Shown: positions 1 to 64,000 of the stretch, piece after piece
Layout: each line of letters opens with the position of its first letter
Position numbering within the stretch: the stretch's first letter is position 1
Notes under the pieces: generated by a model
Database searches by the model: none
Told to the model about the DNA's origin: nothing
What the model saw: only the letters and a program-made list of their open reading frames with translations
NCBI GenBank assembly: GCA_963768855.1
Contig: CAVYJM010000006.1
Coordinates: forward strand, 992,001 to 1,056,000
Reading direction: 5' to 3'
Source of the DNA: an uncultured Thermoplasmata archaeon
GTDB taxonomy: Archaea; Thermoplasmatota; Thermoplasmata; RBG-16-68-12
Length of the DNA stretch: 64,000 nt
Position numbers and translations under genes: made by a program

Positions 1-560
1 TCGACGATGAAGGCGCTGATTCCCTTGTTGCCCTTCGACGGGTCCGTGATCGCCATGATGACGAACGTACCGGCCACGGGTGCGTTCGTGCAGAAGTTCT
101 TCGCGCCGGTCAGGACCCAGCCGTGCGCCGTCTTCTTGGCCATCGTCTTCATCGCCGCCGCGTCGGATCCGCTGGACGGTTCCGTGAGCGCCCACGCGGC
201 GAGCTTGCGGCCGCTGGCCAGCTCGGGCACATACCGCTTGCGCTGGGCGTCCGTGCCCGCGAGCCAGATGTTGCCCATGCCGAGAGTGTTGTGGGCGGAC
301 ATGATGAGCGCATGGGAGCCGCAGATGCGTGCGACTTCCTCGAGCGCGATCGCGAAGGAGATCGTGTCGAGCCCGGCGCCCTCGAAGTCCGTCGGGATCG
401 TCATGCCCATGAGGCCCAGGGACGCCATCCCCGCGACCGTCTTCGAGGGGAACTCGCCCGTGCGATCGTGGTAGGCGGCGACGGGGCGGATCTCCTTCTC
501 GGCGAACTCGCGGACCGTCTTGCGGATCATCTCATGCTCTTCGCTGAAGTCGAAGTCCAT
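1..560 (-). CDS. Acyl-CoA dehydrogenase, N-terminal part (runs off the window start)
   Basis: Manual translation from ATG 560: [24 protein letters not shown]...[14 protein letters not shown], the ACAD N-terminus and TEP-x-x-GSD motif. Not in the ORF track because it is open at the edge. Confidence 0.93.
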
Positions 561-609
561 GCTCAGCCCGGCTGGGCAATCGCCCTCTCGGGCTTGAGCC
601 TTCGCCCCC

Positions 610-1182
610 TCAAGCAGGAGGGCGTCGCCGCCGATCCCCGAAATCGGTGAGATGGTCCCTGGAGGCCCGAAGGAGCTCGAGCGCGGCGTCATGCTCCTGC
701 GTCACGTAGTCGATGATGTCCGCGTAGGCGCCCTTGCGATACAAGGCCGGCACGCGGGCCCCGGGCTCCTTGTCCGCGAACACGTGCAGGCTCGAGCCCG
801 TGAACTGGCCGCGGTTCATCAGGATCAGGACGGGCTGCAAGTCGAGGTACGGCTTGGTGAACCAGTAATACTTCAGCGTGGCCATATCCCACTTAATCAG
901 GTTCCACTTCGTCGCCCGCTCGATCAGGAAGGTCAGGTCGAAACGCAGGCGGTTCCCGACGGGCACGAAGTCCCAGTTCGGCTGGAGGATCCCCTTCTCC
1001 AGGATCAATCGGAGCATCTCCTTCTCGCCCCACTCCCACTCCACCATGATCTGGAACAGGCCGACGGGCTCGAGGCGATCATCGAGTTGGTGGAACTGGA
1101 CGGTGACGATCCGGTCCTGCTGCGGATCGTCCCCGGTGGTTTCCTGGTCGAAGTAGAACAGGGTCAGGGCGCCCGCCGGCAC
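610..1182 (-). CDS. Stand-alone RNase H-like / DEDD 3'-5' exonuclease domain protein
   Basis: ExoI FDQETTG, ExoII GNRLRFD, ExoIII-like YVTQEHD. GTG 1182 chosen because CTTAAG at 1203-1208 looks like the TATA box. Confidence 0.7.
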
Positions 1183-1372
1183 GAAGCAAGGCGGCGACGC
1201 CACTTAAGGGCTTCCGTCCGCCCTTCCTCCTGGACTTAGGATGCCCTAACTCGGCCGGCGCCCAACCTAAGAAACACCGCATAATACCCATGTATATTCT
1301 TTCAGGGACTGCAAACACTTCATGGACGGCGGGGTCTAAGTCCTGCGACCCCTCCATTCGAACAGGGAGCCG

Positions 1373-3085
1373 ATGGAACGAATCGAGCATGACATCGTCG
1401 TGATAGGGTCGGGACTGGCGGGCCTCCGCGCGGCCCTCGAGGCGTCCCGAGTCAGCCACGGCCGGCTCGATGTCGGGATCGTCACGAAGACCCAGGCCAT
1501 GCGGTCCCACAGCGTCGCTGCGGAGGGCGGCACGGCCGCGGTCCTCTATCCAGACGAAGGGGACTCCTTCGATTCCCATGTCTGGGACACGGTCAAGGGT
1601 TCAGACTTCCTCGCGGACCAGGACGCGGTCGAGACGTTTGTCCACACGGCTCCCGAGGAGCTGCGCCTGCTCGAGCGCTGGGGCATGCCCTGGTCTCGCC
1701 GGGCGGACGGGCGAATCGCCCAGCGCCCCTTTGGCGGCCACGACTTCCCCCGCGCGACCTTCGCCGCGGACAAGGTCGGGTTCCTCGAGATGCAGACACT
1801 GTACGGGGCCATCCAAGCCTTCCCCAACGTTCACGTGCACCACGAGTGGTACGCGACCTCAATCCTCAAGGAGGCCGACCGGTTCGCGGGCATCACCGCG
1901 ATCGAGCTGAAGACGGGCAACCTCGTCACGGTCCGGGCTAAGGCCGGCATCCTGGCCACGGGCGGCGCGGGCCGCATCTACGGCTTCACGACGAACGGCC
2001 ACCACTCCACGGCGGACGGGCTGTACATGGCCTACCGCGCGGGCCTCGCGATCAAGGACCTCGAGTTCATCCAGTTCCATCCGACGGGTCTCGTGCCGAG
2101 CGGCATCTTGATCACGGAGGCTTCCCGCGGCGAGGGAGGCTACCTCGTGAACAAGGACGGCGAGCGCTTCATGAAGCACTACGCCGAGAAGAAGATGGAA
2201 CTCGCGCCCCGCGACGTGGTCTCCCGCAGCGAGATGACGGAGATCAACGAGGGCCGCGGCCTCGACGGCCCCGAGGGAATCAAGTGCGTGGGCCTCGACC
2301 TGCGCCACCTCGGGAAGGAGAAGATCCTCGAGCGGCTCCCGCAGATCCGCGAAGTGACGATGAAGTTCCTGGGCATCGACCCGGTCGACAACCTGATCCC
2401 GATCAAGCCGGCGGCCCACTTCACGATGGGGGGCGTCCACACGGACCAGAGGGGGGCCACGGAGCTCCGCGGCCTCTGGGCCGCGGGGGAGGCCGGATGC
2501 GTGAGCATCCACGGCGCGAACCGCCTCGGGTCCAACTCCACGTCGATCTGCCTCGTCTACGGCCGCATCACGGGCGCCGAGGCGGCGTACTACGTGAAGG
2601 GCTGGCAGGGAAACGGCCTGCCGAACGACCAGATCCTCGCCGAGGAGACCCGCCTCTTCGATGGAACGCTGAACGGCCGCGGGGACGCGAGCCCGTACGA
2701 GATTCGCGACCGCCTTCAGGAACTGATGGATCGCGATGCCTACGTGTTCCGGTCGGGCGAGGCCTTGGCCCGCGCGCTGCGGGAGATCCGCGCTCTGAAG
2801 GAAGAGGCGTACCGCAACGTCGGGGACAAGGAGCACGAGTACAACACGAACTTCCTCCACGTGCTCGAGCTCGATTCCCTGTTGAACGCTGCAGAGATCG
2901 TCGTCACGGGCGCCCTCGCCCGCCAGGAGAGCCGGGGGGCGCACACCCGCCTAGACTTCCCCAAGCGCGACGACGTGCACTGGCTCCAGCACACGCTCGC
3001 CCACCGCGGTCCCGATGGCGCGCCGCGGCTGAGTTACGTCCCCGTCACGATCACGAAGCACCAGCCCGTGGAGAGGAAGTATTGA
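1373..3085 (+). CDS. sdhA: Succinate dehydrogenase/fumarate reductase flavoprotein subunit
   Basis: GSGLAG FAD loop, RSHSVAAEGG covalent-FAD His, QFHPTG, HFTMGG, HGANRLGSNS. Confidence 0.97.
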   Translation: MERIEHDIVVIGSGLAGLRAALEASRVSHGRLDVGIVTKTQAMRSHSVAAEGGTAAVLYPDEGDSFDSHVWDTVKGSDFLADQDAVETFVHTAPEELRLLERWGMPWSRRADGRIAQRPFGGHDFPRATFAADKVGFLEMQTLYGAIQAFPNVHVHHEWYATSILKEADRFAGITAIELKTGNLVTVRAKAGILATGGAGRIYGFTTNGHHSTADGLYMAYRAGLAIKDLEFIQFHPTGLVPSGILITEASRGEGGYLVNKDGERFMKHYAEKKMELAPRDVVSRSEMTEINEGRGLDGPEGIKCVGLDLRHLGKEKILERLPQIREVTMKFLGIDPVDNLIPIKPAAHFTMGGVHTDQRGATELRGLWAAGEAGCVSIHGANRLGSNSTSICLVYGRITGAEAAYYVKGWQGNGLPNDQILAEETRLFDGTLNGRGDASPYEIRDRLQELMDRDAYVFRSGEALARALREIRALKEEAYRNVGDKEHEYNTNFLHVLELDSLLNAAEIVVTGALARQESRGAHTRLDFPKRDDVHWLQHTLAHRGPDGAPRLSYVPVTITKHQPVERKY

Positions 3086-3086
3086 C

Positions 3087-3581
3087 ATGTCCGATGCGAT
3101 CGTCTCCGTCGAGAAAGCGAAGGCCCCGAAGAAGGACCTGATCACGACCCAGGTAAGGTGGGGCTTCAGCCGCCCGCTCAACCTGGAGAAGCTCGCCCTC
3201 CTCGCGCAGCGCGTCTCCGGCGTCGGCATCCTCGTCTACCTGTTCTTCCACATCTTCGTGACGGGAAGCATCGTGGGCGGCCCCGACGGGGTCCCTGGGG
3301 GCCAGGACGTCTTCGAGGGACTCATGGGCATGCTCTTCAACCCGCTCGCGCACATCGGGGAGCTGCTCGTCGTGGTGGGGGCCACGTTCCACGGGATCAA
3401 CGGGATCCGCGTGATGCTCCTCGAGCTCACCCGGCTCGTCGGCCACCCGATCCGCCCTGATTATCCGTACAAGACCCAGATGCTGGGCAAGGGGCAGCAA
3501 TCGATCCTGCTCACCGCGATGATCATGGCGAGCCTCTCGGCGATCGCGGGCGTCTTCATCCTGTTCCTGGGGGCGGCCTGA
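3087..3581 (+). CDS. sdhC: Succinate dehydrogenase cytochrome b subunit C
   Basis: QRVSG...HI and FHGINGIR heme motifs, three hydrophobic helices, operon position. Confidence 0.9.
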   Translation: MSDAIVSVEKAKAPKKDLITTQVRWGFSRPLNLEKLALLAQRVSGVGILVYLFFHIFVTGSIVGGPDGVPGGQDVFEGLMGMLFNPLAHIGELLVVVGATFHGINGIRVMLLELTRLVGHPIRPDYPYKTQMLGKGQQSILLTAMIMASLSAIAGVFILFLGAA

Positions 3582-3931
3582 TGAAGGAGTCCACGCTGAC
3601 CCTGGTCAACTACATCATGATCCTGGCGCTCCTCGTCACCCTCGCTCTCCACCTCGCAATGCAGGCGTTCCTCGGCGTAACTGGCTACGCGGACGCGCTC
3701 AGCTACCAGACCGCCCTCGCGCGATACCGCGACGCCCTCTCGGTCAGCCTCCTCACGATCCTCCTGATTGCCGCCACGTACCACGGGCTCTTCGGCCTGC
3801 GCAACATCCTCCTGGAATGGCGTCCCGGCAAGCATTGGCATGGGGCCGTGACCGGCATCACCCTCGGCCTCGCGGTCGTCATGCTCGGCTGGGGCATGCG
3901 GACGATCCTCTTCGCGTTCGGGGGGTTCTGA
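3581..3931 (+). CDS. sdhD: Succinate dehydrogenase membrane anchor subunit D
   Basis: Hydrophobic, YHGLFGLR motif, 1-nt overlap with sdhC. Confidence 0.88.
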   Translation: MKESTLTLVNYIMILALLVTLALHLAMQAFLGVTGYADALSYQTALARYRDALSVSLLTILLIAATYHGLFGLRNILLEWRPGKHWHGAVTGITLGLAVVMLGWGMRTILFAFGGF

Positions 3932-3945
3932 GCGTGGTCCTCACG

Positions 3946-4749
3946 ATGCAGGAGCCGCCCAAGAAAGAGGAGACCGTCATCAAGATCGAGCCGGTCTCCC
4001 AGGAGAAGCTCGTCTCGAACCCCCAGACGATCCTCCTCGCCGTGTTCCGGTACAACCCGAACGTCCGGGGCGACAAGCCGCGCATGGTCACGTACCGCGT
4101 GCCGGTGTCGAAGGGCCTTACCGTGCTCGACGCCCTCCTCTGGGTGAAGGAGCACGTCGACAACGGCCTCTCGTTCCGCTACTCTTGCCGGATGGGCATC
4201 TGCGGATCCTGCGGCATGCTGATCAACGGCAAGCCGATGCTCGGCTGCGAGACGCAGATCGCGGAGCTCGGGACCGACGTGGTCGAGATTGGCCCGTTGA
4301 ACAACTACGAGGTCATCCGGGACGTCGCCACGGACTTCACGGACTTCTTCTCCCACCACAACCGGATCCGGCCCTACCTGATCCGCAAGGAGAATGGGGA
4401 CGGCAAGCCGATCGAGAAGGAGCTCCTCCAGTCCGAGGAGCAGAAGCTCGAGTACTACCAGTTCACGATGTGTATCATGTGCGGGCTGTGCGATGCCGCC
4501 TGCCCGATTGTCGGGATGGACAAGGACTTCCTCGGACCCCAGGCGCTCGCGCAGGCGTACCGGTTCGCGGTCGACTCCCGCGATCAGGGGTGGCCCGAGC
4601 GCGCCGAGGTTGTCGACTCCCCGCACGGATGCTTCCGGTGCGAGCTCGCGGGCTCTTGCAGCGCCGTCTGCCCGAAGGGCGTCGACCCGGGGATGGGCGT
4701 CCAGCTCCTGAAGCGGCACGTGATGCACCGGAAGGTCGGCATCGCCTAG
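3946..4749 (+). CDS. sdhB: Succinate dehydrogenase iron-sulfur subunit
   Basis: SCRMGICGSC (2Fe-2S), CIMCGLCDAAC, CFRCELAGSCSAVCPK. Alternative start GTG 3934. Confidence 0.96.
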   Translation: MQEPPKKEETVIKIEPVSQEKLVSNPQTILLAVFRYNPNVRGDKPRMVTYRVPVSKGLTVLDALLWVKEHVDNGLSFRYSCRMGICGSCGMLINGKPMLGCETQIAELGTDVVEIGPLNNYEVIRDVATDFTDFFSHHNRIRPYLIRKENGDGKPIEKELLQSEEQKLEYYQFTMCIMCGLCDAACPIVGMDKDFLGPQALAQAYRFAVDSRDQGWPERAEVVDSPHGCFRCELAGSCSAVCPKGVDPGMGVQLLKRHVMHRKVGIA

Positions 4750-4831
4750 CCGCGCACCCTTCGTCGTGCGACAGTCTTTTGTGGGAAAGGGCGATTCCCC
4801 GCCTCGGGCAGAGAGTCCACGAGGGAGGAGC

Positions 4832-5983
4832 ATGCGAGTGGGCATCATCGGGGTTGGGATGACGGCGTTTCGGCCGTCGACGCCGGAGTACAGCTGGAAG
4901 GAACTCATGTTCGAGGCCGCATCCCGCGCCTACGCGGATGCGGGTCTGAATCCTCGCACCGACGTGGACTCGTTCATCACGTGCGCGGAAGACTACTACG
5001 AAGGGTTTGGCATCTTCGACGAGTTCGTCCCGGATCAGTTGGGCGCGGCGCTGCGGCCCACCTGCACCGTTTCAGGAGACGGCCTCCACGGGCTCGCCTC
5101 CGCCTTCATGCAGATCCAGGCAGGCGTCGTGGACGTCGTCGCGGTCGAGGCGCACAGCAAAGCCTCGGACATCGTCAGCCTCGAGGGGATCGTGGAGCAG
5201 GGTCTCGACCCGATCTGGAATCGCCCCCTGGGCGCCCACCCCTACGTGTTCGCGGGGTTGGAGGCGGACGCGTACCTGCGTTCGAGCCACACCCCGCGGA
5301 AGGCCCTCGCCTCGGTCGTCGCGAAGAACCGCCGGAACGGCCTGCTGAATCCCTTGGCCGCCTACGGCGCCGCAGTCGACGAGGCGCAGGCGGCGAGCGC
5401 TCCCGAGCGGTTCACTCCCCTCCGGTCCCTGGACATCAGCGACCCTGCGGACGGCGCGGTCGTCCTCGTCGTGGCGTCCGAGCGGGCCGCGAGGAAGTTC
5501 CACGCCAATCCCGTCTGGGTCCGCGGCATCGGCTGGGCGAACGACTCGCCGACCTTCGAGACGCGAATCTTTGCCGAGGCGTGGTACGCTGAACTCGCGG
5601 CCCAGATGGCCTACAAGCTCGCGAAGGTCCGCCGGCCGTCCACCGAGTTCGACCTCGCCGAGGTCGACGACCGGTTCTCCCACAAGGAGTTGCAGCACCT
5701 CGAGGCGGTCGGCCTGGTGAAGAGCGGCGAGGCCGGCCGGCGCGCGATGAGGGGCGACTTCGCCCTAGAGGGCAAGCTGCCCGTCAACGCCTCGGGCGGA
5801 TCCCTGGGCTGCGGGAACGTGTTCGAGGCCACGGGGCTGCACCGGGCCGCCGAGGTCACGCTGCAGCTGCGAGGCGAGGCGGGTCGCCACCAGGTCGACG
5901 GCGCCCGGCTAGGACTCGCGCAGTCCTGGCGGTTCGTTCCGTCCGCGAGCGGAGCCGTCGCGGTCCTGGGGGTGGGAAAGTGA
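4832..5983 (+). CDS. Thiolase-fold protein (SCP-x-like archaeal type), lacks catalytic Cys
   Basis: VGIIGVGMT start, VAKNRRNG, DGAVVLVV, PVNASGG; GGAGG-type SD before ATG 4832. Confidence 0.9.
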   Translation: MRVGIIGVGMTAFRPSTPEYSWKELMFEAASRAYADAGLNPRTDVDSFITCAEDYYEGFGIFDEFVPDQLGAALRPTCTVSGDGLHGLASAFMQIQAGVVDVVAVEAHSKASDIVSLEGIVEQGLDPIWNRPLGAHPYVFAGLEADAYLRSSHTPRKALASVVAKNRRNGLLNPLAAYGAAVDEAQAASAPERFTPLRSLDISDPADGAVVLVVASERAARKFHANPVWVRGIGWANDSPTFETRIFAEAWYAELAAQMAYKLAKVRRPSTEFDLAEVDDRFSHKELQHLEAVGLVKSGEAGRRAMRGDFALEGKLPVNASGGSLGCGNVFEATGLHRAAEVTLQLRGEAGRHQVDGARLGLAQSWRFVPSASGAVAVLGVGK

Positions 5984-7143
5984 GGAAGGTCGGCGTCATC
6001 GGCGCGGGGATGACCCTGTTCCGGAGGCGCTTGCAGGACACTCCGAAGGAACTCTGCTACGAGGCCGCAAAGATGGCCCTCGATTCCGCGGGGATCACCC
6101 TCGCCGACGTGAACATGGTCGTGAGCGGCTCCGCTCCCGACGCGTTCGACGGCGTGCACATGAAGGGCGAGTACTACGCGGACGGTTGCGGGGCCCGTGG
6201 ACGCCCGTACATGCGCGTGTACACGGGTGGAGGCACGGGGGTCTTCAGCACGATCGCGGGCTGGTGGCACGTGGCCTCCGGGCTCGCAGACGTCGCGCTC
6301 GTCGTGAATGAGGAGAAGATGTCCCCCTGCCAGCCGCACGCGCAGAGCGTCTTCGGCCATATCTGGGACCCGATCCTCGACCGGCCGCTGAAGCCGAACC
6401 TGGTGTGGATCTTCGCGATGGAGATGAACCGCTACATGACGATCTACCACGTGAAGAAGGAGGACATCGCCCTCGTCGCCGTGAAGAACAAGCGGAACGC
6501 CGTTGGCCATCCGTGCGCGCAGCTCGCGGACCCGAACATCACCGTGGAGGACGTGATGAACAGCGAGGTCATGGCCTGGCCCGTGAACCGGCTGGACATC
6601 AGCCCGCCGAGCGACGGCGCGTCCGCGGTCGTCATGGCCTCGGAGGACTTCATCCGCAAGCGCAAGGTGCAGGACAAGGCCTGGGTCAACGGCGTCGGGT
6701 GGTGCATCGACTCCACGATGTGGACCGACCGCGACCTGGTCTTCCCCGAATACGTCGCGCGCGCCGCGAAGATGGCCTACAAGCAGGCCCGGATCGACCG
6801 GCCGCCGAAGCAGATCGATTTCGCGGAGCCGTACGATCCCTTCGACTACAAGGAGCTGCACCACATGGAGGGCCTGCTCCTCGCGAAGAAGGGGGAGGCG
6901 CCCAAGCTCACGAAGGAGGGCGTCACCCAACGGGACGGGGACCTGCCCACCTGCCCGTCGGGCGGCCTCCTCGGCGTCGGCAACCCGATCGCGGCGACGA
7001 TGGGCATCAAGATCGGGGAGCTCTTCTGGCAGCTGACCGGCCAGGCGGGCAAACGCCAGATCCCGAATGAGGTCCACACGGGGGTGGCCCAGGCGTGGGG
7101 CGATCTCATGCAATACGGTTCCGTGGTGGTGATGCGCGCATGA
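5980..7143 (+). CDS. Second thiolase-fold protein, lacks catalytic Cys
   Basis: VGVIGAGMT, VKNKRNA, SDGASAVV, CPSGGLL; GTGA overlap with the upstream gene. Confidence 0.9.
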   Translation: MRKVGVIGAGMTLFRRRLQDTPKELCYEAAKMALDSAGITLADVNMVVSGSAPDAFDGVHMKGEYYADGCGARGRPYMRVYTGGGTGVFSTIAGWWHVASGLADVALVVNEEKMSPCQPHAQSVFGHIWDPILDRPLKPNLVWIFAMEMNRYMTIYHVKKEDIALVAVKNKRNAVGHPCAQLADPNITVEDVMNSEVMAWPVNRLDISPPSDGASAVVMASEDFIRKRKVQDKAWVNGVGWCIDSTMWTDRDLVFPEYVARAAKMAYKQARIDRPPKQIDFAEPYDPFDYKELHHMEGLLLAKKGEAPKLTKEGVTQRDGDLPTCPSGGLLGVGNPIAATMGIKIGELFWQLTGQAGKRQIPNEVHTGVAQAWGDLMQYGSVVVMRA

Positions 7144-7661
7144 CCTCCCGGATCGCGAAGTTCCCGGGCGTCGAGCTCGGGTCCAAGGAGTTCTACGAAG
7201 GAAAGGTCACCCAGGTCCGCTCCCGACCCGATGCGAGATATGAGTTCTCCGCGGGCGAGGCGATCAGCCGCTTCCTGGAGGAACTGCAGAAGGGCAAGCT
7301 CATCGCCCGGACCTGCAAAGGCTGCGACCGGATCCTCTTCCCGCCCCGGATGTTCTGCGAGGAGTGCTACCGACCCACGGACGAGTGGCGGTACATCCGC
7401 GACACGGGCACGATCGAGACATTCTCGATTTCGTACCTGGATCAGGACGCGAAACGCATCACGGACCCGATCCTCGTCGGGGTCGTGAGCCTGGACGGCG
7501 CGTCGCCCAAAATGGGGATGATGCACTACTTCGGGGAGATGACGAAGGACGAGATCCAGATCGGCATGAAGGTGAAGGCCGTGTGGAAACCCGCCGAGGA
7601 GCGGAAGGGGAGCGTGCTCGACATCCGCTACTTCCGCCCATTGCGGGAGGGGGAAGCATGA
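7140..7661 (+). CDS. DUF35-family Zn-ribbon/OB-fold protein
   Basis: CKGC...FPPRMFCEEC rubredoxin-like ribbon then OB fold; ATGA overlap with the thiolase. Confidence 0.92.
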   Translation: MTSRIAKFPGVELGSKEFYEGKVTQVRSRPDARYEFSAGEAISRFLEELQKGKLIARTCKGCDRILFPPRMFCEECYRPTDEWRYIRDTGTIETFSISYLDQDAKRITDPILVGVVSLDGASPKMGMMHYFGEMTKDEIQIGMKVKAVWKPAEERKGSVLDIRYFRPLREGEA

Positions 7662-8143
7662 CCTTCCTCGAGCGTACCACGGACTCGAAGCGCCTGCGGC
7701 ATGTGGGCGTCGACATGTCCATGGACTACATCTACACGAGCGGGATCGCCGGGGAGACGTTCTTCAAGGCGCTGCGGGACGAGGGACGCATCCTCGCCGT
7801 GCACTGTCCTGTCTGCAAGGTGAACCAGCTCCCGCCTCGCATGTTCTGCGAGCGGTGCTTCACGGAGCTCAAGGAGTTCGTCGATGTCCCGCCGGAGGGC
7901 CGGGTCGCCACCGTCACCGTGTCCCGGGTCGATCGCCGCGGTCGTCCTCTCCCCGCGCCCGAGGTCTATGCCTTCGTCACGTTCAAGGGCATCCAGGAGG
8001 GCGGGCTGATCCACCGGCTCCTCGTGGTGCCGGAGCGGGCGAAGGTCGGGCTCGCCGTGCGGCCGCAGCTCAAGCCAAGAGAGGCCCGAACGGGCACGAT
8101 CCTCGATATCGAAGGATTCGCGCCGGTGGCTTCCCAGCCGTGA
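7658..8143 (+). CDS. Second DUF35-family Zn-ribbon/OB-fold protein
   Basis: CPVC...LPPRMFCERC; ATGA overlap with the first DUF35 gene. Confidence 0.92.
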   Translation: MTFLERTTDSKRLRHVGVDMSMDYIYTSGIAGETFFKALRDEGRILAVHCPVCKVNQLPPRMFCERCFTELKEFVDVPPEGRVATVTVSRVDRRGRPLPAPEVYAFVTFKGIQEGGLIHRLLVVPERAKVGLAVRPQLKPREARTGTILDIEGFAPVASQP

Positions 8144-8210
8144 GAATGGAGGCCAAGGCGTTATAAGCCGAGGGCTGGTATCAGCTCGGAGAACGTCCGG
8201 GAGGCCTCGG

Positions 8211-8759
8211 ATGGAAACCGAGTCGAAGACCTACAAATTCAAGATCTGCTTGGTCGGCGAAGAGGGCGTCGGGAAGACGAGCCTCATCCACCGGTTCGTC
8301 TCCGGGGCGTTCGACGAGTCGTACATCCGGACCCTCGGGGCGGTCGTCTCGAAGAAGACGGTGAGCCTCGGGAGCCTGGAGGGCCGGCCCGTGAGCGTGG
8401 ACATGGTCATCCTCGACATCATGGGCAAGCGTACGTTCCTGCAGCTGTTCAAGGAGGCCTACTTCCACGGCGCGAAGGGCATCCTCGCCGTCTTCGACGT
8501 GACGAAGGGGTCGTCCCTCCGCGACCTCACGAAGTGGATCGACGGTGTGCGCGATTCCGTGGGACCGATCCCGGTCTATGCGCTCGGCAACAAGGCGGAT
8601 CTCTCGGAGCGGCGCGAGACGACGGATGACGAAGCGTCCGAGACGCTCCGGTCCTACGAGTGCCCGATCCTGTATACATCCGCGAAGACGGGCGACAACG
8701 TCGAGCAGGCCTTCCAGAGCCTCGCGAAGACGATCGTCGAGACGACGAAGCCGGACTGA
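8211..8759 (+). CDS. Ras/Rab-like small GTPase
   Basis: G1 GEEGVGKT, G2 YIRT, G3 DIMG, G4 NKAD, G5 SAK; TTATAA box at 8161. Confidence 0.92.
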   Translation: METESKTYKFKICLVGEEGVGKTSLIHRFVSGAFDESYIRTLGAVVSKKTVSLGSLEGRPVSVDMVILDIMGKRTFLQLFKEAYFHGAKGILAVFDVTKGSSLRDLTKWIDGVRDSVGPIPVYALGNKADLSERRETTDDEASETLRSYECPILYTSAKTGDNVEQAFQSLAKTIVETTKPD

Positions 8760-8816
8760 GTCTCGCGGGTCGGAACCATCTTATATGGACCCGTGCTTCA
8801 AAGTCGTCGACGGGCC

Positions 8817-10499
8817 ATGGCGGACTCGGACGACCTTCAGGAACTCGAGGCTCGCCTCCGGAAGTGGGAGGCGACCACCCTCAAGGAAGCGCTCAAGGCG
8901 CTCCCCGAGCGCCGCAAGGAGTTCCTCACCACCTCGAGCCGCCCGGTGCGGCGTCTGTACACCCCGCTGGATCTTCGCGGGAGGCCGCCGGCGGAGCGGC
9001 TGGGGCAGCCGGGCGAGTTCCCTTTCACGCGCGGCATCCATCCGACCATGTATCGGGGCCGGCTCTGGACGATGCGGATGTTCGCGGGGTACGGCAGCGC
9101 GGACGACACGAACCGCCGGTTCAAGTACCTCATCTCCCACGGCGAGACCGGGCTGAGCGTGGCGTTCGACATGCCCACCCTCTACGGTTACGACACGGAC
9201 GCGCCCGAGGCGAAGGGCGAGTTCGGGACGTGCGGCGTCGCCGTGTCCTCGCTCGACGACATGCAGATCCTGTTCCGGGACATCGACGTCGGCGAAATCA
9301 GCACCTCGATGACGATCAACGCGCCCGCGGACGTCACCTGGGCCATGTACCTCGGGATGGCGGAGAGCCGCGGCGTGCCGCTCACGAAGCTGCGCGGCAC
9401 GATCCAGAACGACATCCTCAAGGAGTACGAGGCCCAGAAGGAGTGGATCTTCCCGCCCGAGCCATCCATGCGCCTCGTCGTCGACACGTTCGAGTTCGGC
9501 GTGAAGCAGGTGCCGCAGTGGAACACGATCTCCATCAGCGGCTACCATATCCGGGAGGCCGGCGCGACCGCGGGCCAGGAACTCGCCTTCACCCTGGCGA
9601 ACGGCATGGAGTACGTTCGGTGGGGGATCGACCGGGGCCTCAAAGTGGACTCCTTCGCGCCGCGTCTGAGTTTCTTCTTCAACGCTCACAACGACCTCTT
9701 CGAGGAGATCGCGAAATACCGCGCCGCGCGGCGGATCTGGGCGCGGGAGATGCGGGACACGTTCGGCGCGAAGAGCCCGAGGTCCTGGCTCCTCCGTACC
9801 CATGCGCAGACCGCCGGCGTCTCGCTGACGGCCCAGCAGCCAGAGGTAAACATCGTCCGCACGACGATCCAGGCGCTCGCGGCCGTCCTCGGGGGCGCAC
9901 AGTCCCTTCACACGAACAGCTACGACGAGGCCTACCAGGTCCCGAACGAGAAGGCCGTCCGGATCGCCCTGCGCACTCAGCAGATCCTGGCCCACGAAAG
10001 CGGCATCGCGAACACGGTGGACCCGCTCGGCGGCTCCTATTACCTGGAGGACCTGACGGACGAGCTCGAGGAGGACGCCTACCGCTACTTCGATCGGATC
10101 CAGGAACTGGGCGGCGTCATCGCGTCGATCCGGAAGGGGTTCATCCAGCAGGAGATTGCGAACTCGGCGTACCGCTACCAGCGCGAGATCGAAGACAAGG
10201 AGCGCATCATCGTCGGCGTCAACGACTTCGTCGTCGACGAGCAGCCCGAGGTGGAGCCGCTGCGGGTCTCCGCCGCGTCCCTCCGCGGCCAGCTGGACCA
10301 CCTCAAGCGGATCCGCGCGAACCGCGACCGGAAGAAGTGGCAGCGTTCGCTGGACGGCCTCCGGAAGGCCTGCGAGGACGAGGATGCGAACACAATGCCG
10401 CACATCCTCGACGCGGTGCGCTCGCGGGCCACCCTGGGCGAGATCTGCGACGTGATGCGAGAGGCCTTCGGCGTCTGGGAGGAACCGCTTCTCTATTGA
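8817..10499 (+). CDS. B12-dependent acyl-CoA mutase large subunit with isobutyryl-CoA mutase-type specificity residues
   Basis: [40 protein letters not shown]; Phe89 and Gln207. Confidence 0.93.
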
Positions 10500-10509
10500 G
10501 GTGCTCGGC

Positions 10510-10914
10510 ATGGCGAAGAAGATCCGCGTTCTCATGGCGAAACCGGGGCTCGACGGGCACGACCGAGGCGTGAAGGTCATCGCCCGCGCGCTCCGCGACG
10601 CCGGCATGGAGGTCATCTACACGGGGCTACGGCAGACCCCCGAGGACATCGTCGAAGCGGCGATCCAGGAAGACGTCGACGCAATCGGACTGTCGTGCCT
10701 GAGCGGCGCCCACATGGTCCTCTTCCCCGAGGTCGTTTCGCTGCTGAAGAAGCGGAAGGCCGGCGACATCGTCGTCGCGGGCGGCGGGATCATCCCGGAG
10801 GAAGACATCCCCAAGCTGAAGAAGGCGGGCGTCCGGGTTGTGTTCGGTCCCGGCACGCCCTTGAAGGAGATCGTCGCGTTCTTCGAGAAGGCCGGCGCGG
10901 CGAAGGGTGCGTGA
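10510..10914 (+). CDS. Acyl-CoA mutase cobalamin-binding small subunit
   Basis: DGHDRG (DxHxxG) and SCLSG motifs. Confidence 0.95.
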
Positions 10915-11920
10915 CCCCGTGCCTTCGCGGGCCCCCGCGGCCTCGAAGGCGGTCCGGGGCCTCGTGGACGAGCTCCTGGCGGGCGACAAGCGGGCCGCCG
11001 CGAAACTCATTTCGCTGATTGAAGACGACGAACCGGAGGCCTCGGCCGCGCTCGCCCTCATCTACCCTCACACCGGACGCGCGCACTACGTCGGGTTCAC
11101 GGGCGCCCCCGGGGTCGGCAAGAGTTCCCTCATCGATCGACTCGTCCGCGAGTTCCGGGCCCGGGGCCGCAAGGTCGGCGTCGTCGCCGTGGATCCGACG
11201 TCTCCGTATTCCGGCGGCGCCGTCCTCGGGGACCGCATCCGGATGGCGGACACGGGCATTGATCCGGGCGTCTTCATCCGGTCCATGGCGACGCGCGGCC
11301 ATGCGGGTGGGCTCGCCCTGGCCACGTTCGACGCCGTGCGGGTGCTCGACGCGATGGGCATGGACCTCGTCCTCGTGGAGACCGTGGGCGCGGGGCAGAG
11401 CGAGGTGGAGATCGCGAGCCGCGCCCACACCACGGTCGTGGTCGAGATGCCCCTGACCGGGGACGCCGTCCAGACGATGAAGGCCGGAATCTTGGAGATT
11501 GGCGACATCTACGTCGTGAACAAGTCCGACCTCGCGGACACGAGCACGCTCGTCGCGAACCTGCGCTTCCAGATCGAGGAACGCGACGGCTGGCGGCCGC
11601 CGATTGTGTCCACCTCGGCCCTCAAGGACGGGTGCGTCGACGAGCTGGCGGACGCGATTACGAAGCATCGCTCGTTCCTCGACTCGTCGGGCATGTGGGA
11701 ACGGCGTGAGCTCCAGCGGGCCCGCCAGGAGATCCTGGAGAACGCGCGCCGCCTCCTTGCGACGCGAGTCCGCGCGGGTCCGGAAGGTTCCGATTTCGAA
11801 CTGCTTACCGAGGCGGTGATCGCTCGCCGGATGGACCCACAGTCTGCGGCAGTTCGCCTGTTGCGGTCGGAGGCATCCGGCCCACGCTCCGCACCCCGAC
11901 GGGCCCGTTCGTCCCCTTAG
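10907..11920 (+). CDS. meaB: MeaB/ArgK G-protein chaperone of B12 mutases
   Basis: [41 protein letters not shown]. Confidence 0.95.
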
Positions 11921-11929
11921 GCGGTTGAT

Positions 11930-12379
11930 TCAGCCGGCCGGGGGCGCTTCGTATTCGATCCCCAGGCCGTACTGATGTGCCCCGCAGTCCGGGAGGGTGG
12001 TTGCGAGTTGCCCCGGGACCCTTGCATGACCCGGAACAGAGTACACCTGCCAGCTGACCGATTGGTCGTCCACCAGGAGCTGGACTCGGACCGTCCCGTC
12101 GACCGGCCCGCGATTGAAGAGCCGGAAGTTCACGGTGACATTCTGGGTTGCTCCCGCCGTGGCGCAGCCGGATATCTGGAAGATCGCATCATGGACGATG
12201 ATGTCGGGACGGGGCGTGAAGGTGAAGACCGCCCATACCAGGAGCGCCGCCACCACGGCCATCGTCACGATTCCGACCTTCTGGCGCGCCTTGACGTAGG
12301 CGGCCGTCGCTGCGGCCGAGTCGCGCGGAGGCAAGCTGCCCGGCGCCCGGGTGTCCATGGAGCATCCCCGGTCCTGCAT
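11930..12379 (-). CDS. Hypothetical membrane-anchored protein
   Basis: One N-terminal TM helix followed by a beta-rich, CARDB-like region. Confidence 0.6.
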   Translation of the reverse strand: MQDRGCSMDTRAPGSLPPRDSAAATAAYVKARQKVGIVTMAVVAALLVWAVFTFTPRPDIIVHDAIFQISGCATAGATQNVTVNFRLFNRGPVDGTVRVQLLVDDQSVSWQVYSVPGHARVPGQLATTLPDCGAHQYGLGIEYEAPPAG

Positions 12380-12465
12380 CCGTTGACAACTCGTTAAGTC
12401 TTGCGCGCACAGCCCGCGTCGGCGGGCTCGGGTATTATAAGGTCCCGCGATTTCGCCGGGGGGAG

Positions 12466-13635
12466 ATGTCGGCCCCGCAGCGCCCCTTTCGACCGATGGC
12501 CTTCCTCCTGGCGACCTGGGCGGTGACCGTCTGCAGCAACGCCTTCTACATCGCCCCCGCGCCGATCGTCGAGGACATGCGGGCGTCCCTCGGAATCACG
12601 TACGCCCAGGCGGGCGCCCTGATCTCCGTCTACCTGGTCGCGATCCTGCTGTTCCAGCTCCCCGCGGGCTACGTCATCGACCGCCGCGATCCGCGCTCCC
12701 TCATCGTGGCCTCGACCCTGGCGGTGCTGGGGCTGAGCATCCTGATCTACGCTGTCCCGCGGTACGACGTGATGCTCCCCCTGCGGTTCCTCGCCGGCAT
12801 CCCCGTCGCCTTCATCTTCGTGCCCTCGGCGTTCCTCGTGTCCCGCGCGTTCTCCCAGACCCCCGGCCGGGCCGTCGGTCTCTTCCTGAGCGGCCCGCCC
12901 GCCGGGACGGCCATCGGGAGCCTCCTGGGGCCCGTGATCGCCCAGACATTCGGGTGGCCGGCCGTGTACGTCGCCTTCACGCTGCCCTGGCTCGTCCTCC
13001 TGCCCACCTTCGTCTATTTCGCGCGCGGGATGCCGATGCCGAAGGCCGAACCCTTCACCACGGCCGACTACCTCGCGGCGTTCCGCAAGCTCGAGCTGTG
13101 GAAGGTCGGGGCGGTCTTCGCCTGCAGCTATGCGGCCTACATCTTCTACGTGGGCTGGTCCCCCACGTACCTCGAGCGCAACGGAGTGACGTCGGCGGTC
13201 GTCCTTGGGATCCTCTCCGCTGCCATCCCCGCGGCCGGGATCCTGTCACGACCCATCGGCGGTTTCCTCGGGGAGAAGACGTTCGCGGCGGACAAGCGCC
13301 GCGTCCCGATGATCGCGTTCGCGATCCTGGTCGTCTCGAGCCTCGCCGTCCCGGTCCTGGGCCTCGGGTCGATCCCGCTCCTGATCGCGGGCGGGTTCCT
13401 GGCCCAGTTCCCGTTCAGCGTATACTACGTCCTGTCCGCACAGATCATGCCGCCCCGGTTCACCGGCTCGGCGTATGCGTTCATGAACACGATCAGCCTC
13501 ATCGGAGGGGCGATTTCCCCCGGGCTCGCCGGCTTCCTCCTCGACCTCACCGGGTCCTTCCTCGCGTCGTTCGTCATGATCGCGGCGTCCGCGATGGTGG
13601 GGCTCGGACTCATCCTTGTCACGCGGGAGCGATGA
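12466..13635 (+). CDS. MFS transporter
   Basis: About 12 hydrophobic segments, GYVIDRRDPR motif-A-like loop; TTATAA upstream. Confidence 0.9.
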   Translation: MSAPQRPFRPMAFLLATWAVTVCSNAFYIAPAPIVEDMRASLGITYAQAGALISVYLVAILLFQLPAGYVIDRRDPRSLIVASTLAVLGLSILIYAVPRYDVMLPLRFLAGIPVAFIFVPSAFLVSRAFSQTPGRAVGLFLSGPPAGTAIGSLLGPVIAQTFGWPAVYVAFTLPWLVLLPTFVYFARGMPMPKAEPFTTADYLAAFRKLELWKVGAVFACSYAAYIFYVGWSPTYLERNGVTSAVVLGILSAAIPAAGILSRPIGGFLGEKTFAADKRRVPMIAFAILVVSSLAVPVLGLGSIPLLIAGGFLAQFPFSVYYVLSAQIMPPRFTGSAYAFMNTISLIGGAISPGLAGFLLDLTGSFLASFVMIAASAMVGLGLILVTRER

Positions 13636-13637
13636 AA

Positions 13638-13712
13638 CGCGCGGGGCGGGATTTGAACCCGCGGCTTGCGGCTTAGGAGGCCGCTGCCCTATCCAATCTA
13701 GGCCACCCGCGC
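13638..13712 (-). tRNA. tRNA-Arg(CCT)
   Basis: Cloverleaf GCGCGGG/CCCGCGC, anticodon arm GCGGC-CTCCTAA-GCCGC, TTCAAAT T-loop; no encoded CCA, no intron. Confidence 0.96.
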
Positions 13713-13877
13713 TCCGTGGGACGGAACGATGGGCGGTCGATAAGCCTTGTCCTGAGGACCGGGGTCATCGGAGGGCTCGTGGCGAGGGGATGACCCGTTG
13801 GCCGGACGGCCGAATCTCTGGAGACAGAGCCCCAGGGAGAATAAAAGGGGAAGGGAGCGTTCAGCAGCGCGGCCGGT

Positions 13878-14255
13878 TTACCGGCTGGCGCTGAGGCTCC
13901 ACAGGCTGCCCGCGAGCAGCAGAAGGCCGAGCAAGAGCCCAGCCGTTCCGCTCACGAGCACGACCATCGCCAGACCGGAGATCATCGCGACGATCGCTCC
14001 GTTCTGGACGTTCTGCTTCGACACCGCGTAGCCGATCAAGCCGACGATCCCGAACAGGACGAGGAACGTCTCTGCCGGAGAGACCGCGACGATTGCACCG
14101 GCCCTCGCAACGTCGAAGGCATAGGTCAGCACGCCAACGAGGATCGCGAGCACGCCGGCCAGGACCTCCGGAATGAGGTAGGTAGGCATGCGCGTGAGTT
14201 CACGCCACGAGTGCGTGAGTCCCGTCGCCGTGGACCCGGTTTGGGTCGCTTCCAT
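13878..14255 (-). CDS. Hypothetical membrane protein
   Basis: Four hydrophobic segments; GGAGGTGA SD about 9 nt before ATG 14255. Confidence 0.75.
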   Translation of the reverse strand: MEATQTGSTATGLTHSWRELTRMPTYLIPEVLAGVLAILVGVLTYAFDVARAGAIVAVSPAETFLVLFGIVGLIGYAVSKQNVQNGAIVAMISGLAMVVLVSGTAGLLLGLLLLAGSLWSLSASR

Positions 14256-14472
14256 GTGTGGGTTCACCTCCCGTCCCCCCGCCTCCGTCTAGGGCCATGT
14301 CCTTTCTTGGACGGTTCTCGAACGGAGCTTGAACTTCTCGTCGTTTCCAAGGTGACAGAAGGGTTAAATGTTCGCGGGATGGGGCCAAACGACGCACTCG
14401 AGTGTCCACGCATGTGGATTCATGTGCATGGGTGCGCCTCCAAGACGACCAGGTTCGGGGCACGAGAGCGGC

Positions 14473-15408
14473 TCAGAGTTCCTCGGGGGCTTTTTCCTCC
14501 GGGGGCAGCTCCTCTTCGGACCGCTTCGGCTCCGCGGGCTTCTTCGGCTGCCGTGCCTTCTTGGGCGCCGGCTTGGGCTTCGGGGCCTCCGCCTTCGCGT
14601 CGTCCGCCTTGGCCTCGGCGGGCTTCTCCTCGCCCTTCTCTTCCTTCGGGGCCTCGGCCTTCTTCTCGTACTCCTCGACGAACCGCATCACGTGCAGATC
14701 GGTGAGTTCACGGAGGTCCGCGACGACTCGGAACTTGGAGACGAACCACTTCTCGTCCGTCTTGCACAGGTCCGGGATCTGGACCTCGAGGACGTCATCC
14801 TTGAGCTGGAGTTTGAACTGCTCCGCGAGCCCGTAGTCCATATCGAGGATCGCGCGGATGCGGTCCTCCGGGGTCGTGGCCTTCTTCGTGATCTTGAACA
14901 CGTACTTGACCGTCTTGCCCGCGAGGGGGTTGTTGAAGTCGATCCGGACGCGCCCGGCCGCGACGGACGTGATCGTCCCTCTTCGCCCGCCGATGGAGAC
15001 TTCCAGCCCGAGCTCCGGCTCGATCTCCTGCCGCAGGAACTCGCGCTCCGTCTTGAGCTCGACGAGCCGCGCGTCCCGCGCGCCGGCCGCCTTGTCGGAG
15101 GGGATCGTGACCTCCTTGGACTCGCCGACCTTGGAGCCCAGGATGGCGTCCTCGAGGCCGAGGAACAGGCGGCCCTTCCCGACGATGACGGGCTGCTCTG
15201 CGTAGACCTTCTTCTCCTCGAACTTGTTCTCCTTCTTCGCGACCTCCTCATGGGTCGTGTCGAAGAGGGTCTGGGTGCTGTTGGGGTTCACCGTGTAGGC
15301 GTCGTACTCGAGCCAGACGATGTCTCCCTTCTCAACCGTGTCAGGGGCCACGCGCTCACCGTTCGGGGAATCTTCGGAAGGGACGCCTTCGCTTAAAGGT
15401 TGCGGCAT
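14473..15408 (-). CDS. Long-type FKBP peptidyl-prolyl isomerase (SlyD-like)
   Basis: KGDIVWLEY, VGKGRLFLGLE, IDFNNPLAGK; Lys/Glu/Pro-rich tail. Confidence 0.9.
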   Translation of the reverse strand: MPQPLSEGVPSEDSPNGERVAPDTVEKGDIVWLEYDAYTVNPNSTQTLFDTTHEEVAKKENKFEEKKVYAEQPVIVGKGRLFLGLEDAILGSKVGESKEVTIPSDKAAGARDARLVELKTEREFLRQEIEPELGLEVSIGGRRGTITSVAAGRVRIDFNNPLAGKTVKYVFKITKKATTPEDRIRAILDMDYGLAEQFKLQLKDDVLEVQIPDLCKTDEKWFVSKFRVVADLRELTDLHVMRFVEEYEKKAEAPKEEKGEEKPAEAKADDAKAEAPKPKPAPKKARQPKKPAEPKRSEEELPPEEKAPEEL

Positions 15409-15424
15409 GCACGACCGCGGCGGC

Positions 15425-16339
15425 TCACTTGTTCATTCCGATGGCGACGGAGATCCGCTTGTACCGGTTCCGGATCGTGACCTCGGTCACGCCTGCGACC
15501 TCCGCGACCTCCTTCTGGGTGCACGGCTTGTTGCAGAGGATGGCCGAGATGTAGATCGTCGCAGCGGCCACGCCGCTCGGCGCCACGCCGGACGCGAGCT
15601 CGTCCTTCTCGACCTTGTCCAGGATCTCTTTCGCCTTCCGCTGGACCTCCATGTCCAAGTCCAGGCGGTTGCAGAAGCGTGCGATGTAGTCCCGCGGGCT
15701 CTGCGGCAGGAGCCGGAGCCCGAGTTCCCGCACCAGGGTGCGGTACGTGCGACCGATCGACTTGCGGTCGACGCTCGACTTGCCCGCGATCTCGTCCAGC
15801 GTCCGAGGCACGCCGCACTGGCGGCACGAGGCGTAGAGGGTCGCGGCGACGACCTCGTCGATGGACCGCCCTCGTACGAGGTTCTTGGTCGACGCCTTGC
15901 GGTACAGGACCGCGGCGCTCTCGCGCACGTGGCGCGGCAACCCCATCTTGGAGGCCATCGTGTTGATCTCGGTCAGGCCCTGGGCCAGCGATCGCTCGCC
16001 GCTCTTCGATGTGCGGATTCGGTGCTGCCACTTCCTCAGGCGGTAGATCTGCGCGCGGCTCTTGTGGGGGATCTGGCGGCCATAGGCGTCCTTGTTCCTC
16101 CAGCCGATCGAGGTCGAGAGGCCCTTGTCGTGGGCCATGATCGTGCTCGGGGGCCCGGCCCGCTCGCGGGACTCCCGCTGCTCGGAATCGAAGGCCCGCC
16201 ACTCCGGACCCTCGTCGATGATCATGTCGTCGAGGACGAGACCGCAGTCCTCGCACACGATTTCCGCGCGTGTGTAGTCCCTGACCAGATGGTCGCCCCG
16301 GCACTCAGGGCACTGGGTCGTAACCTCAACTTCACGCAT
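15425..16339 (-). CDS. tfb: Transcription initiation factor IIB
   Basis: CPEC...CEDCG Zn ribbon, GPEWRAF, two cyclin repeats, [10 protein letters not shown]. Confidence 0.98.
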
Positions 16340-16477
16340 CGTATCAGGTCCTCCCCCGACCTCAAGAATGCGCTCCCAACGAAGCAGGGTCTATATAGGT
16401 CTTTCTGCGAATCGTCATCCTTACGTCGCAATCCGCCGAGAACCTGCGAAAACGTACACGTTACCGGGTGCTTACCA

Positions 16478-17215
16478 TTACGCCCGCATCTCGAGGAACT
16501 CGCCGTTCCGGAGCATGCGCCAGCGGCCCGGAAGGGCGGGCAGGACCTCGGAGCAGACGACCTTCAGGTCCTCCGCGCTCGTCTCGTGGAGGGTGTAGTA
16601 CGGCACGCACGTGCGCGCGTCCCGGTGCGCGATGAGGCGGTCGCCCTCGATCATGAGGAACGTGTAGGACTCGACCTTCCGCGGGTACTCTGCGTCGAGG
16701 GACTCCTTCGCCTTCGCGACGGCCTGCTTGACCTCGGCGAGCGGGCGGATCTCCGCGCCGAATCCCTCCAGGAATCGATCGAAGATGATCTGGCTGTCGA
16801 TCTTCCCGTCCTTCAGGTGGAACCCGTCGATCTCCCCGTTGTGCGCGAAGAAGATCGCGTGGTGGTCCGCCTCGCGGCGGAACGGGTGGCAGTACTGCTC
16901 CTGGACCGTGTCCTTGAACGATGCCCAGCGCACGTGGGCGAGGAGGAGGAGCGGCGGGCTGCAGGTGCGTCCGAGACGCCGCACCGCGTCCTCGTACTTC
17001 GGGTCCGTGCTCGCCTTCGCCGCGCTGCGCGCGTAGAACTCGCCCTCGGCACCGACGCATGCGATCCCCCAGCCGTCCGGATGGCCCGTCTTCGGGTTCG
17101 GCTCCGGACACCCGAAGTCCCGGAACCCCTTTCCCGTGTCCGCGAGCTGCCGGAAGGACATCAGGATCTCTGCAGGGATCGGCTTCCGGCTTAGGACGGC
17201 GAGGAGTCGGCACAT
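16478..17215 (-). CDS. Class II glutamine amidotransferase (YafJ/EgtC-like)
   Basis: N-terminal MCRLL nucleophile, HPDGWGI, AHVR, HPF, FAHNG. Confidence 0.9.
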   Translation of the reverse strand: MCRLLAVLSRKPIPAEILMSFRQLADTGKGFRDFGCPEPNPKTGHPDGWGIACVGAEGEFYARSAAKASTDPKYEDAVRRLGRTCSPPLLLLAHVRWASFKDTVQEQYCHPFRREADHHAIFFAHNGEIDGFHLKDGKIDSQIIFDRFLEGFGAEIRPLAEVKQAVAKAKESLDAEYPRKVESYTFLMIEGDRLIAHRDARTCVPYYTLHETSAEDLKVVCSEVLPALPGRWRMLRNGEFLEMRA

Positions 17216-17216
17216 G

Positions 17217-17708
17217 TCAGCCCAACTTGTAGCCGATCTTCCGGAGGAAGTCCATCCGTTCCTTCCGGTCCTCCGCCCCCTCGATCCCGCGCGATCGCTC
17301 TCCGTCGATCACGCCGAGCACGCCCCGCCCGCGCGCGCCGATCGCCACGATGACGTCCACGGCGTTCGAGGTTGCGGCGTACAGGTTCACGACCTCGGGC
17401 ACCTCTCGGATCGCCCGGAGCAGGTTGAGCGGGTAGGCCTCCTTGACGAAGACGATGAAGAAGTGGCCCGCCCCGACCGCGAGGGCGTTCCGGGAGGCGA
17501 GGGCCTTGAGTGCATCATCGTTCCCCTCGACGCGCACGAGGCAGGGTCCGGACGCCTCGCAGAACGCCACGCCGAACTTGATCCCGGGCACCGCGTTCAC
17601 GAGGGCCTCGTGGACGTCCTCCGCGGTCTTGATAAAGTGGGTCTGGCCCAGGATAACGTTCAGGCCGTCCGGGTTCTCGATCGGGACGAGCTCCGTCTCC
17701 ACGGCCAT
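17217..17708 (-). CDS. Adenosine-specific kinase family (DUF355)
   Basis: NVILGQTHFIKT, FCEASG, GAGHFF, RGVLGVIDG. Confidence 0.9.
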   Translation of the reverse strand: MAVETELVPIENPDGLNVILGQTHFIKTAEDVHEALVNAVPGIKFGVAFCEASGPCLVRVEGNDDALKALASRNALAVGAGHFFIVFVKEAYPLNLLRAIREVPEVVNLYAATSNAVDVIVAIGARGRGVLGVIDGERSRGIEGAEDRKERMDFLRKIGYKLG

Positions 17709-18085
17709 CGGGGGCTGTATCTCGCGGGGGCGATAAAGTCCTTGCCGAGGAGTGAGGGCAGCCAGAGCAGGAGGGCGATGACCGAGGCGAGGAGCGACAG
17801 AAAGCCCACGAGCAGGAGCCAGTCCCGCCAGGCCGGCGCCCATCCCTTCCTCAGCCGCGCCTGATCGGGCCAGGGGCCGGGTCGTACGTCCGCCTTCAAG
17901 TCGACCATCATGCCCGCAAGGATGGGGCCGTTCCCAGGCGGGCGCACAGACATGGAGTCACCCCGGGGCAGGGTAGCTCCCAGCAGGTCCTCGCATCTTC
18001 CTGGGGCATGCCCGTGGGATCGCGCGTGGACCTACGCTACATGCACGCGGCAAGCTGACGGGGAGGTATCGAACTTCCCGGACTC

Positions 18086-18400
18086 ATGTCCCGATTCCGC
18101 GGCCTGTGGTCCGTGCTCCTGGAGGTGGAGAGCCCCGACCTCCGCCAGGACCTCGCCCTGCTCGCGACCGCCCTCCAAGTGAGCTTCCCGGACCGCGGCG
18201 CCAAGGAGCGGTCCGTCGTCGAATACATGGCAATCCGCTTCCAATGGCCCGCCACGCGCACGCGGCGGCGGCTGCAATCCCTCGTCGATCTCGGCGTGCT
18301 GCGCTGCTCGCGGGACCTCGGCGACAACTGGACGAAGGTCTTCGAGGTCCTGGACCGGCCCCACGTGCCGCCCGCCCTGGCCGTCCAGATGGGCGCCTGA
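18086..18400 (+). CDS. Hypothetical protein with winged-helix-like C-terminus
   Basis: TRRRLQSLVDLGVL helix plus wing pattern; start uncertain. Confidence 0.55.
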   Translation: MSRFRGLWSVLLEVESPDLRQDLALLATALQVSFPDRGAKERSVVEYMAIRFQWPATRTRRRLQSLVDLGVLRCSRDLGDNWTKVFEVLDRPHVPPALAVQMGA

Positions 18401-18403
18401 TCG

Positions 18404-18970
18404 TCACGGTCCGGGGCGCGTGGTGGCCTTGCGCACCTTCTCGATGAACCCGCCCACGCGGAGCGGGCGCTGCGCAATCATGAAGAAGTCGGCGGCTCCG
18501 AGGGCGAAGAGTTCCGGCGGGAGGCGGGCGAAGGAGCGGTGGCGGACCGCGGCGATCTCCTGCCCCAGGTGCAGCTCGAACGGATGCCCGAGCGAGCGGC
18601 TGCTGCTCGCCAGCCTCCGGACGGCGCTGTTCGGACGGATGACCAGGTCCTCGTACAGCGCCGAATCGGTCGGTCTCACGAAGGCGTACGCGACCGCCTC
18701 GGGCGGCGCGCGGATGCCGAGGGCCTCGCCGGGCACGAGGGCGAACCCGTACGCGAACCCCGCCGAGGCGGCGCCCCGGGCCCGCGAGAACCGGTAGCCC
18801 ACGAAGCCCCGCGTGGCGATCTTCCGGCGGCGGTACTCCTCCATGGGCCAGCGTAGGGGGCGTTGGATGCGCTCGAAGGTCCCCCGGATCTCCGGCGAGA
18901 AGTCACGCCGCACGGTCGCGGCGAAGGCCACCGCCCCGATAAGCCCTCCGTCGCGGCCCCGGGCGGTCAA
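18404..18970 (-). CDS. Hypothetical protein
   Basis: 188-aa ORF with protein-like composition, filling the gap between neighbours. Confidence 0.6.
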   Translation of the reverse strand: MTARGRDGGLIGAVAFAATVRRDFSPEIRGTFERIQRPLRWPMEEYRRRKIATRGFVGYRFSRARGAASAGFAYGFALVPGEALGIRAPPEAVAYAFVRPTDSALYEDLVIRPNSAVRRLASSSRSLGHPFELHLGQEIAAVRHRSFARLPPELFALGAADFFMIAQRPLRVGGFIEKVRKATTRPGP

Positions 18971-19036
18971 GCCGGATTGCGAGAACGCCTAAGTAGTCAC
19001 TCGCCTTGCCCAGCCCACCGGAGTCAGGGGCGAGTC

Positions 19037-21610
19037 ATGACCGATTTCATCGAGACGTGTCGAGGCCAGAGGATGGGCGCGTTCGCGGACCGGATGTTCG
19101 CGCCCTCGGAAGCGCCGGAGCAGTGGGCACGCGAGCGGACGTTCCAGCTCCTGCACATGCGACTGGATATCACCGTCGACGACGACGCGAAGACCGTGAA
19201 GGGCACCGCGACGCACCGGCTCGCGGCGATCAACGACGGCCTGAAGGAGGTCGTCCTGGACCAGGATGCGCTGAACATCCGCGGGGTGAAGGACGAGGAC
19301 GGCAGGGCCCTCGAGTTCGAGCTCGTCGGGGAGCAACTGCGAATCTGGCTGCCCCGCGCGCGGAAGACCGGGGACGCCTTCGAGCTGCGCGTCCGCTACG
19401 AGTGCTCGCCAAAGAAGGGTCTCTTCTTCGTTTCGCCGGACAAGGCCTACCCGGACAAGCCGCGGATCGTCTGGACCCAGGGCGAGGAGATGGACAACCG
19501 CTCGTGGTACCCGTCCTACGACTATCCCAACCAGAAGTTCACGACGGAGATCGTGGTCACCGTCAAGGACAGGTACCGCGCCGTCGCGAACGGCCACTTG
19601 GTCTCCGAGAAGCACGACCCGAAGAAGCACACGCGGACGTTCCACTGGCTCCAGGACAAGCCCCATCCCAACTACCTTGTCGCCCTGGTCATCGGCGAGT
19701 GGGACAGCAAGGAGTGGGACGCGGACGGCGTCCCGGTGCAGGCGTACGTCCCCAAGGGCTACGGGAAGTACCTCGACCTCTGCTTCTCCCGCGTCCCGCA
19801 CATGGTGAAGTTCTTCGGCCGGGTGACGGGGCTGAAGTATCCGTGGGACAAGTACGCCCAGGCGTGCGTGCCCGACTTCACGTTCGGCGGGATGGAGAAC
19901 ACGTCCCTGACGATCCTCTACGAGTATTGCCTGACGGACGAACACGCCTACCCGGACTACTCCTCGGACTCGCTCCTGAGCCACGAGCTCGCGCACCAGT
20001 GGTTCGGCGACTGGCTCACGTGCAAGAGCTGGGGCCACCTCTGGCTCAACGAGTCCTTCGCGGATTACTTCGAGTGTCTGTGGTGGGAGGACTACTACGG
20101 GAAGGACGACTTCATCGCCCACCTCGAGGAGATCCGCGAGGGCTACTTCGAGGAGGCGGAGAAGGCGTACAAGCGGCCGATCGTCACGCACCGGTTCGTC
20201 GACGCGGAGGACATGCTCGACGGGCACACGTACAACAAGGGATGCGGCGTGCTCCACATGCTGCGCACCGTCCTCGGGGACGACCTCTGGTGGAAGGGGA
20301 TCCGCCACTACGTGAAGAAGCACGGCCTGCAGAACGTTGAGACCCCGGACTTCCGCGTCGCCCTCGAGGAAGCGACCGGGAAGAGCCTGTCGTGGTTCTT
20401 CGAGGAGTGGGCGCTCAAGGCCGGCCACCCGGAGTACGAGGTCACCTGGTCCTACGACGAGAAGGCGAGGCAGGTCGAGCTCAAGGTCAAGCAGACGCAC
20501 GAGGTCAAGGGCGACATCCCGCTCTTCTCCATGCCCGTGACGCTCGAGCTGGCGACGGACGACCGCGTGTGGCGGGAGACCCTGCAGGTCGAAAAGGCGG
20601 AGCACACGTTCCGCATCTCCTCCCCGAGGCGCCCGAGGATGGTCCTCTTCGATCCAGATGGGGCGCTGCTCAAGAAGCTCACGTTCAAGAAGGAAAAGGA
20701 CGAGCTGCTGTGGCAGGTCGCCCACGCCCAGGGCGTCTGGGCGCGGATGGAGGCGTGCGAGGGCCTCGGCCGCTTCGTCGGCGACGCGGAGGCAACCGCG
20801 GCGCTCGAGAAGACGCTGACGAAGGACAAGTTCTGGAGCGTGCGGCGCGCGGCAGCGTACGGCCTCGGCGAGATCGGCACGACGTCCGCGCGGGACATCC
20901 TGCTCGGCGCCCTGAAGGGGCAGGACAGCCGCGTCCGGCGCGGGGTCTACCGCGCCCTCGGCAAGTTCCGCAAGGATGACGTCGCGTTCAAGGCACTCGC
21001 GAAAGCGTACATGGAGGACGGCATCTACGCGGCGATGGGCACCGCCGCCCTCGCGATGGCGGACACCCGCCACGACGGCGCCTTCGATGCGATCGTGAAG
21101 GGGATGGACCGCCCCTCCCAGGCGCAGATCATCTCCCGCAACGCGGCGATGGCGCTCGCCAACCTCCGGTCGGAGAAGGGCATCGAGATCCTGGTGCAGC
21201 GCACCGCATACGGTCTACCAGAGCTCCGTCGATCCGGTGCGGCGATCGCCTTGGGGAAGCTCGGGTACTTCCATGAGAAGCGCCACGACGAGGTGCTCGA
21301 TGAGCTGGCGGCCCTCGTCAAGGATTCCAACTACCGGACGAAGCTCGGAGCCGTCGACGGCATGGCGGAGCTGGGATACAAGAAGGCCATCCAGGAACTC
21401 GAGAAGGTGGAGGACACGTCCGTCCTGGGCAACCTCCGCCGGAACGCGCGCCGCGCAGTCGGCGAGATCCGGGAGAAGCACGCAGAGAGCGCGAAGCGGC
21501 TCGAGCAGCAGGGCGAGCTCGACAAGCTGAAGGACGAGAACAAGGAGCTCAGGACCCGGGTGGCGACGGTCGAAGCGAAGCTCGATGCGCTGGTGAAGCG
21601 GAAGCGGTAG
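19037..21610 (+). CDS. pepN: M1 aminopeptidase N with HEAT-like repeats and C-terminal coiled coil
   Basis: GGMEN and HELAHQWFG...LNES (HExxH-x18-E). Confidence 0.95.
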   Translation: MTDFIETCRGQRMGAFADRMFAPSEAPEQWARERTFQLLHMRLDITVDDDAKTVKGTATHRLAAINDGLKEVVLDQDALNIRGVKDEDGRALEFELVGEQLRIWLPRARKTGDAFELRVRYECSPKKGLFFVSPDKAYPDKPRIVWTQGEEMDNRSWYPSYDYPNQKFTTEIVVTVKDRYRAVANGHLVSEKHDPKKHTRTFHWLQDKPHPNYLVALVIGEWDSKEWDADGVPVQAYVPKGYGKYLDLCFSRVPHMVKFFGRVTGLKYPWDKYAQACVPDFTFGGMENTSLTILYEYCLTDEHAYPDYSSDSLLSHELAHQWFGDWLTCKSWGHLWLNESFADYFECLWWEDYYGKDDFIAHLEEIREGYFEEAEKAYKRPIVTHRFVDAEDMLDGHTYNKGCGVLHMLRTVLGDDLWWKGIRHYVKKHGLQNVETPDFRVALEEATGKSLSWFFEEWALKAGHPEYEVTWSYDEKARQVELKVKQTHEVKGDIPLFSMPVTLELATDDRVWRETLQVEKAEHTFRISSPRRPRMVLFDPDGALLKKLTFKKEKDELLWQVAHAQGVWARMEACEGLGRFVGDAEATAALEKTLTKDKFWSVRRAAAYGLGEIGTTSARDILLGALKGQDSRVRRGVYRALGKFRKDDVAFKALAKAYMEDGIYAAMGTAALAMADTRHDGAFDAIVKGMDRPSQAQIISRNAAMALANLRSEKGIEILVQRTAYGLPELRRSGAAIALGKLGYFHEKRHDEVLDELAALVKDSNYRTKLGAVDGMAELGYKKAIQELEKVEDTSVLGNLRRNARRAVGEIREKHAESAKRLEQQGELDKLKDENKELRTRVATVEAKLDALVKRKR

Positions 21611-21720
21611 GCCCATCTCGTGGGGCGGGCCGGCCTCGGGCGAATGCGCAAGGGTCATGCCGCCCCGCGGAATCCGGGCCCTCGGCGCTTGCTGCTGGCC
21701 CTGGGAGACGCGGCGGCGAG

Positions 21721-21978
21721 ATGCCAATTGGTGCCGTGATGCTCTCGCTCTCGCCGGATCCGCGCTCCGCCGCGCCCACACGTGAGGGGGCGTCTCCGCT
21801 GCCGGAGTCCGTCCCCACGGAGGAGGCCGCCGCCTCGGACCGGGAGGTCGAGGAGAACGGGACGCCTTACGCGGTCCCGCCGATTGAGAAGGGGTGGGGG
21901 CTCAAGCTCGCGGTCCTCCTCGTGGTCGCGGTGCTCTGCATCGCGTTCGCGGGCCTGGTCTGGGCCCTGATCATCTGA
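21721..21978 (+). CDS. Small protein with C-terminal TM helix
   Basis: Acidic N-terminus, then LAVLLVVAVLCIAFAGLVWALII. Confidence 0.6.
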   Translation: MPIGAVMLSLSPDPRSAAPTREGASPLPESVPTEEAAASDREVEENGTPYAVPPIEKGWGLKLAVLLVVAVLCIAFAGLVWALII

Positions 21979-22062
21979 GCGGGGGCTTCGCGCGGACCGG
22001 GCGCGGTTCGCCCGACTCCCGCGAAACCTTTTTCCTGCTCGGAAGGTTCGAGGGCGTCGAAC

Positions 22063-22563
22063 ATGGACGACGTCCGCGTCAACCGGAAGGTGAAACCGGG
22101 TCTCTACCCGATCCTGGACGTGTTCCCCGGGCTGGACCGATCCAAGGCCTTCCAGGTGCTGTTCTCGGACGGCCTGCGGGCGAGAATCCTCCGGGAGTGC
22201 AAGATCGACGTGGTCGCGGAGGACACGTACATGTACATCGATGACGGACCCGGCAACGTGTGCGCCGGCCTGTCGTACCTGCGGACCGGGGACGAGCGCA
22301 TCCTGTACCTGGACATCCTCCACGAGCTCACCCACGTCCGCCAGTGGCACGCGGGGAGGGAGCTGTGGGACCGCCGCTACAGCTACGTCGACCGCCCGAC
22401 CGAGATCGAGGCCTACGAGGTCGCGGTCTTGGAGGCCCGCCGCCTCGGGATGACGGACGGCGAGATCGCGGACTACCTTCGCGTGGAGTGGACGAGCCAC
22501 GAGGAGCACGAGCGCCTCTGCAAGCGGCTGGGCGTCCGGGTCCCCGAGTCGCGCGCCTACTAG
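22063..22563 (+). CDS. Hypothetical zincin-like HExxH protein
   Basis: ILHELTHVRQW followed by EIEAY. Confidence 0.75.
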   Translation: MDDVRVNRKVKPGLYPILDVFPGLDRSKAFQVLFSDGLRARILRECKIDVVAEDTYMYIDDGPGNVCAGLSYLRTGDERILYLDILHELTHVRQWHAGRELWDRRYSYVDRPTEIEAYEVAVLEARRLGMTDGEIADYLRVEWTSHEEHERLCKRLGVRVPESRAY

Positions 22564-22605
22564 CGGGCAAAGGTCTCAAATCGTCGACGGCCATTCGCCG
22601 CACGG

Positions 22606-22941
22606 ATGGCCCAGATCGCCGTGGACGATTTCCAGAAGGTCGAGATGCGGATCGGGCGAATCGTGGACGTGACGGACTTCCCCGAGGCCCGCAAGCCCTC
22701 GTACCGCTTGACGATCGACTTCGGCCCCCTGGGGACGAAGCGGTCCTCGGCGGCCGTGCAGCCCTGGTACTCCAAGGAGGAACTCCTCGGGCGAGCGGTC
22801 GTGGCGGTTACGAACTTCCCACCCCGCCAGGTCGGCCCCTTCCTGTCGGAGGTCCTGTGCCTCGGGGCCGTGGAATCGGATGGCCGCGTGATCCTCCTCC
22901 GCCCGGATCAGGAGGGAGAGCTTGGCGCTCGGATCGCCTGA
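22606..22941 (+). CDS. csaA: CsaA-type tRNA-binding/chaperone protein
   Basis: DDFQKVEMRIG, IDFGPLG, VTNFPPRQ, SEVLCLG. Confidence 0.93.
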   Translation: MAQIAVDDFQKVEMRIGRIVDVTDFPEARKPSYRLTIDFGPLGTKRSSAAVQPWYSKEELLGRAVVAVTNFPPRQVGPFLSEVLCLGAVESDGRVILLRPDQEGELGARIA

Positions 22942-22960
22942 CCGCGGCAAGGAGTTCCTC

Positions 22961-23416
22961 GTGAGGAGCTGTGCGATCCTCATCCATTCCGATCGCGTCC
23001 TTATGCAGGAGGCGGGCGACGGTCGCGGCGGACAGCAGTACGCCCTCCCGGGAGGCCACCTGGAGTTCGGCGAGACGCTCGCGCTCTGCATGTCCCGCGA
23101 GCTCTACGAGGAAACGGGGCTGAACGTCGAGGCGGACAAGCTCGTCTACGTCCACGAGAACTTCTACACGCTCAAGGGGATCGAGACCCACGAGATCGGA
23201 TTCTACTTCCTCGTGGACCTCTCCTCGGAGTTCCCGACGCCCGATTCGCAAGGCTACATCCCGTCCCGCGAGTCGCACATCCGGATGCGGCTCCTACCGC
23301 TCGCGAAGCTCCGGGAGTTCGCGGTCGTGCCGCCGTTCCTGCTCGACTGTCTCCCGCAGGACGCGCGGGAGTTGTTCGTACAGCCGACCCGCCATCTCAT
23401 CGAGCAGAGGGCGTGA
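22961..23416 (+). CDS. NUDIX hydrolase
   Basis: PGGHLEFGETLALCMSRELYEETG Nudix box. Alternative start TTG 22922. Confidence 0.9.
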   Translation: MRSCAILIHSDRVLMQEAGDGRGGQQYALPGGHLEFGETLALCMSRELYEETGLNVEADKLVYVHENFYTLKGIETHEIGFYFLVDLSSEFPTPDSQGYIPSRESHIRMRLLPLAKLREFAVVPPFLLDCLPQDARELFVQPTRHLIEQRA

Positions 23417-23850
23417 GTTTGACCATCCGAATCCGCCGCTTGCGGCTCGCGGACTACTCCGCGATCATCGAGGTGCTCGAGGTCTGTGGGCTCCACCCCC
23501 GGGTGCGTGGTCGCGACAGCCGTCGGAACCTCGCGAAGCAGCTCCGGTCGCGGCAGACGTGCTATCTGGGCGCCTTCGACGGGCCGCGGCTCATCGGGAC
23601 GGTCTTCGGGACCCACGACACGCGGAAGGGCTGGATCAACCGCCTCGCGGTCCTCCCGGAATATCAGCACCGCGGGATCGCGTTGAAGCTCGTGCGCGCG
23701 TGCGAACGCGGGCTTCGGAAGCACGGGCTGGAGATGTTCGCGGCGCTCATCGACCAGGAGAACGCCGCCTCGCGGAGCCTGTTTTCCAAGCTCGGGTACA
23801 CGAGCTCGGACATCCTGTACTACCGCGCGAAGGATCACGAGGACGTCTAG
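23413..23850 (+). CDS. GNAT acetyltransferase (YpeA-like)
   Basis: GWINRLAVLPEYQHRGIA motif A. Confidence 0.9.
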   Translation: MSLTIRIRRLRLADYSAIIEVLEVCGLHPRVRGRDSRRNLAKQLRSRQTCYLGAFDGPRLIGTVFGTHDTRKGWINRLAVLPEYQHRGIALKLVRACERGLRKHGLEMFAALIDQENAASRSLFSKLGYTSSDILYYRAKDHEDV

Positions 23851-25034
23851 GAGATCACGGCGAGTTCCTTCCCGATCTTCTCGTACGCGGCGAGGGCGAA
23901 GTCGAGGTCCTTGCGCTTGAGGCCCGCGTTCACGATGTTGCGGATCCGGGCCTTGTCCTTGGCCACCATCGGGAACACGATCGGAAGGGCGAAGACCCCT
24001 TCCTCGTACAGGCGGTCGGAGAACTTCTTGGCCACGGACGACTCGCCCAGCATGACCGGGGTGATGGGAGTCTCGCTGTTCCCGATGTCGAACCCGAGCG
24101 AGACGAGGTGTTTCTTGAAATACTTCGTGTTCCTCCACAGGCGCTCGACCCACTTGGGCTCGGTCTCGAGCACGTCGATCGCGGCGATGCACGAGGCGAT
24201 CGTGGCGGGCGGGTGCGAGGCGCTGAGGAGCCAGGTGCGCGACTTGTTGAGGGCGAAGAGCCGGAGGTCGTTCGAGCCCGCGGCGTATCCGCCGACCACG
24301 CCAAGGGCTTTCGAGAACGTGCCCATCTCGATGTGGACCTTGTCCTCGACATGGAAGTGGTTCGCCGCGCCGCGGCCCCCCTCGCCGAGGACGCCCTCCC
24401 CATGGCTGTCGTCGATGTAGACCATCGCGCCGTACGGTTCCGCGGCCTTCGCGATCTGGTCGACCGGAGCGATGTCCCCATCCATGGAGAACACGCCGTC
24501 CGAGATGACGAGGATCCGCCGGGAGGCCCGGTCCGACTCGCGGAGGCAGTTCTCGAGCTCGGCCATGTCGCGGTGCTTGTAGATGAGCCGCTGCGCCTTC
24601 GTGAGCCGGCATCCGTCGATGATGCTCCCGTGGTTCAGCTCGTCCGTGATGATCGTGTCGCCCTCGCCGACGAGCTGGGGAATGAGACCCGCGTTCGTGG
24701 CGAAGCCGCTCATGTAGAACAGGGACGCGTCGCGGTGTTTGAACCGGGCGATTCGCCGCTCGAGCTCCTCGTGGAGGTCCATGGTCCCCGCGATGGGCCG
24801 CACGCTCCCGCTCCCCGCGCCGTACTCGCGGACGGCCTGGATCGCCGCGCGCTTCAGCTTCGGGTGGTTGGAGAGGTTCAGGTAGTTGTTCGAGCAGAGC
24901 ATGATGACGTCCTTGCCGCCGACGTTGCTGTGCGGGGCGGAAGGCCCTTTCAGGGTCCGAATCTTCCAGTCAAGGGACTGGGCCGCAAGCGCGTCGTACT
25001 CCTGCCGCAGGAATCCCGTGGGATCGCGTTGCAT
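23847..25034 (-). CDS. kbl: Glycine C-acetyltransferase (2-amino-3-ketobutyrate CoA ligase)
   Basis: CSNNYLNL, NHGSIIDG, DGVFSMDG, DDSHG, GTFSKALG; adjacent to tdh. Confidence 0.9.
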   Translation of the reverse strand: MQRDPTGFLRQEYDALAAQSLDWKIRTLKGPSAPHSNVGGKDVIMLCSNNYLNLSNHPKLKRAAIQAVREYGAGSGSVRPIAGTMDLHEELERRIARFKHRDASLFYMSGFATNAGLIPQLVGEGDTIITDELNHGSIIDGCRLTKAQRLIYKHRDMAELENCLRESDRASRRILVISDGVFSMDGDIAPVDQIAKAAEPYGAMVYIDDSHGEGVLGEGGRGAANHFHVEDKVHIEMGTFSKALGVVGGYAAGSNDLRLFALNKSRTWLLSASHPPATIASCIAAIDVLETEPKWVERLWRNTKYFKKHLVSLGFDIGNSETPITPVMLGESSVAKKFSDRLYEEGVFALPIVFPMVAKDKARIRNIVNAGLKRKDLDFALAAYEKIGKELAVIS

Positions 25035-25036
25035 CC

Positions 25037-26086
25037 TCACGCCTCCACTTCGAAGACGACCTTGCCACATTGCCTCGAGCGGACGACTTCGAGGGCGTTC
25101 TCGTACTCGTCCAGCGGGAAGCGGTGCGTGACGAGCGGCTTCAGGTCCACGTGCCCGGACCTCAGGATCCCGCCCATCTGGTACCAGGTCTGGAACATCC
25201 GCCGCCCCGTGATCCCGTACAGGGTCACGCCGCGCATGATCACGTCGTCACTGAGGTTCAGCGTCACGTGGTTCGAGTACAGCCCGAGAAGGTGGATGCC
25301 GCCTCCCGGGCGGACGACCTTGAGCGCCTGCTCGAGCGCGGGCGGGGCTCCGCTGAACTCGAGGACGTCGTGCACGCCGTCGCCAGCCGTGAGTTCAAGG
25401 ATTCGATCGACGGTCTTCGCGTCGGACTCGAGGACCACGTCGGCCCCGAGCCGCTTCGCGAGCTTCTTGCGGTACTCGTTCTTGTATTCGACCGCGATGA
25501 CCTGCGCGGGCGAGAGGGCCTTGGCGAGCGCGACCGCCATCAGGCCGATCGGACCCATCCCGAAGATCGCGATCGACTTGCCGGGCACATTCGCGTTCAT
25601 GACGACCTGGGTCGCGTTCCCCAGGGGATCTTGGACCGTCGCAACCTCGAGGGGGAGCTCGGGGTCGTTCTTCACGAGGTTCGACGCGGGAACCGCCACG
25701 TACTCCGCGAAGGCGCCATCCCGGTCGATGCCCATGATCCGCAGGTAACGGCACACGTGGGCCTGTCCGGTGCGGCACTCGTAGCACTGGCCGCAGGCGA
25801 TGTGGCCCTCGAAGCTGACGGGGTCGCCCGGAGCCACGGAGGTCACCTCGTCGCCGACCCGCTCGACCTCACCGGCCATCTCGTGCCCCTGGATGAGCGG
25901 CGGATGGATGCGGTGCTGGGACCAATCGTCCCAGTCGAAGATGTGGAGGTCCGTCCCGCAGATCGATGCGATCTTCACGCGGACGAGGGCCTCCGTGCGT
26001 CCGAACTTCGGCCGCGCCACGCGCTTGACCTCCGTCGCGCCCGGAGCCGCCCGAGCCTTCACCGCTGCCTTCATCGTGTCGGCCAT
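25037..26086 (-). CDS. tdh: L-threonine 3-dehydrogenase
   Basis: ICGTDLHI, GHEMAG, EGHIACGQCYEC, ITGRRMFQTW. Confidence 0.95.
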   Translation of the reverse strand: MADTMKAAVKARAAPGATEVKRVARPKFGRTEALVRVKIASICGTDLHIFDWDDWSQHRIHPPLIQGHEMAGEVERVGDEVTSVAPGDPVSFEGHIACGQCYECRTGQAHVCRYLRIMGIDRDGAFAEYVAVPASNLVKNDPELPLEVATVQDPLGNATQVVMNANVPGKSIAIFGMGPIGLMAVALAKALSPAQVIAVEYKNEYRKKLAKRLGADVVLESDAKTVDRILELTAGDGVHDVLEFSGAPPALEQALKVVRPGGGIHLLGLYSNHVTLNLSDDVIMRGVTLYGITGRRMFQTWYQMGGILRSGHVDLKPLVTHRFPLDEYENALEVVRSRQCGKVVFEVEA

Positions 26087-26132
26087 CGCAACCCCTCGGA
26101 GCCCCGCACCCCCGACGCGAAGAACGACTATT

Positions 26133-27272
26133 TCAATCCTTTATCGGGTGCAGTCTCGTCGTCCGGTACCCGATGAGCACGAACAGGTACTCCTTCCTGC
26201 GGATCTCCGCGTCGAGTGACTCGTCCCCCGTGTCCACGCGTAGCACGGGCGTGGCGGCCAGCTTCGCGGGCGTCGCGACCACGAGGAGGTTCCGCGAGCC
26301 GATCCCGCGGACGACCGCGGGGCTCACCTGCAGGTTCCCGCGGCCTAGGACGAATCCCTGGGCGCCGATCGGGCTGACCACGAGCTTGGCCTTCGGATAG
26401 CGGTTCAGCAGCCCGAGGATGCCCTTCTCGTCGAGGTCCTTCGCGACGACCTTGCCGCCCACCGCGGCGTCGATGCCGAGGAGCGTCTTCTCCATCTTCA
26501 GGCGGGCCGCGATGGACTCGATCGTGGATCCCGGCCCCAGGAGGAACAAGGTGTTCGGCTCCTCCTCGAACAGATCCCGGAAGTGCTCCGCGAGCTCGAG
26601 ACGGACGGACTCCTCGCTCATCTCCGCGAACATCATCTTGTCCGCCTGGACCAGGTTGGGTTCGACGAGGGTGCGGGCCGCGGCGTACATCCGGACCCGC
26701 CATTCTCCCGCCCGGTACGCCTCCTCATCGAGGTCCAGGATCTCGGAGTCTCCGACCCGGAGCTGGCCTCGAAGGAACGCCGCGAGGGCCTCCGCCGCGG
26801 CGCGCGGGTCCATGGCGAAGACCCCGGAGTGCATCTTCACGCCCGAGGGGATGCCGAGGATCGGAAGCGTCGCCTTCACGGCTTCCGCGACATCCCGCGC
26901 GGTGCCGTCTCCCCCGCAAAACACGATGAGCTCCGCGTGGGCGGCCGCGCACCCCGCCGCAGCGCCCCGGGTGTCCTCCGCGGTGGTCGGCGACGCCGGA
27001 GTATGGACGAACTCGATCTCGGCCGGTGCGATCTCAGCCGCCTCGAGGAGGGCTCCGCCCATCTCCCCCGGGCACGTGAGCCAGTGCACATCGAGCTCCG
27101 GGTCCTTGCGCTGCATCTTCCCGAAAGCGGAGAGGAAGAGGGCGGCGCGGCCCGCGGCCACGGGCTCCGCGCCGGCCAGGCGGGCCTGGTCCACCACATG
27201 GTCCGTTCCCTTCAGTCCGACGCGGCCGCCCATGCCCGCGATGGGATTCACGACGAAGCCGATGCGGCTCAC
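26133..27272 (-). CDS. ATP-NAD kinase family protein
   Basis: NPIAGMGGRVGLKGTD, GGDGTARD, GVKMHSG, GFVLGRGN. Confidence 0.9.
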   Translation of the reverse strand: MSRIGFVVNPIAGMGGRVGLKGTDHVVDQARLAGAEPVAAGRAALFLSAFGKMQRKDPELDVHWLTCPGEMGGALLEAAEIAPAEIEFVHTPASPTTAEDTRGAAAGCAAAHAELIVFCGGDGTARDVAEAVKATLPILGIPSGVKMHSGVFAMDPRAAAEALAAFLRGQLRVGDSEILDLDEEAYRAGEWRVRMYAAARTLVEPNLVQADKMMFAEMSEESVRLELAEHFRDLFEEEPNTLFLLGPGSTIESIAARLKMEKTLLGIDAAVGGKVVAKDLDEKGILGLLNRYPKAKLVVSPIGAQGFVLGRGNLQVSPAVVRGIGSRNLLVVATPAKLAATPVLRVDTGDESLDAEIRRKEYLFVLIGYRTTRLHPIKD

Positions 27273-28348
27273 GGTCGGGGGAGAGGTCCCGCGCTATTTG
27301 CGTCTTCCGCGGGCCGCCTCCGGGTGCGCCGCCATGCGCGGGCGAGTTCCTTCGGGGGCGCGACGGCGCGGAGGTGGACGAGGTATCCGAAAGCCGCAAT
27401 CGGGAGCAGCGGCCACAAGGCGGGGGCCAAGACCACGGCGACGGAGAGGCCTGCGGCGATCCCGAGCTGGATGATCCGGAGCTCGTTGCGGGTGATCGAG
27501 GCGAGACTGCGAAGGTCGGTGCGGGAATGGACGACGACCGCCACGAGCGTGAAACCGGCCCCGAGCAGGAACGCGGGGCTCACCGAAACCGCGAGGACCG
27601 CATAGATCGCCGCGGCGCCGGATGCGAGCCCCGTGGCGTACCACTGGGACCCGGCGGGGCCGAGCACGACGACGGTCGTCCGTTTCGGCGGGTTCGCTTG
27701 CGCGTCCGCGGGAGCGTCCTGGTAGTGATGCATCACCAGCATCGCGGTGCACACGAGGGCGTGGGCGGAGAGCGCGGCGACCGCCGTCCAGGAGAGAGTG
27801 AGCGCCTGGATCCCGTACGCCCCGAGACCCGCGAGGAGGACGCCGGGGAATCCACCGAGCCATTCGCCGAGGAGCGGCCGGTAGGCGGTGGCCACGGGCG
27901 GCGCGGTGTACGCGACGCCCAGGACGTACCCGGTTCCGATCAAGATCAGGAGCCAGGCTGCTCGGGCGAGCGCCACGTAGGCGGCAAGGATGCCGACCGC
28001 AATCGACGAGACCGCGAGGATGACCCAGAGGTCGCGCTCCCCGAGGAGCCCCAGGTTCCGTACCTTGCTTCCGCCGGACAGGGCTCTCGGCCGCCCGTCG
28101 CGGTCCGTGCCGCTCCGCCAGTCGAAGATCTCGTTGACCGCGTGGGTCACCCATCCCTGGGCGAGCCCGGCGAGGACCATCGCCACCAAGAGGAGCCACG
28201 GGTCGAACGTGCCTCGCTCGGAAATGGCCAGCGCCGTGCCGAGGGCGACCGAGGTGAAGGACCAGAGGAGCACGGGAATCAGCCGGAACTCGAGGAACCA
28301 GCCGAGCAACCGCGCGCTCAATGAACGGAACTGTGCGTTTTCGGACAA
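27269..28348 (-). CDS. UbiA-family prenyltransferase (MenA-like)
   Basis: NEIFDWRSGTD and HYQD...D...KRT motifs, multiple TM helices. Confidence 0.85.
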   Translation of the reverse strand: MSENAQFRSLSARLLGWFLEFRLIPVLLWSFTSVALGTALAISERGTFDPWLLLVAMVLAGLAQGWVTHAVNEIFDWRSGTDRDGRPRALSGGSKVRNLGLLGERDLWVILAVSSIAVGILAAYVALARAAWLLILIGTGYVLGVAYTAPPVATAYRPLLGEWLGGFPGVLLAGLGAYGIQALTLSWTAVAALSAHALVCTAMLVMHHYQDAPADAQANPPKRTTVVVLGPAGSQWYATGLASGAAAIYAVLAVSVSPAFLLGAGFTLVAVVVHSRTDLRSLASITRNELRIIQLGIAAGLSVAVVLAPALWPLLPIAAFGYLVHLRAVAPPKELARAWRRTRRRPAEDANSAGPLPRP

Positions 28349-28355
28349 CCGAATG

Positions 28356-28369
28356 ACTATTGCGATAGT
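28356..28369. promoter_or_regulatory. Palindrome ACTAT-N4-ATAGT in the divergent prenyltransferase/wHTH promoter
   Basis: Perfect 5-bp inverted repeat followed by TAATATTA in an AT-rich gap. Confidence 0.4.
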
Positions 28370-28400
28370 AATATTAGAGACTTATGTGTTGAGGGTGCCG

Positions 28401-28784
28401 ATGATTGCGCCGCAGGGACAGGTCACCGTGCGAGCTTGGGGCGGGTCGGTCCTCGACAAGCGACTGTGGTATCTCCTCGCCGGGACGCGGGGCGGACTCA
28501 ACCGCGGCCGGATCCTCCAGATCCTGCGGGAGCGGCCGCTCAACGCCAACGACCTCTCTGGGAGGCTCAACCTGGACTACAAGACCGTCCGGCACCACCT
28601 CGACGTGCTCCGGGAGAACGACTGCGTCATGACCCTGGGCAACGAGGGCTACGGGCTCCTCTACACGCTCTCGCCTCGCCTCCAGAGCCATTTCGAGGAC
28701 TTCGAGGAAATCTGGCGCCGCCTCGAGGCGCAGGCCGACTTAGGCAAAGAGCGAAATAGACTGGGGTCCATCGAATCGGCCTAG
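28401..28784 (+). CDS. ArsR-like winged-helix regulator
   Basis: LWYLLAGTRGG..R..I...L...P.NAN.L...L.LDYKTVRHHL, a known archaeal wHTH pattern. Confidence 0.88.
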   Translation: MIAPQGQVTVRAWGGSVLDKRLWYLLAGTRGGLNRGRILQILRERPLNANDLSGRLNLDYKTVRHHLDVLRENDCVMTLGNEGYGLLYTLSPRLQSHFEDFEEIWRRLEAQADLGKERNRLGSIESA

Positions 28785-28812
28785 GGATATCCTGGCACTC
28801 GGTTTTTTCTGG

Positions 28813-29085
28813 ATGCTGAGCATGGGCGCCGCCGCAATCAGCTCGGCGTTCCTCGTGGCCCTCCTCTTCGTCTACGTCAAGAACCACCGGCAGCTGCGCG
28901 CGCCATTCACGTTCGGCCTCGTCTTCTTCGCACTGCTCCTGCTGATTCAGAACCTCGGCTCGATCTACTTCGACTACATGATGTCCCAGGCCGGGATCGG
29001 CAGCGGCATCGCGATCCCGATGGCGGCCCTGGAGTTCGTCGAGCTCGTCGGGTTCGCGGCGTTGTTCGTGGTCACCTGGCACTGA
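28813..29085 (+). CDS. Small three-TM membrane protein
   Basis: Three hydrophobic segments; follows the wHTH gene. Confidence 0.75.
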   Translation: MLSMGAAAISSAFLVALLFVYVKNHRQLRAPFTFGLVFFALLLLIQNLGSIYFDYMMSQAGIGSGIAIPMAALEFVELVGFAALFVVTWH

Positions 29086-29143
29086 GGCCTGCGAGCGACG
29101 CGGTAATAAAGGTCCGTTGCTTAGCGGGGCGCGAGGCAGCATC

Positions 29144-30088
29144 GTGCTGAACTACCGGCCCATGGGAAAGTCCGAACTCGAGGTGTCCGAGATCGGCTTC
29201 GGGATGTGGACCCTCGCCTCCGGGCGGTGGGGGGCCTTCGGGGAGGAGCAGGCCATCGACCTCCTGCGCAAGGCGTACGATGCGGGCATCAACTACTACG
29301 ACGTCTCGCCGACCGACGGAAACGGCCTGGGGGAACGGCTCCTGGGCAAGGCGTTCGCGGACAAGCGAGACCTCGTGATCATCTCGACGAAGGTCGGCTT
29401 CTCGGACGGCCGTCGGGACTTCTCGCCCGCATCCATCCGGAAGTCCGTCGACGAGAGCCTCGCCCGTCTCGGATCGACGTACATCGATGCGTTGCAGCTC
29501 CACTATCCGGATGCAGCCGCGGTGGGCAACCCCGCGCTGTGGCAGGTCCTCTCCGACCTCCGGACGGAAGGCAAGATCCGGTACTACGGGATCGCCCTGG
29601 GGCCGGGGGCGACGGGGATCGAGGAAGGCCGGATCGCAATGCGGAAGTACGATCTCGCGGTCATCCAGGTGTACTACAACCTACTCGAGCAGGAGGTCGG
29701 CCGGAAGTTCTTCCCGGTCGCCCTGGAGATCAAGCAGTCCATGGCGATTCGCGCTCCCCATGCGGGAGGCATCCTCGAAAGCGATCCTGCGACGGCGACG
29801 CGGTTTCCCGCGGACGGCGACCTTCTGGTCAAGGAGCTCGCATGGCTCGAGACTGCGGCGAGGCGCGCGGCGAGCCTCAAGTGGATCTACGAGAGCAAGG
29901 GGATGACGATGGAGCAGGCCGCGCTGAAGTTCGTCCTCTCCGAGGAGACCGTGGCCTCTGTGCTCCCCAACATCTACCGCGAGGACCAGCTGGCCACGTA
30001 CTCGGCGGTCTCGGACTTCGAGAACTTCTCCCAGGCGGAGCTCGGCGAAATCGCGGAGCAGTTCCGCAAGGGATTCGGCGTCGCGTGA
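29144..30088 (+). CDS. Aldo/keto reductase-fold protein
   Basis: SEIGFG, ISTKVG, SLARLGSTYIDALQLH, YNLLEQ. Confidence 0.9.
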   Translation: MLNYRPMGKSELEVSEIGFGMWTLASGRWGAFGEEQAIDLLRKAYDAGINYYDVSPTDGNGLGERLLGKAFADKRDLVIISTKVGFSDGRRDFSPASIRKSVDESLARLGSTYIDALQLHYPDAAAVGNPALWQVLSDLRTEGKIRYYGIALGPGATGIEEGRIAMRKYDLAVIQVYYNLLEQEVGRKFFPVALEIKQSMAIRAPHAGGILESDPATATRFPADGDLLVKELAWLETAARRAASLKWIYESKGMTMEQAALKFVLSEETVASVLPNIYREDQLATYSAVSDFENFSQAELGEIAEQFRKGFGVA

Positions 30089-30094
30089 GGCTCC

Positions 30095-30646
30095 ATGATC
30101 CTCGGCTACGTCGACTCGAACGACCGTCTCTACGATGTGGGCTTCGGGACGCTGAAGATGAAGATGCGGGTCGAGTCCCAGGCGGGCTCCGAGCACGTCC
30201 TGTTCTCGAAATCCTCCGGGGAAGGCGAGGTCTCCTTCCGCGTCCGCGCCGCCGAAGATGTGACCGTCTCCCTCGCGATGGACCATGACGGCCACCCTGT
30301 GCCCCTGCTCCGTCCGGTCGAGGGACGCGCCTACCGCCACGACGAGGGCCTCCTGTTCGTGGCGGCTCCCAAGAAGCGGGATCCGGTGGAACCCGGGTTC
30401 TTCCTCGTCCAGGTCCGGGCGATGCCGAGCGCCCTCAAGTTCTTCTTCGAGGACCAGGAAGGCACCGAATTCGTCTCCGTGCCCAACGACGAGTTCCTCC
30501 GCGTCGTCGAGGGCCCCGAGGCGACGACGGTCTACGTGACGGCCGAGAGCGTTGCCCTCCCTCAGGAGCGGATCGCGTACGCCCTGGAGCTCGCTCCGCC
30601 CCCGAAGGCGGCGACCCTCCTGGCCGGGTTGAAGATGTCTCGCTGA
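30095..30646 (+). CDS. Hypothetical protein
   Basis: 183-aa ORF 6 nt after the AKR gene with host-like codon use. Confidence 0.75.
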   Translation: MILGYVDSNDRLYDVGFGTLKMKMRVESQAGSEHVLFSKSSGEGEVSFRVRAAEDVTVSLAMDHDGHPVPLLRPVEGRAYRHDEGLLFVAAPKKRDPVEPGFFLVQVRAMPSALKFFFEDQEGTEFVSVPNDEFLRVVEGPEATTVYVTAESVALPQERIAYALELAPPPKAATLLAGLKMSR

Positions 30647-30698
30647 GCGCGACAAAAGCCTTACAACGAACGCGCCGCTTGGCGCGCCGAGGTCACTC

Positions 30699-30827
30699 AT
30701 GTCCTACGACATCGGGAACCTGGGCCTGAAGGGCGGCGGGAAGAGCAAGACGCTGCTCTATGTCGGCATCGCCGTGGTCGTCATCGTCGTCGTAGTCGTG
30801 GCCCTGTTCCTGACCAACGTCATCTGA
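30699..30827 (+). CDS. 42-aa membrane micro-protein
   Basis: MSYDIGNLGLKGGGKSKTLLYVGIAVVVIVVVVVALFLTNVI; GAGGT SD; below the ORF-track cutoff. Confidence 0.7.
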   Translation: MSYDIGNLGLKGGGKSKTLLYVGIAVVVIVVVVVALFLTNVI

Positions 30828-30953
30828 ACGGCGCGCATGCCTCGAGGCGGAAGCGGCCCACTGAGCGCCATACTCAATTCCGGTAATCACCGTTGATACG
30901 AACGGCGATACGCTCAACTCCCCCGAGGGAGAGGCATTCTACGGCCGCCCCCG

Positions 30954-31214
30954 ATGAAGGTCCAGCTCGATCCCGCCTCGAAGCGCATCCTGCTCGCGAT
31001 GCTCGCTAGCCCGAAGACACCGTCCGAGGTCAGTCGGATCTACGGCATCCCGGTCGCGGTCGTGTGGCAGAAGGTCGCGCGGCTGGAAGATCTCGGCCTC
31101 CTCCGCGAGATCTTCGCTTTCGTGGATGGGAGCGGGGCCCTGCGTCGCTACTTCGAGGCCGTCCTCCCCGTGGACGAATCCGAGGACGAACGCGAGCTCG
31201 TCCTCCAGATTTGA
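30954..31214 (+). CDS. Winged-helix regulator
   Basis: PKTPSEVSRIYGIPVAVVWQKVARLEDLGLL helix-turn-helix. Confidence 0.82.
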   Translation: MKVQLDPASKRILLAMLASPKTPSEVSRIYGIPVAVVWQKVARLEDLGLLREIFAFVDGSGALRRYFEAVLPVDESEDERELVLQI

Positions 31215-31305
31215 GGCGGACCGAAAACGACCCTGAGGCGAGGTTATTATCCCCGTCTCCAGATGAATGGCAGAACCCTTAAATACCGCCGGGATTATCG
31301 TCCGG

Positions 31306-31322
31306 GTGTCAACTTTTGACAC
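31306..31322. promoter_or_regulatory. Operator-like palindrome GTGTCAA-CTT-TTGACAC upstream of psmB
   Basis: Perfect 7-bp inverted repeat between the CTTAAATA TATA-like box (about 31279) and ATG 31345. Confidence 0.55.
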
Positions 31323-31344
31323 TTTTGGATACGGGAGTATAGCC

Positions 31345-31986
31345 ATGTCACATCTTTCCAGGGAAGTGGAGACCGGGACAACGACCCTCGGTCTCGTCTG
31401 CAAGGACGGGGTCATCTTGGCCGCGGACCGGCGGGCTACCGCGGGGAACCTGATCGCCCACAAGCGCACTCAGAAGGTCTATCGGCTCGATGACAACATC
31501 GGGCTGACGACGGCGGGCTTGGTCGGGGACCTTCAGACGCTCGCCCGGTACATCACCGCGGAGGTCGAGCTGTACAAGCTCAAGCGCAACGCGCCGATGC
31601 CAATCGAGGCCTGCGCGACCCTGACCGCGAACATCCTCTCCGGATCCCGATACTATCCGTACTGGGTCCAGCTGGTGATCGGGGGCATCGACCGCAACGG
31701 CGGTCACGTGTACTCCCTCGACGCCGCCGGCGGATCCCTCCCGGACAAGTTCGTGTCCACGGGCTCCGGCAGCCCCTTCGTCTACGGGGTCCTTGAGGAC
31801 CACTGGAAGGACGACATGACCATCAACGAGGGAGCGGACCTCGCCATCCGCTGCATCACCGCCAGCATGAAGCGGGATTCGGCCTCCGGCGAAGGGATCG
31901 ACGTCGCCCTCATCACGAAGGACGGTTACAAGCTACTCGACGACAAGGAAGTGGAGAAGCGCAAGGCCGCGATGAAGCTGACCTGA
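31345..31986 (+). CDS. psmB: Proteasome subunit beta
   Basis: Propeptide then TG|TTT, AADRRATAG, GSGSPF, RDSASG. Confidence 0.97.
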   Translation: MSHLSREVETGTTTLGLVCKDGVILAADRRATAGNLIAHKRTQKVYRLDDNIGLTTAGLVGDLQTLARYITAEVELYKLKRNAPMPIEACATLTANILSGSRYYPYWVQLVIGGIDRNGGHVYSLDAAGGSLPDKFVSTGSGSPFVYGVLEDHWKDDMTINEGADLAIRCITASMKRDSASGEGIDVALITKDGYKLLDDKEVEKRKAAMKLT

Positions 31987-32020
31987 GCGCCCCGTGGGCC
32001 ATGAGCCCAAGTGGGATTCG

Positions 32021-33928
32021 ATGAGCATCGAAGACATTCTGAGCGACGCGAGGAGCGTCGTCAAGAAGGTGGTCCCCGACCACGTGGAGATCACCCAGGT
32101 GGACTTCGAAGGCCCCACGATCGTGATCTACACGAAGAACATGGAGGCCTTCGCGGAGTCGAACGAGCTGGTACGCCAGATCGCCCAGCAGCTCCGGCGC
32201 CGCATCATCGTCCGCCCGGACCCGTCCCTCCTGGCGACCCAGGAAGACGCCGAGAAGGTCATCCGCGAGCTCATCCCGCCCGAAGCCCAGATTACCGGAA
32301 TCTACTTCGAGACGGAGACGGGCGAGGTCTCGATTGAAGCCCTGAGCCCCGGCATGGTCATCGGCCGGCACGGGCAGCTTCTCAACGAGATCAAGAAGAA
32401 GATCGGGTGGGCGCCCAAGGTCGTTCGCACGCCGCCGATCCCCTCGAAGACGGTCGAGGAGATTCGCCAGTACCTGCGCACGATCAACGACGAGCGCCAG
32501 ACCTTCCTCAAACAGGTTGGCCGCAAGCTCGCGCGGGAGATCCCCGCGGGAGACAACTACGTGCGGATCACGGCCCTCGGCGGCTTCCGCCAGGTCGGGC
32601 GCTCCTGCGCCCTCCTGAGCACGAAGGAGTCGAAGGTTCTCATCGACTGCGGCGTCCTCATTTCCGAGGACAACGGATCGCCGTATCTGAACGCTCCGGA
32701 GGTCTTGCCCCTGTCGTCGATCGACGCGGTCGTCATCACCCACGCCCACTTGGACCACTCGGGGCTCGTGCCGGCGTTGTTCAAGTACGGGTACGAGGGG
32801 CCCATTTACACGACGCCACCGACGAGGGACCTCATGTCCCTCTTGCAACTCGACTTCATCAAGGTCGCGATGGGAGAGGCCCGGAAGTCCGCCTACGAGT
32901 CGCAACACGTCCGCAAGGCCGTCGCGAACACGATCCCCCTGAAGTACGGCGAGACGACGGACATCGCTCCCGACGTCCGGTTGACGTTCCAGAACGCGGG
33001 CCACATCCTGGGCTCCGCTCTCGCCCACTTCCACATCGGCGACGGCCTGTACAACATCGCGATGTCCGGAGACATCAAGTTCGAGAAGACGTGGCTTTTC
33101 AACCCTGCGGTGAACAAGTTCCCGCGGCTCGAGACCCTGGTCCTGGAGTCGACCTACGGTGGGTACCACGACGTGCAGCCGTCGCGCCACGAGGCCTCGC
33201 AGCAGATCAAGGAGATCGCCCGGCGCGTGTTGAACCGGGGCGGCAAGATGCTCGTCCCCGTCTTCGCGGTCGGCCGGTCCCAGGAGGTCATGCTCGTCCT
33301 CGAGGACGCGATGCGGAACCACCAGATCCCCGAGGTCCCCATCTACCTGGACGGGATGATCTGGGAGGCCACGGCGATCCACACAGCCTACCCGGAGTAT
33401 CTGAACAGCCAGCTCCGCACGGAGATCTTCCAGAGCGGGGAGAATCCGTTCCTGTCGCCCTCCTTCAAACGGGTCGAGACGGCGGACATGCGAGCGAACA
33501 TCATCGACGACGTCGAGCCGTGCATCGTCTTGGCGACGAGCGGCATGATGTCGGGCGGCCCCGTCCTCGAATACTTCAAGGGCTGGGCGGACAACCCGCT
33601 CCACGCGCTGATCTTCGTCGGATTCCAGTCCGAGGGCTCCCTCGGGCGGCGCATTCAGCGCGAGGCCCGCGAGGTCACTCTCAACGACCGCGGCCAGCCG
33701 CTCACCCTCCCGATCAAGATGGACCTCGAGACAATCGACGGATTCTCCGGCCACTCGGACCGCCTCCAGCTCCTGAACTTCGTGGGCACGATGGAGCCTC
33801 GTCCCGAGCGGATCATCGTGAACCATGGCGAGGAGTACAAGTGCGCGGACCTCGCGTCGGGCCTCTACAAGAAGTTCGGCATCGAGACGCGAGCACCGAT
33901 GAACCTCGAGACGATCCGCCTCAAGTGA
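32021..33928 (+). CDS. aCPSF1/FttA KH-domain beta-CASP ribonuclease
   Basis: KH domains, THAHLDHSG, ESTYG, GFSGHSD; psmB-aCPSF1 is a known archaeal synteny. Confidence 0.96.
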   Translation: MSIEDILSDARSVVKKVVPDHVEITQVDFEGPTIVIYTKNMEAFAESNELVRQIAQQLRRRIIVRPDPSLLATQEDAEKVIRELIPPEAQITGIYFETETGEVSIEALSPGMVIGRHGQLLNEIKKKIGWAPKVVRTPPIPSKTVEEIRQYLRTINDERQTFLKQVGRKLAREIPAGDNYVRITALGGFRQVGRSCALLSTKESKVLIDCGVLISEDNGSPYLNAPEVLPLSSIDAVVITHAHLDHSGLVPALFKYGYEGPIYTTPPTRDLMSLLQLDFIKVAMGEARKSAYESQHVRKAVANTIPLKYGETTDIAPDVRLTFQNAGHILGSALAHFHIGDGLYNIAMSGDIKFEKTWLFNPAVNKFPRLETLVLESTYGGYHDVQPSRHEASQQIKEIARRVLNRGGKMLVPVFAVGRSQEVMLVLEDAMRNHQIPEVPIYLDGMIWEATAIHTAYPEYLNSQLRTEIFQSGENPFLSPSFKRVETADMRANIIDDVEPCIVLATSGMMSGGPVLEYFKGWADNPLHALIFVGFQSEGSLGRRIQREAREVTLNDRGQPLTLPIKMDLETIDGFSGHSDRLQLLNFVGTMEPRPERIIVNHGEEYKCADLASGLYKKFGIETRAPMNLETIRLK

Positions 33929-33936
33929 GGCTGACC

Positions 33937-34452
33937 ATGGCCGCGCCGCCGAACGCCCCTGGGCCCGCATGGGCACGTCGCGTCCAAGGGTGGTCTTTCC
34001 TCCTGTTCTTCGTCTCGCTCATCGCCCTGACCTTCGTGGCGGTCGAGTTTTGGAACGCCCACGATCTCGTGATGAGCGGCTACTTCGCGGGGCTCGCGTC
34101 CGTCGCGCCGCTCCTCCTGGTCGTCCTCGTCTACTACGGGCGCCCCCTATGGGGGATCACGGTCCCGCTCTCGCCAGGAGCGGTTGCCGGGGCTCTGGCC
34201 TCGGCCGCCCACGGCCGGCGCGTCGAGCCCGTGGCTGAGCGCGAGGGGCCATTCGCGCGTTGCGTCTCTGTCGTCCGCTTCGAAGAGCCTGCGTGCACGA
34301 TCGGCTGGTCCGCGGTCCCTCCCGCGCTGGGTGTCTCGCCTGCAGAAGCAACGTCGGTCGTCCTCCGCCCGGAGACGCGGGACCGGAGGGCCCTCGCTGC
34401 GCTCCGGGAATCGCTCGCCCGGTCCCTGCTCGACGCGGCGCGGCCCGCCTAG
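33937..34452 (+). CDS. Hypothetical membrane protein
   Basis: Two N-terminal TM helices. Confidence 0.65.
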   Translation: MAAPPNAPGPAWARRVQGWSFLLFFVSLIALTFVAVEFWNAHDLVMSGYFAGLASVAPLLLVVLVYYGRPLWGITVPLSPGAVAGALASAAHGRRVEPVAEREGPFARCVSVVRFEEPACTIGWSAVPPALGVSPAEATSVVLRPETRDRRALAALRESLARSLLDAARPA

Positions 34453-34742
34453 AGGCACATGTAGTCGAGCCACGACTGGAGCGCATCGTGAGCGGCCTCG
34501 AGGTCGAGGACCTGTTCCTCCGTCCCGTCGCACACCGCGAACCGCTCCAGGACGACGCGCTCGCCCACCTTCCGGAAGTCGAGGCGTAGGCAGGGCACGG
34601 CGCCGGGGCGGTCCGGCTCGCTGAACCAAGGTTCGAACGCGAGGGAGACGCGGTCCTCGCGGTCCTCGATGCAGTACCCGCGGACGCGGCAGAGGCCCTG
34701 GCGGAATCCCTCGTAGGGAGCCGAGATGGCCTCGGGAGTCAT
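34449..34742 (-). CDS. Hypothetical protein
   Basis: 97-aa ORF convergent with the upstream gene. Confidence 0.6.
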   Translation of the reverse strand: MTPEAISAPYEGFRQGLCRVRGYCIEDREDRVSLAFEPWFSEPDRPGAVPCLRLDFRKVGERVVLERFAVCDGTEEQVLDLEAAHDALQSWLDYMCL

Positions 34743-34849
34743 CGGTTGTCCCGGAACGTCGTTCCCCTCCGAAGAACGCTGTGCAAGTACTGTTGCGAGC
34801 GATTCCCTCCGGGGGAAACCTTTTGGCCTGGCTCGCGTTCGGCCCCGTG

Positions 34850-35308
34850 ATGCGGCCTCACTACGAGAAGGTGAAGGATCGCATGCCGCCGGAAGCGTTC
34901 GACCGCGAGATCGACGAGACGGCCCGCGCCTGGGGGGGCCTCCTGGACCGGGATGCCGCGGCGATGGTCGTCGTGGAACGGCACGGCGGCAGCGTCGCGG
35001 CCTTCCAGGCGATCAAGGACCTCGAGGAGGGCGGGGAGGCGAACCTCCGCGCGAAGGTGGTTGGGCTATCGCCCGTCCGCACGTTCACCCGCCAGGACGG
35101 CAGCCCGGGCCGCGTCGTGAACCTCGAGCTCCGTGACGACAGCGGGTTCTGCCGCATGCCGCTGTGGGACGAGGACGTCGCCCTCGTCGAGAAGGGACAG
35201 GTCGCAGTCGGCAAGACCGTGCGGGCGATCGACTGCTTCGTCAAGCGCACGAACTTCGGACTCGAGGTCGGCCGGGGTAAGTTTGGTGCGCTCCTCGTGG
35301 AGGAATGA
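34850..35308 (+). CDS. OB-fold nucleic-acid-binding protein (RPA-like)
   Basis: VRTFTRQDGSPGRVVNLELRDDSG...LWD, an RPA-type OB fold. Confidence 0.85.
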   Translation: MRPHYEKVKDRMPPEAFDREIDETARAWGGLLDRDAAAMVVVERHGGSVAAFQAIKDLEEGGEANLRAKVVGLSPVRTFTRQDGSPGRVVNLELRDDSGFCRMPLWDEDVALVEKGQVAVGKTVRAIDCFVKRTNFGLEVGRGKFGALLVEE

Positions 35309-35309
35309 G

Positions 35310-35867
35310 ATGGCCGAGGCCGCGACCGAGGTGCGCATGGCCCCGTCCTGGATGTACGTGAACGAGCTGCGACTGGTCACCGTGGTCCTCGGTGCCGCCA
35401 TCGTCGTGCTCGGCATCGGGTTGCTCGTCTTCCTGGTGGATGGTCCCGAGCAGATGGACACGGTCGACGTGCTCCTCGGCACCGGGGTCTTCTTCATCCT
35501 GTTCACGGTCTTCCTCTTCGTACCGCGGCTCCGGAGCCGCGGCGCAATGAGCTTCACCCTTCTCGTGGAGCATTCGATGGACGAGGTGGAGATCGCCGTC
35601 ACCGAGGCCTTGCAGGCGAGCGGCCGAAAGGCGCACGTCGAGGTTCAGAAGTCGCGCTTCCAGCGGCCGCCCCGCGAAGTAGCGATTGATGGGCTCACGT
35701 GGAGGTTCTCCCTCCGGGCCGCGCCGTACCGCGAGAGCCGGGCGGAGGGGACCCCGTGGACGGAGATCGTGCAGACGGGACTCCAAAAGGAGGAAGATGA
35801 GGTCGCCCGCGACCTCCGGGAGCGGGTCCTGAGCCGCCTGGCGACCTCGAATTCGGTGCAGAGCTAG
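35310..35867 (+). CDS. Hypothetical membrane protein
   Basis: Two TM helices; starts 1 nt after the OB-fold gene. Confidence 0.7.
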   Translation: MAEAATEVRMAPSWMYVNELRLVTVVLGAAIVVLGIGLLVFLVDGPEQMDTVDVLLGTGVFFILFTVFLFVPRLRSRGAMSFTLLVEHSMDEVEIAVTEALQASGRKAHVEVQKSRFQRPPREVAIDGLTWRFSLRAAPYRESRAEGTPWTEIVQTGLQKEEDEVARDLRERVLSRLATSNSVQS

Positions 35868-35874
35868 GCCGACG

Positions 35875-37539
35875 TCACATGCCCATGCCGGGCATGCCGC
35901 CCATGCCGCCGCCGTGCTCGTGGCCGCCGGCGCCGGGGGGCGGCGTCGGGCTCTTCCTCGAGGCGATGACGTCGTCGATGCGGAGGATCATGCTCGCGAC
36001 CTCGGTCGCAGACTGGAGCGCCTGGGTCTTGACCCGAAGCGGTTCGATGATGTTCGCCTTGAGCATGTCTTGGGGTTCACCCGTGAGGACGTTGACGCCC
36101 ATGTTCTTGCCCGACTTCTTCCCGTGCTCGGATCGAAGCTTGATCAGGACGTTGATCGGATCCAACCCCGCGTTCTCCCCGAGGGTCCTCGGGATAACGT
36201 CTAGGGCGTTCGCGAACGCCTCGATGGCGAGCTGCTCGCGTCCGCCGACGTTGGCCCCGTAGTCCTTCAGGCCGAGGGTCAGCTCGATTTCTGCAGCGCC
36301 GCCGCCCGGGAGCGCCTTACCGTCCTCGACGCCTGCGGACACGACGCGCAGCGCGTCGTGGAGGATGCGCTCGACCTCGTCGACCACATGCTCCGTGCCG
36401 CCGCGAATCAGGATCGAGACCGCGTGGGCGCTCTTGCAGCCCGTGACGAACGTGAGCTCGTCCGGCCCGACCTTGCGCTCCTCGACCAGCTCGGCGTGTC
36501 CGAGCTCCTTCGCGGTGAGGTCGTCCAGGTTCGTGATGATCCGGCCGCCCGTGGCCTTCGCGAGCTTCTTCATGTCGCTCTCCTTGACCCGCCGGACCGC
36601 ATACATGCCGGCCTGGGCCAGGTAGTGCTGCACAAGGTCGTCGACTCCCTTCTGGCAGAGGACCACGTTCGCACCGGAGGCTTTGATCTTGTCCACGAGG
36701 TTCTTGAGCCCCTTCTCTTCCTCGTCGAGGAACTTCTGGAGCTGATGAGGGTCGCGGATGCGAATCTCCTCGCTGACCTCGGTCTTCTTGACCTCGAGGG
36801 CGCGGTTGATGAGCGCGATCTTGGCCCCGCGCACGAACTTGGGCATCCGCGGGTGGACGCGCTCCTTGTCGAGGACGACGCCATCGATGAGAGAGGTCTC
36901 CCGGATGTCGCCGCCGTGCTTCTTCTGGACGAGGATGTTGTCCACGTCCGCCCGGGTCTCCCCCGCGACCTCTTCGATGATGGACAGGACCGCGTCCACG
37001 GCGATGTTCGCGAGGAAGTCGCTGCTGTCCCCGACACTCCGGCCGCTCATCGCGGTGCGGGCGATAGACCGCAAGGTCTCCTTGTCCGTGCGCTTCACGT
37101 CGAAGGCGATGTCTTGGAGGCGCCGCACAGCCTCCTGCTCGGCCATCCGGTAACCGTTCACGATGATGGTCGGGTGGACCTCCTGCTCGATGAGCCGCTC
37201 CGCCATCTTGAGGAGCTCGCCCGCGATGACCACGGCGCTCGTCGTCCCGTCGCCGACCTCGTCGTCCTGGGTCTTCGCGACCTCGACGATCATCTTCGCC
37301 GCTGGATGTTCAATCTCAATCTCCTTGAGGATCGTCACGCCGTCGTTCGTGATCGTCACGTCGCCGAGGGAGTCGACGAGCATCTTATCCATGCCCTTCG
37401 GGCCCAACGTCGACTTGACGGCGTCCGCGACGGCGCGAGCCGCCGCGATGTTGTTGTGCACCGCACCGGTGCCCTTCTCTCTGTCCGTCCCCTCTTTGAG
37501 GATGATGACCGGCTGTCCCTGCATCATTGGAATTCCCAT
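35875..37539 (-). CDS. Thermosome (group II chaperonin) subunit
   Basis: [23 protein letters not shown]-terminal GGM repeats. Alpha versus beta not resolved. Confidence 0.98.
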
Positions 37540-37641
37540 TCGTCTATGCTAGGGCTTCTATATGAACGTTCCCCCCTTCGCCTCCTGCTGGGCCCGTTCC
37601 CGCCCGTCCGGTGGACCGGCCGCCCGTGCGGGGCCGAACAC

Positions 37642-37716
37642 TCAGATTGCCTCGCCGCATTCGTCGCAGGACTTCGCGCTCTCCCCGTCGAGGTGGCCGC
37701 AGTCCTGGCACCTCAC
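37642..37716 (-). CDS. Putative 24-aa zinc-ribbon micro-protein
   Basis: GTG start MRCQDCGHLDGESAKSCDECGEAI: two CxxCG knuckles; GAGG-like SD. Confidence 0.5.
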   Translation of the reverse strand: MRCQDCGHLDGESAKSCDECGEAI

Positions 37717-37816
37717 GCTGATGACCTCTGCACTCCCCCGGCGCCCGACCTGGTCATGTCGGGACGCGCGGAAGTTTATATCGAACCGGGAGATTGACTT
37801 CGCTGCAGGTGAGTAG

Positions 37817-38143
37817 ATGGCTGACAAGCCCGTTCATGTTACCGATGCAGAGTTCGACAAGGTGGTCAAGGAGAATCCCTACGTCGTCGTCGATTTCTGG
37901 GCCGAGTGGTGCGCTCCCTGCCGCGCGATCGCCCCCACGATCGAGGAGCTCGCCAAGAAGTACAACGGCAAGGTCACGTTCGCCAAAGTGAACAGCGACG
38001 AGAACCCGAAGACCGTCCAGCAGTTCATGATCATGGGCATCCCGACCCTGCTGTTCTTCAAGGCCGGGAAGCTCGTCGACCAGGTCGTCGGCGCGATGCC
38101 GCGCGGGCCCCTCGAGGAACGTGTCAAGAAGCACCTCGCGTGA
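37817..38143 (+). CDS. trxA: Thioredoxin
   Basis: DFWAEWCAPC, IPT. Confidence 0.96.
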   Translation: MADKPVHVTDAEFDKVVKENPYVVVDFWAEWCAPCRAIAPTIEELAKKYNGKVTFAKVNSDENPKTVQQFMIMGIPTLLFFKAGKLVDQVVGAMPRGPLEERVKKHLA

Positions 38144-38189
38144 CGACATTTAGAAGTACCTAAACTTCGCTCTTTGGAGACGAGGAACC

Positions 38190-38348
38190 ATGAGCTCCGT
38201 CATCGAGACCCTCGCGAGCAAGAAGAAGCCGGCCGTGGCCCCGCTCACGATGCTCCTGCCGGTCGTCCAGAAGGAGCACGAGGGCGGCTGCGGGGACCAG
38301 TGCGGCTGCGGTCAGGACGAGGCGGAAGGCGGCTGCTGCGGCGGTTGA
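38190..38348 (+). CDS. 52-aa peptide with Cys/Gly-rich C-terminus
   Basis: MSSVIETLASKKKPAVAPLTMLLPVVQKEHEGGCGDQCGCGQDEAEGGCCGG; GAGGA SD; host-like codons. Confidence 0.75.
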   Translation: MSSVIETLASKKKPAVAPLTMLLPVVQKEHEGGCGDQCGCGQDEAEGGCCGG

Positions 38349-38444
38349 ACTCCGCCGACAGCCATCTTCGTGTTTGACGATTTGAGAATCAGTGCGGATA
38401 ACCGTCTATCCGCGGTTCATATACCATCTCACTCCTCGATTCCA

Positions 38445-38831
38445 TTGCAACGAGGAGGAAGAGATACGGACCCTCTGGAAGCATCTCGTCTCGTGACCGA
38501 CGAGTACTCGGCCAAGATTCTGGTGGCCACCTTCAAGAAGCCGAAGTCCGCCATCGATCTGAGCCGGGAATACGGCATCCCGATCGCAGCCTGCTACCGC
38601 CGCATCCACGCCCTGGAACGCGCCGGCCTGATTCGCTGCACGGAGCGGGCGCTCACCCAGAAGGGCAAGCGGATCTCCCTCTACATGTCCCAGCTCAAGA
38701 ACGCGTACATCTTCTTCGAGAACGGCCGCCTCCGCGTCCGCTTCCAGCTTGCGACCGGGATCACGAAGGACTTCGGCGGCGACTGGAAGGCAGTCGACGT
38801 CGTCGAACCAGAGCCCACCCTCTACCACTAA
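38445..38831 (+). CDS. Winged-helix regulator, paralog of 30954-31214
   Basis: PKSAIDLSREYGIPIAACYRRIHALERAGLI. Start is TTG 38445 or ACG 38466. Confidence 0.85.
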   Translation: MQRGGRDTDPLEASRLVTDEYSAKILVATFKKPKSAIDLSREYGIPIAACYRRIHALERAGLIRCTERALTQKGKRISLYMSQLKNAYIFFENGRLRVRFQLATGITKDFGGDWKAVDVVEPEPTLYH

Positions 38832-38850
38832 CCCCTCCTCCACAACCCAC

Positions 38851-38888
38851 AGGCAGGACCGAGAACCCCTCGTCCTGCCTCTTTTATT
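38851..38888 (+). terminator. Hairpin plus T-rich tract
   Basis: AGGCAGGAC/GTCCTGCCT 9-bp stem followed by CTTTTATT, just after the wHTH stop. Confidence 0.55.
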
Positions 38889-38989
38889 CCGCCTCGCAGG
38901 GAGGGTCGTTCTTCTCGTCCAATTTGTGCATGCGGGGGGCCGCCTTGACAAACCCTCCATGCCGCCATCGTCGGACGGCTTCGAGGTGT

Positions 38990-39005
38990 GTCTCAAAATT
39001 GAGAC
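38990..39005. promoter_or_regulatory. Operator-like palindrome GTCTCAA-AA-TTGAGAC
   Basis: Perfect 7-bp inverted repeat upstream of a TTTTATAT box at about 39020. Confidence 0.55.
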
Positions 39006-39038
39006 CGTTGACAATTCCGTTTTATATTCCGCGCTGGG

Positions 39039-39269
39039 ATGAGTCCACTCTCCATGGACCGCGACCGCATGAAGTACTTGTTCAGGGAGATCCTCGGCGT
39101 CGACGTCGACGAGGTCGTCCGGCAGGTCGTCGCCACGATCGCAGTGGAGCGTGCGAAGCAGGCCCAGCAGAACAGCCGGGACTGGAAGAAGTACATGGAG
39201 GCGGAGGGCGGCCTGATCATCCTGCCGTCCAACGTCACCCAGTTGGGGAGAAAGGAGTCCAAACCGTGA
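39039..39269 (+). CDS. Hypothetical 76-aa protein
   Basis: Host-like codons, own TATA-like box. Alternative start ATG 39054. Confidence 0.7.
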   Translation: MSPLSMDRDRMKYLFREILGVDVDEVVRQVVATIAVERAKQAQQNSRDWKKYMEAEGGLIILPSNVTQLGRKESKP

Positions 39270-40744
<1,475 letters not shown>

Positions 40745-40758
40745 GCGATGATCCGCGC

Positions 40759-41391
40759 CTAGGCCTGCCAGCTGACCGACTGAATCTGGGATCCATCGGA
40801 ATACAGCAGATAGAATGTCAGCGAGGTGCCAGCGGCCGGTGCCGACGGGAACGCGATGGTGAGCGTGTCGCCCGCGTTCACGGTGCCTTCGCCGCCCAAA
40901 TCGGTCCATGTAATGCCGACCGTGGCGGGGATCGCAGCCGTGGTCACGCGGACGTCCTGTCCGCTGGTTCCCATGTTCACCGCTGTTCCCGTCGCCGTCC
41001 CGATCCCGAAGTTCAGTTTGAAGTAAGACGGGGACACCGCCGGCGATGCGGACGCCACCGAGAATGTCCATGTCAGGGAGTTCATCTTCGTTACGGAGCT
41101 GAAGGTCACGAAGGGCTTCGCGTAGCCGGGACCGGGCGTGAGGAGTCCCGAGACCATGATGTAGAGGACACCTGCCAGGACCGTAGGTACGGCGATCACG
41201 AGCACCACGATCAGGACGATGATCCAAGCTACGTTGTCCCTCCTGGGCGGAAGCACCGGATAGACCGGATAGCCGGCCGCAGCCGCGACGGGTCTGCCGC
41301 AGGCCGCGCAGAAGTGGAAGGGAGGGACCAGCTCGCTCCCGCAGTAGGGACATGCCGTAATCCGCATCACCTCCAGCCTCGATACGCCCAT
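40759..41391 (-). CDS. Zinc-ribbon, TM, pilin-like ectodomain protein
   Basis: CPYCG...CAACG; VLAGVLYIMVSGL; beta-rich C-terminal domain. Confidence 0.75.
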   Translation of the reverse strand: MGVSRLEVMRITACPYCGSELVPPFHFCAACGRPVAAAAGYPVYPVLPPRRDNVAWIIVLIVVLVIAVPTVLAGVLYIMVSGLLTPGPGYAKPFVTFSSVTKMNSLTWTFSVASASPAVSPSYFKLNFGIGTATGTAVNMGTSGQDVRVTTAAIPATVGITWTDLGGEGTVNAGDTLTIAFPSAPAAGTSLTFYLLYSDGSQIQSVSWQA

Positions 41392-41539
41392 GAATCCCGA
41401 GGGACAAAAGAGTTGGGGCGGTCCGCTTCCTCGTCCCGGCGTGGCGTTATCCGGGCGTCTCGTTTGTCAACCGGCTCGCCACCGAAGGGCTTAAGAACCG
41501 AGGCCCGAATACGCCCGCAACAGAAGGGATGGTGAGCGT

Positions 41540-41812
41540 CTGCTCGGAGAAGTCTCTGAGATAATCGGGCTGCAGGTCTACACCCAGAACGGCGTGTTCC
41601 TGGGCAATGTGAACAACTTGGTCGTGGACGTCGACAACGGCGCCGTCGACGGCATCTTCGTCGGGGAGACGAATCCGCTCCTCGTCGAGGGGAGCCGCGC
41701 GGTCAGCGTCCCGTACCGCTGGGTGCAGAGCGTCGGGGACATCGTCGTGCTCCGGTACTTCCCGAAGCGCGTGACGGCGAAGCGTGGCGCGGCCCCGGTG
41801 GCCCCGCAGTAG
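41540..41812 (+). CDS. PRC-barrel domain protein, probable CTG start
   Basis: LLGEVSEIIGLQVYTQNGVFLGNVNNLVVD...VPYRWVQSVGDIV. Confidence 0.88.
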   Translation: MLGEVSEIIGLQVYTQNGVFLGNVNNLVVDVDNGAVDGIFVGETNPLLVEGSRAVSVPYRWVQSVGDIVVLRYFPKRVTAKRGAAPVAPQ

Positions 41813-41867
41813 AGTGCCTCCTGTTACTTACGTCAGGTTTATCCTGCCGGCCCTCGATAAGTCGGGC

Positions 41868-42299
41868 ATGGCCCGCGCGGGGTTTGCGACCAAACAGCAG
41901 CCCGCCGCTCGCTTCGAACTCCTCGACATCGAACTCCTCCATTGCCATGAAGAGATCCAGCTCCCTCTCCTCGAGCGCGTGATGGAGCAGATCCGCGAGG
42001 ACGGCTACGTGAAGAAGCCGATCTTGGTCGCGGACAAGGTCTGGGTCATCCTCGACGGGCATCACCGCTACGAGGCCCTGCGGCGGCTCGGTTGCCGTCG
42101 CGTGCCCGCGTACGTGATCGACTACTTCTCGGACGTCGTCGATCTCACGCTCTGGCCAACCGCGAAGGAGAAGGACGTCCGCAAGCAGGACGTCGTCGAG
42201 CGTGGCCGGGCGGGCCTCCTCTACACGCCGAAGACGACGCGGCACACGATCAAGATCCACCTGCCCGACGTGTTCACGGACCTCGAGGACCTGATGTAG
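41868..42299 (+). CDS. ParB/Sulfiredoxin N-terminal-domain protein
   Basis: HEE...KPILV...ILDGHHRYEAL. Confidence 0.85.
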   Translation: MARAGFATKQQPAARFELLDIELLHCHEEIQLPLLERVMEQIREDGYVKKPILVADKVWVILDGHHRYEALRRLGCRRVPAYVIDYFSDVVDLTLWPTAKEKDVRKQDVVERGRAGLLYTPKTTRHTIKIHLPDVFTDLEDLM

Positions 42300-43245
42300 T
42301 CTCGGCCGGTGCGCGGCCTTCCGGGAGAAGCGGGCTCGGCTTGCGCTTTCGGCGACGGACCAGGAGGACGGCGACCGCCGTCGCGGCAACGAGGAGCGAG
42401 GCGAGGACGATCCACTGGACCCCGGTCAGTCCGAGGAAGGTGGGCGTCTCGAGGGCTTGGTAGCGGTAGGAGACGAGTGTCGTGACTGCGGTCAGATTGC
42501 CCCCGCTGTCATAGGTCTCTGTGCGGACCTCATTCCCGACCATGGGGGACAGGAAGAGGCGTTCCCACGTGCCGTCCGGGGAGTCCACGCGGAGGGGATA
42601 CGACTCGAACGTGCCGGCCGGGGTGTCCACGGGGACCGCCTCAGAGAGGGAGAACCCGACCACCTCCTGCGTCGTGCCGTTCTGGCGGTAGTGCCCGGCC
42701 ATGGGGCTGTAGAAATCCTGCGTGAAGTTCGCTTCCTCCGTGACGTTCCCCGACATTCCGACGAACATGGGGTAGCCCCATTCGTCGGAGAGGATGTGGA
42801 AGAGGGTCGTGTTTTGGATGCGCAAGGTGAAGGGGAGCGGGATCCCGTAGGTGTACGTGCCGTTCACGAAGAGGTCGAGCAGGTTGTAGACCGGGTGGAG
42901 GTTCGTGGGCTCGAACCGCTCCTCTCCCGTGGCCGTCCACCGCCCCGAGATCGTGACGGTCCCGGTCGAGTTCGTGATTGCTCCGGATGCGATCCCGGCC
43001 CCGCTCAACACGACGCGGTACGCGTCGACCGTCCCGCCGCCCGCGGCGGTGGGCTCCGTGCCGGTCAGGGTCGAAGTGGCGGTCCCCGTCAGCCAGAGGC
43101 CGGGGAGGATCGTGCTGTTCGTGCGGTAGCTCCAGGAGTCGCCCGGCGTCCAGGAAGGCCGGTCCAGCGACCCGCCCGCTGCGGTCGCCATGGGCCCCAC
43201 GAGCGCGAGGGCCACGAGGACCGAGAGCCAGCGGATTCCGGGCAT
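42274..43245 (-). CDS. Secreted/surface protein with C-terminal anchor
   Basis: Signal peptide, Thr/Gly-rich beta domain, VPAG-like AVPVDTPAGTFE, TM helix then RRRKRK. Confidence 0.75.
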   Translation of the reverse strand: MPGIRWLSVLVALALVGPMATAAGGSLDRPSWTPGDSWSYRTNSTILPGLWLTGTATSTLTGTEPTAAGGGTVDAYRVVLSGAGIASGAITNSTGTVTISGRWTATGEERFEPTNLHPVYNLLDLFVNGTYTYGIPLPFTLRIQNTTLFHILSDEWGYPMFVGMSGNVTEEANFTQDFYSPMAGHYRQNGTTQEVVGFSLSEAVPVDTPAGTFESYPLRVDSPDGTWERLFLSPMVGNEVRTETYDSGGNLTAVTTLVSYRYQALETPTFLGLTGVQWIVLASLLVAATAVAVLLVRRRKRKPSPLLPEGRAPAETTSGPRGP

Positions 43246-43286
43246 GCCGATGGGATGCGAGGCGGGCCGAGATAAAGCTTCGCCGC

Positions 43287-43796
43287 TCAGGGCGACTCGT
43301 CGACCACGTCCTTCCCTCGCGCGCTCGGTCGGATGCGGAGGCGGCCCCGGAACTCCCGACGCAGGCCCCCGCCTTCCAAGAGGCGGTCCAGGAACACAGC
43401 CAGTGCCGCGACCTCCGAATGGGGCTGGTTGCCGATGGAGACGTTGACGTCCGCGAGCCGGAATACGTCGGCGGGCACCTTTTCCGCGCCGACCACGACG
43501 AGCAGATCGTCCCGCGGCAGGGTCGGGAGCACCTCGTCGAGCCGGAGGCCGTACATCGTGAGGTGGACTTTCGTCCCCGGGAACTCCCGCATCGCGCGGC
43601 GCCACGGGACGCCGGTCTCGAGCTCGAACGGCCCCCCGAATCGGCGCACGAGCTCCCGGACCGTCTTCTCGAGTGCAGCGTCCTTCGTGTCCACGAGGAC
43701 CCGCTCGGCGCCGAACGCGCGCGCGGTCAGGGCGACGTGCGTCGTGACGCGCTTGTCGCGGGCCGGCCGGTGGCCGATCCGCAGGACCGTGATCAC
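43287..43796 (-). CDS. tRNA (cytidine(56)-2'-O)-methyltransferase aTrm56
   Basis: LRIGHRPARDKRVTTHV, VHLTMYG, VGAEKVP, GNQPHSEVAAL. Confidence 0.96.
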   Translation of the reverse strand: MITVLRIGHRPARDKRVTTHVALTARAFGAERVLVDTKDAALEKTVRELVRRFGGPFELETGVPWRRAMREFPGTKVHLTMYGLRLDEVLPTLPRDDLLVVVGAEKVPADVFRLADVNVSIGNQPHSEVAALAVFLDRLLEGGGLRREFRGRLRIRPSARGKDVVDESP

Positions 43797-43800
43797 CGCG

Positions 43801-44298
43801 TCAGTCCTCGAAGCGGATGATCCGGTGGCCGCGGAAGTCGAGCCGCGGGGAGCGTTTGACGAGGGCCTTGAGCATCGTCTGGGTGACCTTCAGTGCGTCC
43901 GCGACGTCGCCCGAGAACTTGCCTTCAGGACCCACCATCTCGAAGATGTTCTTTTCGATCTTCTCGTAGTCCGCCTCGGGCATCATCGCGGCATGCAGGA
44001 CGTCCGAGATCTCCTGGACGGGGGCCGTCGCATTGATGTGGAAGGACGAGTAGAAGGCGTGGTAGGCCTTCTCTGGCGAGGATCCCGCCCCCGTCTGCCA
44101 CTTCGTCTCGACGAGCTTCATCTTCTCGAAGAACCGCAATGCGTCGAGGCCCTGCGCGCCGAACTTGTCCTCGATCTGCTTCGCGGTCTGCCAGTTCGCG
44201 GTCACTTCCTTGAAGACGTTGCTCTTGATCTCCGAATCGACCGCCCGGAGGATGGGGACCAGCTCTGCAACTTCACTGACAACCTTGATGCGATTCAA
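43801..44298 (-). CDS. Conserved archaeal ArsR-like protein
   Basis: Pattern recognised as a euryarchaeal wHTH family (ALRFFEKMKLVETKWQ). Confidence 0.7.
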   Translation of the reverse strand: MNRIKVVSEVAELVPILRAVDSEIKSNVFKEVTANWQTAKQIEDKFGAQGLDALRFFEKMKLVETKWQTGAGSSPEKAYHAFYSSFHINATAPVQEISDVLHAAMMPEADYEKIEKNIFEMVGPEGKFSGDVADALKVTQTMLKALVKRSPRLDFRGHRIIRFED

Positions 44299-44507
44299 AT
44301 CAATCGACTTCCCCTTTATCGGCCTGTGGCGTTATAAGTTTAATTCGAACGCTGAAAAGAATTTCGTCGTGCTACTGCGAGACAAGGGAAGGACCGCCCT
44401 TTCCGTTCGACGGTTTTCGCCCATCCGGGAGACCACCGACCCCGGGTCACGGGGGACGCTGAGGCGAAAGTCCTTATGCCCGGGGCCGGCATGGCATCTG
44501 CGATCCG

Positions 44508-44801
44508 ATGAAGGTACAGGACCTCCGAGCCGAAGCGAAAGTCGACGTGCTCGAGCTCATCGTCAAGGAAAAGGGCTCGCCGCGCGACTTCACGAGCCGA
44601 TCCGGCTCGTCCGGGAAGGTGTGCGACGCGAAGGCCGTCGATGATGCGGGCCAGGAGGTTTCTGTGAGCCTCTGGAACGACGAGATCGAGCGCGTGTCCG
44701 CGAACGATCGCATCCGCATCACGAACGGGTGGGCGCGGGAATGGCGGGGGAACCTGCAGGTCACTGCGGGCCGCTTCGGAAAACTCGAAGTCCTAAAGTG
44801 A
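44508..44801 (+). CDS. Single OB-fold ssDNA-binding protein
   Basis: MKVQDL...VSLWN...IRITNGWAREWRG.LQV..GRFG. Confidence 0.88.
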   Translation: MKVQDLRAEAKVDVLELIVKEKGSPRDFTSRSGSSGKVCDAKAVDDAGQEVSVSLWNDEIERVSANDRIRITNGWAREWRGNLQVTAGRFGKLEVLK

Positions 44802-45398
44802 CACCCAGGCTGGCAGCAAGAACGCGGCGGCGGCGAGGAGCGCGTACGGGACGAGCTGCATGAGCAGGTCGTCATCCACCTGGGGGACGAACGGTCCCTC
44901 GACCGCGATCGCGGCCAATGTCGCCAAGGCAGCGAACACGAGCGGGCCGGGTCCCTGGACGAAGCCCAAGACGTACTCGGTCCCGAGGAATAGCACAAAG
45001 TACGCGACCGCGGGAATCGCGAGCGACCATTCCCGCCTTCGGGTGTAGGCCGCGAACGGGTCGATCCACGCCATCCCGAGGAAGACGGGCACGACGATCC
45101 GGGGATCCTGGACCAGGAAAATGCCGATCGTCAGGCCGAGCAGTCCCTGGGCGTAGGCCGAGACGCGCTGCCCCTCGTAGGGCCGCATCCCGAAGAGGCG
45201 GACCCCGAGGGCGATCCGCGCGATTTCGATGCATCCCGCGGTCCCGATGAAGAGGATGGCCAGGCTCAGGCGCGTGATGTTGGGCGTGATGGACTCGGGC
45301 AGGAGATAGTACGCCAGGAACGCCGGTGAGGCGATGTGGAACGCCCGCCGGAACGCCGCCCCACGGTCCATGTCGCTCCACTCAGCGCGCTCACTCAC
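44793..45398 (-). CDS. Dolichol/phytol kinase-like membrane protein
   Basis: RRAFH start, hydrophobic, WIDPFAA, VDDDL. Confidence 0.7.
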   Translation of the reverse strand: MSERAEWSDMDRGAAFRRAFHIASPAFLAYYLLPESITPNITRLSLAILFIGTAGCIEIARIALGVRLFGMRPYEGQRVSAYAQGLLGLTIGIFLVQDPRIVVPVFLGMAWIDPFAAYTRRREWSLAIPAVAYFVLFLGTEYVLGFVQGPGPLVFAALATLAAIAVEGPFVPQVDDDLLMQLVPYALLAAAAFLLPAWVSL

Positions 45399-46854
45399 CG
45401 AACTCGTGCCCGCGCCACTTCGCCTCGATGCCCTGAAGCAAGAAATACGTTGCTCCTCCGAGCACGAGCAGGACGAGGCCGATGCCCGCCACCGCGAACC
45501 CGAGGTCCCGGTCGATCGTGAACGAGAGGATCGTCAGGCCGAGGTCCGGGAGCATGGAGAGGATCGTGAACCGCGCGAGGACGCCCGGATCGAACAGGAA
45601 GGAGTTCGTGCGGAGTCCCGTGAGGTACGCCGTCATCGTGACCATGTAGACGGAGGTCACGAGCGCCACGGGGATCGCGAGCCACAGGAGCCGCGTGTCG
45701 CCGTTGAGCCAGCCGATCCCGATCACGAAACCGACCGTGATCCAGGTGGTCATGAGGAGGAACGCCAGGAGCTTCGACCGGATGACCTGAGGAACGGAGA
45801 CGGGGAGCGTTGCCAGGTAGTCCATCGCGTCCACGTTGTTGAGCCAGTTGTAGAGCATCACGCCGAAGAACCCGACCATCCCGGCGTAGAAGACCGTGTT
45901 GAATCCCACGGGGACCTGGAGGCCATAGCGGACGAACCAGGCGGTGAACGAGAGGAACAGGAGCGGAGTCACGAACGAGAAGAACATCTTCGCGAAGGTC
46001 CCGCTCCGCTTCAGGTCGACGAGCTCCTTCGCGAGGAGCGCGCCGTATCGCGGGAAGCGCGCGAAGCGAGCGGCGTACCGGGAAAGCTCCTCCCGGGCCA
46101 CGACCGCCTTGGGCTCGTAGCGTTCTGGCACCAGGGCCACGGCGGCCGCGGCCAGGAGGGCGACCACCCCGAGACCCAGGGCGGCGTATCCGGCCGCGGT
46201 CCCCAGGTCGCCGGAGAACGGCGGGAGCTGCTCGTGGGCCGCGAGGCCCGGCAGGATCCAGGAGACCGGGATCCACCGGAAGGCGCCCGCCGCGGCGAAC
46301 AAGGCCGAGACGCCTGCGACGGAGACGCCGAAGCCGACGCGGGAGCGCATGTACAGGGTGGAGACGAAGAAGCTCAGGGACATCCCGACCAGGAAGTCCA
46401 GGAGCGTGGCCCCGAAAAGGATGCCGATGCTCGTGAGCCGGTAGTGGGTCACGGGGACGGACAGCGCGAGGCCGATCGTCGCGGGTGCGAGGAGCAGGGC
46501 CACGTAGAACAGGGCGTCGCGGACGTACATCCCGAAGAACGTCCTGCGCAGACGCATGGGCAGGATCCCCGGCATGGTCACGATGTAGTTCCGGGTGCCG
46601 TTTGTCCTCTCGAGGTATTGGCGGCCAAGGAAGCCGAAGGCCCCGACGCTCAACCCGTACAGGAACACGCTGAGGTGGAGGAGGAGGATCGCATCCACGA
46701 GGGGGGTGAGGGAGAAGAGGCGCTGGCTCGTGACCGCGATGGCCAGCGAGAATATCGTGATGATGAACGGGAACGACAAGAACATCGTGCGGCCGGAGTA
46801 CGAGGCGTGGACGCGGAACTCTTCCTTCATCATGAGCGGCAGGAGCCAGCTCAT
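45391..46854 (-). CDS. ABC exporter permease
   Basis: About 12 TM segments, two KE motifs, ATGA overlap with the ATPase gene. Confidence 0.8.
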   Translation of the reverse strand: MSWLLPLMMKEEFRVHASYSGRTMFLSFPFIITIFSLAIAVTSQRLFSLTPLVDAILLLHLSVFLYGLSVGAFGFLGRQYLERTNGTRNYIVTMPGILPMRLRRTFFGMYVRDALFYVALLLAPATIGLALSVPVTHYRLTSIGILFGATLLDFLVGMSLSFFVSTLYMRSRVGFGVSVAGVSALFAAAGAFRWIPVSWILPGLAAHEQLPPFSGDLGTAAGYAALGLGVVALLAAAAVALVPERYEPKAVVAREELSRYAARFARFPRYGALLAKELVDLKRSGTFAKMFFSFVTPLLFLSFTAWFVRYGLQVPVGFNTVFYAGMVGFFGVMLYNWLNNVDAMDYLATLPVSVPQVIRSKLLAFLLMTTWITVGFVIGIGWLNGDTRLLWLAIPVALVTSVYMVTMTAYLTGLRTNSFLFDPGVLARFTILSMLPDLGLTILSFTIDRDLGFAVAGIGLVLLVLGGATYFLLQGIEAKWRGHEFGE

Positions 46855-47567
46855 GGTCGGACCCCGACCAGGCGGAGGAACGCGGACTCCAGATTGGCCT
46901 CGGTGCCGCGGACCTGTTCCACGCTCCCGGTCGCGATCAGGGCCCCGTCCCGGATGACCGCGACGTGGTCGCAGAGGCGCTCCGCGATGTCGAGCAGGTG
47001 GGACGCCATGAACACGGTCCCGCCCTCCGCGACGTATTCCTGGAGGAACTCCCGGAGCTTGCGCTGGAAGATCGGGTCGAGGTTGATGAAGGGCTCGTCG
47101 AGGAACACGAGCGCGGGGTCGTGGATGAAGGCGGCGGCGAGCATGAGCTTCTGACGCGTCCCCTTCGACAGGTCCTTGCAGAGGGTGTCCCGCTCGTCCT
47201 GGAGGTCGTAGAACTCGAGCCACTTGCCCACGCGCGCGTCAATCGCATCCTGCTTCCGCACGCGGACCACGAACTCGAGGTACTCGTACGAGGTCAGGTA
47301 CGAGGGCGGCGACTCGACCTCGGGGACGATCCCGACGAGCGACTTGACCCGGAGGGGTTCCCGGACTACGTCCACGCCGAGGACCCGCGCCTCGCCCGAG
47401 GTCGGGCGCAGCTGACCCGTCAGGATGCGCAGCATCGTGGTCTTGCCCGCCCCGTTCGGACCGAAAAGGCCGAAGAACTCGCCCTTCTCGATTCGCAGGT
47501 CGATCCCCCGCAGGGCCTCGACGGATCCGTAACGCTTCGCGAGATGGACCGCCTCGACGGTGGGCAC
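46851..47567 (-). CDS. ABC transporter ATP-binding protein
   Basis: GPNGAGKT, LSKGTRQK, LDEP, SH. Confidence 0.95.
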   Translation of the reverse strand: MPTVEAVHLAKRYGSVEALRGIDLRIEKGEFFGLFGPNGAGKTTMLRILTGQLRPTSGEARVLGVDVVREPLRVKSLVGIVPEVESPPSYLTSYEYLEFVVRVRKQDAIDARVGKWLEFYDLQDERDTLCKDLSKGTRQKLMLAAAFIHDPALVFLDEPFINLDPIFQRKLREFLQEYVAEGGTVFMASHLLDIAERLCDHVAVIRDGALIATGSVEQVRGTEANLESAFLRLVGVRP

Positions 47568-47668
47568 GATGGGTTCGACGCGTCTCCCGCTATATAGGAT
47601 TGCGGCGTGATTATCGCCGGAGGCAATGCCCCGGCAGATTCAAGTCGCGCGTGCGCCTCGGCGGGCGG

Positions 47669-48070
47669 GTGCCCACGGTCCTGTTCGTCTGCGTCGAGAA
47701 CACGTTCCGCAGCGTGCTGTCCGAGGCGATCTTCAATGCGCGCGCCCCGCCCGGGTGGCGGGCGGAGAGCGCGGGCGTCCACCCGGTCGAGCAGATCAAC
47801 CCCGTGGTCCTCGGATTGCTGCGGGAGGTCGGGATCTCGCTGGGCCCGAAGACGCCGCGACTCGTCACCCCGGCCCTCGTTGCTACGGCGGACCGCGTCG
47901 TGACATTCGGGTGCCTCGACCGATGCCCTCCGGGAGCGCGGGGGAAGGGCGAGGACTGGCCGCTCCCGGGTGCGACGGGCAAGAATCCGGACGAGCTCCG
48001 AGGCATCCGAGACGAGTTGACCCGCCGGATCGATCTCCTCATCCGCTCACTGCCGCGTGCGCACGCGTGA
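47669..48070 (+). CDS. LMW-PTP / arsenate reductase ArsC family
   Basis: FVCVENTFRS (CX5R), AESAG, GCLDRCP, EDW. Confidence 0.88.
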   Translation: MPTVLFVCVENTFRSVLSEAIFNARAPPGWRAESAGVHPVEQINPVVLGLLREVGISLGPKTPRLVTPALVATADRVVTFGCLDRCPPGARGKGEDWPLPGATGKNPDELRGIRDELTRRIDLLIRSLPRAHA

Positions 48071-48119
48071 GACCCGTTTCGGAGGAAAGGTTCAAACGAC
48101 GACTGCGTCTGGCGGGGCC

Positions 48120-48977
48120 GTGAAACCGATTCTTCTCACGCATTGCGGCGCGGGCTCCGATCGAACCGTCCAGGATGCCGCGGAGGCCGCGGGTCGGGCC
48201 GGCCTCGCGGTCCTCCGGCGCGGCGGACGGGCCCTGGACGCCGTCGTGGATGCCGTGGTGCTCCTTGAGGACGATCCGCGGCTCAACGCTGGGACGGGTT
48301 CCCGGATGCGCACGGACGGGCGGATCCAGATGGACGCCGCGGTCATGGACTGGAACCTCGAGGCGGGCGCGGTTGCCGCGATTGAGCGGGTGCGGAATCC
48401 GGTCCGGGTCGCCAGGGATGTCCTCGCGACGCCCCACATCCTCCTCGCCGGACCCGACGCGGAAGCCTTCGCGCGCTCTCACGGCCACGCCGTCTACGAT
48501 CCTGCGACGCCGGAGTCGCGCCGCAAGCTCGAGGATTCTCTCCAGCGGATCCGGGAGGGTCGCTTGCCGCGGTACTACCGAAAGTTCAAGGACCTGGACC
48601 TTCACGGGACGGTCGGTGCGGTCGCGCGGGACCGGCGCGGCCACTGCGCCGCGGGCGTCTCGACCGGCGGGACCTCCTTCATGCTTCCGGGTCGCGTGGG
48701 CGACTCGCCGATCATCGGTTCCGGGATCTACGCCGGGCCGCACGGAGCCGTCTGCGCCACGGGCATCGGAGAGGAAATCATGAAGCGCGTCCTCTCCAAG
48801 TACGTTTACGATCAGATGGCGGCGGGGCGCTCGCCGCAGGCGGCCGCGGACCGCGGCCTCGCCTTGTTCCCTCGCGACGTCTCGGCCGGGCTCATCGTCG
48901 TGGGCAAGCGGGGCTGGGGCGAGGCATGCGCCCAGGACATGGCGTTCTACGCGAGCGCCGAAGGGCGAACTCTTTAA
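48120..48977 (+). CDS. Isoaspartyl peptidase / type 2 L-asparaginase
   Basis: NAGTGS, QMDAA, HG|TVGAV, STGG, GRVGDS, TGIGE. Confidence 0.94.
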   Translation: MKPILLTHCGAGSDRTVQDAAEAAGRAGLAVLRRGGRALDAVVDAVVLLEDDPRLNAGTGSRMRTDGRIQMDAAVMDWNLEAGAVAAIERVRNPVRVARDVLATPHILLAGPDAEAFARSHGHAVYDPATPESRRKLEDSLQRIREGRLPRYYRKFKDLDLHGTVGAVARDRRGHCAAGVSTGGTSFMLPGRVGDSPIIGSGIYAGPHGAVCATGIGEEIMKRVLSKYVYDQMAAGRSPQAAADRGLALFPRDVSAGLIVVGKRGWGEACAQDMAFYASAEGRTL

Positions 48978-49000
48978 GGTACCCCACGTTATCACGCGCC

Positions 49001-49339
49001 ATGGCACTCCGTGCAGGGGAGGGGTCGCACTTGGTTCGTAGGAGCGCACTCACGAGCAAGATCGAGGCGGAGATCAAGCTCCTCCAGAGGCACGTTGCGA
49101 TGCTCAAGGCGATCATGGAGAACCAGCCCATCGGGATCATCCGCCTTTCCGAGCTGCTGGACTTCCCGCAGCACAAGGTCCGCTACTCGCTGCGCATCTT
49201 GGAGCAGGAAGGCCTGATTAAGCCGTCCCCGGAGGGCGCGGTGACCACGGACAAGCTCGAGGAGTTCTTGGACTACCTGAAAGGCGTGCTCGACTCCATG
49301 TCCACGACCGTCGTTGACCTCCGGAAGACGCTCGAGTGA
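49001..49339 (+). CDS. Conserved archaeal HTH protein
   Basis: RHVAML..I.ENQPIGIIRLS....P.HKVRYSLRILEQEGLI.PS.EGA. Confidence 0.85.
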   Translation: MALRAGEGSHLVRRSALTSKIEAEIKLLQRHVAMLKAIMENQPIGIIRLSELLDFPQHKVRYSLRILEQEGLIKPSPEGAVTTDKLEEFLDYLKGVLDSMSTTVVDLRKTLE

Positions 49340-49396
49340 GAGATCGAGCGTCCACGGAACAAACTATTTGAGGAACGCGCCGGTATCGCGGCGCGG

Positions 49397-49470
49397 GCCG
49401 TCGTAGCTCAGTCTGGTAGAGCCCCCGACTGTTAATCGGGTGGTCTGCGGTTCGAATCCGCACGACGGCG
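49397..49470 (+). tRNA. tRNA-Asn(GTT)
   Basis: GCCGTCG/CGACGGC acceptor stem, CCCGA-CTGTTAA-TCGGG anticodon arm, TTCGAAT T-loop. Confidence 0.97.
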
Positions 49471-49516
49471 CTCCCTCTAGGAGTGGGAGGATTCCAATTG
49501 AGGCCATCGGGCGATC

Positions 49517-50500
49517 TCAGGCTCGGCCGAGGGCTTCGCGGACCTCAGCGTGCGCCTGCTTGACCTGCTTCCTAGCGTAGTAGCGCTCGGTCGTGGCAGT
49601 CGTCCTGTGCCTCATTGAGACGCTGACAGCGTCCAGCGGGGCCTGTTGGTCGATAGCCACCTGCCCGAATGTCGCCCTGAAGGTCTTGAGGTGGAACTTG
49701 AGGCGCGCGCGCCTTTCAATCTGGGCCTTCAACTTGCGCATCATCGCCTCCGACCAATAGCCAAGGCCGCCATCGGCGTGACGGAACGGGATGAGTGCCT
49801 CGTGGTAGTCACCTTTCAGGAACCGCTCCCTCGCGTCCAGGAAGTCCCGCAGGGCCAGCATCCCGTCGTCGGAGATGGGCGCGGTCTCGGAGTGTCCTTC
49901 GTTCCACGCGCCTTCTCCCTTAGGATGGCACACGAGGACCTCCTTGTTCTCGAAGTCGACACAGGTGAGGTCCTGTAGCGTTAGTTCCTTCGGCCTCAGG
50001 CCCGTCGCGGGCGCGAAGCGGACGATGAAGCGCGCAACATCTCCCCACCAGCCCTCGTAGCCCTCCACCGCGAGGCGGAGCGCTTTGAGTTGCTCAGGTG
50101 TCAGCGCTTCTGGCGGCTTCTGTGAAGGCCTCGGGAGCCTGTATTGCGGTTTGGTCTTCAGTTGGCCCACGGCGCCGTTGCCACAGAAGGCGAGGAAGCC
50201 CTTGAGCGCACGGAACAGGTGGACTTGGCTCGTCCCGCTTAGGGTGCCGTCCTTGTTCTTGCCCCGCTTCCTTCGGGTGCGCCAGTAGCCGAGCAGGTTT
50301 CCGATGTCGTCCACGGTCATCGCCCTCGGGTTCGTCGTGGATAGCCTGCCACGCTCGCGGAGGAACTTCGCGTCCTCGTTGATGGTGTTGAGGTCCCTGC
50401 GGAGTTGCTCCAGCGTGACGGACGCTCGGTGGTCACGCAACGCGTCCAAGTAGTCGTCGCTCAGCGCAGAGAACGGGTATCGCCCGTGTGGGTTAGGCAC
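49517..50500 (-). CDS. Tyrosine recombinase/integrase
   Basis: TGLRPKEL (R), HPKG (K), LKTFR (KxxR), MRH, TERYY (Y). Start uncertain: GTG 50500 preferred, frame open to 50767. Confidence 0.93.
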   Translation of the reverse strand: MPNPHGRYPFSALSDDYLDALRDHRASVTLEQLRRDLNTINEDAKFLRERGRLSTTNPRAMTVDDIGNLLGYWRTRRKRGKNKDGTLSGTSQVHLFRALKGFLAFCGNGAVGQLKTKPQYRLPRPSQKPPEALTPEQLKALRLAVEGYEGWWGDVARFIVRFAPATGLRPKELTLQDLTCVDFENKEVLVCHPKGEGAWNEGHSETAPISDDGMLALRDFLDARERFLKGDYHEALIPFRHADGGLGYWSEAMMRKLKAQIERRARLKFHLKTFRATFGQVAIDQQAPLDAVSVSMRHRTTATTERYYARKQVKQAHAEVREALGRA

Positions 50501-50810
50501 GCGGACGAACTTCCCTCTGCCATTCCTGTGCTGTCGACAGCGTCTCCCGGTTGTCCCGTGGGTGTTTCCTTCGGCTTCCAAAGTCGAAGCACGGGTTCTT
50601 TCTCCTAGAGACAAGCGAAGTGTCCCGTCTTCGCTCGCCTTCGGAGAACCCATTGACCTGTGGGAGGTTAATGGCTTCGGCCCCGTTCGTCGAGTTGAAC
50701 GCCCCCGCGCCTTCTCGGGTTTGGGTTCGGCGTCTGGCGTCTGGTGACGGCGGGCTAGCGAGAACAAGGGCGTGGCGGTACGGCTCCCGTGGCCGCCCGC
50801 CTCGCGTCAT
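50493..50810 (-). CDS. Hypothetical 105-aa ORF upstream of the integrase
   Basis: Its stop overlaps the integrase GTG; TTTATA-like box on the minus strand at about 50892-50899. Confidence 0.4.
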   Translation of the reverse strand: MTRGGRPREPYRHALVLASPPSPDARRRTQTREGAGAFNSTNGAEAINLPQVNGFSEGERRRDTSLVSRRKNPCFDFGSRRKHPRDNRETLSTAQEWQREVRPRA

Positions 50811-51388
50811 ACAGACCCCTGCCTTCGTCGCGGCCGTGGACCAGCCGTGACCCGCCGAGTACTGCCATCAATCTTACTAGGCGAAGATCCCCTATAAACA
50901 ATCGGGTCATGGCGGTCCGCAATCGGTGCGCCCTGCCTGGGCTTCCCGTCATGACCGCAGATCCTAGAGAGGCTGGGCGGGTATCCCAACCGTGGCTTGG
51001 CCGAGCATGGCAGCCCCGGGAATCTTTTTTATGCGGCTCCACGATAAATGTGCTCTCCTGAGGAAACGATTAGGACGGCTCTCCGGGCCTCTGCGCGTGA
51101 GGAATGGCTGTAATGCGTCCTAATGCGTTGCTAGGGGCCTTCGCGGGGCGCTTGCGGGAGTTCGCCCCATCTGAGGACGCTTGATCGCAAGCCCCCCCAT
51201 CTGGCGGGCCTCGGTGATGGTCTGGGCAAGGATCGGCCTTCGGTGGGTCGGGTGCTATCAGTGTCAGTGATGAAAGTGCCAGCGACGCGTTTATGCCCTC
51301 TGCAACCAATGGAATTGCAGAAGCGCTCCGGAAGCTTTCTTCGTCCTTGCGTGGCCCGGGGCGTTCCATGTTAAGGGAGGACTTGCCC

Positions 51389-51667
51389 ATGAGACGACCC
51401 ACCCCTGCCCAATGGGAACGTTGGGAGCGAATCCGGCGCGAGAACGATGAGCGTGAGCGGCGCGAAGGGACGTATTGCCGCATCACGGAAGGTCCGGCTA
51501 CGGACTATGAGGAACGCAAGGAGAGCCAGCAGGAAGCAGACCAGTTCGAGCGGGCGATCCCCATCCTGGTCGTGGACGATGAGTTCGTGCTCCTGGAGAG
51601 GCCCGACGGGGGAGTCGTCCAGGCCCGAATCCTCGGGCGGAGGCGGCGGTCCCCGCCGAAGGGGTGA
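51389..51667 (+). CDS. Orphan 92-aa charged protein
   Basis: GGAGG SD before ATG 51389; MRRPTPAQWERWERIRRENDER. Confidence 0.65.
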   Translation: MRRPTPAQWERWERIRRENDERERREGTYCRITEGPATDYEERKESQQEADQFERAIPILVVDDEFVLLERPDGGVVQARILGRRRRSPPKG

Positions 51668-51674
51668 ATCGTCG

Positions 51675-51794
51675 ATGAAATGGACCGTCCCCGGTGCGAT
51701 CGTCGATGAGGCGCTTGCCCCCTGGGTCGAGTTCGCCCTGGTCGATCCCCGTACAGGCCGAGTGGTGCTCCGAGTGACCGACGCCGAGGTGTGA
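51675..51794 (+). CDS. Orphan 39-aa protein
   Basis: GGGGTGA SD; MKWTVPGAIVDEALAPWVEFALVDPRTGRVVLRVTDAEV. Confidence 0.55.
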   Translation: MKWTVPGAIVDEALAPWVEFALVDPRTGRVVLRVTDAEV

Positions 51795-52079
51795 GCCTAT
51801 GCGCTGTCGAGTCGGCTGGTGATCGAGCTCTGGTCCACCTAGCACACGGCAACCCTTCCGCCCGTCCGGTGCAAGCCTATTCAGCTCCGCGTCTGGGAAG
51901 TTGCGAGCAGCCGTTCACGGAATCGTGCCGAGGGCTCCGCCCCCATTCGTTGAGCCCGCAATGGAGCCATCGCCGACAAGGGGTGTTTCCTCGGCAGTCG
52001 AAACTCGACTGACAGCATCCGTGTCGGCGCGCCAGGGAAAGGTTTATAGGAACGCGATTCTACCTTGTCTTGGAGAGAT

Positions 52080-52295
52080 ATGAGGATAGTTGCCTGCGAT
52101 GTCTGCGGCAGGACGGACGGTGTCCACGCATACCACATCACCGTCTTTAACGGAAGTGTGCGTGTGAGGGGCAAGCCTCTGGGCGACCTCTGCGACACGG
52201 ACCTGAGGCGGCGCCTGAATCTCCTCGACCTGCCTCTCCCCAAGCTCGGACGTCCCCCGAAGAACCAGACGAAGAAGACGAGCAACCCGCGGTAG
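52080..52295 (+). CDS. Small Zn-binding protein with AT-hook-like tail
   Basis: CDVCG...DLC, GRPPK; TTTATA box at about 52043 and GGAG SD. Confidence 0.65.
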   Translation: MRIVACDVCGRTDGVHAYHITVFNGSVRVRGKPLGDLCDTDLRRRLNLLDLPLPKLGRPPKNQTKKTSNPR

Positions 52296-52426
52296 AATCG
52301 ACCACGCTCTGGGATGATCGTCTCATCGCGGTTGGATTGGCCCAGCCTTTCGTCCTTGAGCGCACTCGTCTGGCTTCCTTGCGCGCTTCCGAACAGCGCG
52401 TTCCGGAGGGCGCCTCTCGATGCGGC

Positions 52427-52840
52427 TCAAATCTGCTCTCGGCCGTAGCGCATCCGAGGATCAAGGCGACCGCACAGAATGTCGGTCTTCAAGGCAACAA
52501 CGCCCATGATCGAGGCGACTAGAAAGACCCCTAAGAGGACCGGGTAGTCGCGAGTCGTCGCAGAGTCGAACAGTAGCCTTCCCAACCCCGGCCAGGCGAA
52601 GATGACTTCGATAAGTACCGCGCCAATCAGAGAGTATCCCAACCAGAGCCCCGCGAGGGTGACGGTCGGCAGGGATGCGTTCTTCAACAAGTAGCGCGGG
52701 AATACAGACGTCTTCCTAAGTCCTGTCGCCCGGAGGGTGGTCACGAAGTCCTCGTCCAGGGTTTCGATGACGCTTGAGCGAGTCAACTGGTAGAACTGCG
52801 GCACGTAGAACGTCACCATGGAGGCGATTGGCATTACCAT
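52427..52840 (-). pseudogene. DppB/OppB permease, C-terminal fragment
   Basis: LTRSSVIETLDEDFVTTLRATGL, IEVIFAWPGLGRLL, RDYPV, LDPRMRY; N-terminal half absent. Confidence 0.85.
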
Positions 52841-53543
52841 CTGGCCTGTCAATGCACGTATCATGCGTGCGAGCGTGCTCTCCTTGAAGGAGCGGCAGTT
52901 CGTTCGGGTGTCCTCCCGCGTCGTGAGCATCCTGGAGCAAGTGGGACTGAGTCCCGTGGACGCGTTCATGCACAAGTACCCGACAGAGCTCAGCGGAGGC
53001 CAGCGCCAGCGGATGGCAATCGCGAGGGCCCTCGTTGTCAAACCGGACTTCGTCCTCGCGGATGAGCCCGTTTCGATGTTGGATGTCTCGGTCGCGTCCG
53101 GCATCCTCAATCTGATGCCTGATCTACGTCAGCAGTACAAGACTGCCTTCCTGTTCATCGTGCACGACCTGGCCGTCGCACGGTACATAGGCGATCGAAT
53201 CGCTATCATGCATCGTGGCAAGATCGTCGAGCTCGGATATGCAACCGACGTTGTCGGGAATCCATTTCATCCATATACCCCGCTGCTGCTCTCAGCCGTA
53301 CCTGTCACTGACGTCTTGGAGGGACGCGGGCGCGTCGAGACTTGCTCCGATGTTGTCGTCAGGGAGTATGCGGCAATTGGATGCAGATTCTAGTACCAGT
53401 GCCAATGGGTGATGGACATCTGCCGAGACGCGGTTCCGGAGTTGATGCAGCCCGAGAACGGACACACCGTAGCTTGCTACAAGTGCCCGTCCGGAGGCGT
53501 AACCGGTGACGCGGCCTCGGTCGCATCCACTCAGTCGCAGTAG
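52830..53543 (+). pseudogene. Chimeric DppC fragment fused to the C-terminal half of DppF, with internal TAG
   Basis: WPVNARIMRASVLSLKERQFV joined to LSGGQRQR, ADEP, HPYT; no Walker A; TAG 53391 interrupts GCRF*YQC...HTVACY. Confidence 0.85.
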
Positions 53544-53642
53544 CCGAGACCAAGTTGACAACGAGATGGCACTGAGAGAGCACTGGCATCGGTCTGCGCG
53601 TCTGTTGTCCTCAGCTCAGTGTCAACGCTGTCCAGAAACGCG

Positions 53643-54737
53643 TCAGCCTGCCGATTGTGCCATCCGAAGCAGCTTCCGTGCAGGCACGTACCGGCCCGGG
53701 TAGCCCATTGCACGGAGGGCGTCAGAAAACAGCACTGATGCTGCCTTCGATCTCCACTCCTTCTGTGCCTCGACCACGAGAACGACCACTTCATCGTTCG
53801 GCCTCAGGTCCGCGTTAGTGGTTGCTGAGCCGTCCGGCGTCATATAGCAGATGCGATCGGGAGCGAGTGCAGCGGGGCGTTGGTTCCGCAATGCAATCAT
53901 ATTCTCGTTCATCGACTTCACCCTGACATGGCATCCACGATATTCGCCTGTGCCTCGAACGTCGAGTAGTCCAAACGTGTAGCTTCCCTTGCTCTCAGTC
54001 TTGACGCGCTCCACACGTCCGCGCACAAGGATTGCCCCGCCCATTTTGCCCAGCACGGCAGGGACCGGATCCTGTTCCGACGCGACTGCTTCGCGTATGG
54101 CCCTGCCGACTTCTTGTGCTAGGGAGATGGTGCCGGAGATGCACACGCGCTTGGCAATACGGCCGCTCACTCGGTAGCAGGCAAGCCCGGCGAGCCATCC
54201 AAAATCCTCCAGCGCCGAAAGCGCGAGCCTCTCAGCCAGTGCATAACTGTCGGTTCTGATCACCACAGTCTCTCCTGGCGCGTTTCCAAGTGCCATTGGA
54301 GTAAGATGGATGCCCTCGGCAAAGAGAAGCGACTGATTGAGGTGGGGAATAGCCCGTCCCGCACCATCGGCGTCGACGAGGGTGACTGGAGCGTGGGCTG
54401 CGACGGTCATCGGAGTAAGAAAGTTGAATCCACTTGCCTCAACCGGGAGCACGTACTGAATCCGTTCTCCGATCGACTCTTCAAGGGAGGCGAAGGCGCT
54501 CTGCGCCTGCGTCGTGAACGGGATACGTAGCATGGCTTCAGGTGACCCCATGCCCGCAACAGTCACCACTGACGCCTGGTCCTGGACTCCGGAGAGTGGA
54601 GTCATCTGAATAGACTTCCTCCGGAGCCAGCCATCGGCAAGTGCTTTGGCAGCTCGGAAGGATCCACCGCCTCCAGTGCCGAGAATCGTCCCACCCAAAG
54701 CAATATCGAGGAACTCTTTGTACCCGAGCGATCTCAT
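53643..54737 (-). CDS. DUF917-family protein
   Basis: GGTILGTGGGG, GMGSP, PVEASG, DADGAGRAIP, APDRIC. Confidence 0.88.
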   Translation of the reverse strand: MRSLGYKEFLDIALGGTILGTGGGGSFRAAKALADGWLRRKSIQMTPLSGVQDQASVVTVAGMGSPEAMLRIPFTTQAQSAFASLEESIGERIQYVLPVEASGFNFLTPMTVAAHAPVTLVDADGAGRAIPHLNQSLLFAEGIHLTPMALGNAPGETVVIRTDSYALAERLALSALEDFGWLAGLACYRVSGRIAKRVCISGTISLAQEVGRAIREAVASEQDPVPAVLGKMGGAILVRGRVERVKTESKGSYTFGLLDVRGTGEYRGCHVRVKSMNENMIALRNQRPAALAPDRICYMTPDGSATTNADLRPNDEVVVLVVEAQKEWRSKAASVLFSDALRAMGYPGRYVPARKLLRMAQSAG

Positions 54738-55029
54738 CGCGACACCTCAAGCGACTGACTCTATTTATGCCTAGGCATCCCCGTTCGCGGGCATGGGACG
54801 CCGTGGAATACATGGACGGAGCCTGACAACAGGGGGACTAGGCGGACCCTTACAGCGGAGTCTAGTCAACTCTGCCAGCACCTTATGTTGGCCACAGCTT
54901 GGCTGGACGTCGCGCTGCGCGAGCTGGTCCGCTCCCTGGGTCCGAGCCCGATGCATCAGATCTGTCATCTGAGCTTCTCCTCACCATAGCAGTTGCTTAC
55001 GGCCGAGGCCCCCGCATGAGACTCGCCGT

Positions 55030-55818
55030 CTAGAAAGACGCGACCGGGCATGCTGCCGTGATCCCCCCGTCAATCGAGAAGACTGCACCGGTGACATACG
55101 CCGACCGATCGCTTGCCAAAAACAACATCAGCTCTGCAATCTCCTCAGCCGTCCCGAGACGTTTCAGAGGATGGGAGTCTGCGAGCGCCTTTTGCAGCTT
55201 GTCTCGATCGGGAGCAGCGTCGAGCACTTGATCAAGCATCCGTGTATGCAGAGTTGAGGTTGGGGCAACTGCATTGACCCGAATGTTACGATCCCCATAT
55301 TCAATTGCGAGTGCCCTCGTCAGTTGTATGACACCACCCTTCGAGGCACAATATGCGCCGAGATTTGCAAAGCCAACGATTCCTGCATCCGAAGCTGTGT
55401 TGATGATCACCCCCCCGTTCGCACTCAGAAAGTGAGGTATCACATGCTTCGACATCAGGAAAGCTCCCTTGAGATTCGTGTCAATGATGTCGTCCCAAAG
55501 AGCCTCGGATGTCTCGATGATCTTTGCGACCCTCGCGATGCCGGCGTTGTTCACGAGAATGTCTATCCCCTTGAAGGCCTTCAGAGTCTCATCGACGGCG
55601 TGCTTCACTTGGGCCTCATTCCTGACATCTGTCTCAATAAAGAGCGCCTTGCCCCCCGTCCGTTCAACCATGTCTACCGTCTCTCGGCTCCAAGCAGGAT
55701 CCAAGTCGATTACCGCAATCGATGCTCCCTCCTTCGCGAAGCGAAGTGCCGTCGCACGTCCGATGCCTGATGCCGCCCCCGTGATTGCCGCGGTCCGGCC
55801 TGAGAGCTCCATGAACAC
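55030..55818 (-). CDS. Short-chain dehydrogenase/reductase
   Basis: TGAASGIG, NNAG, YCASK. Confidence 0.95.
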   Translation of the reverse strand: MFMELSGRTAAITGAASGIGRATALRFAKEGASIAVIDLDPAWSRETVDMVERTGGKALFIETDVRNEAQVKHAVDETLKAFKGIDILVNNAGIARVAKIIETSEALWDDIIDTNLKGAFLMSKHVIPHFLSANGGVIINTASDAGIVGFANLGAYCASKGGVIQLTRALAIEYGDRNIRVNAVAPTSTLHTRMLDQVLDAAPDRDKLQKALADSHPLKRLGTAEEIAELMLFLASDRSAYVTGAVFSIDGGITAACPVASF

Positions 55819-55946
55819 CGATCAGGCATCGTCGGCTGAGTACAAAACTGTTTTCAGAAAGTCCTTGTTCCGAGAGCTGGAGCCGCGACAGGACTCGCCT
55901 CGAGCCACACGGATTCGTTAAATATGTTCATTCTGATTACTTCTCC

Positions 55947-56972
55947 ATGTCACGTAGGCGCTTGAAACTCTCGTCCCTTGGTGGAGTGCCGATGAGACCC
56001 GCATGGCGAACAACTGGGGTCATCAAGGTCGCGGAGCACCCGGACGGCTCCGCGGAGACCATTCCTTTCGTAGTTGTCACAGGAGCCGCGGAAGGTCCGT
56101 CTCTCTGGATAACGGCGTGTGAACACGGCGACGAGGTACTTAGCGCGAGTGCTGTCGTAGAGTTCATGAGCCGGCTCGATCCCAACGAGGTCAAGGGTCA
56201 GGTTGTCGCCTTGCCCGTCCTTGACAGCACGGCATTCAACATCAAGCGGCGGTTCAGTCCTATCGACAGCTATGACTTCAGTAGGGCGTGGCCAGGCTTC
56301 AAAAACGGTTGGTTGGCGCAGCAGGTTGCCGTTAGGATGTTCGAGCTTCTGAAGGCTCATGCTGACTTCGTGATCGATGTTCACAACGGAATGCCTGGAA
56401 TCTCTGAAGTGGCTCCGTACATGATTGCAGGCTACGAGAGGAGGGAGCAGTGGGAATCTACGATCAAAGGTTTTGCCGAATCCTTTCTCTTCGAGAAGAT
56501 TATCCACTGGGTCGGAACGTCCACTGAACGAGGAGCGCGGACATCAACGATGATGGCGGCGCTCGTCAAAGAGGGGATTCCATCGTTCGTGCCTGAAATC
56601 GGACCCGATACCAACACGGGCACCAAGGTCGCACTTCGAGGCTTCGAGAACTCAATGAAGTACCTCGGAATGCTTGAGGGCGAGCCCAAGAGGTTGCCCA
56701 ATTACATGGCCTTCCCTGATGTGATTCACGTCTTCTCGACGAGGGGCGGTCTATTCAAATCGCACGTGAGCCTTGAGGACGAAGTCAAGGAAGGGCAAAA
56801 GCTAGCTTCAATCCGTAACTTCACTGGCGAGATCACTGAAGAGCTGGTGAGCCCAGCGGCAGGTATTGTCATCGCTATCTGGGTACTCCCGATGATAGGA
56901 TCAGGTGATTTCTCCGCGTACGAGATTGCGACATTCGACGAATTCAGGAAGCCTTGGCCTGGCGAACGATAG
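55947..56972 (+). CDS. Succinylglutamate desuccinylase/aspartoacylase-family (M14-like) deacylase 1
   Basis: CEHGDE, IDVH, PEIG, C-terminal biotinyl-lipoyl-like STRGG...V.EGQ. Confidence 0.88.
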   Translation: MSRRRLKLSSLGGVPMRPAWRTTGVIKVAEHPDGSAETIPFVVVTGAAEGPSLWITACEHGDEVLSASAVVEFMSRLDPNEVKGQVVALPVLDSTAFNIKRRFSPIDSYDFSRAWPGFKNGWLAQQVAVRMFELLKAHADFVIDVHNGMPGISEVAPYMIAGYERREQWESTIKGFAESFLFEKIIHWVGTSTERGARTSTMMAALVKEGIPSFVPEIGPDTNTGTKVALRGFENSMKYLGMLEGEPKRLPNYMAFPDVIHVFSTRGGLFKSHVSLEDEVKEGQKLASIRNFTGEITEELVSPAAGIVIAIWVLPMIGSGDFSAYEIATFDEFRKPWPGER

Positions 56973-57127
56973 CGATGTCGGCTATCCTACGTTGACAACC
57001 CTCTCCGAAATATCCGTAAGCGTGGTGCGTGAGGTCCAGCGGGTCGCATGACGTCGTTCGATTGGCATGCGCCCGCTCCGAGGTATTATCCCTGACAAGC
57101 CGCTACTCCCACCGAGGTGGTGTATTC

Positions 57128-58375
57128 ATGGAACGGATCGATGCGGATGTACTCATCCCGGGACGTGGGGATGTGGTGAAGAACGGTTGCGTGGTTTTGG
57201 ATGGGAAAGCAATTGCCTACTCAGGTCCCATCGAAAGCGCTCCCAACACCCCCGCCGACACCATAGTCCACAACGTGCCCGTCATCATGCCGGGGATGTG
57301 GGATTGCCATGCGCATTTCATGGGGCTGAAAACCGCGGATCTCAGCGAAGCCGCCAGGAGCTCGCCGCAGGTGACGGTTGTGCGAGCTGCCAAAGACGCA
57401 GAGCTCGCGCTACGGGCGGGCTTTACGAGTGTTCGCGAGGCTGGCGGGTATGGAGTCTTCCTTGCCCGCTCCGTGGAAGAGGGGACGCTGAAAGGGCCCC
57501 ACATTTATGGATCTGGGGCTATCCTCAGCGCCACCGGCGGTCACGGGGATCTCCACTCATATCCACTGGATTGGGTGCTCTCCATGGCCTCTTCGGTGGG
57601 CTTCCTCGGCCTCTGCGATGGAGTCGATCAATGCTTCAAGGCCACCCGAAGCCAGCTTCGGCTAGGCGCGCGAGTAATCAAAGTCTGTGCCTCTGGAGGC
57701 GTTCTCAGCACCTTTGACAGCCCCGTTCATCAGCAGTTCACGGACGCCGAACTGAGGGCAATCGTAGAAGCTGCGGGCATGGCGGACCGCATCGTCATGG
57801 CTCATTGCCATGGAAAGGCTGGCATTATGGCCGCTTTGAACGCAGGATGCCATTCCATTGAGCACGGCTCTTACCTCGATGACGAAGCAGCGGAGTTGAT
57901 GGTCCTCAGGAAGGCGATACTGGTTCCTACGCGGTTCATTATCAATCGCCTCCGCGACTTCGCTGAGGTGGCTAAGTTGTCAGACGTATCCTGTCGCAAG
58001 CTCGATCTCCTCGCGGATCATCACAAGGAGGCAATGCGGCTTGCCGTAAGGAAGGGGGTGCGAATCGCCCTGGGGACGGACATCCAGACCTCCGGCATGG
58101 ATACGGCAGTTCCCTGGGGTATGAACGCCTCGGAACTCCGATGCCTCGCCGAGGCGGGCATGACCTCCCTCCAGGCGCTCGAGGCTGCAACGGCCACGGG
58201 GCCGCTCACCTTGGGGCCACAGGCCCCGAAGTCGGGCCAGCTCAAGGAAGGCTACGACGCGGACATACTCGCAGTCGTGAAGAACCCTCTCCAAGACCTC
58301 TCCGTGCTGACGAACCCGGCTAACATTACGGAGATTTGGAAGTCCGGGGCCCTCGTAAAGGATCTGTCCGGGTGA
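57128..58375 (+). CDS. Metal-dependent amidohydrolase (Xaa-Pro dipeptidase/ochratoxinase-like)
   Basis: PGMWDCHAH, IKVCASGG, AHCHG, SIEHG, GTD; GAGGTGG SD. Confidence 0.92.
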   Translation: MERIDADVLIPGRGDVVKNGCVVLDGKAIAYSGPIESAPNTPADTIVHNVPVIMPGMWDCHAHFMGLKTADLSEAARSSPQVTVVRAAKDAELALRAGFTSVREAGGYGVFLARSVEEGTLKGPHIYGSGAILSATGGHGDLHSYPLDWVLSMASSVGFLGLCDGVDQCFKATRSQLRLGARVIKVCASGGVLSTFDSPVHQQFTDAELRAIVEAAGMADRIVMAHCHGKAGIMAALNAGCHSIEHGSYLDDEAAELMVLRKAILVPTRFIINRLRDFAEVAKLSDVSCRKLDLLADHHKEAMRLAVRKGVRIALGTDIQTSGMDTAVPWGMNASELRCLAEAGMTSLQALEAATATGPLTLGPQAPKSGQLKEGYDADILAVVKNPLQDLSVLTNPANITEIWKSGALVKDLSG

Positions 58376-58870
58376 GTTCGAGGATCTGAATCTTCTCGAA
58401 CAAAGCTCCTTTGTGTGGGAGGCCACGCGCGCGAAACCCAATGTCAACCGCTTCTCAGGCGACTGACTCCGATTTGCTCGGGAACATGTGCCAGCGATGG
58501 GGAACGAGCACGTACGGGAGACCGTTGGGAGGAATTGAATGCACAGCTCGTGCCCGGCTCGCCTTACTTGTGCGCTCGGTCGAGGCCGTCTACAGGCGCT
58601 CCGTCCGATTAGGGGGTGGACGCCACTGGGCCGAAAGGACCGCCGGCGCATGACATCAAGTCCGTGAAGACAACGCCGAGGCAGATACACTTCCACCTCG
58701 CACGTGATGGGCAATAGAAGCAGTCTGGGGAATTCCTTCCGTGGGCTTCGGGCGGCTAGCCGTATGGAGGACAATGACGCCGATGCTTTTCCACAAATCG
58801 GGGCGCTGGACCCTCAGTCGAGCGCAGGATTCGTCAAGCAGAAAGTAGAAGCCCTCGCTCGGCCGGGAGT

Positions 58871-59785
58871 TTAGGCGCCGCCTCGCTTCTTCGCTCGCTT
58901 CTCCTTTTCCTTGGGCCACCCCTCGACAGCCCGGGCCGTCGCGAGGGTGTCCTTCTGCGTGCGGTAGACCGCTATGTCGATCATCTGCCCTCTAAGGGGA
59001 ACCGAAGCTTCCCCTCTTTCTATCCCCTCCTCGAAAATCTTGACGACTTCCTTGGCGTAAGCGATTTGAGCTTGAGTCGGTGCGTATATCTCATGCGCGG
59101 GTTCGACCTGTGATGGATGTATCAACATCCTTCCCTCAAAGCCAAGCTGCCGCCCCGTCCGCGAATCCCTGGCAAATCCTTCTTCGTCTCTGAAAGCAGG
59201 ATAAGGTGGGTCTATCGCTATGCATCCGGCGGCCCTGGCAGCTATGGCAGTCCAAGAACGGGCGACCAAGATTTCGCCGCCCTCCTTGGTGAGTGTGACA
59301 CGCATGTCGCGGGTGTAGTCCACGGCTCCGAACACGAGCGAATTGACTCGTTTGCTGCCGAGAGCTGACTCGTATGCGTTGACAACCCCCTTAGCTGTTT
59401 CAATCAGACACTGGATGGCAATGCTGCCTGGCTCCAGACCGTGTGCTTCTTCCAGCTTTGCCAGCCTGTCGTCGAGCTTTGCGGTGTCGTCCTTCGACTC
59501 CGTCTTGGAGAGAACGACGCCATCGAGCCCATCTTGGACTGTGGCTTCGAGATCGGTATCTGTCAGACCAGTCCTCCAGTCATTAACCCTGGCGTAGACG
59601 TAGGCCCCACTCTTCGCCAGGTTCGGAATCGAGTCGTGGACTAGGAACCTCGCTGTCTCCTTCTCGTTAGGCGGTACCGAGTCCTCCAGATCAAGGACGA
59701 ACACATCTGCGGACAGTGTCGGCAGCTTCTCGATCATCCTAAGGTTGTTGCCCGGTGTGTACAAAACTGATCTCATGACGACCAA
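58871..59785 (-). CDS. CitE/HpcH-family CoA-ester lyase
   Basis: RSVLYTPG, DLEDSV, YARVN, LIET, GAVDY, IHPSQ, MID; GGTGA SD before TTG 59785. Confidence 0.92.
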   Translation of the reverse strand: MVVMRSVLYTPGNNLRMIEKLPTLSADVFVLDLEDSVPPNEKETARFLVHDSIPNLAKSGAYVYARVNDWRTGLTDTDLEATVQDGLDGVVLSKTESKDDTAKLDDRLAKLEEAHGLEPGSIAIQCLIETAKGVVNAYESALGSKRVNSLVFGAVDYTRDMRVTLTKEGGEILVARSWTAIAARAAGCIAIDPPYPAFRDEEGFARDSRTGRQLGFEGRMLIHPSQVEPAHEIYAPTQAQIAYAKEVVKIFEEGIERGEASVPLRGQMIDIAVYRTQKDTLATARAVEGWPKEKEKRAKKRGGA

Positions 59786-59819
59786 GCTGTCTCACCTTTC
59801 CCGAAAGCGAGCTCCCGGC

Positions 59820-60734
59820 CTAATATGTTTGTTGCCTCGACTCGCTCAGGATCTCCGCGACCCTTGTAGGAATCTCAGCTGGCTTCTCGACGACGTAGGC
59901 TCCTGCGTCTTTGAGGGCTTCTATCTTGCTCTTGGCCGATCCCTTTCCGTGCTCTACAATGCTGCTGGCGTGCGAGAAGCGCATCCCTTCAGGGGCCCAG
60001 GCTCCCGCAATATATGCTACCAGTGGCTTCGTGAAGTGACCCTTCTTTATCTCCTCGGCGGCTTCTTCTTCGGTAGTTCCTCCGAGTTCGCCGAACATTG
60101 CCACGGCCTTTGTCTGTTCGTCAGCCTCAAAGAGAGGGAGTAGGTCCCCAAAGGACGTGCCTATGATTGGCTCTGTCCCCTCATGGACGAGCGTGCTGCA
60201 GCCATAACCTGCGCGCTTGATGATCCACGGCAAGGTACCGGACTGCCCTCCACTTCGGGACAGAATCCCAATTGGGCCTGGCTGGAAAACCTGAGCTGCC
60301 CTCTCAACCGAGCTTCCAACCCAACCCAGCACAGCCTTCCCAGGAGTCATCACCCCAATGGTCCCCGGTCCTACGATCCGAGCTCCTCTCCGTTTTGCAG
60401 TCGCCACCATCAACATTATGTCGTGCAGCGGAACGCGCTCGACCGGCGATACGATTAACTTTATCCCTGCGTCTATCGCCTCGAGCACCGCGTCTTTCAA
60501 GAGTGGTCCGGGGACGAACGTGACGGTTGCCTCGACGGGCCCGTACTTCCCAACAGCCTCTTGCACCGTATCACAGACCGGGACGCCGGCAGCCACCGTT
60601 CCTCCTCGACCAGGTGTGACACCCGCTAGGATCTTCGTGCCGTATTCTCTCATATACCTCGTATAGGTCTCGCCGGCCCGTCCAGTAACCCCTTGGACTA
60701 TGGCCGTGGTTCTCTCATCAATGAGGATCCCCAC
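59820..60734 (-). CDS. Acyl-CoA synthetase (NDP-forming) alpha subunit, SucD/CcsB-like
   Basis: VQGVTG, GVTPG, VGPGTIG, SRSGG, FSHAS phospho-His. Confidence 0.92.
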   Translation of the reverse strand: MGILIDERTTAIVQGVTGRAGETYTRYMREYGTKILAGVTPGRGGTVAAGVPVCDTVQEAVGKYGPVEATVTFVPGPLLKDAVLEAIDAGIKLIVSPVERVPLHDIMLMVATAKRRGARIVGPGTIGVMTPGKAVLGWVGSSVERAAQVFQPGPIGILSRSGGQSGTLPWIIKRAGYGCSTLVHEGTEPIIGTSFGDLLPLFEADEQTKAVAMFGELGGTTEEEAAEEIKKGHFTKPLVAYIAGAWAPEGMRFSHASSIVEHGKGSAKSKIEALKDAGAYVVEKPAEIPTRVAEILSESRQQTY

Positions 60735-60737
60735 ACT

Positions 60738-61031
60738 TCATCCCCTGACATTGGACAGCGACTCCCTGTACTTGCTCAATTCCGGCATCGGAACAACTAT
60801 CCTGATGGCGCTTAACCCTCGGAGCCGGCACTCATATTCACATGCGAGGCACTCTGTTCCCTGCCTTTCTGTCTCTCCCGAGGACACCACGACCGTGGGC
60901 TTTCCCGCTTGGAGCCTCAGGATACCGCGACTGTAGCGACTACAGGCCTTGATGCATGCCTTTGTTCGGCAGTCTGTGCATCTGGTGTCGTCGATGAATA
61001 TAGTTATCGTTCTTTCATTGAATGCTGTCAT
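60738..61031 (-). CDS. Ferredoxin-like Fe-S protein
   Basis: CTDCRTKACIKAC and ECLACEYEC (7 Cys); ATGA overlap with the beta gene. Confidence 0.8.
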   Translation of the reverse strand: MTAFNERTITIFIDDTRCTDCRTKACIKACSRYSRGILRLQAGKPTVVVSSGETERQGTECLACEYECRLRGLSAIRIVVPMPELSKYRESLSNVRG

Positions 61032-62290
61032 GCGCGCAACCCCCTCTGCTTTCTGTACTCATCCACGAGTGCTCGCATCCTGTCGGCAATGAAGTCAGGG
61101 TTGAAGACGTAGTCGCTTCCGTAGATTTCAAGGCGTATAGGCAGGCCCGCAAGACCCTCTTGCAGAATGGAGTGAGACTCCTTCTCCCGGTTTCCACAAA
61201 TCAGAAGTACCACCGGGAAGCCGGTTTTGTCGATGAGGTCCTCCCTGAACGCCTTCACAAGCGCATGGGCGTGGTGCCACTGCTCTTGGTTGGCCACGAT
61301 GAAACCTCCTAGCAGATATCCCTCGATTCCAGGTTGTGCAAGAATCGTTTTGGCCAAACGGTACACCTTGGACGCAGTGGGGTCACCGCTTGAGTCGGAG
61401 TAGTTGGCGATCCTCAGCCCTCTTCTGTTCAGGGCGTCGACGCCGAGGATGGCTCCGCCGCCGCCGATACCGTGGTAGCCAACATACCCCGGCTCCTCAA
61501 TTTTGGAGACCATTTGTGAGAAATATGCATTGCCCCTGTAGTCACCCTCCTCTATCATCCAGGCGGCCACTTCCAAGGGAGTTGGCTCTCTCTGGAATTC
61601 CCTGGCTACTCGTATCCCGAGTTCTGGATGGCGGAATATGGCTGAATCATCAACGACAACACGACAGTCTGCCGCGACTATGTTCCCATCCGTCGTAAAG
61701 ACCAACGGATTTACCTCCGCCGACCGAGCCTCGTACTTTATGAAGAGTTCGTAGATTCCGCAGACAACGACACTTAAGGGGGCCAGAAGATGTCTCGGAG
61801 CTCCTGCGCTTGAAACGAGTTCGATGGCTTCGGATGACGTAACGCCACGGGGGAAGTCAACGATCAGGCGGGCTACTCTCTCAGGCGACTCCTTTGCGAC
61901 CTCCTCAATGTCGACCCCTCCCCGAGTACTGAACATGATCACTGGACCTCTTATCGCTCGAGAAGTGTCGACGATAACCCCAACGTAGAACTCCGTGTCT
62001 ATGTCAAGCCTCTCCTCGACCAGTACCCTTTCCACCCTTACCCCTTTGATTTCAGCGCCTAGAAGCTCCTTTGAAACCGCCTCCGCCTCGTCGGGGCTGT
62101 TTGCAGGCTTGATTCCACCGGCTTTGAAGCGACCGGTTGCCCAGATCTGCGCCTTGATCATCACCGGTTTCCCAATCTCGGTGGCGATGCTTTTCGCTTC
62201 GGCGGATGTGGAGGCGACCTTGCCGGACGGCACGGGAATCTTGACGTCGCGCAGCAACTGCTTTCCCTGGTACTCATGCAATCTTACCAT
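61028..62290 (-). CDS. ATP-grasp acyl-CoA synthetase beta subunit, citryl-CoA-synthetase/ACL-like
   Basis: LHEYQGK, IKAQI..TGRFKAGG, EVNPL; substrate domain GGGGA...ANYSDSSGDP instead of SucC NGAG...NFLDVGG. Confidence 0.9.
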   Translation of the reverse strand: MVRLHEYQGKQLLRDVKIPVPSGKVASTSAEAKSIATEIGKPVMIKAQIWATGRFKAGGIKPANSPDEAEAVSKELLGAEIKGVRVERVLVEERLDIDTEFYVGVIVDTSRAIRGPVIMFSTRGGVDIEEVAKESPERVARLIVDFPRGVTSSEAIELVSSAGAPRHLLAPLSVVVCGIYELFIKYEARSAEVNPLVFTTDGNIVAADCRVVVDDSAIFRHPELGIRVAREFQREPTPLEVAAWMIEEGDYRGNAYFSQMVSKIEEPGYVGYHGIGGGGAILGVDALNRRGLRIANYSDSSGDPTASKVYRLAKTILAQPGIEGYLLGGFIVANQEQWHHAHALVKAFREDLIDKTGFPVVLLICGNREKESHSILQEGLAGLPIRLEIYGSDYVFNPDFIADRMRALVDEYRKQRGLRA

Positions 62291-62947
62291 GCTGCTGCTC
62301 AGACTCCGTAATGCACGTCCTTGAGATTAAAGGATTCTTTCGGTTGCTCACACCGCCTGTCGAGGTTTCGCTCCCATGGCCGAGTCTCGGAGTTGCAGAC
62401 CCATCACGTGGCACTGCCAGAAGTGCTATCCGATCTGCCAAAGTTACCGGGTTCACGGTGGCGCCGCGTCCGAGGCATCTTACTGCGATGGGCGAAATCA
62501 TGTTGGACGGAGCCAACCGCCATACATTTCCAATCGATTCACCGATGGCGATTAGTGATTGGTCCCGGCACGGCAATGATCACAGGATTGAATCCGCTTA
62601 CAGGCGTTCCGCTCATGATGTCTCTTATGAGATTATTGTCACTTGGCCACGGGTTGCGGGCTTGTAGGTGGAAGGTGCCCGCTGAATTCCCATAAATACC
62701 ACACCGGATCGGGACTATCATCCCGCGACCCGGCAAAGGTTGAAGATCTCTTCTCGAAACTGTGTCTTCAGACTTCGGGGTAACGCAACCACTCCGCAGC
62801 AGGCCCAGCTATCTGCAGCAGACGGCTAGGCAACAATCTGCAAGACTGCGGCGAGCCTCGTTGTTGGCGGTGCAGAACATATCCAAAACGGCGGCTGGGA
62901 ACGTTCAAATAATAGGATCCAAATACACGCAGTCGGGGGTCAATTCC

Positions 62948-63958
62948 TTGGCCGATCTTGTTCTAGGGAGGACGAAGGCGAAACAGGGGACGAAAGCTCA
63001 CGGCACTCTCAAAGTAGCTGAACATCCCGATGGGTCTCCTGAACAAATCCCTTTCGTCCTCGTGAATGGCTCAGGCGACGGACCCTCGCTATGGATCGCA
63101 GGCTGTGAACACGGGGACGAGTATCTTGCTGCTGCCACGATTATAGAGTTCATTGCCCAGCTCGACCCCGAGAAGGTGAAAGGCCAGGTCGTTGCATTCC
63201 CCGTACTTGACAGCACCGCCTTCAATATCAAGGAGCGGTTTAGCCCGATTGATCACTATGACTTTAGCCGGGCGTATCCAGGTTTCAGGAACGGGTGGTT
63301 GGCCCAACAGATCGCTTTTCAGTTTATTGAACTCGCTTCAAAGAGAGCGGACTACGCCCTTGATATGCACAATGGTATTCACGGGGTCGTGGAGGTAAGC
63401 CCATATTGTGTCGTCAATTACGAGACCGAAGAGCAGTGGAAGTCGATGTATCAAGGATTCGTCGAGTCCTTCTTGACCGAGAAGATTGTGCATTGGTTTG
63501 GGACGTCTACTGAGCGCGGTGCTCGCACTTCGATGATGAATAACGCCCTCATGCACAAAGGGATTCCTTGCTATGTCCCGGAGATCGGGCCGGATCTGAA
63601 GACTGGAATGCCTCATGGCATCCGGGGTTTGCAGAACACCATGAAGTACCTGGAAATGCTCGATGGGCGGCCAGAAAAGCTCGAGAAGTATAGAAACTTC
63701 CCGGACGTCCTCCACGTGTTCCCAACACGGGGTGGAGTCTTCAAGTCTTACGTTGAACTCAATGAAGAGGTCAAAGAAGGACAGAAGCTGGCGTCTATCC
63801 GTAGTTTTTACGGCGAGATTACCGAAGAGCTCGTGGCACCAGCCGCAGGAGTCATCGTGGCGAGATGGCTAATCCCGGTGATCGGTACAGGCGATTTCAG
63901 CGCTTTCCAGTTAGCGCCATTCAAGCCCTTTGACCGACCGTGGCCTGGTGAGCGCTGA
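62948..63958 (+). CDS. AstE/AspA-family deacylase 2, paralog of 55947-56972
   Basis: CEHGDE, LDMH, PEIG, shared PWPGER end. TTG 62948 chosen from the GGGGGT SD and alignment to the paralog. Confidence 0.88.
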   Translation: MADLVLGRTKAKQGTKAHGTLKVAEHPDGSPEQIPFVLVNGSGDGPSLWIAGCEHGDEYLAAATIIEFIAQLDPEKVKGQVVAFPVLDSTAFNIKERFSPIDHYDFSRAYPGFRNGWLAQQIAFQFIELASKRADYALDMHNGIHGVVEVSPYCVVNYETEEQWKSMYQGFVESFLTEKIVHWFGTSTERGARTSMMNNALMHKGIPCYVPEIGPDLKTGMPHGIRGLQNTMKYLEMLDGRPEKLEKYRNFPDVLHVFPTRGGVFKSYVELNEEVKEGQKLASIRSFYGEITEELVAPAAGVIVARWLIPVIGTGDFSAFQLAPFKPFDRPWPGER

Positions 63959-64000
63959 CTGGTGACAACGAGCGCTCCCCACCATGGCCTTCGGAGTGCC

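Follow-up and report, generated by a model that had tools for sequence, protein, structure and literature searches.

A ligase and CitE-type lyase operon with a predicted cysteine-rich third subunit on a tRNA-Asn island of a Thermoplasmata archaeon

Several described systems join a CoA ligase of the succinyl-CoA synthetase (SCS) superfamily to an acyl-CoA lyase. In Hydrogenobacter thermophilus, the two-gene, SCS-like ligase CcsAB (citryl-CoA synthetase; PDB 6HXQ) is followed by a separate, citrate-synthase-like lyase, Ccl, and in the serine cycle the malate thiokinase MtkAB is paired with MclA, a lyase of the CitE family. An anaerobic malyl-CoA route with ATP gain has been described biochemically in Syntrophobotulus glycolicus and Moorella sp. 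HUC22-1 (PMC8092247). Here, we analyzed a window of 64,000 nucleotides, meaning the whole stretch of DNA studied, from an uncultured Thermoplasmata archaeon, in which four intact minus-strand genes encode a ligase β subunit, a small 7-Cys protein, a ligase α subunit, and a CitE/HpcH-family lyase (Table 1).

What the module shares with CcsAB and Ccl is a two-gene SCS-like ligase, a C-terminal acid-binding domain of matching type, and a separate acyl-CoA lyase, but its lyase is of the CitE/HpcH type and a 7-Cys subunit is added. Compared with CcsA, its β subunit has an N-domain nearer to SucC (PDB 3UFX) and invariant QEQWHHAH and GNxExE motifs of its own, and its gene neighbors do not suggest citrate. 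Like MtkAB and MclA, it pairs an SCS-family ligase with a CitE-family lyase, and the chemistry that we propose is identical, whereas β is not an orthologue of MtkA (164.8 bits against a cut-off of 604 for NF010647) and lacks the Ligase_CoA C-domain. The proposed chemistry is also that of the anaerobic malyl-CoA route, and bacterial modules are linked to glycolate-oxidase-like genes. Unlike AclAB and ACLY of the ATP-citrate lyases (ACL), the module has no CCL, and Citrate_synth_N scores 37.7 bits on β, under its cut-off of 83. A search of a literature library found no paper on the β/small/α/CitE family, and the Thaumarchaeota papers examined mention only orphan citE genes.

Gene layout and affinities of the ligase and lyase

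The earlier note had described tightly linked genes in the order β, ferredoxin, α, and CitE, and all four open reading frames are found at the coordinates of Table 1, with the β motifs that it quoted (GIGGGGA, ANYSDSSGDPTASKVY, and ILAQPGI) present in the translations. The β and small genes overlap by 4 nt, 3 nt separate the small gene from α, and 34 nt separate α from the lyase.

Table 1. Features of the module, its island, and the sequence just past the window
Feature	Position	Strand	Remarks
tRNA-Asn(GTT), integration site (attL)	49397..49471	+	3′ 22 nt repeated directly at L008:13477-13498
Tyrosine recombinase (Phage_integrase family)	49517..50767	-	Island edge
Cargo before module	52427..58375	.	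ABC transporter remnants, DUF917/S-Me-THD-like, SDR, AstE/AspA-like deacylase, Xaa-Pro-dipeptidase-like amidohydrolase
CitE/HpcH-family acyl-CoA lyase	58871..59785	-	304 aa; TTG start, 4th codon is ATG
Ligase α (small) subunit	59820..60734	-	304 aa; CoA_binding and Ligase_CoA domains; RFSHASS invariant
Small 7-Cys protein	60738..61031	-	97 aa; ferredoxin-like; predicted third subunit docking on β C-domain
Ligase β (large) subunit	61028..62290	-	420 aa; SucC-like ATP-grasp N-domain and Ccs/ACL-type acid-binding C-domain; family motifs GIGGGG, GDPTASKVYR, ANQEQWHHAH, GNxExE
Divergent intergenic region, 5′ of β	62291..62761	.	TTTAAT ~35-45 nt before ATG, a possible archaeal TATA box
Second AstE/AspA-like deacylase	62762..63958	+	Divergent from ligase operon
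Third AstE/AspA-like copy	L008:143-1153		Just past window

At full length, the characterized protein closest to β is the GTP-preferring SCS β subunit of Thermus aquaticus (3UFX; 236 bits, 37% identity), which is also its top Foldseek match, with ACL chains ranking under SCS chains by fold. This likeness lies mostly in the ATP-grasp domain, and 3UFX comes with neither a small subunit nor a CitE partner. Homologues are publicly annotated as "succinyl-CoA synthetase beta subunit" or "ATP-grasp protein". As outgroups, our tree had only SucC of the host type and a single intermediate SucC-like gene. Both SucC models were missed (NF001913, 246.0 bits against a cut-off of 370; TIGR01016, 227.2 against 375.55), as was the MtkA model; judged by these curated models, the ligase is not a malate thiokinase and, in agreement with the earlier view, not a canonical SCS. 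In Pfam, β matches ATP-grasp_2 and, marginally, Citrate_bind (28.0 bits against a cut-off of 26.8), with no match to Ligase_CoA (PF00549), and in the alignment to the canonical SucC of the host, NGAG, part of the succinate-site signature that the note had reported as missing, is replaced by GGGG.

The acid-binding region departs further from SucC. The GGFIVANQEQWHHAH loop is 4 residues longer than in the host protein, relative to which β also carries an insertion of ~15 residues, and in HMMER alignments CcsA shares this insertion. The C-domain alone scores 54 bits with CcsA (E 1.5e-13), 36 with Thermus SCS, 33.5 with AclB, and ~17 with other SucC proteins, which supports the claim of a Ccs/ACL-type acid-binding domain. 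CcsA is the best solved match of this domain, at an overall identity of ~28% and with an alignment that ends at the second acid loop. A gap-free alignment with Chlorobium AclB gives that loop the ACL length and sets Ala333 and Gln335 of β, both invariant in the family, against Asn346 and Thr348 of human ACLY, which we take to be citrate contacts. As a PDB query, β 318-420 alone gave no useful match, and equivalents of the ACLY contacts are mappable only up to the second loop.

The α subunit has both Pfam domains of its class and falls under both SucD cut-offs (TIGR01019, 286.5 bits against 353.2; NF004230, 276.2 against 336); His255, within RFSHASS, is invariant and is the presumed phosphohistidine. 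The lyase matches HpcH_HpaI (PF03328; 162.8 bits against a gathering threshold of 25), so the ligase is partnered by a CitE-type enzyme rather than by a citrate-synthase-like Ccl, as had been proposed. It shares the HpcH_HpaI fold of CitE, CLYBL, RipC, and Mcl and their conserved metal/substrate residues (D32, E34, D35, R66, E129, and D156, invariant in 14 homologues), but it falls under every equivalog cut-off. The best curated model is citE (citryl-ACP lyase, TIGR01588; 212 bits against 443.4), the RipC_Ccl model gives 134 bits against 375, and human CLYBL, a citramalyl-CoA lyase, scores 138 bits, with malyl-CoA lyases at 132 and 119. No HpcH-family gene other than the island CitE was found in the host genome, which is 93.6% complete; CitF, the citrate lyase partner looked for, was not found in it either, so the lyase would have to act on a CoA ester and not on an ACP ester. 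The invariance of α His255 and of the lyase residues supports the catalytic competence of both enzymes.

The small 7-Cys protein

The cysteines of the small protein follow the pattern CxxCxxxxCxxxC ... CxxCxxxC, and each of the 7 is kept in 90% or more of the 52 homologues compared, which hints at possible Fe-S content; a 2x[4Fe-4S] ferredoxin would have two CxxCxxCxxxCP motifs. The Fer4_6 model reaches 16.8 bits, short of the 25-bit cut-off, and by fold the protein matches Fe-S domains weakly (E 0.017, TM ~0.5). The predicted complex with the small protein has an ipSAE of 0.82, against 0.09 for the best control, a mark that our benchmark shows for 58 of 80 solved complexes and for 2 of 110 mismatched pairs. 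Contacts agree between runs to at least 94%, and the partner is modeled with a pLDDT of 84 or more. The modeled contacts fall on the family-specific β segments 238-250, 305-320, 338-346, and 375-379 and on α 18-19. In two Bathyarchaeia (loci L074 and L087), β and the small protein are encoded as a single fused ORF.

Given the complex score, these natural fusions, and the 7 conserved cysteines, we regard the small protein as a probable third ligase subunit. The "ferredoxin" of the earlier note keeps its linked place in the operon, but a third subunit is the better reading of the complex model and the fusions. It would rest on the acid-binding domain of β, beside the CoA pocket of α, where its role could be structural or one of redox/O2 sensing. 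To our knowledge, no iron-sulfur subunit occurs in any member of the SCS/citryl-CoA synthetase/ACL superfamily, and we know of none in MtkAB. The β, Fe-S-type small, and α subunits would form an ADP-forming acid-CoA ligase of that superfamily, and we are highly confident that a real unit of three-subunit ligase plus lyase exists.

Distribution, gene neighborhoods, and candidate substrates

Motifs specific to the family turn up in 335 stretches of species-representative genomes, with Bathyarchaeia, Nitrososphaeria, Heimdallarchaeota, Chloroflexota, and Thermodesulfobacteriota among the carriers. Our locus counts refer to the best 80 loci of the motif scan, all from MAGs (69 bacterial, 11 archaeal). 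The β-small-α order is kept in all 79 informative loci of other genomes among these, and CitE comes next in 65 of the 80, in archaea and bacteria, most remaining loci ending early, so the objection that CitE might not be syntenic with the ligase elsewhere fails. Archaeal and bacterial members alike have invariant acid-site loops, which argues for one substrate family-wide.

Within the 69 bacterial loci of this set, GlcD/E-like genes lie beside the module in 36, GntR-FCD regulator genes in 31, GlcF-like in 25, TRAP DctP in 16, D-2-hydroxyacid dehydrogenase in 10, and lactate/glycolate permease and oxaloacetate decarboxylase in 4 each. No GlcDEF-like gene neighbors the module in any of the 11 archaeal loci or in the window. 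Class I fumarase α and β genes lie directly 3′ of CitE in two archaeal loci (L056 and L071), and among the best 80 loci, class I fumarase/mesaconase-type genes occur in 6 and PrpD-like genes in 6. Neighbors in the clade of the window include TPP enzymes, 2-oxoacid:ferredoxin oxidoreductase, M20/M24 hydrolases, and GltD-like genes; amide hydrolases near archaeal modules are of M20 type in L003, L094, and L095 and of M24 type in L011, L056, and L071. In L005, the module has a CitMHS-type carrier in its vicinity.

The GlcD/E-like neighbors favor malyl-CoA, with glyoxylate and acetyl-CoA giving malate and ATP, and the glycolate-type genes of bacteria and the fumarase of archaea both point to glyoxylate/malate. 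We tentatively propose malyl-CoA as the likeliest substrate, holding this call at a little under even confidence. The lyase would condense glyoxylate and acetyl-CoA to (S)-malyl-CoA, which the ligase would convert with ADP and Pi to malate, CoA, and ATP via the α phosphohistidine; the net outcome would be a bypass of malate synthase, in principle reversible, in which the thioester bond is saved as ATP. The pairing of a non-SCS ligase with CitE that the earlier note had seen stands, whereas its lead candidate, citrate, is not favored by neighbors such as the GlcD/E/F-like oxidase, GntR-FCD, glycolate/lactate-type transporters, and archaeal fumarase. Its order of activation and then cleavage would likewise be turned around, with condensation followed by ATP harvest as the likely direction in physiology.

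Against malyl-CoA, it must be said that the call comes from gene neighborhood and that the 11 archaeal loci and the window lack GlcDEF-like neighbors; moreover, the C-domain is nearest to a citrate-activating enzyme, and the lyase has citE as its top model and is as near to CLYBL as to malyl-CoA lyases. A citrate system, in which a citryl-CoA synthetase and a CitE citryl-CoA lyase would carry out ATP-dependent cleavage, as a third and in part non-homologous form of it, or ATP-yielding synthesis, would suit the Citrate_bind match, the features shared with CcsA (GGGG, ANxxDxxGxPxAxKxY, ILxxPGI, and the insertion), the ACL length of the second acid loop, the citE score of the lyase, and the CitMHS-type carrier. 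However, Citrate_bind passes its cut-off by 1.2 bits and Citrate_synth_N is far under, invariant Ala333 and Gln335 replace the presumed ACLY contacts, the recurrent neighbors are glycolate-type, fumarase, and PrpD-like genes rather than TCA or rTCA genes, and oxygen respiration and a canonical SCS are already present in the host, so we regard citrate as unlikely. We give still less credence to the module being a third, independently assembled form of ATP-dependent citrate cleavage or formation, in which a CitE-type citryl-CoA lyase would be combined with a Ccs-like ligase that has a gating iron-sulfur subunit of its own.

Class I fumarases also hydrate mesaconate, so a fumarase neighbor would fit citramalate too. 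ATP-dependent activation and cleavage of citramalate or another 2-/3-hydroxy-dicarboxylate, for example of (S)-citramalate via citramalyl-CoA to pyruvate and acetyl-CoA, would be fed by acids from the island deacylases and amidohydrolases; three AstE/AspA-like genes and an amidohydrolase lie in or just past the window, amide hydrolases recur beside archaeal modules, and the PrpD-like and mesaconase-type genes and the CLYBL score fit as well. This reading seems doubtful to us, as genes for itaconyl-CoA hydratase and CoA-transferase are absent nearby, glycolate-type neighbors are by far the commonest in the best 80 loci, the RipC_Ccl score is low, and ATP-spending cleavage would be costly for the anaerobes that hold most copies. 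An ordinary second SCS beside an unrelated CitE and a stray ferredoxin would account for the closeness of full-length β to Thermus SCS and for the public names, but it is very improbable: β and α fall under the SucC and SucD cut-offs, β has no Ligase_CoA domain, and the host already has a canonical SucC, while in this family the four-gene order is kept across phyla and domains, β-small fusions occur, and the acid-site loops are rebuilt.

If the unit is a malyl-CoA synthetase/lyase pair, it would supply the hitherto missing genes of an ATP-conserving substitute for malate synthase, and glycolate/glyoxylate turnover in sediments would be read differently from genomes. If citrate is the substrate, inferences on the rTCA cycle would be altered, and Bathyarchaeia, Syntrophales, Dehalococcoidia, and others would gain a reductive/reversed TCA step overlooked by marker-gene surveys.

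Genomic island and host

The module is carried on a low-GC island of ~28 kb at the tRNA-Asn gene (GC ~0.55-0.60 against 0.65-0.70), and the last 22 nt of the tRNA gene are repeated 13.5 kb beyond the window end. Among 40 genomes of relatives searched, none has the module. Given the tRNA target, the adjacent integrase, the 22-nt repeat, the deviant GC, and the absence from relatives, the stretch that bears the module is a tRNA-integrated genomic island, and the genome is archaeal, so the "archaeal island" of the first reading holds. The self-contained unit would have been gained by horizontal transfer, entering the host on this integrative island from a Bathyarchaeia-like lineage. What the window adds is that the unit travels as integrative-island cargo, here into an oxygen-respiring sediment archaeon.

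The host genome encodes isocitrate lyase, a haem-copper oxidase, and its own canonical SCS/SucC, and the archaeon respires oxygen. Comparison with the ESM Atlas suggests a likeness of this host SucC to clusters rich in Thermoproteota. Malate synthase (PF01274) was not found in this genome; since isocitrate lyase is present, the module may complete the glyoxylate shunt in this host. The idea is weakened by several congeners that have isocitrate lyase with neither a detected malate synthase nor the module, and by five archaeal carriers in which a true isocitrate lyase and malate synthase are both missing. On the same observations, shunt completion was rejected as a family-wide explanation.

The island amidohydrolase scores 252 bits with the Xaa-Pro dipeptidase model (cut-off 500), and the resemblance of the AstE/AspA copies to DoeB is weak (72-93 bits, cut-off 403). 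Allantoin, hydroxyproline, and ectoine were considered as island feedstock, and these enzymes score under the curated cut-offs. No RNA datasets carrying the operon are listed; its DNA is listed in freshwater-sediment and wetland metagenomes.

Architecture and genomic setting of the operon

The four genes of the module are separated by a 4-nt overlap (beta/small protein), 3 nt (small protein/alpha), and 34 nt (alpha/lyase), and because of these spacings we regard them as one operon. Upstream, a TTTAAT sequence ~40 nt 5′ of the beta ATG may serve as an archaeal TATA box. The motifs quoted in the earlier note are present in the translations of the operon's genes.

Module genes and surrounding island features (window positions; L008, host DNA beyond the window end)
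Feature	Position	Strand	Remarks
tRNA-Asn	49397-49471		start of low-GC stretch
Tyrosine recombinase	49517-50767		beside tRNA-Asn
Truncated ABC-transporter pieces	52427-53393		island left part; 227-aa permease fragment and 191-aa ATPase/oligo_HPY fragment, opposite strand
AstE/AspA-family deacylase paralogues (three)	55947-56972, 62762-63958; L008:143-1153		flanking module
CitE/HpcH-type lyase	58871-59785	-	intact ORF, 304 aa
Ligase alpha	59820-60734	-	intact ORF, 304 aa
Cys-rich small protein	60738-61031	-	intact ORF, 97 aa
Ligase beta	61028-62290	-	intact ORF, 420 aa
Intact Dpp-type transporter set	L008:4582-10463

The GC content around the module is ~0.55-0.60, compared with 0.65-0.70 in the flanks. 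The 3′ 22 nt of the tRNA-Asn gene are directly repeated at L008:13477-13498 (attR), 13.5 kb beyond the window end, and the island is therefore bounded, at ~28 kb. A second, partial repeat of 15 nt (L008:14685-14699) follows after another 1.2 kb, at 14.7 kb from the window end, and may be the trace of a second, tandem element. Besides the three AstE/AspA-like deacylases and the Dpp-type ABC transporter, the island carries a dipeptidase-like amidohydrolase, a DUF917 protein, an SDR, and an aminotransferase. The deacylase paralogues bear a weak likeness to DoeB (72-93 bits, cut-off 403), and in other archaea the module adjoins amide hydrolases from different families (M20, M24).

The host is archaeal (SSU rRNA, 1494 bits), and the operon DNA is present in freshwater-sediment metagenomes. 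A search of 24 congeners and 16 genomes of the same order did not find the module family; all matches there were canonical SucC with 31-41% identity. In the beta tree, a clade with full support unites the window gene with those of two Bathyarchaeota MAGs and one Nitrososphaerales MAG and with three metagenome proteins, the best identity being 82%. Its end branch measures 0.22 against ~0.06 for its sisters while every family-invariant residue is kept, which would fit accelerated evolution once the gene had entered a GC-rich host.

The host assembly (2.87 Mb) encodes its own canonical SucC, and an isocitrate lyase of 434 aa and subunit I of a haem-copper oxidase (G000:C11:59066-60304 and C6:598775-600085); no PF01274 malate synthase, no CitF, and no HpcH gene besides the island lyase were found in it at 93.6% completeness. 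Since isocitrate lyase is present and malate synthase was not found, the module could be the host's malate-synthase step. We offer this as a hypothesis only, because there are other congeners without a detected malate synthase (isocitrate lyase occurs in 19 of 24, malate synthase in 9 of 24) and other archaeal carriers without isocitrate lyase.

A probable three-subunit ligase coupled to a CitE-type lyase

In the beta subunit, the Pfam search found ATP-grasp_2 (192 bits), a Citrate_bind match just over its threshold (28.0 bits, cut-off 26.8), and no Ligase_CoA domain. Beta scores below the cut-offs of the curated models for SucC (246 bits, cut-off 370) and the malate thiokinase MtkA (165 bits, cut-off 604). 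The alpha subunit has CoA_binding and Ligase_CoA domains, and the histidine of its RFSHASS motif is invariant among homologues. The lyase clearly belongs to HpcH_HpaI (163 bits); it has acidic and Arg residues invariant among homologues and falls below the curated cut-offs for citE, RipC, and haloarchaeal malyl-CoA lyase. The earlier note's observation on the sequence holds, and so does its proposal that the module is neither SCS nor a known Ccs/Ccl.

Aligned with the host SucC, the family beta has GGGG in place of NGAG, a ~15-residue insertion, also seen in CcsA in HMMER alignments, and a loop, GGFIVANQEQWHHAH, that is longer by 4 residues. A SucC-like gene of a same-order genome (L091, G036:C30:13646-14776; 34% identity, 203 bits) is intermediate, with the GGPT and GNKWKE motifs present and the family insertions absent, and may connect SucC with the beta family.

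We consider the small Cys-rich protein to be probably a ligase subunit. Among 52 homologues, each of its seven Cys residues (CxxCxxxxCxxxC ... CxxCxxxC) is kept in 90% or more. Prediction of the beta/small/alpha complex gave an ipSAE of 0.82 compared with 0.09 for the best control, contacts that agree by at least 94% between runs, and partner pLDDT of at least 84. Of 80 solved complexes, 58 attained this mark, as did 2 of 110 mismatched pairs; these counts are only rough here because the complex job used custom alignments. To our knowledge, no complex of this kind has been solved, so a pass by model memory is unlikely. The predicted contacts on beta lie in segments specific to the family: residues 238-250, the helices carrying PTASKVYR (305-320) and WHHAH (338-346), and residues 375-379. 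On alpha they involve residues 18-19, within the CoA loop GxTGxxG. Independent support for the subunit role comes from two Bathyarchaeia MAGs, in which beta and the Cys-rich protein are a single ORF of 545 and 542 aa (L074:7974-9611 and L087:7989-9617). These fused copies have WYHGY in place of WHHAH and a complete CxxCxxCxxxC as the second of their Cys motifs.

The fold model of the small protein (pLDDT 80) has weak matches (E 0.017, TM ~0.5) among Fe-S domains, namely those of ABCE1, archaeal RNA polymerase subunit D, HgcB, and ferredoxins, and the protein's Fer4_6 match is below the cut-off; motif and model suggest that it likely holds an Fe-S cluster.

We read the module as a ligase of the SCS/CCS/ACL superfamily that is firmly tied to a CitE-type lyase and has a probable Cys-rich subunit of its own. 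It would work like CcsAB + Ccl or MtkAB + Mcl, but is a member of neither system, and our literature search found no publication on its family.

Conservation of the module and its substrate

The protein search returned more than 6000 beta relatives, with a Citrate_bind match in all 120 listed. Scanning one genome per prokaryotic species for the family-specific peptides QWHHAH[GA][LVI] and G[ND]PTA[SA]K[VC]Y gave 335 encoding stretches, the best 80 of which are all MAGs and span Bathyarchaeia, Nitrososphaeria, Geothermarchaeales, Heimdallarchaeota, Anaerolineae, Dehalococcoidia, and many Thermodesulfobacteriota. Among these 80, the small protein and alpha lie downstream of beta in all 79 loci extending far enough. 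CitE accompanies the ligase in 65 of the 80; most of the others stop short of its position, and it is absent from four longer loci (L011, L020, L080, and L081). CitE is therefore syntenic in other genomes, and the finding by which the earlier note would have given up its activate-then-cleave module did not occur. Metagenome contigs have the identical gene order. An Anaerolineales MAG carries a second small protein + alpha pair downstream of CitE (L014:12685-13943), and its beta has a very long branch (2.9).

Evidence on the substrate is gene context, counted over the 69 bacterial and 11 archaeal loci among the best 80 of 335. The bacterial loci contain GlcD/E-like FAD oxidases (36 of 69; TIGR00387, 224 bits, below cut-off), GlcF-like CCG proteins (25), a GntR-FCD regulator (31), a TRAP binding protein (16), a D-2-hydroxyacid dehydrogenase (10), a lactate/glycolate permease (4), and an oxaloacetate decarboxylase (4). 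This layout is similar to the glc operon, with malate synthase swapped for lyase and ligase, and fits the malyl-CoA route with ATP gain attributed to Syntrophobotulus glycolicus and Moorella HUC22-1 (PMC8092247). CitE is directly followed by class I fumarase alpha and beta genes (NF004885, 274.6 bits vs 276) in two of the archaeal loci and in three to four of the bacterial ones. The acid-site loops are invariant across 14 aligned archaeal and bacterial members (mean column identity 73%), which argues for a single family-wide substrate. Our best reading is that the module acts on malyl-CoA, the lyase joining glyoxylate and acetyl-CoA and the ligase yielding malate and ATP, and we give it tentatively, at slightly less than an even chance. 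It has to face the archaeal loci, however, as GlcDEF-like neighbours occur in 0 of 11, and the window gene's clade adjoins TPP enzymes, 2-oxoacid:ferredoxin oxidoreductase, M20/M24 hydrolases, and a GltD-like flavoprotein.

The beta C-terminal domain also speaks against malyl-CoA, being nearest to a citrate enzyme: residues 225-420 searched alone reorder the matches, with CcsA (54 bits) ahead of Thermus SCS (36), Chlorobium AclB (33.5), and other SucC (~17). Citrate is nevertheless an unlikely substrate in our estimate, given the glc-like bacterial context, and citramalate or another hydroxy-acid is just as unlikely. The lyase does not favor malyl-CoA over these, as it is equidistant from Deinococcus CitE, human CLYBL, and two malyl-CoA lyases. 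For a plain SCS, the full-length beta has its top match among solved structures in the GTP-preferring SCS beta of Thermus aquaticus (236 bits; E. coli SucC 139, Hydrogenobacter CcsA 132), and Foldseek with the AlphaFold model (pLDDT 83) ranks SCS beta chains on top, CcsA 11th, and ACL chains lower; but beta scores below the SucC cut-off, and we consider this reading very improbable.

A 303-aa Fmt-like formyltransferase, whose role none of the substrate readings accounts for, lies directly 3′ of CitE in 39 of the 69 bacterial loci (e.g., L044:8662-9573 and L005:9687-10598) and scores 168 bits with TIGR00460, below the cut-off of 201.5.
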